Assembly (NCBI GenBank): GCA_045588405.1
Contig: JAZNEE010000122.1
Coordinates: 1 to 31,218, forward strand
DNA from: Acutalibacteraceae bacterium
Lineage (GTDB): Bacteria > Bacillota > Clostridia > Oscillospirales > Acutalibacteraceae
DNA: 31,218 bases
Reading direction: 5' to 3'
Part shown: piece after piece, positions 1 through 31,218 of the stretch
Position numbering within the stretch: the first letter of the stretch is position 1
Layout of the letters: every line of letters starts with the position of its first letter
Position numbers and translations under genes: made by a program
The notes under the pieces: model-generated
Told to the model about the DNA's origin: nothing
The model's input: the letters and a program-made list of their open reading frames with translations, nothing else
Database searches by the model: none

Positions 1-224
1 TATTCAAGGCCATCCTTTGCCTCGTAATAAAGCGTTACGGCATGAGATTTTATGGTTATTCCACGTTCACGCTCAAGATCCATGCTATCGAGCAATTGAT
101 CCTCCATGTCACGCTCTGCAACCGTTTTGGTATGCTCCAAAAGGCGGTCGGCAAGAGTTGATTTACCGTGGTCAATGTGCGCCACAATACAAAAATTTCT
201 GATTCTTTCCTGAGGTATTGCCAT
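1..224 (-). CDS. lepA: Elongation factor 4 (LepA), 5' part only; runs off the window start; absent from the supplied ORF track
   Basis: Manual minus-strand translation from ATG at 224: [63 protein letters not shown], which has the translational-GTPase G1 (AHIDHGKST) and G2 (RGITI) motifs in LepA context. GAGGAG RBS upstream. Confidence 0.93.
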
Positions 225-226
225 TT

Positions 227-451
227 TTACTCCTCTTCGTTACTGTTATTTTTATCCTCGTTGCTAATAGGTTCGGAAGGCTCCATATATGAAGTCTGTC
301 CAAACGAAAACATATTTTCTCTTTTTTTACCTTTGTTGTTTTCACGTATTTTGTCGATTTTTGCGGCTATTTTAGGTACAACCAAGGTAATAATGCCCAA
401 AACAAGCATAAACACAACCCAAGCTGCCGCAAATTTAATATATTCCCACAT
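227..451 (-). CDS. Small hypothetical protein with one N-terminal hydrophobic helix
   Basis: 74-aa ORF with a hydrophobic segment ([19 protein letters not shown]) and charged tail. It sits 2 nt from htpG and 2 nt from lepA, consistent with an operon. Confidence 0.65.
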
Positions 452-453
452 AA

Positions 454-2352
454 TTATTTCACAATAAGCTCGCTTATGAGGTCACAGAAGCCAACAGCAT
501 CGGCAATACCGAGTCCTGCGATAAGACGCGCCTCGTCACCTAAAACCTTTATAAGCTTTTCTGCCTTTTCTTTATCGTTTTCAAAAGCATTTTCAAGCTC
601 TTTAAAAATCTTATGGTCGGGATTTAATTCAAGCACCTTTTCAGCTTTGGGTTTATGCTCGTCACCGGGGATAGCGGCAAAATATTTTTCCATTTCCAAA
701 GAAATCTGACCCTTGGCGGAAATGAACACGGGGTGGCTCTTTAATTTGTCCGAAATCACACACTCGGCAATATCGTCACTTAGCGTTTCTTTAACAAAAT
801 CGCAAAGCTCTTTATATTTTTCGCGTCTTTCCTCGGTTTGCTTCTTTTCTTCCTCAGTTTTAAGCCCTGCATCGTCATCAGCAACCGACTTGAACTCTTT
901 TTCCTCAAAACTTACAAGCGCTTTTACAACAAACTCGTCAACGTCCTCGGTGAGGTAAAGCATTTCAAAGCCTTTGTCTCTGCAAAGTTCAGTTTGAGGG
1001 AGGGACGCGATAGCCTCGGCCGAGTCGCCACAAGCATAGTAAATAAATTGCTGACCCTCTTTCATACGGGCAACATAGTCTTTAAGCGTGGTTAAGGCGC
1101 CTGTTTCGGATGAATGGAACACAAGCAATTCCTTAACGGCATCCTTGTGTATACCAAAATCGCTGACGACACCGTATTTTACTTGAACACCGAAGTTGCG
1201 CCAGAAGTTTGCATATTTCTGGGGGTCATTATTAAGAAGCTTTAAAAGCTCGGCTTTAATCTTTTTCTCGATATTGGCGGCGATGGTTTTTAGCTGACGG
1301 TCGTGCTGCAAAATTTCACGCGAAATGTTGAGTGACAAATCGGGACTATCGACAACACCCTTAACAAAACGAAAATGGTCGGGCAACAAGTCCTCGCATT
1401 TATCCATAATAAGCACGCCATTAGAATAAAGTTGCAAGCCTTTTTCAAAATCCTTGGTGAAGTAGCCGTAAGGCACGCTTGACGGAATGAAAAGCATTGC
1501 TTTATAAGAAACAAGTCCTTCGGCAGAAACACGGATGGTGCAAGCAGGGTTTGAAAAATCCATAAACTTCTCTTTATAATACTCGTTGCACTCTTCATCG
1601 GTAACCTCCGACTTCGAGCGTTGCCAAATGGGAACCATGCTGTTTAAGGTTTCACGCTTTGTAACCTTTTCGTATTTAGGTTCTTCACCCTCGTTTGCAA
1701 CATTTTCGGTGCGTTCCATATCCATACATATAGGATAACGGATATAGTCGGAATATTGTCTTATAAGACTGCTTACTTTGAACTGCTCTAAATACTCGCT
1801 ATATTTTTCATCAGGAGTATCTTCTTTTACGTGCATTATGATATCGGTGCCAAAGAAGTCTTTTTCACATTCCTCAATGGTGTAACCGTCACAGCCCTCA
1901 CTCACCCATTTAAAGCCGAAATCGGAATTATACTTTTTGGTGATAACGGTAACCTTGTCGGCAACCATAAATGCCGAATAGAAGCCAACACCGAACTGAC
2001 CGATAATATCGGCGGAATTTTCCTCGTCATCCTTTATCTGCTCTTTAAACTTTAAAGAACCGCTTTTGGCAATGGTGCCGAGATTTTCTTCCAATTCCTC
2101 GGCGGTCATACCAATTCCGTTATCCGAAACGGTTATGGTGCGAGCCTCTTTATCAAGCGTTACAGTTATGGCAAACTCGGGGTTTTTAGCCCTCAAAGCC
2201 TCATCGGTAAGCGACAGATAATGCAGTTTATCAACGGCATCACTGGCATTGGAAATAATCTCGCGAAGGAAAATATCCTTGTTGGTGTAGATTGAATTGA
2301 TCATAAGATCAAGCAATCTTTTAGACTCTGCTTTAAAATTTTTCTTTCTCAT
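454..2352 (-). CDS. htpG: Molecular chaperone HtpG (Hsp90)
   Basis: Motifs FLREIISNASDA, DNGIGMT, IGQFGVGFYSAF, LNISREILQ; 632 aa. Confidence 0.97.
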   Translation of the reverse strand: MRKKNFKAESKRLLDLMINSIYTNKDIFLREIISNASDAVDKLHYLSLTDEALRAKNPEFAITVTLDKEARTITVSDNGIGMTAEELEENLGTIAKSGSLKFKEQIKDDEENSADIIGQFGVGFYSAFMVADKVTVITKKYNSDFGFKWVSEGCDGYTIEECEKDFFGTDIIMHVKEDTPDEKYSEYLEQFKVSSLIRQYSDYIRYPICMDMERTENVANEGEEPKYEKVTKRETLNSMVPIWQRSKSEVTDEECNEYYKEKFMDFSNPACTIRVSAEGLVSYKAMLFIPSSVPYGYFTKDFEKGLQLYSNGVLIMDKCEDLLPDHFRFVKGVVDSPDLSLNISREILQHDRQLKTIAANIEKKIKAELLKLLNNDPQKYANFWRNFGVQVKYGVVSDFGIHKDAVKELLVFHSSETGALTTLKDYVARMKEGQQFIYYACGDSAEAIASLPQTELCRDKGFEMLYLTEDVDEFVVKALVSFEEKEFKSVADDDAGLKTEEEKKQTEERREKYKELCDFVKETLSDDIAECVISDKLKSHPVFISAKGQISLEMEKYFAAIPGDEHKPKAEKVLELNPDHKIFKELENAFENDKEKAEKLIKVLGDEARLIAGLGIADAVGFCDLISELIVK

Positions 2353-2373
2353 AAATAAAGACCTCTTTAAAAA

Positions 2374-4509
2374 CTATTGCACTCCGCGGTAGTAAAGTCC
2401 ACGAGTATAATCGCAATCGGGACTCTTATTAAAAATTGCGGAATTTATAACCTCTTGGCATCTTTCTTTGCTTTCATCGGTGAAATAAAGCACCTTAAAA
2501 CCTGCTCCGAAATCAAGGCTTCTGTCAAAATTCCAAAGCACCTTGGAATTGAACATTTCAGAAAACTCACCGCGACAAAAAACAGGAAATTCCATCTGCT
2601 TACGGTCGGTCAAGGTTGTTTTGCCATCGCAATTTTTACAACCGCCACCGTTTTTACCGGGGCAATTTTTAAATATCATAAGCGGCAATCTGCCATAAAC
2701 AATTGTGCCGACGGGGATCTCGGATTTTAGTTCTCTTATAGCATCGGCAGTAAGCTCAAAGGAGGCTATTGCACCTTTTAACCCTAAATCTGCCAAAACG
2801 TTTAACGAATGCGAATTGAACACATTAAGTCCTAATCCGCCAACAGCAAACAAATCAACCTCATTGGTCAACGTAATTCCTGCAATATTGCCAACCACAA
2901 CTGCCTTGACACCGTTTTGCTTGGCTTTTACAAGATCGGCTCTGTATTTTTCCGTAAAGTGCATAACACCTCGCGGTAAATCGGCTAAAACTGAGATGTT
3001 TTTCGGCAAATTAACCTTGCTAAAATCGGTTTCAACCGGCAAAACCACCGCACCGACACCGGTTAAATCATCGGGAATTTGCTCACAAGTCTTAAAAAAT
3101 GCCACAAGCTGCGGCTTTGTGCCGATTGATCGTTTATCTTTGACAGAAGGCACCGAAACCTCATTACTTTGTCGCAAAACAATGCTTCTTTTTTTATCTA
3201 AAAGTTCAACACACTCACGTCGAAGGGCATTTAAACTACCGGCACCCAAAAACAAACCGCCGTCAATTTCTGCTTTAAAATCTTGAAGATAATAACAGGT
3301 ACCGCCCAATTTGGAAAGCTTTTCCTTAACGTCCTGCTCGGTTATCGCTTTTGTTTGCGCTTGTTGCGGAACGTCACCCAAAGCCTTAACCTCATTGCCG
3401 TCAAAATCTCTCAACATAAGTGTTGTGGGCTTGTTTTCTTTAACTTTAAGTTCCATTTCAACAGGAACGCTCTGTCTGTCACGACGATAAAGCTCGTGGG
3501 CTGTATTTATAAGCTCGGCGGTCATTTTCTCGTCAGAGTTTGTGCGGATACCAAACATATCATCATACTTTGCGGTGAAATATCCGTCGGTATGACCACT
3601 TCTGGAAAAAATGCCCGAAAGCAAATCTTTTGTGCTTTGCTCGGCTTCTTGTCCGTCAACTGTGGCACGGGCAACCGAAACCGCAGCGGCAACATACTCG
3701 GGGCGCTTCATTCTGCCCTCAATTTTAAGCGAGCAAACACCCATCTCACGAAGCTCTTCAATATGGGATAAAAAGCTCATATCTTTAAGGCTTAAATCGT
3801 GCCCTGTGCCGTTTTCAACCGAAAATGCAAGTCGGCAAGGTTGCGCACAAAGTCCGCGGTTGCCACTTCTGCCACCGAGCATTGCACTTAAATAACATTG
3901 ACCCGAAAGGCACATACAAAGTGCGCCGTGAACAAAGACTTCAACCTCAATGCCAAGTTCTTGAGCCTTTTTGCAAAATGAGGTCAACGCCTTTTTATCC
4001 ATTTCTCTTGCGGGAACAACGCGAACGAAGCCTAATTTCTTTAAAACGGGCAATGCATCATGTGAATGCACCGACATTTGTGTTGAAGCGTGAAGCGGTA
4101 GACTTGGGATTTGCTCTTTTAGAAGCCTTGCAAGTCCCAAATCCTGCACGATAACAGCGTCTATTCCGCTATCGAACGCAAATTTTGCCTCCAATAAAGC
4201 TTGCTCCATCTCTCGGTCGGAAACAAGAGTATTAAGCGTTAAATAGGTTTTAACTCCCCTAACCTTGCAAAACGAAATGGCTTCTGCCATTTCTTCGCGT
4301 GTGAAGTTCTTTGCGTTTCGTCTTGCATTGAAAGATGGCGCACCAAAATAAACGGCATCGGCACCGCTTCTGACAGCGGCAATCACCGTATCAAAGCCAC
4401 CTGCCGGAGCCAAAACCTCTAAATTTTTACCCCTTTTAAAAACGGAAAGGGCGCCGGAAGGCTCGGCCGAACCGACCGACATCCCGACGCTTTTTGTTTC
4501 AAAACTCAT
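2374..4509 (-). CDS. U32-family 'peptidase' with long C-terminal extension (RlhA-like RNA hydroxylation family)
   Basis: LEVLAPAG, GADAVYFG, HASTQM, EVEVFVHGALCMCLSGQC, RGLCAQPCR, SLKIEGRMK; Cys cluster present. ATGA overlap with zapA. Confidence 0.85.
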   Translation of the reverse strand: MSFETKSVGMSVGSAEPSGALSVFKRGKNLEVLAPAGGFDTVIAAVRSGADAVYFGAPSFNARRNAKNFTREEMAEAISFCKVRGVKTYLTLNTLVSDREMEQALLEAKFAFDSGIDAVIVQDLGLARLLKEQIPSLPLHASTQMSVHSHDALPVLKKLGFVRVVPAREMDKKALTSFCKKAQELGIEVEVFVHGALCMCLSGQCYLSAMLGGRSGNRGLCAQPCRLAFSVENGTGHDLSLKDMSFLSHIEELREMGVCSLKIEGRMKRPEYVAAAVSVARATVDGQEAEQSTKDLLSGIFSRSGHTDGYFTAKYDDMFGIRTNSDEKMTAELINTAHELYRRDRQSVPVEMELKVKENKPTTLMLRDFDGNEVKALGDVPQQAQTKAITEQDVKEKLSKLGGTCYYLQDFKAEIDGGLFLGAGSLNALRRECVELLDKKRSIVLRQSNEVSVPSVKDKRSIGTKPQLVAFFKTCEQIPDDLTGVGAVVLPVETDFSKVNLPKNISVLADLPRGVMHFTEKYRADLVKAKQNGVKAVVVGNIAGITLTNEVDLFAVGGLGLNVFNSHSLNVLADLGLKGAIASFELTADAIRELKSEIPVGTIVYGRLPLMIFKNCPGKNGGGCKNCDGKTTLTDRKQMEFPVFCRGEFSEMFNSKVLWNFDRSLDFGAGFKVLYFTDESKERCQEVINSAIFNKSPDCDYTRGLYYRGVQ

Positions 4510-4853
4510 AATGCGCTTTTATCAAGTCTTAACTGACGGTTTTCGCGATTGAGTCTTTCAATCTCGCGACGTGCACCGTCGATTTCAAGTCTTGCGCAAG
4601 CCAACTCTTCAGCGGTGCTTTTAAGCTGTGCTTTAACCTCTTCGCATTTATCGTTGGCTTTCTTGGCATTATCGCAATATTCAAGCGCCGCCATAACCGC
4701 AACCATTGTTGTTGAAAGATAACGATTATTACGAGCCAAAGAATCAAGCTTTGAGCTTAATTCATCACCAATTCTGCGAACATAGGTCTCGTCGTCATCC
4801 GACGCGATAACATAGTCGATTCCACCGACAGTAATGCGGAATTTATTTGCCAT
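4506..4853 (-). CDS. zapA: Cell division protein ZapA
   Basis: NKFRITVGGIDYVIAS...YVRRIGDEL...VAVMAALEYCD followed by a coiled coil. Start placed at ATG 4853 behind GAGGTGG (4859 and 4868 are alternatives). Confidence 0.85.
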   Translation of the reverse strand: MANKFRITVGGIDYVIASDDDETYVRRIGDELSSKLDSLARNNRYLSTTMVAVMAALEYCDNAKKANDKCEEVKAQLKSTAEELACARLEIDGARREIERLNRENRQLRLDKSAL

Positions 4854-5026
4854 TTTCATCCACCTCATAAAAATACAATTCTACACGATAATTGTACACT
4901 ATTTTTGCAAAATAATAAAGACTTTTTGTTAAATTTAATCGGAATTTTGCAACTTTTCTGCCAAAATTCGGTTTTAATCATCGCCGTTTCCAAAATTCAG
5001 CCACAACGGTCAACTTATTCAAGGTG

Positions 5027-5055
5027 ATTATACCTAAAAATGCTCTGCTTGTCAA
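5027..5055 (-). promoter_or_regulatory. Consensus sigma-A promoter upstream of zapA
   Basis: TTGACA (5055-5050), 17-nt spacer, TATAAT (5032-5027). Confidence 0.8.
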
Positions 5056-5070
5056 CCGAATGAGGATATA

Positions 5071-5102
5071 AACAAACCCGCCGAGTTTGCCTCGGCGGTT
5101 TT
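5071..5102 (-). terminator. Intrinsic terminator after rhaD
   Basis: 8-bp stem ccgccgag (5078-5085) / ctcggcgg (5091-5098) with a 5-nt loop, followed by GTTTGTTT on the minus strand. Confidence 0.75.
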
Positions 5103-5125
5103 GAAAAATTTTGAATATTTAACCA

Positions 5126-5941
5126 TTACAGATTAAGGAAATCTTTTCTGTAAGGAAGACCAAATGCCTCGATGACGTCGCGAAGCTCGGTATCGAGAAT
5201 GGTGTTAACGTGGGGCATATGAGCGGTGAGCATGTAAAGCTGTGCTGCCTTTTCAACAGTTTCGATAAGACCAAAGGTTTCGTCCATATCTTTACCTGCA
5301 CCGTAGATGCCGTGGAGACCCCAAACAACCAAGCGGTACTCTTCCATCTTCTTGGCGGTTGCAACACCGATTTCGTTATTGCCGCAAACCATCCAGGGCA
5401 AAACGCCGATACCGTCGGGGAAAACAACGATACACTCGGTGCACATCTCCCAAATGGTGTGGGTGAACTTCTTATCGTCAAGCTCGTGAACGTGAGTCAT
5501 AGCAAGAGTGTATGTAGGATGGGTGTGCATAACAACGCGGTTCATAGGATCCTTTTTAAGACGTGCCATGTGGCTCATAAGGTGTGCAGGGAACTCGCTT
5601 GTGAACTTGCCACCATCTTTATAGCCCCAAAGAAGCTCTGCAGAGGTGCCGTCCTTTGCGATACGAACAATGCCGAGGTTGGTCTCGGGATCAATTTCAA
5701 CGTTCTTGAAATATTTACCGGTACCGGTAACGATGAAAATTTTGCCGATAAGCTCGGTTGCATCAAAGCCTAAAGGAATGGTACGGATAACATTATTGAG
5801 GTCAAGGTACTCTGCAACCTGCTCGGTTTCGAGCATGTAGCTGATGTTACCGCCGTTACGTTCATCCCAACCAAGACGGTACATATTAGCGGTTGCTCTC
5901 ATCATGTCTTCAACAAAAGGTGCCTTAAAAATGTCTTTCAT
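5126..5941 (-). CDS. rhaD: Rhamnulose-1-phosphate aldolase (class II aldolase)
   Basis: GWDERNGGNIS, VTGTGKYF, PTSE-like FTSEFPAH, metal-binding HTH (MHTHPT), WGLHGI; 271 aa. Confidence 0.88.
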   Translation of the reverse strand: MKDIFKAPFVEDMMRATANMYRLGWDERNGGNISYMLETEQVAEYLDLNNVIRTIPLGFDATELIGKIFIVTGTGKYFKNVEIDPETNLGIVRIAKDGTSAELLWGYKDGGKFTSEFPAHLMSHMARLKKDPMNRVVMHTHPTYTLAMTHVHELDDKKFTHTIWEMCTECIVVFPDGIGVLPWMVCGNNEIGVATAKKMEEYRLVVWGLHGIYGAGKDMDETFGLIETVEKAAQLYMLTAHMPHVNTILDTELRDVIEAFGLPYRKDFLNL

Positions 5942-5966
5942 AATAATTCTCCTTTTATGTTAAAAA

Positions 5967-7379
5967 TTATAAACTGTTAAGTTTTTCTTCAAGAAGCTTG
6001 CGGATAACGGCAGGATCGCCAACACCCTTAAGTTCCTTCATAATAAGACCGAACAAGCCTTGCATTGCCTTTGTTTTGCCACCCTTATAGTCATCAACCG
6101 CCTTCTGATTTTCGGCAATTACGCGACAAACGGTGTCAAGCACAACGCTTTCGTCAACCTTGGCGTTAAGTCCGTTCACGTCGCAATATTTGTCAACGTC
6201 AACATCAGACTCAAACACAGCAGCAAGAACCTTTTTACCTGCAGCACGGGTGATTTCAGCCTTTTCAACAAGCTCGATGATACGAGCAAGCTTTTTAGGC
6301 TCGATAGAAAGGGTTTCAAGTCCCAAATAGTTCATTCGGCTCATACATTCGGTCAAAATCCAACCGGCAACCGCTTTGGGGTTGCAACCAAATGCAACAA
6401 CCTTATCAAAAAACTCACAAAGGGTTAAATCGGAAGCGAGAACTGCGGCATCCTTTTCGTTGATGCCCATGTCAACATACTTCTGACCCTTTTCTTCTGC
6501 CGTTGCGGGCATACTTGCTCTGATTTTCTCAAGCCAAGCATCGTCAATAACGATGGGCATAAGGTTGGGATCGGGGAAATAACGGTAATCAGCGGCGGTT
6601 TCCTTGTTACGCATAGGGAAGGTGCGACGCTTGATTTCGTCCCAACGTCTTGTTTCCTGAACAAGCATTTCGGTGCGACGTTCGATTGCATCAACGTGAC
6701 GAACCTTTTCAAACTCGATAGCGTCCTTGATTTCGGCAAACGAGCTCATATTCTTGATTTCGGAACGAACGCCAAACTCGGTTGAACCTTCGGGACGAAC
6801 TGAAATGTTAACGTCGCAACGCATTGCACCCTCTTCGCACTCGGAAATACCTGCGAACTGCAACGAAGATTTAAGCTTTTTAAGATAAGCAATAACCTCA
6901 TCCGAACTACGGAAGTCGGGCTTGGTAACTATCTCAATAAGCGGAACGCTGGTACGGTTATAGTCAACGAGCGAAGTGTTGGTTGCATCGTCGTGAACAA
7001 GCTTACCTGCGTCTTCTTCAACGTGAATCTGTTTAATGCCGATCTGTCTGCCACCAATCTCAACCGAACCCTCAACGCAAATAGGATGGAACCACTGGGT
7101 TATCTGATAAGCGGAAGGAAGGTCGGGATAGTAATAGCTCTTTTTATCAAAGGTGGTATATTGATTGATTTTGCAGTTGAGCATAAAGCCTGCCTTTACT
7201 GCCAGTTCAATAGCGTGCTTGTTGGTGACGGGCAACATACCGGGCATACCGCTGCAAGCAGGGCAAACGCAATCGTTAGGCTCATCGGCAGCAGCGTGAC
7301 CACCGCAAGAACAGAACAATTTGGAATCGGTGGCAAGTTCAACGTGGGTCTCAAGACCAATAACTAATTCGTATTTCAT
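5967..7379 (-). CDS. gatB: Asp/Glu-tRNA amidotransferase subunit B
   Basis: IGLETHVEL, YYPDLPSAYQITQ, HVEEDAGKL, DYNRTSVPLIEIV, RCDVNIS, EIKN, YRYFPDP and a YqeY-like tail. The metal-binding motifs appear intact. Confidence 0.95.
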   Translation of the reverse strand: MKYELVIGLETHVELATDSKLFCSCGGHAAADEPNDCVCPACSGMPGMLPVTNKHAIELAVKAGFMLNCKINQYTTFDKKSYYYPDLPSAYQITQWFHPICVEGSVEIGGRQIGIKQIHVEEDAGKLVHDDATNTSLVDYNRTSVPLIEIVTKPDFRSSDEVIAYLKKLKSSLQFAGISECEEGAMRCDVNISVRPEGSTEFGVRSEIKNMSSFAEIKDAIEFEKVRHVDAIERRTEMLVQETRRWDEIKRRTFPMRNKETAADYRYFPDPNLMPIVIDDAWLEKIRASMPATAEEKGQKYVDMGINEKDAAVLASDLTLCEFFDKVVAFGCNPKAVAGWILTECMSRMNYLGLETLSIEPKKLARIIELVEKAEITRAAGKKVLAAVFESDVDVDKYCDVNGLNAKVDESVVLDTVCRVIAENQKAVDDYKGGKTKAMQGLFGLIMKELKGVGDPAVIRKLLEEKLNSL

Positions 7380-7394
7380 TGTAAAACTTCCTCC

Positions 7395-8549
7395 TTATTC
7401 CATAATTTCGGCAATTTTAAGAAGCTTGCCGTCGGCAAAATGATCACCAATAAGCTGAACACCCTTTGTCACAACTGCAGGCATACCTGTTATGGATGCA
7501 AGGCAGGTGAACTTGCTTTCATCGAACACCTTCAAGAAAGCATCGGTTTTGTAGCTTAAATCAAAACTACTGCTAGCAGGGGTTAAAACAGCATCGAATT
7601 TTGCGAAAATATCTTTAAGTGTTTCAACGGCAACACGACGGATTTTGAGTGCTTTATCATAGCAATCGTCATATCTGCCTTTTGACAAAACGTCGGAGCC
7701 ATAGATAATGGTGGCTTTGGTTAAGAAACCAAATGCTTCGGTACGGCTGCCAACATACAAATCATCAATGTTTTTGTAGCTTGCAGTGCGATGACCGTAT
7801 TTTACACCGTCAAAACGGGACAAATTGTTGGTGGTTTCAGCGCTCATCAAAATTGTCCAAGCGGTTTGAATCTCGTTTACAGCGTCAAGCGAAATTTCTT
7901 CAACTAATGCGCCTTTTTCTTCCATTGCTTTTTTATAAGCATCAATTTTTGCCTTAACGTCGTCGTTAGCGGCTGCATAAAGTTCTTTTACAAGGGCGAT
8001 TTTCATACCCTTTACATCGGCATTTACTTCATAATCATATTTTTCGGTGGGTAAAGAAGTGCCGTCTTTAGAGTCGTGACCTGCAACGGCTGTCAAAACC
8101 TCTCTTGCTTTGGCGGCGCACTTTGCGGTAACGCCAACCTGCTCACCCGAGCAAGCGCAAGCAATAATGCCGTAACGCGAAACGGTGCCATAGGTGGGTT
8201 TTACAAAGGTAGCGCCCGTAACAGCGGCGGCACGACGGGGTGCACCGTTTAAATCAACGTTTAATGCAACCTCAACGTCACCTGCCATAACGGCTTTTGC
8301 AGCGGCAGCGGTTTCGCCCTTAAAATAAGAGGTTTCGCCAATTACGTCGAGTCCAAACTCGCCAACGTTTGTTTTACCTTTGACGGTAAAGCCTGATTTT
8401 TCGGCTTTGTTTACAACCTCGGCCGAGAAAAGAGGCTTGAAGTTTTCAAGCATTTTAGAGCCTGCAGTAGCAGCGGTGTCCTTGACGAGCAAGGTGTCGT
8501 CAACAGCCAAGTTGCCGTTTTTGTTTATTTCGTTTATATAAAAGCTCAT
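7395..8549 (-). CDS. gatA: GatA-like amidase-fold subunit, N-terminally shortened, catalytic triad not recognisable
   Basis: SKMLENF, GKTN, KPTYGTVSRYG, NLSRFDGVKYG, ALKIRR align with GatA, and the gene lies between aspS-gatC and gatB. About 384 aa. Start placed at ATG 8549 behind GAGGTG. Confidence 0.88.
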   Translation of the reverse strand: MSFYINEINKNGNLAVDDTLLVKDTAATAGSKMLENFKPLFSAEVVNKAEKSGFTVKGKTNVGEFGLDVIGETSYFKGETAAAAKAVMAGDVEVALNVDLNGAPRRAAAVTGATFVKPTYGTVSRYGIIACACSGEQVGVTAKCAAKAREVLTAVAGHDSKDGTSLPTEKYDYEVNADVKGMKIALVKELYAAANDDVKAKIDAYKKAMEEKGALVEEISLDAVNEIQTAWTILMSAETTNNLSRFDGVKYGHRTASYKNIDDLYVGSRTEAFGFLTKATIIYGSDVLSKGRYDDCYDKALKIRRVAVETLKDIFAKFDAVLTPASSSFDLSYKTDAFLKVFDESKFTCLASITGMPAVVTKGVQLIGDHFADGKLLKIAEIME

Positions 8550-8559
8550 CATTAACACC

Positions 8560-10665
8560 TCACTTTACAAGTCTCGGAACCTGCCAGCTGTCTTCGGTGC
8601 TTTGAGGCGCACCTTTAAGCAGGTCTTCACGGGCAAAGGGTTGCTCGCGTTTATCGTCACGAAGAATATTGGTCATAGGCAAAACGTGAACCATAACGTC
8701 TTTACCCTCGGTATCAACCTTGCCCATTTCATCTTCTTTGTTTTTCATTGCTTTGAAGATTTCCTTCATAGCGGTTTCTTCTTCGGCAGTGAATTTAAGT
8801 TCGTTTACCTGCTGAAGTCCTTTAAGTTTATCCTTGCCACCCGAGGTTACACCTGCTGCAGCCTTAACGGTTTCGGCAAAAGCGTCTGCATCGCCACCCT
8901 CAACACCGATGGTAGCGCCTTGCTTACCTCTAACCTGAACGTTGGCTTCAAAGAGCTGAAGCTCGGTAACTTCACTCGGAGCGCCAAGCAACTGGTCCTG
9001 TGCAGTTCCGTCAAGCGGGAATGCAATAACGTCACGAATGGTTTCGGTATCGGCAAGAAGCATAACAATTCGGTCAACACCGGGTGCCATACCTGCATGA
9101 GGCGGTGCACCAAACTGGAACGCATTATAAAGTGCGCTGAATCTACGTTCAACCTCATCCTCAGAATAGCCTGCTATTTCAAAAGCTTTTCTCATGATTT
9201 CGGGGCTGTGGTTTCTAACAGCACCGGATGCAAGCTCAATACCGTTACATACAAGGTCGTACTGATATGCAAGGATTGTGGTTGGGTCTTTTGTGAGCAA
9301 AGCTTCAAGACCACCCTGAGGCATTGAGAACGGGTTGTGAGTGAATATAATGCTATCGGTAGCTTCGTCGAGCTCATACATCGGGAAGTCAACAACAAAG
9401 CAGAACTCGAACGAATCTTTATTAATAAGACCAAGCTCGTTACCAAGCCAGGTGCGGATAACACCTGCATTTTTATCGGCGGTGTTGGAAGAAGTGTCGC
9501 AAATGAAGAAGATGGTCTCGCCTTCTTTAAGTCCTGTGAGAAGCGCGATTTCCTTCTTCTGTTCCTCGGTCATAACCTTGGTGATGGGGTCATCTTTAAA
9601 CTTGTAACCGTCGGCTTCAAGCAAGGTGATATGAGCAAGACCTGCCATTTTAGCCTGCTTGGTTGCAAACTCCAAAGACTTATCGAAGAACCATCTTTCA
9701 GCCTTACAAGGAGCCACGATACCGCGAACAAACTTGTTTTTAAAGGGCTTGAACTCAACCCTTGTGAACATCTCGGTCAAATCGCAGATGATAAGCGGGT
9801 TGCGAAGGTCGGGCTTATCTGAACCGTATTTTGCCATACTTTCAGCATAAGGAATGCGTCTGAACGGCGAAGCGGTAACAGGTTTATCAGAGAAGGTGCG
9901 GAAAACGTTGCTTACAACGTCCTCACAAATCTGCAAAACCTCGTCTTGGGTTGAAAAAGCCATTTCAAAGTCGAGCTGATAGAATTCACCGGGTGAACGG
10001 TCAGCACGAGCGTCCTCATCACGGAAGCAGGGTGCAATCTGGTAATATTTATCAAAGCCCGAAACCATAAGCAACTGTTTGAACTGCTGAGGTGCCTGGG
10101 GAAGCGCATAGAACTTGCCGGGATGCTTACGGCTGGGAACGAGGAAGTCACGAGCACCTTCGGGTGAAGATGCGGTGAGGATAGGAGTTTGAATATCAAG
10201 GAATCCTCTTTCCTCCATGAGCTTTCTCATGTGTCCGATAACCTTCGAACGAAGAATAATGTTATTATGAAGTGCAGGGTTTCTAAGATCCAAGAAACGG
10301 TGCTTTAAACGAATGTTTTCGTTGGTGTCGGTTGCGCCGATTTCAAAAGGCAAGTCACGAGTACAGGTGCCCAAAATCTCAGCTTTATCGGCAACAAGCT
10401 CAACAAGACCCGTTTCAATTCTTGCGTTTACGGTGTCGGGGTCACGCTCGGTGACAACACCCGAAACCGACAAAACGGTCTCCTTACCTACTCCTTTAAG
10501 CAAGTTTTCGTCGTGGAAAACGACCTGGGTCACACCGGTTTCGTCACGAAGATCTACGAAAAGTACGCCGCCGTGGTCACGAATAACGTCTACCCAACCG
10601 GCAAGCTGAACATTAGCTCCGATGTGTTCCTTTCTTATTTCATTGCAACGATGAGTTCTATACAT
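8560..10665 (-). CDS. aspS: Aspartate-tRNA ligase (probably non-discriminating) fused at its C-terminus to a GatC-like domain
   Basis: YRTHRC, RDHGG, RLKHRFLDLR, PEGARDF, ALPQAPQ, QIAPCFRDEDARADR, GAPPHAG. The last ~88 aa resemble GatC (DTEG..VHVLPMTNILRDD..REDLLKGAP..WQVPRLV). Start ATG 10665 with GGAGG RBS. Confidence 0.93.
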   Translation of the reverse strand: MYRTHRCNEIRKEHIGANVQLAGWVDVIRDHGGVLFVDLRDETGVTQVVFHDENLLKGVGKETVLSVSGVVTERDPDTVNARIETGLVELVADKAEILGTCTRDLPFEIGATDTNENIRLKHRFLDLRNPALHNNIILRSKVIGHMRKLMEERGFLDIQTPILTASSPEGARDFLVPSRKHPGKFYALPQAPQQFKQLLMVSGFDKYYQIAPCFRDEDARADRSPGEFYQLDFEMAFSTQDEVLQICEDVVSNVFRTFSDKPVTASPFRRIPYAESMAKYGSDKPDLRNPLIICDLTEMFTRVEFKPFKNKFVRGIVAPCKAERWFFDKSLEFATKQAKMAGLAHITLLEADGYKFKDDPITKVMTEEQKKEIALLTGLKEGETIFFICDTSSNTADKNAGVIRTWLGNELGLINKDSFEFCFVVDFPMYELDEATDSIIFTHNPFSMPQGGLEALLTKDPTTILAYQYDLVCNGIELASGAVRNHSPEIMRKAFEIAGYSEDEVERRFSALYNAFQFGAPPHAGMAPGVDRIVMLLADTETIRDVIAFPLDGTAQDQLLGAPSEVTELQLFEANVQVRGKQGATIGVEGGDADAFAETVKAAAGVTSGGKDKLKGLQQVNELKFTAEEETAMKEIFKAMKNKEDEMGKVDTEGKDVMVHVLPMTNILRDDKREQPFAREDLLKGAPQSTEDSWQVPRLVK

Positions 10666-10704
10666 TTTATTACCTCCAATTGTGTTGCATAAATTACTGT
10701 GAAT

Positions 10705-10920
10705 AAACAAAAACGTCCCGAGAATCTTTACGATTCCCGGGACGAGTATAAACCCGCGGTGCCACCCGTTTTGACGCCCAAAACAAGACGTCCTCTTTTA
10801 ATATTCAATTCCAAGTGGTCAAACGAAGTGTTGCCGAACTTACTACTCACTTTAAGCACGCTTTCAGCCGGTGACATGCTCTCTCTTTCAAGTTTTCCTG
10901 GAAAGTCGGGTCTTCATCGG
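10705..10920 (-). promoter_or_regulatory. T-box riboswitch leader of the aspS-gatC/gatA/gatB operon
   Basis: Minus strand shows an AGAGA-like box (AAAGAGAGAG), GCTGAA motif, T-box AACGGGTGGCACCGCGG (about 10770-10754) and terminator CGTCCCGGGAATC-GTAAA-GATTCTCGGGACG-TTTTTGTTT (about 10745-10705). Confidence 0.92.
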
Positions 10921-10924
10921 GTAG

Positions 10925-10953
10925 ATTATATCAAACATTTAAAAATTTGTCAA
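10925..10953 (-). promoter_or_regulatory. Consensus sigma-A promoter of the T-box leader
   Basis: TTGACA (10953-10948), 17 nt, TATAAT (10930-10925). Confidence 0.88.
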
Positions 10954-10960
10954 TACATTT

Positions 10961-12097
10961 TTAAATGAGCTCTTTTGCCAAAGCCTTTATCTGCTCTTTT
11001 GACTGCTCGTTTAATGCCGAGCGAACAGTTACGGTTGTTTCGGCAAAAGTGATTTCTTTACTGTTTTCAAAGTGTTTTTTAATGATTTTAGCAGCTTGAG
11101 GTGCCCAGGTTCCGTTTTCAATAATACCTATAAAACGGTTGCGATAGCCTCTTTCGACAAGCTCGTGAACAAACTCGCGCATAAAGGGGAAAATATCGCC
11201 GTTATAGGTGGTGGTTGCAAGCACTATTTTGCCGTAACGGAAGGCATCTTCAACACATTCTGCCATATCTGAGCGTGCCAAATCGTTGACAACAACCTTA
11301 GGACATCCCAAAGCCTTTAACTCACCTTCCAAAACTTCGACAGCAGCCTTTGTGTTGCCATAGACCGAGGTGTAGCAAATAGCAACACCTTCGCTCTCAA
11401 CACCATAGCTCGACCAGGTGTTATAAAGGTCAAGATAATAGCCCAGATTTTCGCTCAAAACAGGTCCGTGAAGCGGATAGATGGTGTTGATTTCCAAAGC
11501 GGCAGCTTTTTTAAGCACGTTTTGAACCTGAACACCGTATTTTCCAACAATGCCGATATAATATCTTCTTGCCTCGCAAGCCCAATCCTCATCGACATCC
11601 AAAGCGCCGAATTTTCCGAAAGCATCGGCAGAAAACAATGCTTTTTCGTTAGAATCATAGGTCATCATAACCTCGGGCCAATGAACCATGGGTGCCAAAA
11701 CGAAGGTAAGCTGGTGACCGCCAAGATCCAAAGTATCTCCCTCTTTTACAACAAGCCTGCGATCGGCATAATCGGTGCCGAAAAATGCACTCATCATATT
11801 GAAAGCCTTATCGGTTGCAACGATGGTTGCCTTAGGGTATTTTAAGGCAAAATTATGCACGTTGGCCGAATGGTCAGGCTCCATATGTTGAACGACAAGG
11901 TAATCGGGGGCTTTGCCCTCTAACGCTTTATCAATATTGGAAAGCCACTCGTCGCCAAACTTTTTATCAACCGAGTCCATAATTGCGATTTTGTCACCAA
12001 TCACCGCATAAGAATTATATGCCATTCCGTTAGGAACGATGTATTGACCTTCGAAAAGGTCGATCTCGTGGTCATTTACACCGACATATTTTATCAT
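10961..12097 (-). CDS. Flavodiiron protein (FprA family; metallo-beta-lactamase-like plus flavodoxin domains)
   Basis: HMEPDH, PMVHWPE, DAFG, PLHG, and flavodoxin-like YTSVYGNT. Start at ATG 12097 (GTG 12106 is an alternative). Confidence 0.9.
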   Translation of the reverse strand: MIKYVGVNDHEIDLFEGQYIVPNGMAYNSYAVIGDKIAIMDSVDKKFGDEWLSNIDKALEGKAPDYLVVQHMEPDHSANVHNFALKYPKATIVATDKAFNMMSAFFGTDYADRRLVVKEGDTLDLGGHQLTFVLAPMVHWPEVMMTYDSNEKALFSADAFGKFGALDVDEDWACEARRYYIGIVGKYGVQVQNVLKKAAALEINTIYPLHGPVLSENLGYYLDLYNTWSSYGVESEGVAICYTSVYGNTKAAVEVLEGELKALGCPKVVVNDLARSDMAECVEDAFRYGKIVLATTTYNGDIFPFMREFVHELVERGYRNRFIGIIENGTWAPQAAKIIKKHFENSKEITFAETTVTVRSALNEQSKEQIKALAKELI

Positions 12098-12118
12098 AGA
12101 AAACACTTCCTTTTATAT

Positions 12119-12907
12119 TTATCCCAAAACTGTATCAAATATTAGCATTAAACAAAAACCAACAAGCAAAGCATAGGTTGCGGCTCGTTCACTTCCGTGC
12201 GCGTGGGTTTCGAGCAACATTTCATCACTGATAACGTAAAGCATTGTGCCACCGGCAAAAGCCAAAGCAAAAGGCAAAATTGCAGTTGTCAAAGTTACGG
12301 CAAAGTAGCCGAGCAAGGTTCCGACAACCTCAACCATTCCCGTTGCAGCGGCGATGAGTAGTGTTTTTTTCTTGCTCATTCCAAGACCTATCATCGGTGC
12401 AATTATAACCATACCTTCAGGAACGTTTTGCAAAGCGATACCGCTTGCAACAACCAAAGCCTCGGAAACGTTGCCCGTTCCAAAACCAACACCTGCAGCA
12501 AGACCTTCGGGCAGATTGTGAATGCCGATTGCAATGACGAAAAGCAGGGTTTTATTCATCTGGCTTTGCTTTTCGGGGTGTTTTTCTTCATTAGTTCCCG
12601 CAATATTGTGAAGATGCGGAACAATTTTATCGATTACGTTTATACACAATGCGCCACAGAACATACCGATTATTGTAATGGCAATACCCCAGTTTGCATT
12701 AAGGCCCCAAAGCATGGCCCTTTCGGCGGCATAGTCAACCGAAGGCAGAATAAGACCGATGACCGATGCGGCAAGCATAACACCTGCGGCAAACGACAGC
12801 ACAATATCGCTGAACTTATGGCTGATATTTTTAAAAATAAATCCTAAAACGGCACCTATCAGGGTTGCACCACCGACACCAAGAGCCGTTAATAATACCA
12901 TTTGCAA
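12119..12907 (-). CDS. ZIP-family divalent metal transporter (ZupT/GufA-like)
   Basis: SFAAGVMLAAS, IGIHNLPEGLAAG, IALQNVPEG and multiple TM segments. Start at TTG 12907 or ATG 12901 behind a GGGGGA RBS. Confidence 0.9.
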   Translation of the reverse strand: MQMVLLTALGVGGATLIGAVLGFIFKNISHKFSDIVLSFAAGVMLAASVIGLILPSVDYAAERAMLWGLNANWGIAITIIGMFCGALCINVIDKIVPHLHNIAGTNEEKHPEKQSQMNKTLLFVIAIGIHNLPEGLAAGVGFGTGNVSEALVVASGIALQNVPEGMVIIAPMIGLGMSKKKTLLIAAATGMVEVVGTLLGYFAVTLTTAILPFALAFAGGTMLYVISDEMLLETHAHGSERAATYALLVGFCLMLIFDTVLG

Positions 12908-13014
12908 GAAAATTCCCCCATTCGTGTTATATATTATCATATTGCACCAAAAAATTAAAGAGGTAAATTTTTAGTTTTAAATATATTTTGTGGGTTAAAC
13001 ACCCAGGGTCAAAA

Positions 13015-13052
13015 CAAAAACGACCTTGGGAACAAAATTCCCAAGGCTGTTT
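13015..13052 (-). terminator. Intrinsic terminator after greA-like gene
   Basis: 9-bp stem ccttgggaa (13024-13032) / ttcccaagg (13038-13046), followed by a T-rich run on the minus strand. Confidence 0.75.
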
Positions 13053-13056
13053 TAAA

Positions 13057-13557
13057 TCAATATGATAAAAGAGGTGCCGAGCCGTCGTCCTCACCTTTTT
13101 TGATGCTTTTTACGGTTACGGTATAGCGGTCACCGTCGGAATCAACCTTAACGGTATCTCCCACCTTTTTGCCGAGCAATGCCGAGCCCAAAGGCGATTC
13201 TTTACTTATTCTGCCTTCAAGCGGATTTGTGCGCACGGTTGTGACGATCTGCACCGTATCGACGTCACCCTCTTCAACAAACAAAAGCTCAACAAGGTCA
13301 TAAAGCCCTATTTCATCCTCGGCAGAGCTATCCTCAATAACAGTGGCGGTTTTAATCATTTTTTCAAGATATCTTATACGACCTTTGTTGCGATTGAGCG
13401 CTTGCTTGGCGGCTTTATATTCAAAATTTTCGCTAAGGTCACCATAAGAACGAGTCAACTGAACCTCGGCAATCTGTTCAGGCATAAGCACCAGTTTGCG
13501 GTGGTCAAGCTCCTCTTTCATTTTCTTAATATCAAGACTTGTAAGTTCGTTATTCAT
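13057..13557 (-). CDS. greA: GreA/GreB-family transcription elongation factor
   Basis: GDLSENFEY with the acidic D/E pair retained, and ISKESPLGSALLGKKVGD. Confidence 0.85.
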   Translation of the reverse strand: MNNELTSLDIKKMKEELDHRKLVLMPEQIAEVQLTRSYGDLSENFEYKAAKQALNRNKGRIRYLEKMIKTATVIEDSSAEDEIGLYDLVELLFVEEGDVDTVQIVTTVRTNPLEGRISKESPLGSALLGKKVGDTVKVDSDGDRYTVTVKSIKKGEDDGSAPLLSY

Positions 13558-13596
13558 AACAAAATACCCTTTGAAATTTATTTTATTTACCTGTTG

Positions 13597-13625
13597 ATTT
13601 TAATACGATTAAGTGTCAAAGTCAA
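13597..13625 (-). promoter_or_regulatory. Putative sigma-A promoter of greA-like gene
   Basis: TTGACT, 17 nt, TAAAAT. Confidence 0.6.
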
Positions 13626-13667
13626 TGATATTAAATGCTTTTGCCGAAAAACAAACTGAATTTATGC

Positions 13668-13696
13668 TTTACATAAAGCCAAAAATATGGTATAAT
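13668..13696 (+). promoter_or_regulatory. Putative sigma-A promoter with extended -10
   Basis: TTTACA (13668-13673), 17 nt ending in TGG, TATAAT (13691-13696). Confidence 0.7.
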
Positions 13697-13738
13697 ACGA
13701 AAAACTTGAAACTAACGCATGAAAATGGAGTGATATAT

Positions 13739-14023
13739 ATGGCAGAATTTTTAACCTATAAAAATAAACCCTTGGTAAGAAAGGGCGACACCCTTTATTA
13801 CGGCGACACCGCAGAGAAGCATATTATTATGCTTAAAATTCTCACCACAAAGGATATGGGTGGCGCTAAAATTGCCGACAAGGTTTCGGTACAGCTCATT
13901 CTTTCGGACCCTGACGCAAACGCTAAGGATAAGGTTGTTAAATCGACCGAAAAGAACGGCCTTTACAACGCTATCGACATCGGCGCTATTTGGCTTGAAC
14001 GTGCCCTTAACGGAAAAACCTGA
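13739..14023 (+). CDS. Small hypothetical protein (94 aa)
   Basis: MAEFLTYKNKPLVRKGDTLYYG...; GGAG RBS before ATG 13739, with its own promoter and terminator. The ORF-track start at 13613 overlaps promoter elements and is unlikely. Confidence 0.75.
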   Translation: MAEFLTYKNKPLVRKGDTLYYGDTAEKHIIMLKILTTKDMGGAKIADKVSVQLILSDPDANAKDKVVKSTEKNGLYNAIDIGAIWLERALNGKT

Positions 14024-14033
14024 TATTAAACAC

Positions 14034-14072
14034 AAAAATCCCTGCTTTGAAATTCAAAGCTGTGATTTTTTT
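14034..14072. terminator. Probable bidirectional terminator between convergent genes
   Basis: gctttgaa (14044-14051) / ttcaaagc (14053-14060) with outer aaaatc/gatttt pairing and A and T tracts on both sides. Confidence 0.65.
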
Positions 14073-15267
14073 ATTGTTTTAATTCGTTTTCGGCAACGCC
14101 TACACCCGAAGCGATAAGCATTATTATCAAGCCGGGCTGAATCCATATCATTGCAGTATCCATAAGTCCGTGAAGCGCAACCGAAATGGCCAATGCACAA
14201 GCAAATGTTACGATAACATAACTTTGATTACGCTTTTTAAGTCCTTCTCGGCAATCAAGCACCGATTTTATAAGGCTTAGGAAAAATCCTCCGAGCAACA
14301 ACATACCCACAACTCCGTAAGAAAGAAGTCCATCAATAAACAAGTTGTGTGACAACATTGCGCGATAAAGTTCGGGTCTTTCTCCTACCATTTGGTTATA
14401 AAGGAAATTATAAGAAGCATAGCCACGACCGAAAATAGGCGCTTCCTTTATTTGCTCAATGGCAAAGGTCCAAATTGAAACTCGGTTTTCGGTAGTTGCA
14501 GTAAGCTCACCAAGTCTTGGTAAAATTTGCGGAGCCAAAACAATGGCCAAAACACCAAAAGTAACAACACCCAAGAATATTAAAAGCAGCTTATACTTAT
14601 GGTTCAAAACAAGCAGAATAACAATGCCGATAAACACAATCACCCACATCATCATACTGCCGCAAAGGTAAAGGCTAACAGCATTTAAAACAGCGGCGAT
14701 ATAATATATGTAGACATTTTTTTTGACCACAATGGCTTTATATGCACAGATTAAGATAATATATACTATCGCAACGCCAAAACAGTTTGCGTTGACCGAA
14801 AAGCACTGGCAACGATAACCGGGAACATTGCGGTTGACGATTTTTTGAATAATGCAAACAACCGTCGATAAACATCCGCCTATGCAAAGACAATCAAGCA
14901 TGCGGTCGAAAAACTCAGCGTTGGCAAGCGACCTTGCAACAAAATAGATTATTACCATAAATGCTACAAGCACGCCAATCAATGCGCCGAGGTAGTTCTT
15001 ATGATATATTGCAACACCGGTGGTGAGCAAAGTGAAAAGGCCGAAATAAATGGTGCCTTTATGGATTAATATTTTTTCTCTAATCCCCGGCAGAATGCAA
15101 AACGTAATGGCGGTAAGCGCCACAACACCTATGGCAATATAAAGGTCCAAAAAGGTGGACATAACCGCCACGATTATCATATTTCTTGCAAATTTAGTTG
15201 TTGCATCATCTTTCGGTGGAGCTTTGGGGTCGGTTGATCGGTTATACCTTTTAAAAACAGTACCCAT
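14071..15267 (-). CDS. O-antigen ligase (Wzy_C)-like membrane protein
   Basis: Many TM segments, ENRVSIWTFAIEQIKEAPIFGRG, and SHNLFIDGLLSYGVVG (R..W, GxG and HN motifs). TAATG overlap with the upstream gene. Confidence 0.8.
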   Translation of the reverse strand: MGTVFKRYNRSTDPKAPPKDDATTKFARNMIIVAVMSTFLDLYIAIGVVALTAITFCILPGIREKILIHKGTIYFGLFTLLTTGVAIYHKNYLGALIGVLVAFMVIIYFVARSLANAEFFDRMLDCLCIGGCLSTVVCIIQKIVNRNVPGYRCQCFSVNANCFGVAIVYIILICAYKAIVVKKNVYIYYIAAVLNAVSLYLCGSMMMWVIVFIGIVILLVLNHKYKLLLIFLGVVTFGVLAIVLAPQILPRLGELTATTENRVSIWTFAIEQIKEAPIFGRGYASYNFLYNQMVGERPELYRAMLSHNLFIDGLLSYGVVGMLLLGGFFLSLIKSVLDCREGLKKRNQSYVIVTFACALAISVALHGLMDTAMIWIQPGLIIMLIASGVGVAENELKQ

Positions 15268-18107
15268 TATTTATCCTTCACTTTCGCGGCAATGGCCGAA
15301 ATTATCATAAATATCAACTGATATGCGGTAATGGCAAAGGCAGTAACTGCTGAAAGTTTGCCCATGATTGCCAAATACAGCAGTAGCACCGTACCCAGAG
15401 CTGCCGAAATTATAAACACGGTGGTGAGAACGGCAATTATTGAGTTGAGAATTATACCCGAAGTGACAGCCGATAAGTAACCTGTAACATCCTTGCCGTA
15501 AACAGCAGGTGCCGAAAGATTTTCGCAAGGTCTTATCTGGCGGTCATAAAATACACGTCCGTTGTGATTCATAGATTTAAGCGCGTCGTCGGGGATGCCG
15601 AAATAATCACAAATCATGGCATCAGAAGCGTTGGGATCCTGAGGATTAACAAGCACGGTCATACCTGTGTCGCAAATCTTTTTGAGTTCGTAAGCAACAT
15701 TGGGATCGGCCTCGTATTTAACAACAAACAAAAGACAAGGAACACCCTTGCAAGCAATATAAACGGGGAAATAGCCTGCTTTTAAAATCTTTTGGTCAAC
15801 CGTTGCCGGAGGAACAGGAACGCTGTGTCCTTGCATGAGATTTCGATTGCCGATAAGCACGGTGTTATCACCTATCCAGCCCGAAATTCCCATCTTGTCC
15901 TCATACTGCACACCATTAACCTTGGGCAAACCTTCCATTGATACACCAACCATATCGCGGAAGATACCTGCCAACGGGCTTTTTGCAGCAATGGCGACTG
16001 CTGCGGCTGCGGTAAGTGTCTGGCCTATCTCGTTTTCGCCAAGTGTTTTCATGTTATAAAGTTTTACACTGCCTTCGGGGAAAAGGTCGGAAGTATTAAC
16101 AGCAATAACGTTTGACAAATTGATATCGTAAGCACCCTTAAAGCCTGCCATGGCTGCGCCTTTTTCAAAAAGGCGGTTTGCAATTCGGTTCATTGGCATT
16201 TCGGCGCTAAGCACTGCCGATGCGGAAAAAATGCAAAGCATTACAGCGAACGCAAGAGTTATACCGGCACCCGCAGAAACGAGCAATCCACCCACCAAGC
16301 CCATAACGGCAGAAGCGGCAAGACCAACAAAGAACAAGGTCTTAACCCTTAAATCAAACGGGCTCTTATAACTTGAATTTTTAACAAAATTCTGAACATT
16401 GACGGTTTCGACCGCGCAAAGTCCCACAACCTCGCCTTCAACCGCACCCGAAGCCATAACGTTAGCCGCTCTTTGGTCGGCAATCTTGACGGCATTTTTG
16501 GGGTCAGTTGTGGCAATTATCTGTAAGCCTTTGGCAAGACGTTGTTCTTTTTTAAGCTTAACTGCACGGTTGACAGCAATCAAAAAGCTTGCTGCTGCGG
16601 CAAGGAAGGGTAATTCGCCGTTGTAAGCAAAGGCGCTGACGGCAGTTTGAACTATTCCAAGCACTCCTACTGTAGCAACGCAGATATCAAAGTTCGGTTT
16701 TTCGGCAATTTTTTCAAATTCCTTAAATACATCAAAACTAACGCCCAACGAAATGGCAGTAAGTACAATTGAAATAATACCACCTGCTGTTGGGGGCAAA
16801 AGATCGAGAATGGGTAACGACAAAAGCAACAGCAAGCCAAAAGCGATAAACGATATAGCCGTTTTCACTGTTTCCTTAGCAATTCTCTCGGCAGAAGCAG
16901 TGCGAAGTCTTGCCGCATCGTTAATATTGTTATACTCATCAAAGGTTAAAGAGTCGTCCTCTGCTTCGTAATAAGGAATCTCTTCTTCATCCTCGTCATT
17001 TTCTTCGTAATCGCCATCATAAATGTTGCGCGATACATCGAACGAATCATCGGCTTTTTGGGAGATTATATCATCAAGCCCGTCAAACATACGGGTGGAA
17101 TCCATAGCCTCGGCTTTTTTTCTTGCCTCTTCTTCCTTTTGAGCCTTGATAAGTTCAGAAAGCTCAATGGTGCCATCAGGAGTCTGCTCAATAGCCTTTC
17201 CACCAACAACACGGCCGTAAACCTTAACTTCGGAAGCGGCAACAGGAGGCATTATGACGGTTGCATCCGGTACCACGGGGGACATTATAACCGTGGCATC
17301 GGTTGCAGGTGCTGCCACAGTGTGCATAATTTCTGCCGGTGCGTTCGAGGGGATAACCTCAACCTCAACCTTAACCTCGTGATTTTCCTCTTTATCGGCA
17401 GTTTTAATATCTTCATCTATGTTTGAGGTCGATTCGAAAGCAACCTCGGGTTCAAAAGTTTTAACCTCTTCTGTCTCGGGTTCAACCTTTTCTTCCTTCT
17501 CTAAAGGCTCATCGGTCGATTCTGCAGAAGGCTCCATAGCAATAACCTCTGGCTTTGATTCCTCCTCTGCCAAGGTGCCGTTTACAGCCTGTTTGCAACG
17601 CAAAAGGAACGCTGCCGCAGCATCGCTTTGTGCAGGTTCGGAAGCCGAAAGATCAACCCTTGTTCCTGTATCGATGGGAATAATAGGATCAACTGTTTCG
17701 GTGCGCACATTGGTATTTTTAAGAATCTCCTCGGCACGCTTTGCGGCCTTTTCGGTTTCTTCTTCGGTCATTTCAATCTTCGAAGGCTCGGCGAAAGTCG
17801 AAATGTTGATACTATCAGCCTTTGAAGCTGCCCAGGAAGGCACATAGTTGTCATCAAAGCCGGTTTCGGCCTTTTTCTGATGCTCCTTCATACTTTCATA
17901 AACCGAACCCGATTGAGGTCTTTCACCATGTTTCATTGGAATGGTCTCGGTGCCAATAACCTCATCAACCGTCAAGGCATGCGGAGCCGTTGTACGGTGC
18001 TCTGTACGTCTTAAAGGTGATATATAATCGTCATCGTCATTAAACAACAAGTCATTATGTAAATCTTCGAACTGTTTCTTCGATTTTCCAAATAAACCCA
18101 CGCCCAT
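15267..18107 (-). CDS. Large membrane protein with acidic low-complexity N-terminus and a degenerate P1B-type ATPase-like C-terminal half
   Basis: 946 aa; roughly the first 390 aa are E/D/A/P-rich. The C-terminal half has TM clusters and N-domain-like GISGWIGDNTVLIGNRNLM and VYIACKG, but no DKTGT, TGES or GDGxND. Confidence 0.65.
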   Translation of the reverse strand: MGVGLFGKSKKQFEDLHNDLLFNDDDDYISPLRRTEHRTTAPHALTVDEVIGTETIPMKHGERPQSGSVYESMKEHQKKAETGFDDNYVPSWAASKADSINISTFAEPSKIEMTEEETEKAAKRAEEILKNTNVRTETVDPIIPIDTGTRVDLSASEPAQSDAAAAFLLRCKQAVNGTLAEEESKPEVIAMEPSAESTDEPLEKEEKVEPETEEVKTFEPEVAFESTSNIDEDIKTADKEENHEVKVEVEVIPSNAPAEIMHTVAAPATDATVIMSPVVPDATVIMPPVAASEVKVYGRVVGGKAIEQTPDGTIELSELIKAQKEEEARKKAEAMDSTRMFDGLDDIISQKADDSFDVSRNIYDGDYEENDEDEEEIPYYEAEDDSLTFDEYNNINDAARLRTASAERIAKETVKTAISFIAFGLLLLLSLPILDLLPPTAGGIISIVLTAISLGVSFDVFKEFEKIAEKPNFDICVATVGVLGIVQTAVSAFAYNGELPFLAAAASFLIAVNRAVKLKKEQRLAKGLQIIATTDPKNAVKIADQRAANVMASGAVEGEVVGLCAVETVNVQNFVKNSSYKSPFDLRVKTLFFVGLAASAVMGLVGGLLVSAGAGITLAFAVMLCIFSASAVLSAEMPMNRIANRLFEKGAAMAGFKGAYDINLSNVIAVNTSDLFPEGSVKLYNMKTLGENEIGQTLTAAAAVAIAAKSPLAGIFRDMVGVSMEGLPKVNGVQYEDKMGISGWIGDNTVLIGNRNLMQGHSVPVPPATVDQKILKAGYFPVYIACKGVPCLLFVVKYEADPNVAYELKKICDTGMTVLVNPQDPNASDAMICDYFGIPDDALKSMNHNGRVFYDRQIRPCENLSAPAVYGKDVTGYLSAVTSGIILNSIIAVLTTVFIISAALGTVLLLYLAIMGKLSAVTAFAITAYQLIFMIISAIAAKVKDK

Positions 18108-18120
18108 TCATCCCTTTCCG

Positions 18121-18915
18121 TTAGTTTATACTCTTAATTCCACCGCGTTGACGCACTATTTCATACATAAGTATGCCGGCGGCAACCGAAGCGTTAAGAG
18201 AATTTATGTTTCCAAGCATCGGCAACGATACTATTTTATCGCATTTATCCTTTACAAGGCGGCTGACTCCCCTACCCTCGGAGCCGATAACCAACCCGCA
18301 AGAGCCTTTCATATCGGTTGAGCACCAGCTGTCACCATCCATATCGGCGGCATAAATCCACATACCCTTTTCTTTAAGTCTGTCGATTTCGGAACTCAAA
18401 TTTGTCACTCTTGCAACCTTCATATACTCCAAAGCACCTGCCGCAGATTTTGCAACAACTGCATTGAGCGAAGCACTTCTTCTTTGAGGAATTATAATTC
18501 CATGCACTCCGCAAGCCTCGGCTGTACGGATAATCGCGCCCAAATTGTGCGGGTCTTCAATTCCGTCACAAATTATAACAAACGGCGATTCGCCCTTTTC
18601 CTCTGCATACTGCAAAATATCATCAACCGAGCAGTATTTATGCGCAGCAACTATTAAAGCAACACCTTGGTGCGAAGCACCGCCGCTCATAAAATCAAGC
18701 TTTTGCGGCGAAACCTCTTTAACTAAAATTCCACGGTCGCGACATTTTGCAATGATAGCCTTAACCGAACCTTCGGCAGCACCGTGAGCCACCAAAAGCT
18801 TATCTATTTCACGTCCCGAACGCAAAGCCTCGGTAACGGGGTTTCTGCCAACTATAACATCCGAAAAGCGTTCTTCGCTTTCGAAATTTTGTCTCTCATC
18901 ATTAAAATCGGTCAT
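18121..18915 (-). CDS. rlmB: TrmH/SpoU-family RNA methyltransferase (RlmB-like, 23S Gm2251)
   Basis: GRNPVTEAL, HQGV, DGIEDPHNLGAIIRTA, VIGSEGRG, NSLNASVAAG. Confidence 0.88.
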   Translation of the reverse strand: MTDFNDERQNFESEERFSDVIVGRNPVTEALRSGREIDKLLVAHGAAEGSVKAIIAKCRDRGILVKEVSPQKLDFMSGGASHQGVALIVAAHKYCSVDDILQYAEEKGESPFVIICDGIEDPHNLGAIIRTAEACGVHGIIIPQRRSASLNAVVAKSAAGALEYMKVARVTNLSSEIDRLKEKGMWIYAADMDGDSWCSTDMKGSCGLVIGSEGRGVSRLVKDKCDKIVSLPMLGNINSLNASVAAGILMYEIVRQRGGIKSIN

Positions 18916-19637
18916 TATTTCTTTCCCTCATATCTTTGACCTGTCAAAGCCTCAAATGAAGTTTTAACAGCATCTTCACTCATATCACATTCCAACCGCC
19001 AAACAGGAATTGCACGGATAAATTTATCCATAAGGCTTGTCATTTTGTCGGTATTTTCTCGTTTTGGCGGGAAAAATGTTTGCCTTAAAAGGCTCATTAC
19101 CGCCTTCACTTTGTCAGCAGGCTCGATTTTGTTAACCTTACCGCGTTGAAGCAATACTACGCCACCTACCGGCACTGTGACGTTTTCATTTTCGTCAGTT
19201 TTGCCGCTCCACGGAGTGCCTATTGCACAAAAAACTCCGTCTATAAACCTTATTGCCGGTTTGTCATCGTTAATTTTTTTAACGGCATCACCCAAATATT
19301 CGCACCACAGTCTTGTATGAGTAGATTTACCTGTTCCGCAATCGGCCGAGAAAAGATAAGCCTTACCGTCGTAGCTTATGGCAGAAGAATGAAGCAAAAA
19401 GCCATCAAAATCAATAAGGTTGTTATAAAACACAGCCGAGGTATAGATATACTCCCTTTGCGCGTCGTCGAGATTGGGCGATGTTCTTCGCATAAGCTCG
19501 AACTTTTCATCGGGCATTTCTATCAAGATATCGGGCTTGCCGCTAAAATCGGCAAGATATTTTTCGGCACGTGATTTTAACATATCGTAACGTGCGTTCA
19601 TTTCGACCTTTAATCCTGCAATGATATATCTGCTCAT
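18915..19637 (-). CDS. HPr-kinase-like P-loop protein (ScmC-like/HprK-related)
   Basis: LLHSSAI, P-loop variant SADCGTGKSTH, INDDKP, GTPWSGK. Confidence 0.7.
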   Translation of the reverse strand: MSRYIIAGLKVEMNARYDMLKSRAEKYLADFSGKPDILIEMPDEKFELMRRTSPNLDDAQREYIYTSAVFYNNLIDFDGFLLHSSAISYDGKAYLFSADCGTGKSTHTRLWCEYLGDAVKKINDDKPAIRFIDGVFCAIGTPWSGKTDENENVTVPVGGVVLLQRGKVNKIEPADKVKAVMSLLRQTFFPPKRENTDKMTSLMDKFIRAIPVWRLECDMSEDAVKTSFEALTGQRYEGKK

Positions 19638-19671
19638 AATTCCTCCATAATAACAGAATATAACTATTTAT

Positions 19672-19700
19672 ATAATAAAACTTTTCGAGTGAAATGTCAA
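19672..19700 (-). promoter_or_regulatory. Putative sigma-A promoter of the kinase-like/rlmB operon
   Basis: TTGACA (19700-19695), 17 nt, TATTAT (19677-19672). Confidence 0.7.
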
Positions 19701-19803
19701 AGGAAAATATTAAAATTTACGAACAATTTACATACATTTTGATAAAAATGGTTATAATATCCACAAGATAGGCTATTTTAAAGACAGAAAGGAAGCTAAA
19801 ACA

Positions 19804-21024
19804 ATGATTAGCAGTATAAAAGGCTTTGAAGTGCTTGATTCAAGAGGCAATCCAACCGTTGCAGCTGAGGTTACTCTTACAAGCGGAGTAAAAGCAATGG
19901 CTTTTGCCCCTTCCGGCGCTTCAACGGGCAAGTTTGAAGCACACGAATTAAGAGATGGTGGCGACCGTTTTGGTGGTAAGGGCGTTTTGACCGCGGTTAA
20001 CAACATTAACAACATTATTGCTCCTCACATTTGCTCTCTTTACACCCTTGACCAATCGGTTATTGACAACGAAATGAAAATGCTTGACGGCACCGAAAAC
20101 AAACAAAAATTAGGTGCAAATGCCATTCTTGCCGTGTCATTGGCAGTGGCACGTGCTGCTGCAAGGCAAAACAAAATACCGCTTTACAGGTATTTGGGCG
20201 GTATTGCTACCCACTCGTTGCCAAGACCGATGATGAACATTTTAAACGGTGGCGCTCACGCCGACAATACCCTTGATATTCAAGAGTTTATGATAGTCCC
20301 CAACCTTGGCTCATTTTCGGATAATCTTCGTGCCGGCACCGAAGTTTACCACGCTTTGAAGTCTATTCTCAAAAAAGACGGTAAATCGACTGCGGTTGGT
20401 GACGAGGGTGGCTTTGCGCCCGACCTTAAAGACGACCGTGAAGCCTTAGAATATATCCTCAAAGCCGTTGATTTGGTAGGATTGTCAACCGATAAAATCG
20501 GTCTTGCTTTGGACGTTGCTTCAAGCGAATGGTACAAAGACGGTCAATATTACTTGCCGAAATCCAAGCTAACCCTTTCTGCCGAGCTGTTGTCCGAGAG
20601 AATTGCCTCTTTGATTAACGATTACCCCATAATCTCGGTTGAGGACCCGCTTGCCGAAGAAGACTACGACGGTTGGGCTACGCTCACATCTCGTTTGGGC
20701 GATAAAGCGATGCTTGTCGGTGATGTCCTTTTTGTGACCAACAAAGCAAGATTGCAAGACGGTATTGATAAAAAAATTGCCAACTCGATTTTAATAAAGC
20801 TCAACCAAATCGGAACACTAAGTGAAACTTTGGATGTTATAAACCTTGCCAAAGCTAACGGATATACTCCCATTATTTCGCATCGTTCGGGCGAAACCGA
20901 GGACACCTTTATTGCCGACCTTGCGGTGGCAGTTGGTGCAGAATTTATAAAGTCGGGTGCACCCTGCCGAACTGACAGAACGGCAAAATACAACCGACTT
21001 TTGAAAATCGAAGCAGACCTTTAA
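19804..21024 (+). CDS. eno: Enolase
   Basis: LDSRGNPTV, PSGASTG, LGANAIL, QEFM, GDEGGFAP, ALDVA, SVEDP, ILIKLNQIG, SHRSGETED, KYNRLL. GDVLF replaces the usual GDDLF. Confidence 0.95.
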   Translation: MISSIKGFEVLDSRGNPTVAAEVTLTSGVKAMAFAPSGASTGKFEAHELRDGGDRFGGKGVLTAVNNINNIIAPHICSLYTLDQSVIDNEMKMLDGTENKQKLGANAILAVSLAVARAAARQNKIPLYRYLGGIATHSLPRPMMNILNGGAHADNTLDIQEFMIVPNLGSFSDNLRAGTEVYHALKSILKKDGKSTAVGDEGGFAPDLKDDREALEYILKAVDLVGLSTDKIGLALDVASSEWYKDGQYYLPKSKLTLSAELLSERIASLINDYPIISVEDPLAEEDYDGWATLTSRLGDKAMLVGDVLFVTNKARLQDGIDKKIANSILIKLNQIGTLSETLDVINLAKANGYTPIISHRSGETEDTFIADLAVAVGAEFIKSGAPCRTDRTAKYNRLLKIEADL

Positions 21025-21059
21025 ATTTAATTGTTATTATACCTTTCCACAAGCAAAAC

Positions 21060-21094
21060 AAAAGTCGGTTGGACTGATCCAACCGACTTTTTTT
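21060..21094. terminator. Bidirectional intrinsic terminator between eno and nagA
   Basis: Perfect 14-bp inverted repeat aaaagtcggttgga-ctga-tccaaccgactttt. Confidence 0.9.
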
Positions 21095-21096
21095 AA

Positions 21097-22281
21097 TTAA
21101 CATACAACGCCGTCTAAAACAACGTTTTTAATATTAAGATTTTCATCAAACAGCACCAAGTCGGCTGCTTTGCCGTTTTCAATGCTGCCCAAAGTATCGC
21201 CGAGTCCCAAAATTTTAGCAGGAGTTTCTGCCATCATCTTGCAGGCGGTAACCTTGTCAATGCCATAATCTTTCACAAGCACTCTGAAGCAACGGTCGGC
21301 AGTTGCTATGCTTCCCGCAAAGGAAGACATATCAAGCAACTTTGCAACACCGTCATCAACAATAACCTCGGTGCCGTTTTTAAGGCTTCCGAGCATACCT
21401 TTTTTAAGGTCGGTGCAAGAAATTCGTGTGGCATCGGTTATGATGCAAACCTTGTCAGCGCCCTTGATTTTAAGTGCAAGCCTTAAAGTATCGCGGGGAA
21501 TGTGGCAACCGTCACCGATAAGCTCAACCGAAACGTTATCACTAAGATAGGTCGCCTCGACTGCACCCGCAAGCACCTTTTGACCTTCTTTACGATGGGC
21601 TGTGCAAGCGTTATAAAAATGGGTAACGTGGGCAAAGCCGTTGGCAATTCCATCCAAAGCCTGCTCGCTTGTTGACGAGGTGTGAGCAATGGCGGGCATA
21701 ATGCCGTTTTCAATGCACACACGGGCAAACATATCGCTGCCTTCGAGTTCCGGTGCTGCATCCCAACGCAAAATAGCGCCTTTTGCAGCAGCAATTATCC
21801 TTTTCATTTCGGCTTCATCGGGGTTCCTTAAAAGGTTGCCGGGCTGTGCACCCTTGGATTTACCTGTTGCACCCGAAAAATAGGGTCCCTCAAGATGTAA
21901 ACCGGGGGCTTTTGCAGCTTTTTCGGCGGGGTTTTTCTTATATTCAAGAAAAGCCTCAACAAACGCCACAAGGTCTTCCTCCGAAGCTGTCATTGCTGTA
22001 GGAACAAGGCAGGTTGTGCCAAATTTCAAATGTGCCTTCAACGCAACTTCAAAATCTTCACGGGTGGCATCCATAAAATCGGCACCGCCACCACCGTGAA
22101 CGTGAACGTCAATAAATCCAGGTGTGAGCAAACCGCCCTCACCCTCCAAAACCACCGCATCTTCGGGTGCATTTTTGCAACCGATTTCGGCGATTTTGCC
22201 GTCTTTCACCAAAACATCGCAAAGTTCTGTTTCTCGGTCGGGCAAAACGGCACGGACGTTTTTTATAATCAAGCTTTTCAT
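21097..22281 (-). CDS. nagA: N-acetylhexosamine-6-phosphate deacetylase (NagA family)
   Basis: PGFIDVHVHGGGG, HLEGPY, THFYNA, DGCH, ITDA, GSIENGKAADLV. Confidence 0.88.
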   Translation of the reverse strand: MKSLIIKNVRAVLPDRETELCDVLVKDGKIAEIGCKNAPEDAVVLEGEGGLLTPGFIDVHVHGGGGADFMDATREDFEVALKAHLKFGTTCLVPTAMTASEEDLVAFVEAFLEYKKNPAEKAAKAPGLHLEGPYFSGATGKSKGAQPGNLLRNPDEAEMKRIIAAAKGAILRWDAAPELEGSDMFARVCIENGIMPAIAHTSSTSEQALDGIANGFAHVTHFYNACTAHRKEGQKVLAGAVEATYLSDNVSVELIGDGCHIPRDTLRLALKIKGADKVCIITDATRISCTDLKKGMLGSLKNGTEVIVDDGVAKLLDMSSFAGSIATADRCFRVLVKDYGIDKVTACKMMAETPAKILGLGDTLGSIENGKAADLVLFDENLNIKNVVLDGVVC

Positions 22282-22282
22282 A

Positions 22283-23140
22283 TTACTTGTTGTAAACTCT
22301 TATCTCGGGGATGGGGCAAGCAGTTGCAACTGCTGCAGCATAAAGAGTTGCATCGGGATGGTTACGGAAGAGTGAGCAAGGAACCTTGCAGGTGATGTCG
22401 CCGTGCAAAACCTTACGCAATGCGCCTGCGTTCCAGTCACGAGGCATACACATAATAATCTTCTTAGCCTGGTAAATTTCTTTCATACCAACGGTGATGC
22501 AGTACTCGGGGATAGCCTCCAAATCAGCGCCACAGTTCATGAATGCGTTGATAGTCTTGGTCTCACGAGCAATTTTAAGAACGCGAGTAGGACGGTTGAG
22601 GAATTCCTCGTTGGTGCAAGCCTCGCCGGGTTCGGGTGGCTCGTTGAAAGCATAGTGTCCGTTGATACCAATACCACCAAATACCATATCAAGCTTGCCG
22701 TATTTCTCGATAATCTCCATAACGCGACCGGGATTCTTGGGGTCGGGGAAGATACGGTTTTCGGGCAAAAGGTTCAATTCATCGTCGATTCTTGAATAGA
22801 AAATTCTATCCATACCGCCACGGAAAGAAAGAGGATCGCTGCTATCGATATAGGTGTTCTCGTCTTCCAAATATTCGTCCATGTTGATGAATACGCAGTT
22901 CTTGAGCGAGATGCGATACTTGTTTACAAGATGAACAAGTCTAGCGTAGGGGCCGATAGGACCATAAGGTACTACCATAACGGTGGGCTCACCTTTTTTG
23001 TTGTTTGCCTCGATTACCTCGAGTACGTCGATTGCAACGCGCCAGTACATATCAACCTCGGCTTCACAAACCTGAAGTTTAATAGTAGTGTTTTCGTGCA
23101 GTTTCTCGGGGGGAATAAGATTGTAAGCTGCTGTTTTCAT
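22283..23140 (-). CDS. Divergent glucosamine/galactosamine-6-phosphate isomerase-deaminase (NagB-like)
   Basis: FINMDEY, GGIGINGHYAFNEP, ITVGMKEI, VPCSLFRNHPD; 285 aa; the usual ATGSS/TP-type phosphate loop is replaced by PYGPIGP. Confidence 0.78.
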   Translation of the reverse strand: MKTAAYNLIPPEKLHENTTIKLQVCEAEVDMYWRVAIDVLEVIEANNKKGEPTVMVVPYGPIGPYARLVHLVNKYRISLKNCVFINMDEYLEDENTYIDSSDPLSFRGGMDRIFYSRIDDELNLLPENRIFPDPKNPGRVMEIIEKYGKLDMVFGGIGINGHYAFNEPPEPGEACTNEEFLNRPTRVLKIARETKTINAFMNCGADLEAIPEYCITVGMKEIYQAKKIIMCMPRDWNAGALRKVLHGDITCKVPCSLFRNHPDATLYAAAVATACPIPEIRVYNK

Positions 23141-23153
23141 TTCTTATCACCTT

Positions 23154-24854
23154 TCATAAATTATTTTTTATTTTATCGTTCAAAGCCTCTCTGAAGCTTA
23201 TAAACTTTTCTTCTGATACGGCATCGGTTTTAAAATCAACCTCACCGTAATGCTCTTTCATAAATTCCAAGGTTGCCTCGCGGCCGATTTTACTTTCGAG
23301 CAATTTCAAAGCGCGAATGTCATTAAGTCCGTCATAGAAAACCTTTTGACGAATAGACTGGATACATTCACCGTTGATTGCGGGATAAACCATAAAGCCT
23401 GTTCCGGAGTTGGCGCCGCAATAGCCACAAGTGTTTGTCTTGGGATCGACAATGCCACGGGTCAGCATATCGTAATAATAGTTGTATCCCCATTGCAAAA
23501 AGCCCTTTACGTCATAAGCATAAAGACTCAGTCCCAACATTCGGTTGCGCCAGGGTGAACAATTAAGCTTTCGGTTGCTCTGTCCGCCGGTACATTGAGC
23601 GCCTGTATAATATGCCCAATAATTTTTGCATTTACCTTTAAACTCGTGAATGAAATCGGTGGCAACGATAGGTGTTTGCACAATGCCTTCTTCATAGAAT
23701 TCATAGTGTGACAAAGCATCGCCTCGCATATAGCCGTCCAAAAATTCTTTAACAATATTGGTGGCCTTTATATAGTCCTCCTTCATGTGGGGGAACGGCT
23801 CGTCCGACACGTGGAAAAGGAATTTTTTATCAATGTTCTGCGATTTCAAGAATTTCAGCAACTCGGGGATATAGGCTCGCAAAAATCCGGCATATTTCTT
23901 GCCCGATGCTTTGGTGTCCCAACCGAAAATACGTTTGTATTTTCCATCAACAGTTGCCATTACCTTGGGAGCGTGCATTGCACCCCACTGGGTAAAGAAA
24001 TGCGAATGCTCAAAATATTTGATTCCGCATTTTTTGGCTTCTTCAATAAATCTCTTTAAAAGTGTGAAATCGAATTTATACTGCCCGTTCACAACCTCGA
24101 CCGATACCAACTGAACTGTCATACGCTCGCCACCTATCGACGTATCAAGTGCAGGTGTAAAACACGGGGTTAATACCATATTCATACCGTTTTTAACGGC
24201 AGTCTTTAAGAAATTACGGAAGATTTCCCAAAAACGCTCCGAGAACATCTCGACTCCATAAGTATCGCAAAGCGAATCGCAATGGAACCAGTTGGTGTAG
24301 ATGAGTTTTTGCTTCGGCAGTTTAGCGTCGATAACGTTAACCGTTAGCTCACATTCGCCATCAACTTTATCCCATGCTCTGGAAATCAACTGCAATTTTA
24401 TTTTATGCTCGCCGGGTGAAATCGTTTTTTCGTTTTCGTTGATGGTCAGCCAAACGGCATTCCAGCTATCTCTCATAGCGTAAAGCTGAGTTCTGTCGCC
24501 ATCGAAATGCATCTTAATCCAAGGATTTGCGCCAACGTTATACTTCGGATTTACAGTTTTAGGCAACAGCATATCATAAAATATACCTGCACGAAATTGG
24601 TCGTTCAATTTGGGTTCGGATGTTTGTAAAGCAGGTACCGCACCTTCGCTGTAAAGCGATATGGGTAAATCGGTTTCAATTTTTAAATTGAACGGCAATG
24701 ATGTGCCTTCCAACAACTTAAAAGCAACCTGGAAAGACAACGGTTCATTTTTCACGCACGAAAAGACTGTTTTTTCGCTCTCACTCGGGTCAATTTCAGG
24801 GAAAACACGGTGAAGTGAACTTAACACAACCGTTTTGATTGGATATTCCGACAT
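23154..24854 (-). CDS. DUF4091-containing glycoside hydrolase (GH123-like)
   Basis: TNWFHCD, EHSHFFTQWG, adjacent acidic pair in FHVSDEP, GFLQWGYNYY, and a C-terminal DUF4091-like VYP...SIRQKVFYDGLNDIRAL. Start ATG 24854. Confidence 0.7.
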   Translation of the reverse strand: MSEYPIKTVVLSSLHRVFPEIDPSESEKTVFSCVKNEPLSFQVAFKLLEGTSLPFNLKIETDLPISLYSEGAVPALQTSEPKLNDQFRAGIFYDMLLPKTVNPKYNVGANPWIKMHFDGDRTQLYAMRDSWNAVWLTINENEKTISPGEHKIKLQLISRAWDKVDGECELTVNVIDAKLPKQKLIYTNWFHCDSLCDTYGVEMFSERFWEIFRNFLKTAVKNGMNMVLTPCFTPALDTSIGGERMTVQLVSVEVVNGQYKFDFTLLKRFIEEAKKCGIKYFEHSHFFTQWGAMHAPKVMATVDGKYKRIFGWDTKASGKKYAGFLRAYIPELLKFLKSQNIDKKFLFHVSDEPFPHMKEDYIKATNIVKEFLDGYMRGDALSHYEFYEEGIVQTPIVATDFIHEFKGKCKNYWAYYTGAQCTGGQSNRKLNCSPWRNRMLGLSLYAYDVKGFLQWGYNYYYDMLTRGIVDPKTNTCGYCGANSGTGFMVYPAINGECIQSIRQKVFYDGLNDIRALKLLESKIGREATLEFMKEHYGEVDFKTDAVSEEKFISFREALNDKIKNNL

Positions 24855-24887
24855 ACGAAGCACCACCTAACAATTTTACCTATTATC

Positions 24888-24916
24888 ATTATAAAATGCA
24901 ACGCGTTTTAAGTAAA
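24888..24916 (-). promoter_or_regulatory. Putative promoter of the GH/nagB-like/nagA operon
   Basis: TTTACT, 17 nt, TATAAT; divergent from araC. Confidence 0.6.
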
Positions 24917-24952
24917 GGTTATATGTTGCTAAAAAATAGGACAATATTGCTA

Positions 24953-24981
24953 TTGACTATTTTGCAAAAAAGGATTAAAAT
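24953..24981 (+). promoter_or_regulatory. Putative promoter of the AraC-family gene
   Basis: TTGACT, 17 nt, TAAAAT. Confidence 0.6.
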
Positions 24982-25026
24982 GCTATTGTGAGCAGTTGAA
25001 AACAACTGTGTTAAGGAGGGAAACCT

Positions 25027-25845
25027 ATGGAAAAACCCGTTTTTTACACGTCTGAACGCCAAAGCGATACCTATTTTACTCTTAACAGCTGCGGTGAAAA
25101 TATATTGGACGAAACAGACGCGGGAACGCTTCGTGAAAACGGACGAATCGACTATGGAATTCAGTACATTGCCGAAGGTAAGGGTTATTATGAAGAAAAC
25201 GGAGAAATAGTAACTGTGGAAGCCGGCACAGTGCTTTTGTATTTTCCAAACGTGCGACAGCACTATTATTTTAAAAGAAAAGACGAGGCAAAGCTTTTGT
25301 GGGCGCATTGTACGGGAAAATTTTGCGAAATACTCGACCCCATAAAGCAAACGGGTGTTGTGCCGGTTAAAATTGCCGACACCAAGGATTTTGAACGCGT
25401 TTTCAAAAGAATGACCGCCGCTTACCACCGAAAAGAAGCGTATTTTCAAACCATTTGCGACGGCTATATGCAGGTTTTGCTCTCGCTTATAATGAAAAAC
25501 GCCACACCTTCGCGAAACACGGGTGTTTCAAAGGTTAACGACGGTTTGGAAAAGGTGCTTGCCTATATGAATATGCACTTTCACGAGCCGATTGACCTTA
25601 CACGCTATGCCAAAATGTGTTACGTCAGTCGCGACCGATTTTTGCACGCGTTTAAGGCACACACGGGAATTTCACCTTACAAATACCAGCTGCAGATAAG
25701 AATTGACCGAGCAACCGAAATGCTCATTTACTCATCGGTCAGCATAAACGACATCTCTTCGGCGGTTGGGTTTCGAGATTGCTCTTATTTTTGCAGAATT
25801 TTTAAAAAGTTCACGGGTAAAACGCCCACCGAATACCGAAAATAG
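25027..25845 (+). CDS. AraC-family transcriptional regulator
   Basis: N-terminal cupin-like domain and C-terminal double HTH (AKMCYVSRDRFLHAFK...ISSAVGFRDCSYFCRIFKKFTGKTPTEYR). Confidence 0.92.
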   Translation: MEKPVFYTSERQSDTYFTLNSCGENILDETDAGTLRENGRIDYGIQYIAEGKGYYEENGEIVTVEAGTVLLYFPNVRQHYYFKRKDEAKLLWAHCTGKFCEILDPIKQTGVVPVKIADTKDFERVFKRMTAAYHRKEAYFQTICDGYMQVLLSLIMKNATPSRNTGVSKVNDGLEKVLAYMNMHFHEPIDLTRYAKMCYVSRDRFLHAFKAHTGISPYKYQLQIRIDRATEMLIYSSVSINDISSAVGFRDCSYFCRIFKKFTGKTPTEYRK

Positions 25846-25856
25846 TTATTATTTTG

Positions 25857-25885
25857 TTGCAAATGCACCACATCGGTGGTAAAAT
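25857..25885 (+). promoter_or_regulatory. Putative sigma-A promoter (extended -10) of trkA-trkA-metY
   Basis: TTGCAA (25857-25862), 17 nt ending in TGG, TAAAAT (25880-25885). Confidence 0.65.
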
Positions 25886-25909
25886 AATAGCACAAAGGAG
25901 GCAGAGATT

Positions 25910-26527
25910 ATGAATGTTATTGTTGTTGGTTGTACCGCGGTTGGCATTTCACTTGCGTCCGAGCTTTGTAAAAACGGCTTCGAGGTTGCAATTATTGACC
26001 GCGATGAAAAGCTTTTTTGTGACCTGCCCTCTTTTTTTAAGGGCGTTACCGTAACTGGCGCCGCTATGGACGTTGAGGTGCTTCAAAACGCAGGTATTAC
26101 CGAGTGCGATGCTTTTGTTGCCGTATCGGACGACGATAATCTCAACATTGTTGCTGCTCAGTTGGCAAAAGAAATGTTTTCGGTGCCAAACGTTATTACC
26201 CGAATTGCCGACCCCGTGAGAGAAAAGGTTTTTCAGGACACCGGGCTTAAAACCGTTTGCCCCACCAACGTTGAAGGTGTTGGAATCTATCATCTTGTAA
26301 CGGGTGAAGCTTACGATAATCTTGTCAGCTTTGGCAACCGAAAAGCTCGTTTTATCACAAGAAAAGACCCTTCATTTGTTGGTAAGCGCGTTTGCGACCT
26401 GCCCTTATTCCAGGGTGAAATTGTTTATGCCATTGTTGACGACCGCGGCGATCTTGCTTTGGCAGACGACCGTGCGAGAATTATCACCGAAGGCGAAAGC
26501 GTTGTTTTTTCATCGCTTGCCGACTGA
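25910..26527 (+). CDS. TrkA-family RCK-domain protein with degenerate nucleotide-binding motif
   Basis: MNVIVVGCTAVG, IIDRD, LQNAGITECDAFVAVSDDDNLN, VITR; GGAGG RBS. Confidence 0.85.
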   Translation: MNVIVVGCTAVGISLASELCKNGFEVAIIDRDEKLFCDLPSFFKGVTVTGAAMDVEVLQNAGITECDAFVAVSDDDNLNIVAAQLAKEMFSVPNVITRIADPVREKVFQDTGLKTVCPTNVEGVGIYHLVTGEAYDNLVSFGNRKARFITRKDPSFVGKRVCDLPLFQGEIVYAIVDDRGDLALADDRARIITEGESVVFSSLAD

Positions 26528-26542
26528 TAGAGGAGTTTTGTA

Positions 26543-27199
26543 ATGAAAGTTGTAGTTGTTGGTGGCGGTAAGGTTGGCTTTTATGTTGCCAAAACTCTTT
26601 TGGAGGATGGAAACGAAATAAGCCTTATTGAAAAGGACGAGGTTACCTGCCGTCTTATTGCCGATAAATTGGATATTCCCGTTATTTGTGACGACGGCAC
26701 TACGGTTGAAGCCTTGCTTGCAGCGGGTACCGTTAATGCCGATGCTTTGGTTGCTGTTACGGGCAACGACCAGGATAATATTGTAACGGCACAGATTGCC
26801 AAGCGCAAATTCCAGGTCGAACGCGTTATAACAAGGGCTAATGACCCTAAAAACGTTACCGCGATGAAAATGCTCGGTACCGATATTGCCGTTAGCTCAA
26901 CTCAAATAATTACCGACCTCATTGATTCGGAGATAGATGTTGACGTTAAGCTTTTGGCAACACTTAATCAAGGTGAAGCCAACATCATTGAGCTTACCGC
27001 TTCAAAAGATTTTAACACAGAAAAATTACCGCTATCTGCTCTTGAAATACCTCAAAACTGTGTTATAATAGCCGTTGTATCCGATGGAAAATTGGAAATT
27101 CCACGAGGTGGCACGGTTATCGGTCCTAACGACCGCATTACCGCCATTGTTAAAAAAGGCAGCGAAAGAAAAGCGCTTAAAAAATTATTTATGAAATAG
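26543..27199 (+). CDS. trkA: TrkA-family RCK_N plus RCK_C protein
   Basis: MKVVVVGGGKVG, DGT, AVTGNDQDN, and C-terminal IPRGGTVIGPND. Confidence 0.85.
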   Translation: MKVVVVGGGKVGFYVAKTLLEDGNEISLIEKDEVTCRLIADKLDIPVICDDGTTVEALLAAGTVNADALVAVTGNDQDNIVTAQIAKRKFQVERVITRANDPKNVTAMKMLGTDIAVSSTQIITDLIDSEIDVDVKLLATLNQGEANIIELTASKDFNTEKLPLSALEIPQNCVIIAVVSDGKLEIPRGGTVIGPNDRITAIVKKGSERKALKKLFMK

Positions 27200-27219
27200 A
27201 ATTCGAAAGGACTGTTTTT

Positions 27220-28491
27220 ATGAGTCATATAAACACCAAATGCGTGCAAGAGGGTTATGACCCCAAAAGTGGCGAAGCAAGAGTTTTGCCCATTCATCAA
27301 AGCACCACATTTAAGTATGAAGATGCCAAAACTTTGGGCGATTTGTTCGACTTTAACGCTTCTGGCCACTTCTATACAAGACTTAGCAACCCCACCTGTG
27401 AGGCGGTTGAAAAGAAGATAGCCGCAATGGAAGGCGGCGTTGGCGCAATGCTTTGCTCTTCGGGTCAAGGCGCAACAACTGCATCTATTTTAACCATTTG
27501 TAAAGCCGGCGACCACATTGTTTCTTCAAGCGCAGTTTACGGTGGCTCGTTCAATCTTCTTAACATCACACTTCGCAAAATGGGTATTGATACCACCTTT
27601 ATTTCGCCCGATGCAACTGATGAGGAAATCGAAGCCGTAATTCGTCCCGAAACCAAGCTTATTTTTGGTGAAACGGTTGCCAACCCCGCGCTTAACATCC
27701 TTGATATTGAAAGATGGGCTAAGGTTGCTCACAAAAACAGCCTTCCTCTTTACGTTGACAACACCTTCCCCTCACCCGTTAACTGCCGTCCGTTTGAATG
27801 GGGTGCAGATATCGTTATCCATTCCACCTCAAAATACTTAGACGGTCACGCTATGGCCTTGGGTGGCTGTGTTGTTGATTCGGGCAACTTTGATTGGACC
27901 AAATCTTCACGTCATGCAGATTTCTGTGCACCTGACGAGTCTTATCACGGTCTTGTTTACCCCGAAAAATTTGGCAAAGCAGCATTTATTGCCAAAGCAA
28001 GAGCACAAATGATGCGTGATATCGGTATGATGATGTCACCTATGAACGCATTCCTTTTGAACGTTGGTATTGAAACACTTCATCTTCGTATGGCGGCTCA
28101 TTGCTCCAACGCTCAGACTGTTGCAGAATATTTGCTTTCCAACCCCAAGATTGCCTGGGTAAACTTCCCCGGACTTGCTAACAACAAGTATCACAAGCTT
28201 GCCCAAAAATATATGCCCAACGGCACCTGTGGTGTTATTTCGTTCGGCATTAAGGGTGGCAGAGAAGCCGCAGGAAAATTTATGGAAAGCGTTAAGCTTG
28301 CCGCACCCGTTATTCACGTTGCCGATGCAAGAACCTGCATTTTGCATCCCGCATCAACCACCCACCGTCAGCTCACCGACGAGCAGCTTGTTGAGTGTGG
28401 TGTAACCCCCGACCTTATCAGAATGTCGGTTGGTATCGAGCACGTTGACGATATCATTGCTGATATTGAACAAGCTCTTGCAAAGTGCTGA
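27220..28491 (+). CDS. metY: O-acetylhomoserine aminocarboxypropyltransferase (Cys/Met metabolism PLP enzyme)
   Basis: PIHQSTTF, YTRLSNPT, VDNTF, PLP-lysine motif HSTSKYLDGH, HVADART..HPASTTHRQL, IRMSVGIE. Confidence 0.9.
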   Translation: MSHINTKCVQEGYDPKSGEARVLPIHQSTTFKYEDAKTLGDLFDFNASGHFYTRLSNPTCEAVEKKIAAMEGGVGAMLCSSGQGATTASILTICKAGDHIVSSSAVYGGSFNLLNITLRKMGIDTTFISPDATDEEIEAVIRPETKLIFGETVANPALNILDIERWAKVAHKNSLPLYVDNTFPSPVNCRPFEWGADIVIHSTSKYLDGHAMALGGCVVDSGNFDWTKSSRHADFCAPDESYHGLVYPEKFGKAAFIAKARAQMMRDIGMMMSPMNAFLLNVGIETLHLRMAAHCSNAQTVAEYLLSNPKIAWVNFPGLANNKYHKLAQKYMPNGTCGVISFGIKGGREAAGKFMESVKLAAPVIHVADARTCILHPASTTHRQLTDEQLVECGVTPDLIRMSVGIEHVDDIIADIEQALAKC

Positions 28492-28505
28492 TAATTTTAA
28501 AACAC

Positions 28506-28545
28506 AAAAAACCGCACAACTCGATAATGAGTTGTGCGGTTTTTT
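28506..28545. terminator. Bidirectional intrinsic terminator
   Basis: Perfect 17-bp inverted repeat aaaaaaccgcacaactc-gataat-gagttgtgcggtttttt. Confidence 0.9.
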
Positions 28546-28550
28546 ACTTT

Positions 28551-29510
28551 TTATTCCACAGTTATTTTAACGTCACCTGTATCGGTTTCGATTTTGCATT
28601 TACCACCCGTTACGGATTCGGGTACTTTAACGCTACCTGTATCGGTTTTTACGATAAACACCTTTTCGGACAAAAGGCTGCCTTCAACGTCGCCCGTATT
28701 GGTTTTGATATAAATTTCGCCTGCGTCCGAGCCGTCGAATTTAACATCACCCGTACTACGTTCAATCGTCATTTTATCAGCAACAATAACACCGCTAAGG
28801 GTGATATTTCCCGTGTCACCCTCACTATTTAGAACGTTACATTTGACATTGTTAAGCTCGGTTTTGCCGGTTGACACTTCAACCTTAAGTTCTCCCGACA
28901 AATCGAGGTTTTGTGCCGTGATTTTGCCGGTTGAAACCGTCAAATGCATATTGCTTGCCGACACACCATCCATCAAAATATTTCCCGTGCTTGTTTTCAC
29001 GGTGACAAAATCGGTTGCCGAAGCAAAAATTTCAACGGCACCCGTCGAAGTGGTGATGTTTATACTTTGGAAGCTAAAATCACTTGGAATTTCAATGTTG
29101 CCCGTGCTTTCGGTGACGGTGAGTTCTCCATAAACCCCCGAGGGAAGATAAACCGTTATCTTGGGAGTACCCCACGAAATCATTTTTTGATACCATTTTC
29201 TTGTGTCAAGAACACTAATTTTAAGCGTTCCGTCATCATTTTCAACGGTGTGTGTCACGTTTTCAAACTCGTGGCACTCAACCTTGCAACGATTTTCATC
29301 GGTCGATATAAATTTTATATTAGCAGTATCGGTATCGATTGATATATTACCAAACTCTTCATTCACCTCGTGCTCGTTTGTATACACACCCGTGCCACCA
29401 AAAAGCCTTGCAAAATCCCAATTAAACACCGTCATCACTCCTGCAAAAAGAATGGATCCCGCAACCACCAAGCAAGCGGCGACAATAAGCCAAATTTTAG
29501 TCTTGGTCAT
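28551..29510 (-). CDS. DUF4097-family beta-strand-repeat membrane-anchored protein
   Basis: N-terminal TM helix followed by many (S/T)TG(N/D/K)(I/V) repeats. ATGA-type overlap with the upstream gene. Confidence 0.82.
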   Translation of the reverse strand: MTKTKIWLIVAACLVVAGSILFAGVMTVFNWDFARLFGGTGVYTNEHEVNEEFGNISIDTDTANIKFISTDENRCKVECHEFENVTHTVENDDGTLKISVLDTRKWYQKMISWGTPKITVYLPSGVYGELTVTESTGNIEIPSDFSFQSINITTSTGAVEIFASATDFVTVKTSTGNILMDGVSASNMHLTVSTGKITAQNLDLSGELKVEVSTGKTELNNVKCNVLNSEGDTGNITLSGVIVADKMTIERSTGDVKFDGSDAGEIYIKTNTGDVEGSLLSEKVFIVKTDTGSVKVPESVTGGKCKIETDTGDVKITVE

Positions 29511-30115
29511 TTTGAGGCCTCCTTTTTGGTGAAAAGTCTTTTAAGCCCAAGAGCTATAAGCTTTGTAAGTTTCACTGCGCCATTTGTTGCCCATTTGCAA
29601 CCGAAAAAGGCAAAAATCGAAAGTCCTGCCAACACAAAAGCGGCAGCCAAAAAGACAAGCGCCAATGGAACTCTGATTGTCAAAAATGTTCCGCCATAAA
29701 TCACCATGGCTACAGCACTCACAGCAATTGCAGCAAAGCAACTCCAAAGTGAACCGATGCAAGCCCACAAGGTAGCATAAATCGAAACCGCAACCGCAAA
29801 AACGGCGGCAGCCAACGAAATCCAAATAGGCGAGCCTAAACATATTAAAATAATGCTCCAAACCTTGCGACTGCGATTAGGCTTTTCTTCGGCTTCGGTT
29901 GGTTTTTCACAGGTTTCTTCCACGCTTTCACCAACAAGCACACCTACCGAGGTTTCAAGCGCCTCGGCAAGGCGCACCAACTGTTCGGCATCGGGCGACG
30001 ATAAGCCTTGCTCCCATTTCGAAACAGTTTGGCGAACTACGTTTAATTTTATTGCCAACTCCTCTTGAGACAGACCTTTTTCTGCTCTGAGGGTTTTAAT
30101 TTTTTCGGATAACAT
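29507..30115 (-). CDS. XRE-family HTH regulator fused to a membrane (DUF1700-like) domain
   Basis: LSEKIKTLRAEKGLSQEELAIKLNVVRQTVSKWEQGLSSPD followed by 3-4 hydrophobic helices. Start ATG 30115 behind GAGGG. Confidence 0.8.
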   Translation of the reverse strand: MLSEKIKTLRAEKGLSQEELAIKLNVVRQTVSKWEQGLSSPDAEQLVRLAEALETSVGVLVGESVEETCEKPTEAEEKPNRSRKVWSIILICLGSPIWISLAAAVFAVAVSIYATLWACIGSLWSCFAAIAVSAVAMVIYGGTFLTIRVPLALVFLAAAFVLAGLSIFAFFGCKWATNGAVKLTKLIALGLKRLFTKKEASK

Positions 30116-30139
30116 AAGGTTTCCCTCACTTTCGAGCGA

Positions 30140-30168
30140 ATTATAACACCTGAAACTGCAATTCTCAA
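30140..30168 (-). promoter_or_regulatory. Putative promoter of the XRE-DUF4097 operon
   Basis: TTGAGA, 17 nt ending in TGT, TATAAT. Confidence 0.6.
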
Positions 30169-30214
30169 GCAACAAAAATTAACATTCAATTATCTTTGCT
30201 GTGGCAATCAAAAT

Positions 30215-31042
30215 TCACACAAACCTTTGTGCATAGCCACACCTTTTGCACAAATCCTCCGTGGCTTTGCCACATTTAAAGCCCTCTACCATATCGGTTG
30301 CCCTTTTTGATAAAAGCACCTCTTTTATATCATCCTTGAAGATGTTGCCCAAGGCTATAACACCTTCACTATCAAGGCAACAAGGAACAACGGTGCCATC
30401 ACAAAGGATGCCGAACTGGTCCTTTAGCCCATAGCAAAAGAATTTGTTGCCCTTTATTTCTGCTTCGCTATCGGGCCATTCGAACCGTTCTCCCCATTCA
30501 AGATAAATTTTATCATTAATTTTAAGTCCGCGAGTGTTTTTTACCCAATCACCCGCAATGTTTTCTTTGAGAATTTTAATTGATGCTTCGTTTTTACCGT
30601 CATCAAAACCCTTATTCCAAAGCCTTATAACCACGATTGTTCCTTTGTCGGCCGCTTTTTTTGCAAAATCTGCCACCTCGGTCACGTATGAATCGTGGTC
30701 TTGCTTGCTGCCGTTTTCAAAGCTGTGTAACGAAACGTTGATTTTGTGAAGTCCTGCGCTTAAAAGCTCGTCACCACGTCGATTTAAAAGTGTTCCGTTG
30801 GTGGTTATGATTGATTTATAGTCCTTTTCTGCCGCCATTTTCAAAAACTCGGGCAAATCGGGGTGAAGCAACGGCTCACCCATTAAATGATAATAGATAT
30901 ATTTTGTTTGTCCTTGCAGTTTTTCAAGAACAACGGCAAACTCTTCCCTTTTCATTTGCCGTTTTGCTCTTTTGTGACCATGTCAAAAAGAGCAGTTCAT
31001 ATTACAAATGTTGGTGATTTCTACATAAACCTTGTTATACAT
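30215..31042 (-). CDS. Radical SAM/SPASM-domain protein with an in-frame TGA at codon 20 (recoded CDS or pseudogene)
   Basis: From ATG 31042 (RBS AAGGAG): MYNKVYVEITNICNMNCSF*HGHKRAKRQMKREEF..., in frame with ORF 30215-30955. Also has HLMGEPLLHP, ITTNG and SPASM Cys residues (FCYG, VPCCLD, CKRC). Confidence 0.85.
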
Positions 31043-31098
31043 TGCTTCTCCTTGTCGTTTAAATTTATGTTGTGATATTTATTTGAAATGCTTTGCTT

Positions 31099-31218
31099 AA
31101 TTTTAATCATTTTATCACGATTTAAAATTGTTTGCAATAAAAAAAGATGCTCTGCTTTAAAGCAGAGCATCTTTTTTTATTGCAAACAATTTTAAATCGT
31201 GATAAAATGATTAAAATT
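31099..31218. repeat. Perfect spacer-less 120-bp palindrome ending at the last base of the window
   Basis: 31099-31158 is the exact reverse complement of 31159-31218. The core aaaaaaagatgctctgct-ttaa-agcagagcatcttttttt is terminator-like. Confidence 0.95.
31109..31137 (-). promoter_or_regulatory. Putative sigma-A promoter (extended -10) of the radical SAM gene
   Basis: TTGCAA (31137-31132), 17 nt ending in TGA, TAAAAT (31114-31109). Confidence 0.65.

What the first reader, a model, noticed from the sequence alone, without database searches (positions are those of the whole stretch)
5967..10953. System-level: a compact, tRNA-sensing, possibly ammonia-dependent tethered Asn-transamidosome
Seen together: consensus promoter, T-box, aspS::gatC fusion, triad-less shortened gatA and intact gatB, all tightly spaced. 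Inference: the fusion and the loss of GatA catalysis may be co-evolved features of a distinct amidotransferase class dedicated to Asn-tRNA formation and fed by free NH3, which is plausible in ammonia-rich gut or rumen habitats. This departs from the textbook Gln-dependent GatCAB and is the strongest candidate for an undescribed system in this window.
Basis: inference. Interest (0 to 1): 0.85.

Follow-up and report, generated by a model that had tools for sequence, protein, structure and literature searches.

The report
Glutaminase-dead, AspRS-tethered asparagine transamidosome operon
Uncultured gut Clostridia carry a tRNA-Asn-sensing operon for making Asn-tRNA in which the glutamine-splitting subunit has lost its active site. 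In many of these species it is the only detectable route to Asn-tRNA, so the enzyme must get its nitrogen another way, most likely from free ammonia.

Summary
- a perfect sigma-70 promoter;
- a T-box leader with an AAC (Asn) specifier;
- one 701-aa ORF fusing bacterial-type AspRS to GatC;
- a 385-aa GatA paralog (GatA*) that lacks the Lys/cis-Ser/Ser triad and the three Gln-binding residues;
- a GatB with its catalytic motifs kept.

GatA* is not decay. It forms one clade, separate from canonical GatA, in about 60 species-level MAGs and is under purifying selection (dN/dS about 0.09). It always sits in the order aspS2-gatC-gatA*-gatB behind an Asn T-box.

Of 40 other GatA* genomes searched, 18 have neither AsnRS nor a canonical GatA, so the module must work there. 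GlnRS is present in all 12 genomes tested, so the module serves Asn only. Ammonia as the nitrogen donor is inferred, not shown.

The fusion is not strictly coupled to triad loss: 19 loci are unfused. This genome also has a canonical gatCAB-aspS(archaeal-type) operon.

New here:
- most GatB partners lack two residues in the 3-10 turn that reads the U1-A72 pair;
- four fused-type genomes have tRNA-Asn with G1-C72;
- the operon AspRS shares RDHGG with solved non-discriminating AspRSs.

This scan has already met the same family in several other genomes. I found no paper that describes it.

The parts
10925..10953 (-). sigma-70 promoter, TTGACA-17-TATAAT with extended TG
   Evidence: 12 of 12 matches, the best site in the region
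10704..10918 (-). T-box leader (tRNA-Asn sensing): stem I about 10918-10822, T-box sequence 10767-10755, terminator hairpin 10744-10714 plus T-run
   Evidence: RF00230 48 bits, E 1.3e-9, below gathering. Leaders of 12 related loci pass gathering at 98-130 bits
10830..10832 (-). specifier codon AAC (Asn), followed by the usual purine (A10829), at the 3' side of the specifier loop
   Evidence: fold. AAC plus purine is read at this position in 53 of the 57 related leaders examined, while the flanking stems vary
8926..10665 (-). AspRS2: bacterial-type aspartyl-tRNA synthetase portion of the fusion ORF
   Evidence: The RDHGG motif is shared with solved Asp/Asn (non-discriminating) ligases 4rmf, 5w25 and 5gro. 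Housekeeping AspRS1 of relatives has RDLG, RDKG or RNLG
8833..8925 (-). Gly/Ala-rich linker of about 30 aa between AspRS2 and GatC
   Evidence: translation; lies between the family matches
8560..8832 (-). GatC domain fused in frame to AspRS2 (stop TGA 8562-8560)
   Evidence: Pfam GatC 33.4 bits (cut-off 23), TIGR00135 43.9 bits (cut-off 47.1). At least 256 clusters of about 701-aa fused proteins exist in public data
7395..8558 (-). GatA*: shortened GatA paralog without the catalytic triad; likely start ATG 8552 after GAGGTG
   Evidence: D20 (8501-8499), T83 (8312-8310) and A106 (8243-8241) replace K79, S154 and S178. dN/dS is 0.08-0.09
5967..7379 (-). GatB: kinase/transamidase subunit with YqeY tail
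   Evidence: Motifs around S. aureus H12, E124-D126, E150 and R190-N194 are kept
6837..6842 (-). site of a 2-residue deletion in the GatB 3-10 turn (between E180 and C181), the element that reads U1-A72 in bacterial GatB
   Evidence: All 29 canonical GatB rows compared keep the two residues. PMC2811023 gives the function of the turn

Best explanation
The stretch is a self-contained, tRNA-Asn-regulated module for tRNA-dependent asparagine synthesis. When uncharged tRNA-Asn accumulates, it pairs with the AAC specifier and the T-box bulge, prevents the leader terminator from forming, and lets the operon be transcribed. AspRS2 is a dedicated paralog that resembles non-discriminating AspRS and puts Asp on tRNA-Asn. 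Its C-terminal GatC domain clamps GatA* to GatB, so synthetase and amidotransferase form one covalently tethered transamidosome. GatB phosphorylates Asp-tRNA-Asn and amidates it to Asn-tRNA-Asn. GatA* cannot hydrolyse glutamine and serves as the structural partner that GatB and GatC need. The amide nitrogen therefore comes from free ammonia. Ammonia may enter through the remodelled former glutaminase pocket and tunnel, or reach GatB directly. Shown: the anatomy, the conservation, the loss of all glutaminase residues, and that the module is the only detectable route in many relatives. Inferred: complex assembly, the regulatory logic, and ammonia as the donor. In this genome the module works beside a canonical gatCAB-aspS(archaeal-type) operon, probably as the Asn-starvation-induced system.
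For: Anatomy.
GatA*:
- It forms one clade against canonical GatA (100 SH-aLRT).
- All 63 copies have Asp or Glu in place of the catalytic Lys and no GGSS motif, while 24 of 24 canonical copies keep them.
- The Gln-binding residues Y309, R358 and D425 of S. aureus GatA (named in bioRxiv 10.1101/733030) align to W234, T283 and S348.
- It is under purifying selection, dN/dS 0.08-0.09 against 0.03-0.04 for AspRS and GatB. There are 74 invariant columns across 19 copies down to 45% identity.
Gene order and leader:
- The order aspS2-gatC-gatA*-gatB holds wherever the contig allows it to be read, except L100, where no AspRS hit was found.
- An AAC specifier is read in 53 of 57 leaders.
Need for the module:
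- Of 40 other GatA* genomes, 24 lack a canonical GatA and 18 lack both canonical GatA and AsnRS. Five of the 18 are 97-99% complete.
- Four of those five also lack AsnA and AsnB.
- Control: 15 of 16 same-family genomes with no GatA homolog have AsnRS.
Other points:
- GlnRS is present in 12 of 12 genomes.
- No conserved neighbouring glutaminase gene.
- AdTs can use NH4Cl in place of Gln in vitro (PMC4027206).
- Related MAG records come from ruminant and hindgut samples and anaerobic digesters.
Against: - No biochemical test exists, and ammonia use is argued by exclusion.
- A GatA-like protein without glutaminase activity (Tse8) is proposed to poison canonical GatCAB in P. aeruginosa by taking GatA's place (bioRxiv 10.1101/733030). 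If so, ammonia does not trivially rescue an ordinary complex, and special adaptation or high ammonia would be needed.
- All carriers are MAGs. Completeness is unknown for 30 of the 40 genomes.
- This genome is 71% complete and has a canonical gatCAB, so the module is not demonstrably essential here.
- About 15 GatA* copies keep Ser or Thr at the nucleophile position.
Confidence: 0.6

Rival explanations
1. The module is a working Asn amidotransferase, but its nitrogen comes from a separate glutaminase or asparaginase encoded elsewhere that docks on GatA* or GatB, or from another amide donor, not from bulk ammonia.
For: The strong conservation of the remodelled former active-site segment (VDxNGAPRR; invariant D102, N104, G105, R109) suggests the pocket still binds something. 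The Tse8 work (bioRxiv 10.1101/733030) is consistent with a glutaminase-less canonical complex not being enough in vivo.
Against: No conserved extra gene lies in or next to the operon in about 60 loci. No such partner is known for any GatCAB. The genomes are small (1.3-2.5 Mb).
Confidence: 0.2
2. GatA* has evolved a new hydrolytic chemistry that does not use the triad and still supplies ammonia from Gln or Asn.
For: New invariant acidic and basic residues sit in the old pocket (D21, D102, R109, E347). Ser or Thr is kept at the nucleophile position in about 15 copies.
Against: The catalytic Lys, the cis-Ser loop and all three Gln-binding residues are replaced, and the GGSS loop is deleted. The nucleophile position is Ala in most copies.
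Confidence: 0.05
3. The module does not amidate at all. It would be a decaying duplicate, or a regulatory or sequestering complex for Asp-tRNA-Asn.
For: This genome and 15 of the 40 other GatA* genomes also have a canonical GatA. Expression could not be examined.
Against: All four parts are under purifying selection. GatB catalytic motifs are intact. 18 genomes have no other route to Asn-tRNA-Asn, and the AsnRS detection control works.
Confidence: 0.05

Closest known systems
Clostridium acetobutylicum T-box-controlled aspS-gatCAB operon (Saad et al. 2012, J Biol Chem 287:20382). The paper is not held here; its content is stated from my own knowledge, and only the reference and a short mention stand in PMC4206432 (ref. 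18).
   Same: A tRNA-Asn-dependent T-box in front of an operon that joins an extra AspRS with amidotransferase genes. It coexists with a second gatCAB set and serves tRNA-dependent Asn synthesis.
   Different: No triad-less GatA and no AspRS-GatC fusion are known to me for that operon. I could not read the paper to check.
Canonical bacterial GatCAB (S. aureus 2DF4/3IP4, T. maritima 3AL0, A. aeolicus 3H0L)
   Same: GatB is 367-396 bits to these chains with its motifs kept. GatA* is still the best sequence match to their GatA (about 195 bits). A GatC domain is present.
   Different: GatA* lacks about 60 N-terminal residues, the GGSS loop, the Ser-cisSer-Lys triad and the Gln-binding residues. 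GatC is fused to AspRS. GatB lacks two residues of the 3-10 turn. The system serves Asn only.
Asn-transamidosomes of T. thermophilus (3KFU) and P. aeruginosa (4WJ3)
   Same: ND-AspRS, tRNA-Asn and GatCAB act together so that Asp-tRNA-Asn is not released.
   Different: Those complexes are non-covalent and depend on tRNA. Here AspRS2 is covalently joined to GatC, so the tether is built in. Assembly is inferred, not shown.
Archaeal GatCAB
   Same: It serves Asn only, lacks the GatB 3-10 turn and accepts G1-C72 tRNA-Asn (PMC2811023). Most GatB partners of GatA* have a shortened turn, and four carrier genomes have G1-C72 tRNA-Asn.
   Different: Archaeal GatA is an active glutaminase. The proteins here are bacterial in sequence.
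NCBIfam NF009460 (PRK12820), bifunctional AspRS/GatC
   Same: The same domain idea: AspRS with a C-terminal GatC.
   Different: The window protein scores 433 bits against a cut-off of 1379 and matches only the AspRS part, model positions 25-619. This points to a separate fusion lineage. NCBI names these proteins plain aspartate--tRNA ligase.
Tse8 of P. aeruginosa (bioRxiv 10.1101/733030)
   Same: A GatA-like amidase-signature protein without glutaminase activity that is proposed to take GatA's place next to GatB and GatC.
   Different: Tse8 keeps the triad, is a secreted toxin and is proposed to block the complex. GatA* is the resident subunit of a complex that must be active.

Membership tests
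GatCAB amidotransferase | GatB with catalytic cradle domain and YqeY tail | tested here: met
   PF02934 364.9 bits, PF02637 113.3 bits, NF004012 562.7 bits (cut-off 338). Motifs align to 2df4_B and 3al0_B.
GatCAB amidotransferase | GatC subunit | tested here: met
   Pfam GatC 33.4 bits (cut-off 23), as a domain fused to AspRS. TIGR00135 scores 43.9 bits, just under its cut-off of 47.1.
GatCAB amidotransferase | GatA with the amidase-signature Ser-cisSer-Lys triad (glutaminase) | tested here: not met
   K79->D, S154->T and S178->A; the GGSS loop is deleted. TIGR00132 scores 253.8 bits against a cut-off of 481.1.
GatCAB amidotransferase | Glutamine-dependent transamidation of Asp-tRNA-Asn or Glu-tRNA-Gln | not testable with these tools
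   Needs an enzyme assay. The genomic context argues for Asp-tRNA-Asn only: GlnRS in 12 of 12 genomes.
GatCAB amidotransferase (bacterial type) | GatB 3-10 turn that selects U1-A72 (PMC2811023) | tested here: not met
   A two-residue deletion at the turn in the window GatB and in 47 of 61 GatB rows from GatA* loci. It is absent from all 29 canonical GatB rows.
T-box leader (RF00230) | Rfam gathering score | tested here: not met
   48 bits against 93. The leaders of 12 unfused relatives score 98-130 bits.
T-box leader (RF00230) | T-box sequence with competing terminator, and a specifier codon followed by a purine | tested here: met
   GGGTGGCACCGCG is followed by a 13-pair terminator. AAC-A sits at the 3' side of the specifier loop and is read in 53 of 57 leaders.
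Bacterial-type AspRS | Class II core, OB anticodon domain, GAD insertion | tested here: met
   NF001750 737.5 bits (cut-off 443). PF00152 and PF01336 pass. GAD scores 22.9 bits against a cut-off of 23.4, so it is borderline.
Non-discriminating AspRS | Charges tRNA-Asn as well as tRNA-Asp | tested here: inconclusive
   The best solved matches of the anticodon domain are Asp/Asn ligases that share RDHGG. All 67 operon AspRS2 rows have His at that position and 8 of 8 housekeeping AspRS1 have Leu or Lys. Specificity itself needs an assay.
NF009460 bifunctional AspRS/GatC | Full-length match above the curated cut-off | tested here: not met
   433.2 bits against 1379; only the AspRS part matches.

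The most novel reading that the evidence does not exclude
This lineage is a new operating mode of tRNA-dependent amidation: a covalently tethered AspRS2::GatC-GatA*-GatB machine that runs on free ammonia. Its GatB has given up first-base-pair proofreading because the fused, tRNA-Asn-accepting synthetase hands the substrate over directly. That would free tRNA-Asn to drift from U1-A72 to G1-C72, which is otherwise an archaeal trait.
Probability: 0.3. Interest if true: 0.85.

Novelty: new variant of a known kind. Interest (0 to 1): 0.72.

Why it matters
As far as I know, GatCAB is always described as a glutamine-dependent enzyme whose GatA glutaminase feeds GatB through an ammonia tunnel. A natural, widespread lineage would overturn that as a general rule if three things hold: GatA is catalytically dead, the complex is the only route to Asn-tRNA-Asn, and in some species it is also the only route to asparagine.

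It would also give a natural test case for three questions:
- How ammonia enters such tunnels.
- Why GatB needs GatA at all.
- What a covalent synthetase-amidotransferase tether does for fidelity.

It further links translation in abundant, uncultured ruminant and hindgut Clostridia to ammonia supply. Public annotation misses the system: GatA* is called a hypothetical protein and the fusion protein a plain aspartate--tRNA ligase.

Tried and rejected
- Complex prediction on GatB + GatC domain + GatA*: no verdict. The score was 0.93, but a control with GatB replaced scored 0.88. It is not used as evidence either way.
- Expression: no RNA holder was listed for the operon or for gatA* alone.
- Rfam at gathering on the whole window found nothing. 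The T-box appears only in the permissive search. That Rfam alignment puts stem I over the promoter and is partly wrong, so I read stem I from the fold and from homologs instead.
- The VKD a few residues downstream in GatA* looks like the catalytic Lys context, but alignments place K79 opposite D20. I rejected the idea that the Lys is retained.
- A conserved neighbouring glutaminase: the flanks encode a flavodiiron-like protein and a class II aldolase. The aldolase is not found, and the flavodiiron-like gene is found only in the closest relatives, among the other loci.
- A tRNA-Asn gene next to the operon: none found. The own assembly holds no tRNA-Asn at all.
- The order of events from the GatA tree: the careful tree did not finish, and the quick tree has a weak backbone with fused and unfused rows interleaved. 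I rely on the nested character pattern and leave the polarity open.
- Papers Saad 2012/2013, Wu 2009 and Zhao 2012 are not held, so tunnel residues could not be checked against the literature.
- The literature search for H31/G83 as ND-AspRS markers found nothing. That attribution rests on memory and on the PDB alignment only.
Full report
**What is in the window**

The minus strand of 10953-5967 holds one compact transcription unit. A perfect TTGACA-17-TATAAT promoter with an extended TG lies at 10953-10925. A leader of about 215 nt follows. Rfam finds no T-box at gathering on the whole window. A permissive scan of 10600-11050 gives RF00230 at 48 bits (gathering 93), E 1.3e-9. The invariant T-box sequence (10767-10755) and a 13-pair terminator with a T-run (10744-10714) are plain in the sequence.

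Folding stem I leaves CAACA as the 3' side of the specifier loop. The specifier is therefore AAC (10832-10830) followed by A. The T-box bulge reads UGGC, which fits a G73 discriminator.

**The three genes**

- The first ORF (10665-8560, 701 aa) is a bacterial-type AspRS (NF001750, 737 bits). It is joined through a Gly/Ala-rich linker of about 30 residues to a GatC domain (Pfam 33.4 bits, cut-off 23).
- Seven to ten bases after its stop, behind GAGGTG, starts a 385-387-aa GatA homolog, here called GatA*.
- Fifteen bases after the GatA* stop, behind GGAGG, starts a 470-aa GatB. It scores 562.7 bits against a cut-off of 338 and keeps the catalytic motifs of solved GatBs.

**GatA* is a pseudo-glutaminase**

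- Against S. aureus GatA (2df4), GatA* starts at about residue 60-75.
- K79 aligns to D20, S154 to T83 and S178 to A106. Thirteen residues that include the GGSS loop are missing.
- The three Gln-binding residues of S. aureus GatA (Y309, R358, D425, as named in bioRxiv 10.1101/733030) align to W234, T283 and S348.
- The VKD a few residues downstream is a decoy, not the catalytic Lys.
- TIGR00132 gives 253.8 bits against a cut-off of 481.

**GatA* is a conserved family, not decay**

A protein search returns hundreds of proteins of 385-396 aa at 64-95% identity. The few that carry a name are called hypothetical proteins of Clostridia or Ruminococcaceae MAGs. I collected 63 copies from species-level genomes; two records entered twice.

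- All have Asp (one has Glu) in place of the Lys, and none has the GGSS motif. Most have Ala at the nucleophile position, and about 15 have Ser or Thr. All 24 canonical GatAs compared keep all three features.
- The copies form one clade separated from canonical GatA by a long branch with 100 SH-aLRT support (quick tree).
- Nineteen copies down to 45% identity share 74 invariant columns.
- Between the window and two close relatives, dN/dS is 0.08-0.09 for GatA* and for linker+GatC, and 0.03-0.04 for the AspRS core and GatB. This is strong purifying selection, somewhat looser than on the catalytic partners.

**Context is constant**

Wherever the contig allows, the gene order is aspS2-gatC-gatA*-gatB. 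One locus (L100) showed no AspRS hit upstream.

A T-box precedes aspS2. The exact T-box motif was found in 46 of 57 leaders, and Rfam confirmed a T-box in 12 of the 16 loci submitted, including most leaders that lacked the exact motif. Two leader types occur. The divergent, unfused loci have a canonical leader that passes Rfam gathering at 98-130 bits. The fused group has a derived stem I, which explains the 48 bits here.

In 53 of the 57 leaders the specifier reads AAC plus a purine, while the flanking helices vary. The flanking genes are not conserved, and none is a glutaminase.

**Is the module needed?**

*This genome.* The own genome is a MAG of 1.2 Mb in 215 contigs, 71% complete. On another contig it also has a canonical gatC-gatA-gatB followed by an archaeal-type aspartate--tRNA(Asn) ligase (NF003483, 481.7 bits). 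It has GlnRS. AsnRS, AsnA and AsnB were not found. Here the T-box module is therefore a second system.

*Relatives.* In relatives the picture is sharper.
- In a one-genome-per-genus sample of the family, about 11 of 151 genomes carry GatA*.
- At order level, 22 of 396 good genomes in 7 further families carry it.
- Of 40 other GatA* genomes searched, 24 lack a canonical GatA and 18 lack both a canonical GatA and AsnRS.
- Five of the 18 are 97-99% complete (G011, G064, G067, G087, G092). In these, the only GatB lies in the module.
- Four of those five also lack AsnA and AsnB, so the module would be their only source of asparagine.
- As a control on detection, 15 of 16 family genomes that have no GatA homolog at all do have AsnRS.
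- GlnRS is present in all 12 genomes tested, so the amidotransferase serves Asn only.

The module must therefore make Asn-tRNA-Asn without a GatA glutaminase.

**Source of the nitrogen**

This step is inferred. AdTs transamidate with NH4Cl in place of Gln in vitro (PMC4027206). No extra conserved gene accompanies the operon. The carrier MAG records come from ruminant and hindgut samples and from anaerobic digesters, which are habitats generally rich in ammonia (my own knowledge). I therefore favour free ammonia.

One caution applies. A GatA-like protein without glutaminase activity (Tse8) is proposed to poison canonical GatCAB in P. aeruginosa (bioRxiv 10.1101/733030). A simple loss of the glutaminase may therefore not be tolerated without adaptation. 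A glutaminase acting in trans remains the main rival explanation.

**Fusion versus triad loss**

The fusion occurs in 37 loci and is absent in 19; five loci are cut by contig ends. Every fusion seen here sits with GatA*, but not the reverse.

A third character is nested between the two. The window GatB and 47 of 61 GatB rows from GatA* loci lack two residues exactly in the 3-10 turn (S. aureus K183-E185). All 29 canonical GatB rows keep them. All 37 fused loci have the deletion, 6 unfused rows have it and 13 unfused rows do not.

The simplest order of events is triad loss, then the GatB deletion, then the fusion. The quick tree does not resolve the root inside the clade, so this order is a suggestion only.

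**tRNA recognition**

The 3-10 turn is what lets bacterial GatCAB prefer U1-A72 over G1-C72. Archaeal GatB lacks it and accepts both pairs (PMC2811023).

- tRNA-Asn has G1-C72 in four carrier genomes (G011, G067, G536, G539). All four are of the fused type with the deletion.
- Three of those four have neither AsnRS nor a canonical GatA.
- Eight other carriers have U1-A72. tRNA-Asp has G1-C72 throughout and keeps a longer D-loop.
- The numbers are small, and tRNA genes are often missing from MAGs.

**AspRS2**

Most carriers have a second, housekeeping bacterial AspRS elsewhere (730-790 bits, against 590-640 for the operon copy). G092 has only the fused copy.

All 67 operon copies compared read RDHGG in the anticodon-binding domain and have a loop two residues longer. 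All 8 housekeeping copies read RDLG, RDKG or RNLG. The best solved matches of this domain are ligases named Asp/Asn, from M. smegmatis, M. tuberculosis and H. pylori, with the same RDHGG. This fits a tRNA-Asn-accepting paralog, but specificity was not tested.

**Comparison with what is known**

- The nearest described system, from my own knowledge, is the tRNA-Asn T-box-controlled aspS-gatCAB operon of C. acetobutylicum (Saad et al. 2012). That paper is not held here; PMC4206432 lists it as ref. 18 and mentions it briefly.
- What differs here is the dead and shortened GatA, the GatC fusion, the shortened GatB turn, and the fact that the module is the sole route in many species.
- NCBIfam has a bifunctional AspRS/GatC model (NF009460). 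The window protein misses its cut-off by far and matches only in the AspRS part.
- Three literature searches found no description of a triad-less GatA in a GatCAB.
- Earlier notes of this scan describe the same family in at least seven other genomes with the same reading. They are not independent evidence. None mentions the GatB turn or the tRNA-Asn base pair.

**Verdict**

This is a real, conserved, Asn-dedicated, glutaminase-dead variant of the transamidosome. The fusion is a later addition within it, and ammonia as donor is the most likely mechanism but is untested.

Noticed in passing
window 5126-5941 (-): A class II aldolase gene starts 23 nt after the gatB stop, with its own Shine-Dalgarno sequence and no terminator between them, so it may be co-transcribed. 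It was not found next to gatB in any related locus.
   Followed up: partly
own genome contig C197:1100-5684 (L001, L003): A canonical gatC-gatA-gatB operon is directly followed by an archaeal-type aspartate--tRNA(Asn) ligase. The same-genus genome G005 has this operon plus AsnRS and AsnB, but no GatA* module and no bacterial-type AspRS.
   Followed up: partly
L138:633-708, L140:1463-1538, L154, L155 (relatives G011, G067, G536, G539): tRNA-Asn with G1-C72 instead of the bacterial U1-A72. In three of these genomes neither AsnRS nor a canonical GatA was found.
   Followed up: partly
L047 and L048 (genome G011): One genome carries two complete fused GatA* modules from different subclades and has no canonical GatA, AsnRS or AsnB.
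   Followed up: partly
L100; G555:C211:1692-3086; G321:C96:16131-17294: One GatA* locus (L100) shows no AspRS or T-box hit upstream. One canonical gatA has an in-frame TAA, and one GatA* has an in-frame TAG.
   Followed up: no
window 10707-10778 (-): Rfam's permissive scan also reports CopA-like RNA (29.6 bits, gathering 60) on the T-box terminator hairpin. This is most likely a chance match to the stem.
   Followed up: no
window 10961-12106 (-): The gene upstream of the promoter encodes a metallo-beta-lactamase/ODP plus flavodoxin protein (flavodiiron-like). Its position next to the operon is conserved only in the closest relatives.
   Followed up: partly

Follow-up and report, generated by a model that had tools for sequence, protein, structure and literature searches.

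A probable second amidotransferase operon with a short gatA

We analysed a stretch of 31,218 nt from an Acutalibacteraceae bacterium (assembly GCA_045588405.1, contig JAZNEE010000122.1, positions 1 to 31,218), referred to below as the window. Its minus strand carries a T-box leader followed by three genes, in which a short gatA homologue lies between gatC and gatB:

10735..10962, minus strand: T-box leader upstream of aspS::gatC (Rfam RF00230, 48 bits, E 1.3e-9)
8560..10665, minus strand: aspS::gatC, a bacterial-type AspRS with a C-terminal GatC domain (NF001750, 737.5 bits)
7395..8549, minus strand: the short gatA, a glutaminase-dead (as judged from its sequence), N-terminally shortened GatA homologue
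5967..7379, minus strand: gatB2, a full-length, intact-looking GatB (NF004012, 562.7 bits, cut-off 338)

The short gatA encodes 384 amino acids from ATG 8549, which is the start used by its homologues, or 387 from GTG 8558. Residue numbers given here are those of the 387-aa ORF, and subtraction of 3 converts them to the 384-aa numbering. The protein matches PF01425 with 165.8 bits over profile positions 53-445 in a profile search, and its score on the GatA equivalog model TIGR00132 (253.8 bits) is below the curated cut-off of 481.1. The first-pass annotation had described an open frame with a good ribosome-binding site and well-kept surrounding motifs. The frame is indeed open, a GAGG stands 7-9 nt upstream of ATG 8549, where it overlaps the aspS::gatC stop codon, and SKMLENF, KPTYGTVSRYG and NLSRFDG are all present.

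The T-box leader scores below the RF00230 gathering score of 93; Rfam at gathering thresholds gave no match in the window, and the leader appears at E-value thresholds only. Its T-box motif is AAACGGGUGGCACCGCG. AAC (Asn) at 10832-10830 is the apparent specifier codon, with A 10829 and then the closing helix coming after it. In the predicted fold, CAACA lies in the 3' internal loop beside the basal helix GAUGAAG/CUUCGUU. AAC occupies the same leader position in 8 homologous operons. The specifier was assigned by analogy, and we infer that the T-box is specific for tRNA(Asn).

The likely start of aspS::gatC is ATG 10665, with orthologues aligning from residue 16 of the frame that the ORF caller began at TTG 10710. 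The GatC part spans approximately 8581-8793 (PF02686, 33.4 bits, cut-off 23, residues 640-709; TIGR00135, 43.9 bits). In relatives with a free gatC the gene order is the same. The fused AspRS is presumably non-discriminating and would supply Asp-tRNA(Asn). GatB2 aligns end to end with Thermotoga maritima GatB (3al0_B, 396 bits), and GLEtHVEL, EEDAGK, PLIEIV, RxDVN, KN, ETRRWD and DYRYFP are invariant between GatB2 and canonical GatB. By sequence, its tRNA-binding tail and its kinase/transamidase motifs are present.

Loss of the glutaminase site

The catalytic triad of GatA is Ser-cisSer-Lys, formed by S178, S154 and K79 in Staphylococcus aureus (PMC2330236). Residues of the short GatA were mapped by HMMER alignment to S. 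aureus GatA (2df4_A), and homologues were aligned with MAFFT. In the alignment to the S. aureus protein, all three triad residues are absent. The altered sites, all on the minus strand, are:

8499..8501: Asp20 at the catalytic Lys79 position (GAC codon; HMMER alignment to 2df4_A)
8298..8321: deletion site of the cis-Ser loop, after K80, then GETAAAA for GGSSGGS (HMMER and MAFFT)
8241..8243: Ala106 at the nucleophile Ser178 position, within VDLNGAPRRAAA (HMMER and MAFFT)
7515..7859: replaced glutamine-binding positions (Y309 to W234, R358 to T283, D425 to S348)

Most of what the first-pass annotation had read from this gene was borne out by these alignments. The proposed change of the catalytic Lys to Asp falls on the same codon (8501-8499), and D or E stands at this position in all close members of the family. 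The PGGSSGGS segment, which had been called deleted, lacks the 13 residues K140-G152 of 2df4_A between K80 and G81 of the short GatA (junction approximately 8319/8318). GGSSGGS pairs with GETAAAA, and therefore cis-Ser154 lies opposite E82. The N-terminal helices had also been described as missing; the alignment begins at chain residue 77 of 2df4_A, and thus approximately 60 N-terminal residues are gone. The claim that the nucleophile Ser is replaced by Ala requires narrowing. It holds for this protein (A106), but not as a trait of the whole family, since the former nucleophile position is hypervariable among its members (A, S, T, Y, E, M and others). The segment around the deleted cis-Ser loop varies across the family as well. 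A second deletion of approximately 10 residues lies near the C-terminus in the homologue alignment.

The residues that contact glutamine are also replaced: W234 for Y309 at 7857-7859, T283 for R358 at 7710-7712 and S348 for D425 at 7515-7517. Yeast R334 and D418, the equivalents of S. aureus R358 and D425, bind Gln (PMC4027206). This loss is an addition to those listed in the first-pass annotation.

Replacement of the Lys by D or E and loss of the cis-Ser loop were found in 16 of 16 homologues at 64-95% identity (alignment A1), and in more distant ones. The same losses throughout the homologues mean that neither chance nor sequencing error accounts for them in the short gatA. We then compared 65 triad-bearing GatA representatives with 37 short, dead ones. 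The positions with 90% conservation or more in the triad-bearing group that the dead group has lost are K79, D125, G130, N143, P144, G152-S155, G172, T175, G176, S178, P182, Y309, R357/358 and D423/425, while KPTYG.VSRYG, D174, G177, R200 and NLSR.DG are retained as scaffold motifs. On this comparison, the glutaminase site of dead GatA is dismantled as a unit with the scaffold spared. Among 50%-identity representatives, the triad appears from the alignments to have been lost many times.

By its sequence, the short GatA cannot be the glutaminase: approximately 60 N-terminal residues are missing, together with the triad, the residues that bind Gln and the loop that carries GGSSGGS. The A subunit of this system is accordingly predicted to generate no ammonia from Gln or Asn. 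An alternative triad nearby was considered and rejected, as the candidate positions vary across the family. A broader form of this idea is that the protein acquired an amidase site of a new, non-canonical kind and continues to free ammonia from Gln, Asn or another amide, using family-conserved residues such as Asp-Asp (AVDD), Asn-Gly and Arg-Arg (VDLNGxxRR). Conserved residues specific to the dead family do exist (D at 79, N at 176, R at 181 and E at 211), and model confidence is high in the pocket region. However, the substrate binders Y309, R358 and D425 have given way to variable residues, and the site of the former nucleophile is hypervariable. The loop that makes up the floor of the active site is deleted, and its remainder varies in sequence and length. 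The D/R pair may be a mere salt bridge that fills the emptied pocket. We know of no amidase-signature enzyme that works without the Ser-cisSer-Lys triad, and consider a new site very unlikely.

Fold, selection and distribution of the family

The AlphaFold (AF2) model of the short GatA has a pLDDT of 94.2 and superposes on 2df4_A in Foldseek with a TMq of 0.92 and an rmsd of 2.2. A predicted complex of GatB2, the GatC domain and the short GatA scored 0.93, with a nearly equal score of 0.88 for a control that kept the short GatA and GatC. That the short GatA resides in a complex with GatB2 and GatC is our inference. Across three genomes the dN/dS of the short gatA is 0.08-0.09, compared to 0.10-0.17 for the canonical gatA of the same genomes and 0.03-0.05 for gatB2. 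A dN/dS below 1 in homologues that share the losses is thus what was found, and the losses recur widely. The first-pass view of a probable pseudo-enzyme is upheld in a stronger form: the triad and the Gln-binding residues are both gone, yet the fold is kept and purifying selection acts on the gene.

More than 100 clusters of homologues fall at 64-95% identity, and 520 dead-GatA loci were confirmed in species-representative genomes. The same losses occur in hundreds of Acutalibacteraceae and Oscillospiraceae metagenome-assembled genomes (MAGs) from ruminant and animal gut. A cluster look-up of ten distant dead-GatA representatives returned no cultured organism. A search of sequencing runs gave word shares of no more than 0.13 in bovine and pig gut and manure runs, none of them RNA. 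These runs suggest a gut or manure habitat, for which the record titles of the loci are the stronger evidence.

The source genome is itself a MAG, 71% complete in 215 contigs, and the short gatA scores far below the GatA equivalog cut-off, as might be seen if it were a pseudogene in decay or had arisen as an artefact of assembly or binning. Decay is ruled out by the dN/dS of 0.08-0.09. The frame is open, the fold is confidently predicted and the identical architecture recurs across many studies, in hundreds of assemblies made independently. We give either version of this explanation almost no credence.

Genomes in which dead GatA is the only GatA

The source genome also carries a canonical gatCAB plus an ND-aspS locus and GlnRS, and therefore the dead-GatA enzyme is a second system there and not the sole one. 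AsnRS was not found in this 71% complete genome. Canonical gatCAB is likewise kept in relatives G016, G022, G003, G024 and G026. The dead-GatA complex is consequently not demonstrably needed in the source genome, G016 or G022.

Seven relatives present a different situation. In G008, G039, G117, G123, G166, G202 and G211, which are 90-98% complete and belong to five GTDB families, dead GatA is the only PF01425 match. All seven carry the operon of aspS, gatC, short gatA and gatB, and GlnRS is present where checked. No AsnRS was detected in any of them. All of the genomes are MAGs, and a missing AsnRS or second gatA is therefore judged from bins; in a control, AsnRS went undetected in 2 of 97 genomes without GatA, a miss rate of approximately 2%. 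With dead GatA only and no AsnRS, the complex must still make Asn-tRNA(Asn) in these seven relatives. The dead-GatA complex thus very probably still amidates Asp-tRNA(Asn).

The alternative is a complex that no longer amidates and has taken on another tRNA-linked role, such as the sequestering or hand-over of Asp-tRNA(Asn) or regulation, leaving amidation to the canonical GatCAB. This would fit the retention of canonical gatCAB in the source genome and in the five relatives named above. Several dead-GatA genomes furthermore have AsnRS and AsnB, so that an amidotransferase is not strictly needed there. Nevertheless, GatB2 has every catalytic hallmark and is under tighter constraint than canonical gatA, the seven near-complete relatives have the dead-GatA set only and no AsnRS, and a T-box of the tRNA(Asn) type is consistent with a role in supply. 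Loss of amidation is on balance quite unlikely.

An asparaginase-family gene tracks the absence of AsnRS

An asparaginase-family gene adjoins the operon in 5 of 8 AsnRS-less relatives (G008, G166, G039, G036 and G202), and each of the 8 AsnRS-less genomes with only dead GatA carries one such gene. The product scores 88-102 bits on TIGR00519 (cut-off 260), with the TGGTI and HGTDT motifs kept, and 75-89 bits on GatD models with cut-offs of 310-324. No asparaginase-like (GatD-type) gene lies within the window; the orthologue of the source genome is on another contig (C141, L036:898-2004), at 46-52% identity.

These observations raise the possibility of a hybrid amidotransferase in which the divergent asparaginase-family protein is the ammonia producer, a bacterial counterpart of archaeal GatD that would dock on or near the short GatA and GatB and hydrolyse Asn or Gln. 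The neighbouring genes in five relatives, the single gene in all eight genomes that have dead GatA only and the orthologue in the source genome are in its favour. The gene is however missing from all 9 genomes that combine dead GatA with AsnRS. Among these are G016 and G022, which have the operons closest to the present one. Moreover, it is also common with canonical GatA when AsnRS is absent (10 of 14 genomes, versus 1 of 14 with AsnRS). The asparaginase-like gene tracks the absence of AsnRS and not dead GatA. Salvage of asparagine, giving Asp and NH3, where free Asn cannot be charged would be a simpler explanation, and the location of the gene outside the window also weighs against a hybrid enzyme, to which we assign a modest outside chance. 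As an obligate partner, the asparaginase-like protein was rejected owing to its absence from many dead-GatA genomes.

A further arrangement, which would amount to a GatD-like hybrid in bacteria, has a small chance of being correct. Dead GatA might be a docking platform and ammonia port in a novel type of tRNA-dependent amidotransferase, with the asparaginase-fold enzyme splitting Asn beside the complex in AsnRS-less gut Clostridia. The Asp and NH3 might then feed the tethered AspRS and GatB, such that Asn is salvaged by deamidation and re-amidation, and where the asparaginase-fold enzyme is missing the port might take ammonia from solution.

Proposed mechanism and source of the amide nitrogen

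The reading we prefer, and hold to be somewhat probable, is a second tRNA-dependent amidotransferase in which the short GatA serves as a structural subunit without catalytic activity and the ammonia that supplies the amide nitrogen is made outside GatA. Uncharged tRNA(Asn) would turn on the operon through the T-box with its Asn specifier, giving AspRS::GatC, the short GatA and GatB2. The tethered AspRS would charge tRNA(Asn) with Asp, and GatB2 would phosphorylate and then amidate Asp-tRNA(Asn) to yield Asn-tRNA(Asn). The short GatA would no longer hydrolyse Gln or Asn; it would have an architectural role only, as the holder of GatC and GatB and as what is left of an ammonia path. The nitrogen would be ammonia from outside GatA, the likeliest form being free NH3/NH4+, abundant in the ruminant and animal gut from which the family is known.

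A nitrogen source other than the short GatA, as proposed in the first-pass annotation, is supported indirectly by the relatives that have dead GatA only and lack AsnRS. The glutaminase is lost in an operon that very probably makes Asn-tRNA, and the nitrogen would therefore have to come from elsewhere, with free ammonia, by elimination, the most likely donor. As G016 and G022 are without any asparaginase-family gene, free ammonia is the sole candidate donor there. Known GatCAB enzymes use NH4+ poorly, which counts against free ammonia. Amidotransferases of the GatCAB type do however accept NH4Cl instead of Gln, and in yeast GatFAB a destabilised glutaminase site gives higher NH4Cl-dependent activity (PMC4027206).

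GatCAB is the textbook Gln-dependent route to Asn-tRNA and Gln-tRNA, with GatA regarded as its obligatory glutaminase. The dead-GatA family represents a natural and widespread exception, in which the glutaminase is dismantled and the subunit kept under selection in hundreds of uncultured gut species; in some genomes the dead-GatA set is the sole route to Asn-tRNA(Asn). Should the complex be driven by ammonia, translation in its carriers would be tied directly to the ammonia supply. The family would then offer a natural experiment on the non-catalytic roles of GatA (assembly, ammonia tunnel and coupling to GatB), and annotation of such genes as 'GatA' or 'amidase' would be wrong on function. 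The asparaginase-family genes that go with the absence of AsnRS suggest an unrecognised logic of asparagine salvage.

Comparison with known systems

A full-text literature search, with several key papers outside its reach, found no description of a GatA without its triad. The system shares its three protein families with canonical GatCAB and the Asn-transamidosome (S. aureus 2DF4/2F2A, T. thermophilus 3KFU, P. aeruginosa 4WJ3). The order of gatC, gatA and gatB and the AspRS partner are also alike, and the short GatA superposes on GatA (TM 0.92). Unlike these enzymes, it lacks the triad and Gln-binding residues, and GatC is fused to AspRS. Clostridium acetobutylicum has an aspS-gatCAB operon with a tRNA(Asn) T-box beside a second gatCAB (Saad et al. 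2012, cited in PMC4206432). That operon, likewise from the Clostridia, also puts the genes for AspRS and an amidotransferase under one T-box that responds to tRNA(Asn); its enzyme was described as an ordinary GatCAB, whereas the present operon has a dead GatA and GatC fused to AspRS.

To our knowledge, an ammonia-run arrangement with a dead glutaminase half has not been described for a tRNA-dependent amidotransferase. Mammalian carbamoyl-phosphate synthetase I has an inactive glutaminase-like domain and uses free ammonia as its substrate. NH3-dependent NAD synthetase runs on ammonia and is without the glutaminase part (PMC3376133). Both resemble the proposed system in that the synthetase half is kept while the glutaminase half is absent or non-catalytic, but they belong to other protein families and catalyse other reactions.

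In yeast mitochondrial GatFAB (4N0H/4N0I; PMC4027206) the GatA/GatB core can amidate with NH4Cl. Its GatA nonetheless keeps the triad and binds Gln, and the effect stems from engineered truncations and not from a naturally dead subunit. Archaeal GatDE pairs a GatB-type kinase/transamidase with an asparaginase-fold ammonia producer, and some relatives of the present operon have an asparaginase-fold gene beside gatB. GatDE differs in having neither GatA nor GatC, and the asparaginase-like gene here is outside the window and far below GatD cut-offs. The AtzE-AtzG complex of s-triazine catabolism (6C62; Foldseek rank 13, TMq 0.77) is a further case in which a descendant of GatA has retained a GatC-like partner. 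AtzE has amidase activity and no GatB, whereas the short GatA is inactive as judged from its residues and stays with GatB.

The gatA* operon and the active site of its product

The GatA homologue of the window (gene gatA*, protein GatA*) lies in a consecutive minus-strand series that runs from a T-box-like leader through an AspRS-GatC fusion gene (aspS::gatC) and gatA* to a GatB gene (gatB2).

Features of the operon and the adjoining gene
10735-10962, minus strand: T-box-like leader (match to the T-box model)
8560-10665, minus strand: bacterial-type AspRS with a C-terminal GatC domain (PF00152, 370 bits; PF02686, 33 bits, residues 640-709)
7395-8549 or 8558, minus strand: GatA homologue gatA*, 384 or 387 aa (PF01425, 165.8 bits)
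5967-7379, minus strand: full-length GatB, gatB2 (NF004012, 562.7 bits; cut-off 338)
5126-5941, minus strand: rhamnulose-1-phosphate aldolase gene (TIGR02624, 406.8 bits)

The likeliest gatA* start is the ATG at 8549, preceded by GAGG, in keeping with the good ribosome binding site described in the first-pass annotation; GatA* residues are numbered here from the GTG at 8558. On the GatA equivalog model gatA* scored 253.8 bits against a cut-off of 481.1. The aldolase gene begins 25 nt past gatB2 on the same strand; it may be co-transcribed with the operon and is probably unrelated to it in function.

Catalysis in the amidase family depends on a Ser-cisSer-Lys triad, in which Ser178 acts as nucleophile (PMC2330236). 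All three residues had been read by eye as lost from GatA*, and aligning the protein to S. aureus GatA (2df4_A) with HMMER gave the same result: K79 corresponds to D20 (GAC codon at 8501-8499), cis-Ser154 to E82 and S178 to A106. The PGGSSGGS segment is missing as claimed, with 13 residues absent after K80 and GETAAAA replacing GGSSGGS. The N-terminal helices are likewise gone (about 60 residues), the alignment beginning at chain residue 77, and the surrounding GatA motifs listed in the first-pass annotation are kept. Three glutamine-contact positions were also replaced (Y309 by W234, R358 by T283, D425 by S348); in yeast, substrate glutamine is bound by R334 and D418, which correspond to R358 and D425 (PMC4027206). 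By fold and position GatA* belongs to the GatA lineage, but it is without the defining catalytic features and therefore should not be classed as a GatA glutaminase. Loss of both triad and glutamine-binding residues, with fold and selection retained, supports at the sequence level the earlier proposal of a pseudo-enzyme. No published description of a triad-less GatA was found in the literature searched, several key papers lying outside its coverage.

Conservation, selection and fold

A search of 5.8 billion proteins returned more than 100 clusters of gatA* homologues (384-399 aa, 64-95% identity). Most were unnamed or annotated 'hypothetical protein' in MAGs of Clostridia, Ruminococcaceae and Oscillospiraceae. 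The AVDD motif, the absence of the Gly/Ser loop and VDLNGxPRR were conserved across 16 aligned homologues. Nei-Gojobori dN/dS values among the genome of the window (G000) and two relatives (G022, G016), for which dS was 0.8-1.9 and hence partly saturated, were 0.08-0.09 for gatA*, 0.03-0.05 for gatB2, 0.04-0.05 for aspS::gatC and 0.10-0.17 for the canonical, triad-bearing gatA of the same genomes. Homologues sharing the losses have a ratio below 1, the check suggested in the first-pass annotation. The AlphaFold2 model of GatA* (pLDDT 94.2, pTM 0.92; 37-sequence alignment) matched GatA chains in Foldseek with TMq 0.88-0.92 and rmsd 2.2-2.8. Together, the homologue clusters, low dN/dS and confident GatA-like fold exclude pseudogene decay, and an artefact, to which we give practically no credence.

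Proteins of the dead-GatA operon (dead meaning without glutaminase catalytic residues) were 82-95% identical among these three genomes, and canonical GatA just 67% (L026, L027 vs L028, L029). This gap may reflect a rate difference or lateral movement of the operon.

Loss of the triad across the family

The GatA-like family was surveyed through the 150 top-ranking representatives of clusters at 50% identity (P0121-P0270), 136 of them full-length; Lys79 was absent in 64 of the 136. In a FastTree phylogeny of the representatives, well-supported branches forced at least 12 changes of triad state, and GatA* fell in a supported clade with at least 15 dead members. On this quick tree the triad appears to have been lost at least 12 times. 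Triad-less proteins were highly diverse, some being full-length (470-500 aa).

Between 65 triad-bearing and 37 short dead representatives we looked for positions with at least 90% conservation in the former that are lost in the latter. These were K79, D125, M129, G130, N143, P144, G152-S155, G172, T175, G176, S178, P182, G190, Y309, E353, R357/358 and D423/425, which are the glutaminase site. Scaffold motifs were retained in the dead group (S93, L96, E126, F127, D174, G177, KPTYG.VSRYG, S209, NLSR.DG and others). The first-pass annotation had allowed for an alternative triad; a new active site in GatA* is disfavoured because the former nucleophile position (S178) is hypervariable among the representatives, and we consider it very improbable.

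A probable second amidotransferase

The genome of the window is a MAG of 1.2 Mb (215 contigs, 71% complete). Its contig C197 carries a canonical locus: a T-box leader (90.4 bits), then gatC, gatA, gatB and an archaeal-type aspartate--tRNA(Asn) ligase (NF003483, 481.7 bits vs 353). This gatA encodes 477 aa with the motifs AVKDN, PGGSSSGS and GSDTGGSIRQPA. GlnRS is also encoded in this genome, so that the dead-GatA set, probably a second amidotransferase here, would serve Asn only; a non-amidating role for the complex in this genome seems to us a slim prospect. AsnRS, AsnB and AsnA were not found in the genome, weak evidence at its completeness. Within the genus sample, an AsnB-type asparagine synthetase was missing from just three genomes, G000, G016 and G022, those with the closest AspRS::GatC-GatA*-GatB2 operons; AsnA was likewise not found in them, and they would need to form asparagine on tRNA.

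Dead-only relatives

Genomes fell into three classes (canonical GatA only, both types, and dead GatA only) when 40 relatives were taken together with 199 genomes, at least 90% complete, sampled evenly across the order. Seven dead-only genomes (G008, G039, G117, G123, G166, G202, G211; 90-98% complete, five GTDB families) all carry an aspS-gatC-gatA*-gatB operon with a triad-less GatA*, the GatC-AspRS fusion recurring in G166, and AsnRS was found in none of the seven; GlnRS is present in G008 and G039. AsnRS went undetected in 2 of 97 sampled genomes without any GatA, and because this control miss rate is about 2%, seven absences as misses are not credible, even allowing for the non-independence of kin and for every genome being a MAG. 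As far as gene content indicates, these seven have no visible route to Asn-tRNA(Asn) other than the dead-GatA complex, evidence that the complex probably still functions. Other dead-only genomes (G005, G011, G017, G019, G023, G163) have AsnRS.

T-box leaders

T-box-like leaders precede both amidotransferase loci of the genome. That of the dead-GatA operon scored 48 bits (E 1.3e-9), below threshold, with the canonical AAACGGGUGGCACCGCG box present. As a rule, the codon at the specifier-loop position of a T-box names the tRNA sensed. In the predicted fold GAUGAAG and CUUCGUU form a helix, and CAACA stays unpaired in the 3' internal loop; AAC plus a purine occupies the equivalent spot in the leaders of 8/8 homologous operons, which are otherwise greatly divergent. 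By this rule, and read by analogy, the AAC at 10832-10830 is an apparent Asn specifier; an Asn specifier is also reported for the C. acetobutylicum aspS-gatCAB operon (Saad 2012, as cited in PMC4206432). GAC at L001:931-933, in the canonical leader (L001:845-1065), is, by the same analogy, the apparent Asp specifier of gatCAB-aspS2. If both specifiers are right, charging of tRNA(Asn) would control the fused bacterial-type AspRS, and that of tRNA(Asp) the canonical set with its archaeal-type AspRS.

We favour, with moderate confidence, the explanation that GatA* is a non-catalytic structural subunit of an amidotransferase that does not make its own ammonia. A tRNA(Asn)-responsive T-box would control this AspRS-tethered enzyme, and its ammonia would come from outside GatA*.

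Source of nitrogen

Record titles place the dead-GatA family in goat, sheep, yak, deer and cattle gut MAGs, and sequencing-run matches support a gut habitat more weakly. Ruminant and other animal guts are rich in ammonia. GatCAB-type amidotransferases are able to accept NH4Cl, which bypasses the glutaminase, and in yeast GatFAB truncations that destabilise the GatA site raised NH4Cl-dependent activity (PMC4027206).

A donor with an asparaginase fold could also supply the nitrogen. Next to the dead-GatA operon in G008, G166, G039, G036 and G202 lies a divergent gene of the asparaginase family that retains TGGTI and HGTDT (relatives' genes at L024:6567-7598, L025:6657-7658, L032:1344-2426 and L033:7752-8726), and contig C141 of G000 carries an orthologue (L036:898-2004). 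The gene reached 88-102 bits on AnsA, the model for type I asparaginases (cut-off 260), and 75-89 bits on the models for GatD, far below the cut-offs of both. Counts across 28 + 41 genomes were as follows.

Genomes with an asparaginase-family gene
Dead GatA only, no AsnRS: 8/8
Dead GatA with AsnRS, including G016 and G022 (nearest operons): 0/9
Canonical GatA, no AsnRS: 10/14
Canonical GatA with AsnRS: 1/14

The gene therefore tracks the absence of AsnRS and not the death of GatA, which makes such a donor unlikely as the nitrogen source. The pattern suggests asparagine salvage (Asn to Asp and NH3) in cells unable to charge free Asn, the economical reading; the gene product may also act as local ammonia donor to dead-GatA complexes, a role that is not required.

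Follow-up and report, generated by a model that had tools for sequence, protein, structure and literature searches.

An aspartyl-tRNA synthetase fused to GatC and encoded beside a GatA paralogue without its glutaminase triad: a candidate tethered amidation module for tRNA(Asn) in Clostridia

Indirect synthesis of Asn-tRNA(Asn) is textbook biochemistry, and its accepted form combines a glutamine-hydrolysing GatA with a non-covalent transamidosome that depends on tRNA. Known Asn-transamidosomes are non-covalent, either held together by the tRNA or dynamic, and contain an active GatA glutaminase (PMC2330236, PMC9499178); the GatA triad and Ser178 have been described, as has the function of GatC as a folding and assembly clamp (PMC2330236). 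The glutaminase step of amidotransferases (AdTs) can be bypassed with 20 mM NH4Cl, and ammonia-dependent activity of yeast GatFAB increases when the GatA site is destabilised (PMC4027206). Thermus and Deinococcus possess a discriminating AspRS1 along with a non-discriminating (ND) AspRS2 that is used with GatCAB (PMC4206432). A literature search found no paper on a natural AspRS-GatC fusion, on a dead or truncated GatA, or on an ammonia-dependent transamidosome, and its sole match to 'aspS-gatC' was an artificial operon.

The stretch of DNA analysed here (the window, 31,218 nucleotides from an Acutalibacteraceae genome) encodes an operon, aspS'::gatC'-gatA'-gatB', with the following features:

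10925..10953, (-) strand: sigma-70-type promoter, TTGACA-17 nt-TATAAT with a TG extension, 12/12 match to consensus
10735..10962, (-) strand: T-box leader (RF00230), predicted Asn-specific, with an AAC specifier within GGCAACACUUCG and the T-box core GGGUGGCACCGCG
10714..10744, (-) strand: intrinsic terminator of the T-box attenuator, a 13-bp stem then a T-run, read from the sequence
8560-10665, (-) strand: AspRS'::GatC' fusion open reading frame, 701 aa
8929..10665, (-) strand: AspRS' core, residues 1-579 (Pfam and NCBIfam)
8839..8928, (-) strand: linker, about residues 580-609, poorly conserved and rich in Ser, Gly, Ala and Lys
8563..8838, (-) strand: GatC' domain, about residues 610-701 (PF02686, TIGR00135)
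7395..8552, (-) strand: gatA', an N-terminally shortened GatA paralogue of 384-387 aa (Amidase, PF01425, 165.8 bits)
5967..7379, (-) strand: gatB', a full-length GatB of 470 aa with cradle and YqeY tail domains (NF004012)

The fusion gene occupies a single open frame (8560-10710, (-) strand, 716 codons), in which translation probably begins at the ATG at 10665, with GGAGG 8 nt upstream; the 701-aa product from this start has the length of its database cluster (P0002). The GatA-like gene starts (ATG, 8552 or 8549) within 7-10 nt of its stop codon (TGA, 8560-8562), and the fusion gene heads an operon with the GatA-like and GatB genes directly downstream. From N- to C-terminus the protein comprises an entire AspRS of bacterial type, about 30 aa of linker rich in Ser, Gly, Ala and Lys, and a GatC domain. 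Pfam recognises tRNA_anti-codon at 34-113, tRNA-synt_2 at 130-566 (370 bits) and a borderline GAD domain (PF02938) at 325-411, just below the cut-off (22.9 against 23.4 bits) and precomputed for most relatives; PF01336 and PF00152 are above cut-off. The NCBIfam aspS equivalog NF001750 scores 737.5 bits (cut-off 443) and TIGR00459 scores 589.6 bits (cut-off 373.85). The proposal that this AspRS is genetically fused to GatC is borne out by the one open reading frame and by the Pfam scan of its C-terminus, which gives PF02686 at 640-709 (33.4 bits; cut-off 23) and covers profile positions 1-64 of 66; the stretches quoted in its favour (EANVQVR, a Gly/Ala-rich segment, LKFTAEEE, VHVLPMTNILRDD and QVPRLVK) all occur in the protein. 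For TIGR00135 (gatC), with a cut-off of 47.1 bits, the tail taken alone (residues 600-716) reaches 48.4 bits and the full-length protein 43.9. Nearly all of the 256 database matches, drawn from NCBI, ENA, JGI and Logan assemblies, are 701-702 aa long, with PF02686 together with PF00152; because the same architecture recurs in more than 250 clusters from independent assemblies, the fusion is not an assembly artefact. An AlphaFold2 prediction of the whole fusion from a 46-row alignment reached a mean pLDDT of 52.7 and a pTM of 0.41, with the AspRS core also poor, too low for anything to be read from the model, the low pLDDT of the linker included.

The operon AspRS' is a paralogue distinct from the housekeeping AspRS: its clade is split from the housekeeping enzymes with support of 100/100, and most module-bearing genomes also encode, away from the operon, an AspRS of about 600 aa. 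The core, comprising an OB anticodon-binding domain with the RDHGG motif, a class IIb catalytic core and the GAD insertion, has a mean column identity of 0.93 among 46 family members. The role given to the histidine of RDHGG reportedly stems from mutagenesis of the ND-AspRS of Pseudomonas aeruginosa. RDHGG is found in all 16 AspRS' sequences, whereas six housekeeping AspRSs of the same genomes read RDLG, so that this histidine, already pointed out as a mark of the ND type, does set AspRS' apart. Its presence fits an enzyme that would charge tRNA(Asn).

The linker is far less constant, with a column identity of 0.63 and 62% of its residues accounted for by S, G, A and K; the measured linker window is 33-34 aa long for the main clade and 21-25 aa elsewhere, and the linker sequences of the two fused clades are unrelated to each other. 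The GatC' domain has a mean column identity of 0.80, with at least 0.98 in each of its last 12 columns, and aligns end to end with free-standing GatC' proteins (93-100 aa) of related aspS'-gatC'-gatA'-gatB' operons, in which gatC' is a separate gene. Within this wider four-gene module, which often keeps gatC' as a gene of its own, the fused arrangement is one derived state. Unfused Oscillospirales operons (e.g. L024-L032) encode proteins 62-72% (AspRS'), 44-58% (GatA') and 54-69% (GatB') identical to those of the window and share with it the dead GatA' triad, RDHGG and a T-box leader; they differ in having gatC' as an open reading frame of 93-100 aa, located 6-63 nt after aspS', without a linker. 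The order aspS'(::gatC')-gatA'-gatB', with all three open reading frames intact, is found in all 16 loci compared, and their neighbourhoods contain no further conserved gene around the operon. This gene order and the co-conservation in 16 of 16 loci suggest that GatC' would bridge GatA' and GatB'. A complex prediction for the GatC' tail with GatA' and GatB' scored 0.91, and a control in which GatB' was replaced scored 0.87, so that the prediction speaks neither for nor against binding.

The leader, with its AAC-specifier T-box, ties the operon to tRNA(Asn). At the Rfam gathering threshold no T-box is reported in the window; a permissive search matches RF00230 (E 1.3e-9) with 48 bits, where the gathering score is 93, and the 5' end of this cmscan match, which overlaps the promoter, is probably spurious. 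Upstream of aspS', 10 of 10 related operons have a T-box match, the score reaching 99.1 bits in one. The AAC-purine motif is conserved across the leaders, with GAAAAAC[A/G] in two canonical leaders.

The absence of a separate gatC before gatA, noted in the first-pass annotation of this DNA, holds for the window and fails for the genome: contig C197 carries a canonical gatC-gatA-gatB operon with an archaeal-type (ND-type) AspRS, so the cell does not lack free GatC. Next to this glutamine-dependent canonical operon, the module is here probably a second, glutamine-independent route. Bin contamination was rejected as the source of the two operons (GC 0.437 for C122 against 0.440 for C197, with tetranucleotide distances typical of the bin). 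AsnRS was not found in this genome, a metagenome-assembled genome (MAG) that is 71% complete, and tRNA(Asn) is absent among its 27 tRNAs; the related loci examined contained none either. Bacterial GatB recognises the U1-A72 pair of tRNA(Asn).

In eight relatives that are 94-99% complete (G131, G211, G187, G207, G184, G092, G015 and G098), no AsnRS scores above cut-off, GlnRS is present, and a search with the GatA' protein matches no GatA of canonical length; in five of them (G131, G211, G187, G207 and G015) GatA' proteins are the sole matches to Pfam Amidase. In these eight genomes no route to Asn-tRNA(Asn) other than the module was found; the absence of a gene from a MAG is never complete proof. 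A real AsnB was found in only one of the five genomes checked. A role for the module in Gln-tRNA formation was rejected, as GlnRS is present in 15 of the 16 genomes examined. AsnRS is present in three relatives (G193, G230 and G125), and G125, which belongs to the same genus as the window genome, lacks the module entirely; thus, the module is dispensable in some backgrounds.

GatA' matches TIGR00132 with 253.8 bits, short of the equivalog cut-off of 481, and among 7,876 matches the best 120 show 64-100% identity; its best solved relatives are the GatA chains 3H0L, 2DF4 and 4WJ3, and it keeps the strongly conserved GatA motifs KPTYG.VSRYG and NNLSRFDGVKYG. In the window protein, AVKDN has become AVDDT, the GGSSGG loop is lost, GGSIR has become NGAPR, and the N-terminus is missing as well. 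None of the 16 family members retains the Ser-cisSer-Lys triad: every one has Asp or Glu in place of Lys and no GGSSGG loop, and the position of the nucleophilic Ser, occupied by Ala in 11, Ser in four and Thr in one, holds no invariant residue. Without the triad, GatA' cannot hydrolyse glutamine by the known mechanism, and with this site lost the machine probably runs on free ammonia. The four Ser and the one Thr make a non-canonical hydrolytic site conceivable, and it may be imagined that the complex is still glutamine-dependent, either through such a site in GatA' or through an unlinked glutaminase that docks on GatB'/GatA' and feeds the tunnel; GatA' is also conserved, in KPTYG.VSRYG and NNLSRFDGVKYG, beyond what a bare scaffold might need. 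Continued use of glutamine is nevertheless rather unlikely, given that the Lys and the cis-Ser loop are missing from all 16 proteins, that the old nucleophile position is variable, that no other conserved gene accompanies the operon, and that the five dependent genomes searched offer no Amidase-family gene besides GatA'.

GatB', in contrast to GatA', is intact: it matches NF004012 (562.7 bits, cut-off 338), PF02934 (364.9 bits) and PF02637 (113.3 bits), and every conserved GatB motif, catalytic ones included, is kept in 15 operon copies and in the canonical copy. It forms its own clade and is 45% identical to the canonical copy, a divergence that, together with the loss of the defining half-reaction along with the ammonia-producing subunit, might suggest that GatB' performs other chemistry on Asp-tRNA(Asn), transferring another nucleophile or merely sequestering or protecting the mischarged tRNA. 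We consider this improbable, as GatB' retains all conserved motifs, the AAC-specifier T-box couples expression to uncharged tRNA(Asn), and the genomes without detected AsnRS or canonical GatA still need Asn-tRNA(Asn). That the GatC tail is an inert read-through relic on a protein that is only an AspRS, with GatA' and GatB' decaying, would suit the poorly conserved linker, the complete canonical gatCAB of the window genome and the same-genus genome without the module, but is very hard to credit against a GatC' domain this conserved up to its last residues, a length that stays at 701-702 aa over more than 250 clusters, three intact open reading frames at every locus, intact catalytic motifs in GatB' and several genomes with no other detected route to Asn-tRNA(Asn).

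An ammonia-fed, tethered Asn-transamidosome is therefore the best reading, the module being the only route found in the eight relatives; the architecture, its conservation, the loss of the triad, the T-box and the gene content of the relatives are observed, and binding, channelling, tRNA specificity and the ammonia donor are inferred from them. On balance we think it probable, if far from certain, that AspRS'::GatC' together with GatA' and GatB' is a tethered, T-box-controlled amidation module dedicated to tRNA(Asn) and running on free ammonia. The suggestion that the synthetase is covalently tethered to the amidotransferase stands as far as the fusion, the operon and the T-box for tRNA(Asn) are concerned, and needs amendment as to the partner, which is not a normal GatCAB, its GatA triad being gone. 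The flexible linker, about 30 residues long, would join a dedicated, tRNA(Asn)-charging AspRS' to GatC', which would wrap the GatA'-GatB' pair encoded directly downstream, as free GatC does in GatCAB. Since AspRS dimerises, a pair of fusion proteins would hold two GatC'A'B' units at all times, with no assembly around the tRNA. AspRS' would make Asp-tRNA(Asn), which GatB' would phosphorylate and then amidate to Asn-tRNA(Asn), while GatA' would serve as a scaffold, perhaps with a remnant tunnel. Free ammonia, abundant in gut and rumen habitats, would be the most likely source of the amide nitrogen, and uncharged tRNA(Asn) would turn the operon on through the Asn-specific T-box. A broader picture, to which we give slightly less than an even chance, is that in one clade of Clostridia from gut and rumen all Asn-tRNA(Asn), and in most members all asparagine too, is made on a hard-wired AspRS-GatC/GatA'/GatB' particle that has abandoned glutamine hydrolysis for the direct use of free ammonia, and that the fusion arose more than once, keeping mischarged tRNA from escaping.

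The module departs from both accepted features of the indirect pathway, in that synthetase and amidotransferase clamp form one covalent chain and the glutaminase is dead, and many uncultured gut Clostridia appear to obtain their Asn-tRNA(Asn) from it alone. Should this be confirmed, the module would provide a natural test of the weight of channelling in translational fidelity, a natural ammonia-dependent AdT comparable with AsnA versus AsnB and with ammonia- versus glutamine-dependent NAD synthetases, and, in GatA', a pseudoenzyme with a clear structural role. It would also correct the annotation of module proteins now called 'aspartate--tRNA ligase', the only name that NCBI gives to relatives of the fusion, and 'hypothetical protein'.

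Fusions of AspRS to GatC had been considered possible in automated annotation, and NCBIfam does model one from another lineage, the bifunctional AspRS/GatC NF009460 (PRK12820), which resembles the window protein in domain order (AspRS, then GatC) and in length (723 model positions and 701 aa); the architecture has thus already been recognised by annotators. The window protein covers only the AspRS part of that model (25-619), with 433.2 bits against a cut-off of 1379, and none of the 301 genomes sampled from the phylum of the window reaches the cut-off; accordingly, the fusion described here belongs to a different, probably independent family. Like Thermus and Deinococcus, most of the module-bearing Clostridia possess a second AspRS for tRNA-dependent asparagine synthesis beside the housekeeping one (PMC4206432), but there the dedicated enzyme is archaeal-type and free-standing, whereas here it is a bacterial-type paralogue, linked in an operon and often fused to GatC. 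Another close parallel is the bacterial Asn-transamidosome (Thermus thermophilus, 3KFU; P. aeruginosa, 4WJ3; Helicobacter pylori), which has the same four protein functions and the same task, the aspartylation of tRNA(Asn) followed by amidation without release of the mischarged intermediate. Its subunits have been solved, GatA' and GatB' being homologous to them, and the P. aeruginosa synthetase resembles AspRS' in being bacterial-type with a GAD domain. Unlike any of these assemblies, the module unites AspRS and GatC in one polypeptide and has a GatA without the triad.

An aspartyl-tRNA synthetase paralogue in the window is joined through a linker to GatC (AspRS'::GatC'; primes denote paralogues belonging to this operon, hereafter the module), and genes for GatA and GatB paralogues follow:

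8560-10710, minus strand: AspRS'::GatC', single uninterrupted open frame
7395-8558, minus strand: gatA', Amidase family, 387 aa, downstream of the fusion, start at 8552 or 8549
5967-7379, minus strand: gatB', full GatB, 562.7 bits (cut-off 338)

Translation from the ATG at 10665, which has GGAGG 8 nt upstream, yields 701 aa, the same length as the database cluster holding this protein (P0002), and the product contains all sequence motifs on which the first-pass annotation based its proposal of such a fusion. Pfam recognizes an OB anticodon-binding domain, the class IIb core of a synthetase (370 bits), a GAD insertion of borderline score and, at the C-terminus, GatC (PF02686, residues 640-709, 33.4 bits, cut-off 23); NCBIfam adds matches to the bacterial aspS equivalog (737 bits) and, for the isolated tail, to gatC (TIGR00135, 48.4 bits, cut-off 47.1). 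Residues 590-716 alone, used as a query, matched 256 proteins from NCBI, ENA, JGI and Logan assemblies, nearly all of 701-702 aa with PF02686 and PF00152 and, where named, annotated as 'aspartate--tRNA ligase' from MAGs of Clostridia, Oscillospiraceae, Ruminococcaceae or Acutalibacteraceae; such near-uniform length across several assembly sources indicates that the fusion is real and conserved. In the main fused clade the linker comprises 33-34 aa. Ser, Gly, Ala and Lys make up 62% of linker residues, and mean column identity is 0.63 there, 0.93 in the synthetase core and 0.80 in GatC'. Because gatA' begins almost immediately after the fusion stop codon (8560-8562), the locus has no separate gatC ahead of gatA', as had been noted.

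GatA' scores only 253.8 bits against the gatA model TIGR00132 (cut-off 481), with profile positions 1-61 missing. An alignment with this genome's canonical GatA shows AVKDN changed to AVDDT, a different and shorter loop where GGSSSGS stood, and NVDLNGAPR in place of GSDTGGSIR. These changes hit all three members of the amidase triad: Lys, cis-Ser and nucleophile Ser (Ser178 in Staphylococcus aureus GatA; PMC2330236). Fifteen database relatives and 16/16 fetched operon copies show these losses too. Conservation across the family is tight: of 7,876 matches, the best 120 are 384-399 aa long, 64-100% identical to the query and labelled 'hypothetical protein' by NCBI. The best solved relatives of its profile are GatA chains of GatCAB structures, which match from about residue 63-78 on. 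GatB' retains the conserved GatB motifs.

The canonical, glutamine-dependent operon lies on another contig (C197) of this 1.2-Mb MAG, which is 71% complete:

845-5684 of L011, a locus fetched from C197: canonical gatC-gatA-gatB, then archaeal-type ND-AspRS

Bit scores are 70.5 for its gatC, 527 for its gatA (477 aa) and 481.7 for its synthetase, which matches the archaeal-type 'aspartate--tRNA(Asn) ligase' model NF003483. A T-box leader stands before this operon; at 90.4 bits it falls slightly short of the gathering score, and the cmscan alignment gives GAC (Asp) as its specifier. In GC content and tetranucleotide composition, C197 and the window's contig both agree with the rest of the bin. 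GlnRS is present, and searches of this 71% complete genome found neither AsnRS nor AsnA nor a real AsnB. Fragmentation of the MAG is evident from a class II LysRS split over two contig ends (C52, L012 41-1090; C60, L013 2250-2366) and from GlnRS on C2, also cut by a contig end.

Upstream of the fusion, a T-box match (48 bits, E 1.3e-9, sub-threshold) is flanked by two elements:

10953-10925, minus strand: perfect promoter TTGACA-17-TATAAT, by sequence match
10744-10714, minus strand: strong terminator hairpin, on the operon side of the T-box match

T-box matches precede aspS' in 10/10 related operons searched, one of them above the gathering score (99.1 bits). The register control for reading specifiers was a full T-box leader (111.7 bits) upstream of pheS-pheT in the window genome (L011 9229-9482, minus strand; specifier UUC, Phe). 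The two canonical leaders read GAAAAAC[A/G], which places AAC in the register of that UUC; the reduced leaders, the window's included, share GG[G/C]AAC[A/G]CU, and in the window CUUC after AAC-A can pair with GAAG of the GAUGAAG element. Read by inspection on these grounds, the window's predicted specifier is AAC (Asn).

Comparison of module loci found no other conserved gene around the operon. A class II aldolase/adducin-family gene (5126-5941, minus strand) begins 25 nt past gatB' and precedes the first strong terminator beyond it (5078-5098), and may share the operon's transcript in this genome. In a related JGI locus (L018) a GDSL lipase occupies its position. A flavodiiron-like protein with ODP/metallo-beta-lactamase and flavodoxin domains adjoins the operon in both (window 10961-12106, minus strand; L018 12434-13588). 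Farther downstream (454-4509, minus strand) lie an ordinary HtpG (Hsp90 family, 632 aa) and an equally ordinary U32-family peptidase with DUF3656 (711 aa).

Among the genomes examined, AsnRS scored above cut-off only in G193, G230 and G125, and canonical gatCAB occurred only in the window genome (G000), G121, G163, G002 and G125; GlnRS was present in 15/16. Neither AsnRS nor canonical GatA was found in G131, G211, G187, G207, G184, G092, G015 and G098, which are 94-99% complete. In the five searched with the Pfam Amidase model (G131, G211, G187, G207, G015), GatA' proteins were the sole matches, and a real AsnB turned up in just one of them. For those eight genomes we could find no route to Asn-tRNA(Asn) other than the module.

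Of 150 genera sampled in the window's family, about 10 yielded GatA' (>45% identity, frames of 377-435 aa), as did 4 of 120 genomes belonging to other families of the order; all GatA'-bearing genomes found carry aspS'-gatC'-gatA'-gatB'. The fused state of gatC' occurs in G000, G131 (two copies), G187, G211, G193 and one JGI contig; in ten others gatC' is a separate ORF of 93-100 aa. A long branch leads to the AspRS' clade (100/100 support), which stands apart from the housekeeping AspRSs encoded in the same genomes and shares about 40% identity with them; every AspRS' compared has RDHGG and every housekeeping copy RDLG. Two well-supported clades, whose linkers are unrelated to each other, hold the fused forms; the best tree requires two changes of fusion state, and 8% of bootstrap trees recover a single origin. 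G131 (98% complete), in which neither canonical GatA nor AsnRS was found, carries two complete fused operons, one per fused clade (L019 on C21, L020 on C2), and their AspRS' copies share 94% and 64% identity with that of the window. The module is missing entirely from G125, a genome of the same genus, whose canonical gatCAB and archaeal-type AspRS operon lies on contig C41 and which has no AspRS of bacterial type.

The transamidase step can skip the glutaminase when 20 mM NH4Cl is supplied, and weakening the GatA site of yeast GatFAB increases ammonia-driven activity (PMC4027206). Together with the operon features, the T-box and the pattern of dependence, this published bypass makes a tethered, ammonia-fed Asn-transamidosome the best reading of the module, for which we infer binding, channelling, tRNA specificity and nitrogen donor alike. 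AspRS'::GatC' dimers would carry GatA'B' permanently, with GatA' serving as scaffold and GatB' performing the chemistry. The earlier proposal of a synthetase covalently tethered to the amidotransferase, channelling Asp-tRNA(Asn), is thereby partly supported, with three corrections: GatA' is devoid of the triad, a second, canonical operon has its own gatC, and gatC' is often separate in relatives.

The literature search turned up no description of an AspRS-GatC fusion in nature or of a dead GatA, and none of 301 genomes sampled from the window's phylum passes NF009460, the curated NCBIfam model for 'bifunctional AspRS/GatC'. The window protein likewise fails this model, reaching 433 bits versus 1379 and matching in its AspRS part only; the fusion operon is a finding of genuine interest for work on aminoacyl-tRNA.

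Follow-up and report, generated by a model that had tools for sequence, protein, structure and literature searches.

A radical SAM gene with a stop at codon 20

The window, that is, the whole 31,218-nt stretch of DNA analysed here, is contig C122 of a MAG (G000) of 1.2 Mb in 215 contigs that is 71% complete. On its reverse strand lies a radical SAM gene with a SPASM/twitch domain (30215-31042, 275 codons), 91% identical to the full-length proteins P0002 and P0122, in which codon 20 is a stop. On re-reading the frame we found the start and the motif as the preliminary description had given them: from the ATG at 31042 the gene runs through C13-N-M-N-C17-S-F to a TGA at 30985-30983, after which, again as described, 255 sense codons follow before the closing TGA at 30217-30215. 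The CxxxCxxC motif is present in all relatives, and the codon that reads TGA for TGT in this assembly only is that of its third Cys, Cys20, the third ligand of the SAM-binding [4Fe-4S] cluster. The ORF list holds just the truncated part, a 246-aa product starting at 30955, and the public record for the locus is this same truncated product (P0005), recorded once and from the same 31,218-nt contig, so that there is no second independent copy of the TGA allele. Read through the stop, the product keeps both domains intact and above their Pfam cut-offs, namely Radical_SAM (residues 7-138; PF04055, 64.7 versus 29.5 bits) and SPASM (residues 203-268; PF13186, 44.9 versus 21.5 bits), and the 275-aa sequence matched no named NCBIfam equivalog.

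The expression signals proposed for the gene are also in place on the reverse strand. A ribosome-binding site, AAGGAG (31048-31053), lies 5 nt 5' of the ATG and is kept in the related locus L205, and a sigma-70-type promoter, TTGCAA-17-TAAAAT with an extended -10 TG (31109-31137), has the same elements in L205 and in the close relatives L211 and L212. Upstream of the promoter is a natural terminator-like hairpin with a T tail (31139-31172, reverse strand), near-identical in L211 and L212, which was taken from the alignment and is absent from the terminator-scan list.

The final 120 nt of the contig (31099-31218), unmentioned in the preliminary description, form a perfect palindrome with a 58-bp stem, the sole such end among the 430 in the MAG. 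Its outer arm (31179-31218) is a mirror copy of approximately 31099-31138. Because this outer arm is absent from L211 and L212, which do have the promoter and the inner terminator-like hairpin, it is probably a fold-back artefact of assembly. On the forward strand the palindrome also gives rise to a mirror-image match to the promoter (31180-31208). From the TGA to the fold-back contig end is 235 nt.

Codon 20 among homologues and the selenocysteine reading

Codon 20 was covered at 177 loci, not all of them independent, and reads TGT at 98, TGC at 78 and TGA at one, the window; none of the remaining 176 has an internal stop. The closest homologues (P0002, P0122, P0003 and P0004) and the loci L205-L212, all 90-91% identical, have TGT at this position. 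Ruminant-gut Clostridia supply the best homologues, and many of these carry the label Acutalibacteraceae or Eubacteriales. L211 is syntenic with the window across about 9 kb at a DNA identity of 84-92%. In L211 a phosphoglucomutase-family gene (5370-6776) stands between a DUF4097 gene and a Cys/Met metabolism gene, and is missing from the window at about 28500.

The exact family pattern ending in TGA had no match in 185,579 species genomes, in which the same pattern ending in TGY had at least 120, including Desulfobulbaceae and other Deltaproteobacteria; such exact patterns sample the diversity of radical SAM proteins only in part. A broader pattern, T-N-x-C-N-x-x-C-x-F/Y-TGA, run over the same 185,579 genomes, gave 35 matches, none of which continues in frame as a radical SAM protein. 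Five loci in other MAGs (L504, L506, L510, L519 and L521) have radical SAM-like N-termini with TGA as the third Cys codon; their frames close within 25 codons, as if the genes were frameshifted or broken, and they do not look like selenoproteins.

The preliminary description had left two options for the TGA, a CxxxCxxU selenoprotein or else a sequencing error or recent nonsense mutation. In the first, UGA20 would be read as selenocysteine (Sec), giving a radical SAM enzyme with an Se-ligated SAM-binding cluster. Of two marks of a selenoprotein gene, a UGA aligned with a conserved, here invariant, Cys is present at the locus, and a UGA in other orthologues from Sec-using genomes was seen at none of the 176 other loci.

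The best point for the Sec reading is a stable mRNA hairpin 3' of the UGA (30926-30971, reverse strand), SECIS-like by position, with a 9-bp inner stem and a 12-nt loop that opens with a G 29 nt from the UGA (-19.5 kcal/mol, z = -4.4). The bSECIS consensus model has a loop of 3-9 nt (PMC13188914). Set against a requirement for such a loop with a G, 16-37 nt from the UGA and specific to the UGA allele, the spacing and the G fit, but the loop is too long and the TGT alleles have the same hairpin. Indeed, the stem is slightly stabler in the TGT-coding L211 and L212 (-20.9 kcal/mol) and weaker in L205-L210, and 13-15% of the Cys codons in the MAG satisfy such hairpin rules by chance. The hairpin is ancestral, predating the TGA and not tied to it, and it is not conserved as a structure across the wider family.

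Nor was machinery for Sec detected. No SelA or SelD match, and no SelB match above its cut-off, was found in the MAG; the selB matches that did appear are other translational GTPases, far under the cut-off, and the only tRNA-Sec Rfam match over its cut-off (47.2 versus 47 bits) is a tRNA-Ser with anticodon TGA. A hand-made tRNA-Sec pattern gave no matches, a result of little weight. The MAG being 71% complete, a sel locus could be missing from it, and we therefore searched its relatives as well: selA, selB, selD and tRNA-Sec were found in none of 23 congeners, 17 of which are at least 90% complete, and selA in one of 300 family genomes, that one from another genus. The positive control, E. coli, was detected in every one of these searches. 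Two of the three grounds for refutation named in the preliminary description, a genome with no Sec machinery and the lack of TGA-bearing orthologues, thus speak against a selenoprotein, and we regard Sec at codon 20 as extremely improbable. Were it nevertheless true, the enzyme would offer a naturally occurring case of selenium ligation at a SAM-binding cluster, which would matter to radical SAM chemistry.

Origin of the stop

The gene itself shows no decay. The statement that it carries no other lesion was borne out, as only one of 124 near-invariant columns deviates (G74D, which is also found in four homologues). Measured against its four nearest relatives the gene has a dN/dS of 0.07-0.10, compared with 0.08-0.12 among those relatives, and its private changes comprise 21 synonymous and four non-synonymous ones. 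These values place the gene under purifying selection until now, so that a stop that is real must be of very recent origin. Such a stop, a fresh nonsense mutation inactivating a gene that the strain can do without, would end translation after 19 residues, and a product restarted at Met30 would lack CxxxCxxC and be inactive. The patchy distribution of the gene argues for this reading: the gene is accessory, found in eight of the 23 congeners, so that a real knockout is possible and would be tolerated. Neighbourhood clustering of ORFs of at least 90 aa revealed no conserved operon, partner or precursor peptide; the neighbours vary, the commonest being guaA at about 20 of the 177 loci.

A nonsense mutation might also have been templated. 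The TGA is enclosed by a quasi-palindrome (30965-30994, reverse strand), which the T-to-A change strengthens from -10.1 to -13.7 kcal/mol. Changes that perfect imperfect inverted repeats are a signature of quasipalindrome template-switch mutation (PMC7202029), and inverted repeats also trigger sequence-specific sequencer miscalls (PMC3141275); since they promote both, the quasi-palindrome cannot separate mutation from error. An equal gain in the inverted repeat is expected for approximately 1-2% of the Cys-to-TGA changes in the genome, in what was a post hoc test. A classic template switch fits poorly, because a fold-back would have to be primed by the single base pair within the mismatch; in addition, the bulged C was left uncopied.

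The rest of the assembly bears on the choice between these readings, as a scan of it flagged further in-frame stops. We compared the MAG in both directions with the nearest available congener, G022 (1.59 Mb, 81% DNA identity at htpG), over about 750 genes and 231k codons; the raw matches numbered 13 in the MAG and five in G022, from which antisense and upstream-of-start cases were removed by eye. No mid-gene stop in G022 was judged real, compared with three clear ones in the MAG: Tyr47 of rplT, encoding ribosomal protein L20 (TAY to TAG; C132:1116-1118, reverse strand; locus L416), Glu148 of nrdD (GAA to TAA; C27:1005-1007, reverse strand) and Cys373 of ygiQ, a YgiQ radical SAM gene (TIGR03904; TGC to TGA; C79:4713-4715, forward strand; locus L333). 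A stop on C30 (2971) lies inside a frameshifted ORF without an NCBIfam family match. At the htpG locus used to gauge relatedness, another congener, G005, has two equal-scoring matches on one contig (C8:11566-13365 and 33302-35101), a possible duplication or assembly repeat.

L20 is probably essential, and its gene is intact in 21 of the 21 congeners with a match, position 47 being TAT or TAC. The protein is crucial to 50S assembly (PMC1888825). The L20 stop is probably a base error and the best marker of the error load of the MAG. The ygiQ and nrdD matches in congeners have no internal stop either. The ygiQ stop falls outside that protein's CxxxCxxC motif, which is intact. The nrdD stop interrupts a 787-aa gene, one of two nrdD genes in the MAG, and it could be real rather than an error because the other copy, on C152, is intact.

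Including the radical SAM site, the four private one-base stops involve three stop codons and three residues, and all are transversions; among genuine nonsense mutations, C-to-T and G-to-A changes usually abound. With three different stop codons standing in for three residues, the four do not amount to a code, and the pattern is better explained by scattered base errors. Nonsense changes have a 4.2% share of substitutions, which, with three stops in 231k codons, would put the error rate at roughly one per 10 kb. A three-way comparison for a surplus of private missense errors, made over 367 kb of outgroup sequence, gave 63 versus 37 private changes and 12 versus 3 radical ones; since shadow ORFs and multi-base codon changes are included in the counts, we give it no weight. 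The enolase gene of the window (19804-21024, forward strand) has GDVLFVTN at the conserved Mg-binding motif, which we take to be GDDLFVTN, and was left unflagged by the radical-change filter against G022.

The recurrence of TGA at a Cys codon in ygiQ of the same MAG is a further point for Sec, and, with two of the four lesions being TGA at Cys and one lesion lying in a probably essential gene, it might also indicate unusual read-through, by a UGA-reading tRNA-Cys or general suppression, under which all four stops are tolerated. Cys-to-TGA makes up 4.6% of nonsense opportunities, however, and at least one Cys site among the three unselected stops is expected by chance about 13% of the time. TGA serves as an ordinary stop here, as had been claimed (128 of 491 long ORFs of the genome end in it), and of about 4,100 Cys codons that the census aligned only one is TGA; these two results together rule out genome-wide recoding of TGA as Cys or Trp. 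The 28 tRNAs found in the assembly include none for Cys, Gly, Lys, Asn or Ile, so that tRNA-Cys is not open to inspection, but none of the 28 has a stop anticodon. A pair of tRNA-Tyr(GTA) and tRNA-Thr(TGT) genes occurs on two contigs (C133:7471-7659 and C103:1916-2099). Against read-through, furthermore, TAG for Tyr and TAA for Glu would each require a suppressor of its own, putative genes for RF2 (with an SPF motif) and RF1 are present, and such stops occur in no congener; we consider it very improbable. It is just as improbable that both Cys-site TGAs, in this gene and in ygiQ, are real and decoded as Sec or Cys, the 29% of the genome that is missing from the assembly holding either a sel locus gained recently or a tRNA that reads UGA.

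Of the options first offered, then, the selenoprotein fell and the error or recent nonsense mutation stood, the other private stops favouring error. We infer that base 30983 is wrong rather than truly mutated: the TGA is quite likely an error of one base in the consensus of this fragmented draft MAG, which gives TGA where the cells have TGT. Consensus error is favoured over mutation by the further private one-base stops in the same MAG, that in L20 among them, and is supported by the nearby fold-back contig end together with the tendency of inverted repeats to trigger miscalls, by the absence of decay in the gene and by the fact that all four lesions are transversions. A real nonsense mutation, with neither a second lesion nor relaxed selection to accompany it, and in an assembly where the L20 stop suggests one-base errors, is doubtful but should be taken seriously. 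With consensus error preferred, the gene in living cells would most likely be whole and encode a 275-aa radical SAM/SPASM-twitch enzyme with CxxxCxxC, as in the relatives. The case is a cautionary one: a single wrong letter in a draft MAG can put a TGA at an invariant Cys, even with a G-loop hairpin behind it, and counting stops genome-wide against a relative is a quick way of exposing such errors.

The intact enzyme and known systems

The intact gene belongs to a family of uncharacterised Bacillota and Campylobacterota radical SAM/SPASM proteins (PF04055 plus PF13186, 270-290 aa) that numbers more than 7,400 proteins at E ≤ 1e-50, with Atlas clusters at 0.98-0.99. A family this large and uncharacterised is an ordinary enzymology target. 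Among the invariant residues are C13, C17 and C20, a GEP motif, and C203, C221, C222, C265 and C268, together with the likely pocket residues R25, Y50, H52, H106, R140, W142, F187 and W189. By analogy with family chemistry, Cys13, Cys17 and Cys20 would hold the [4Fe-4S] cluster responsible for cleaving SAM to the 5'-deoxyadenosyl radical, and Cys203, Cys221, Cys222, Cys265 and Cys268 would supply one auxiliary cluster. The intact enzyme probably works in the manner of a radical SAM dehydrogenase or epimerase of the twitch type, with a single auxiliary cluster.

The AlphaFold model of the intact orthologue P0002 (pLDDT 88.7) was compared with enzymes of known structure. BtrN (PDB 4M7T/4M7S), a SPASM-twitch radical SAM dehydrogenase, is its top match both by sequence (E 1.2e-10) and by fold (E 1.1e-12, TM 0.65), followed in the fold search by BlsE and SuiB; BlsE (7VOB), SpeY (7WZV) and EpeE (8AI3) are further close known systems. 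The family is similar to BtrN in size, in its CxxxCxxC core and in its short C-terminal Fe-S domain. It differs in its identity to BtrN of only about 21% and in having no antibiotic cluster or conserved operon at the gene, and with no aminoglycoside biosynthesis cluster and variable neighbours the enzyme was rejected as BtrN itself, a 2-deoxy-scyllo-inosamine dehydrogenase. Its likeliest putative chemistry resembles that of BtrN, a radical oxidation or epimerisation whose substrate would be a small sugar, an aminocyclitol or a nucleoside.

Radical SAM selenoproteins in which UGA encodes Sec are known, namely ArsS (TIGR04167), TrsS (NF045646) and the CUAEP-tail radical SAM proteins (NF040546) (PMC13188914; bioRxiv 2022.07.06.499078). 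The read-through product is far from the first two, scoring 33 against a cut-off of 300 for ArsS and 37 against 490 for TrsS. We found no description in the literature of a CxxxCxxU radical SAM protein or of a Sec-ligated SAM cluster. The Sec motifs listed are GxxU in ArsS and CU in the tail of NF040546 proteins, neither of which is the third SAM-cluster ligand, with none given for TrsS. The proteins of all three groups use Sec, whereas the genus studied here has no detected Sec machinery, and within the uncharacterised radical SAM/SPASM family, over the 177 loci, it is this copy alone that has a stop at Cys20.
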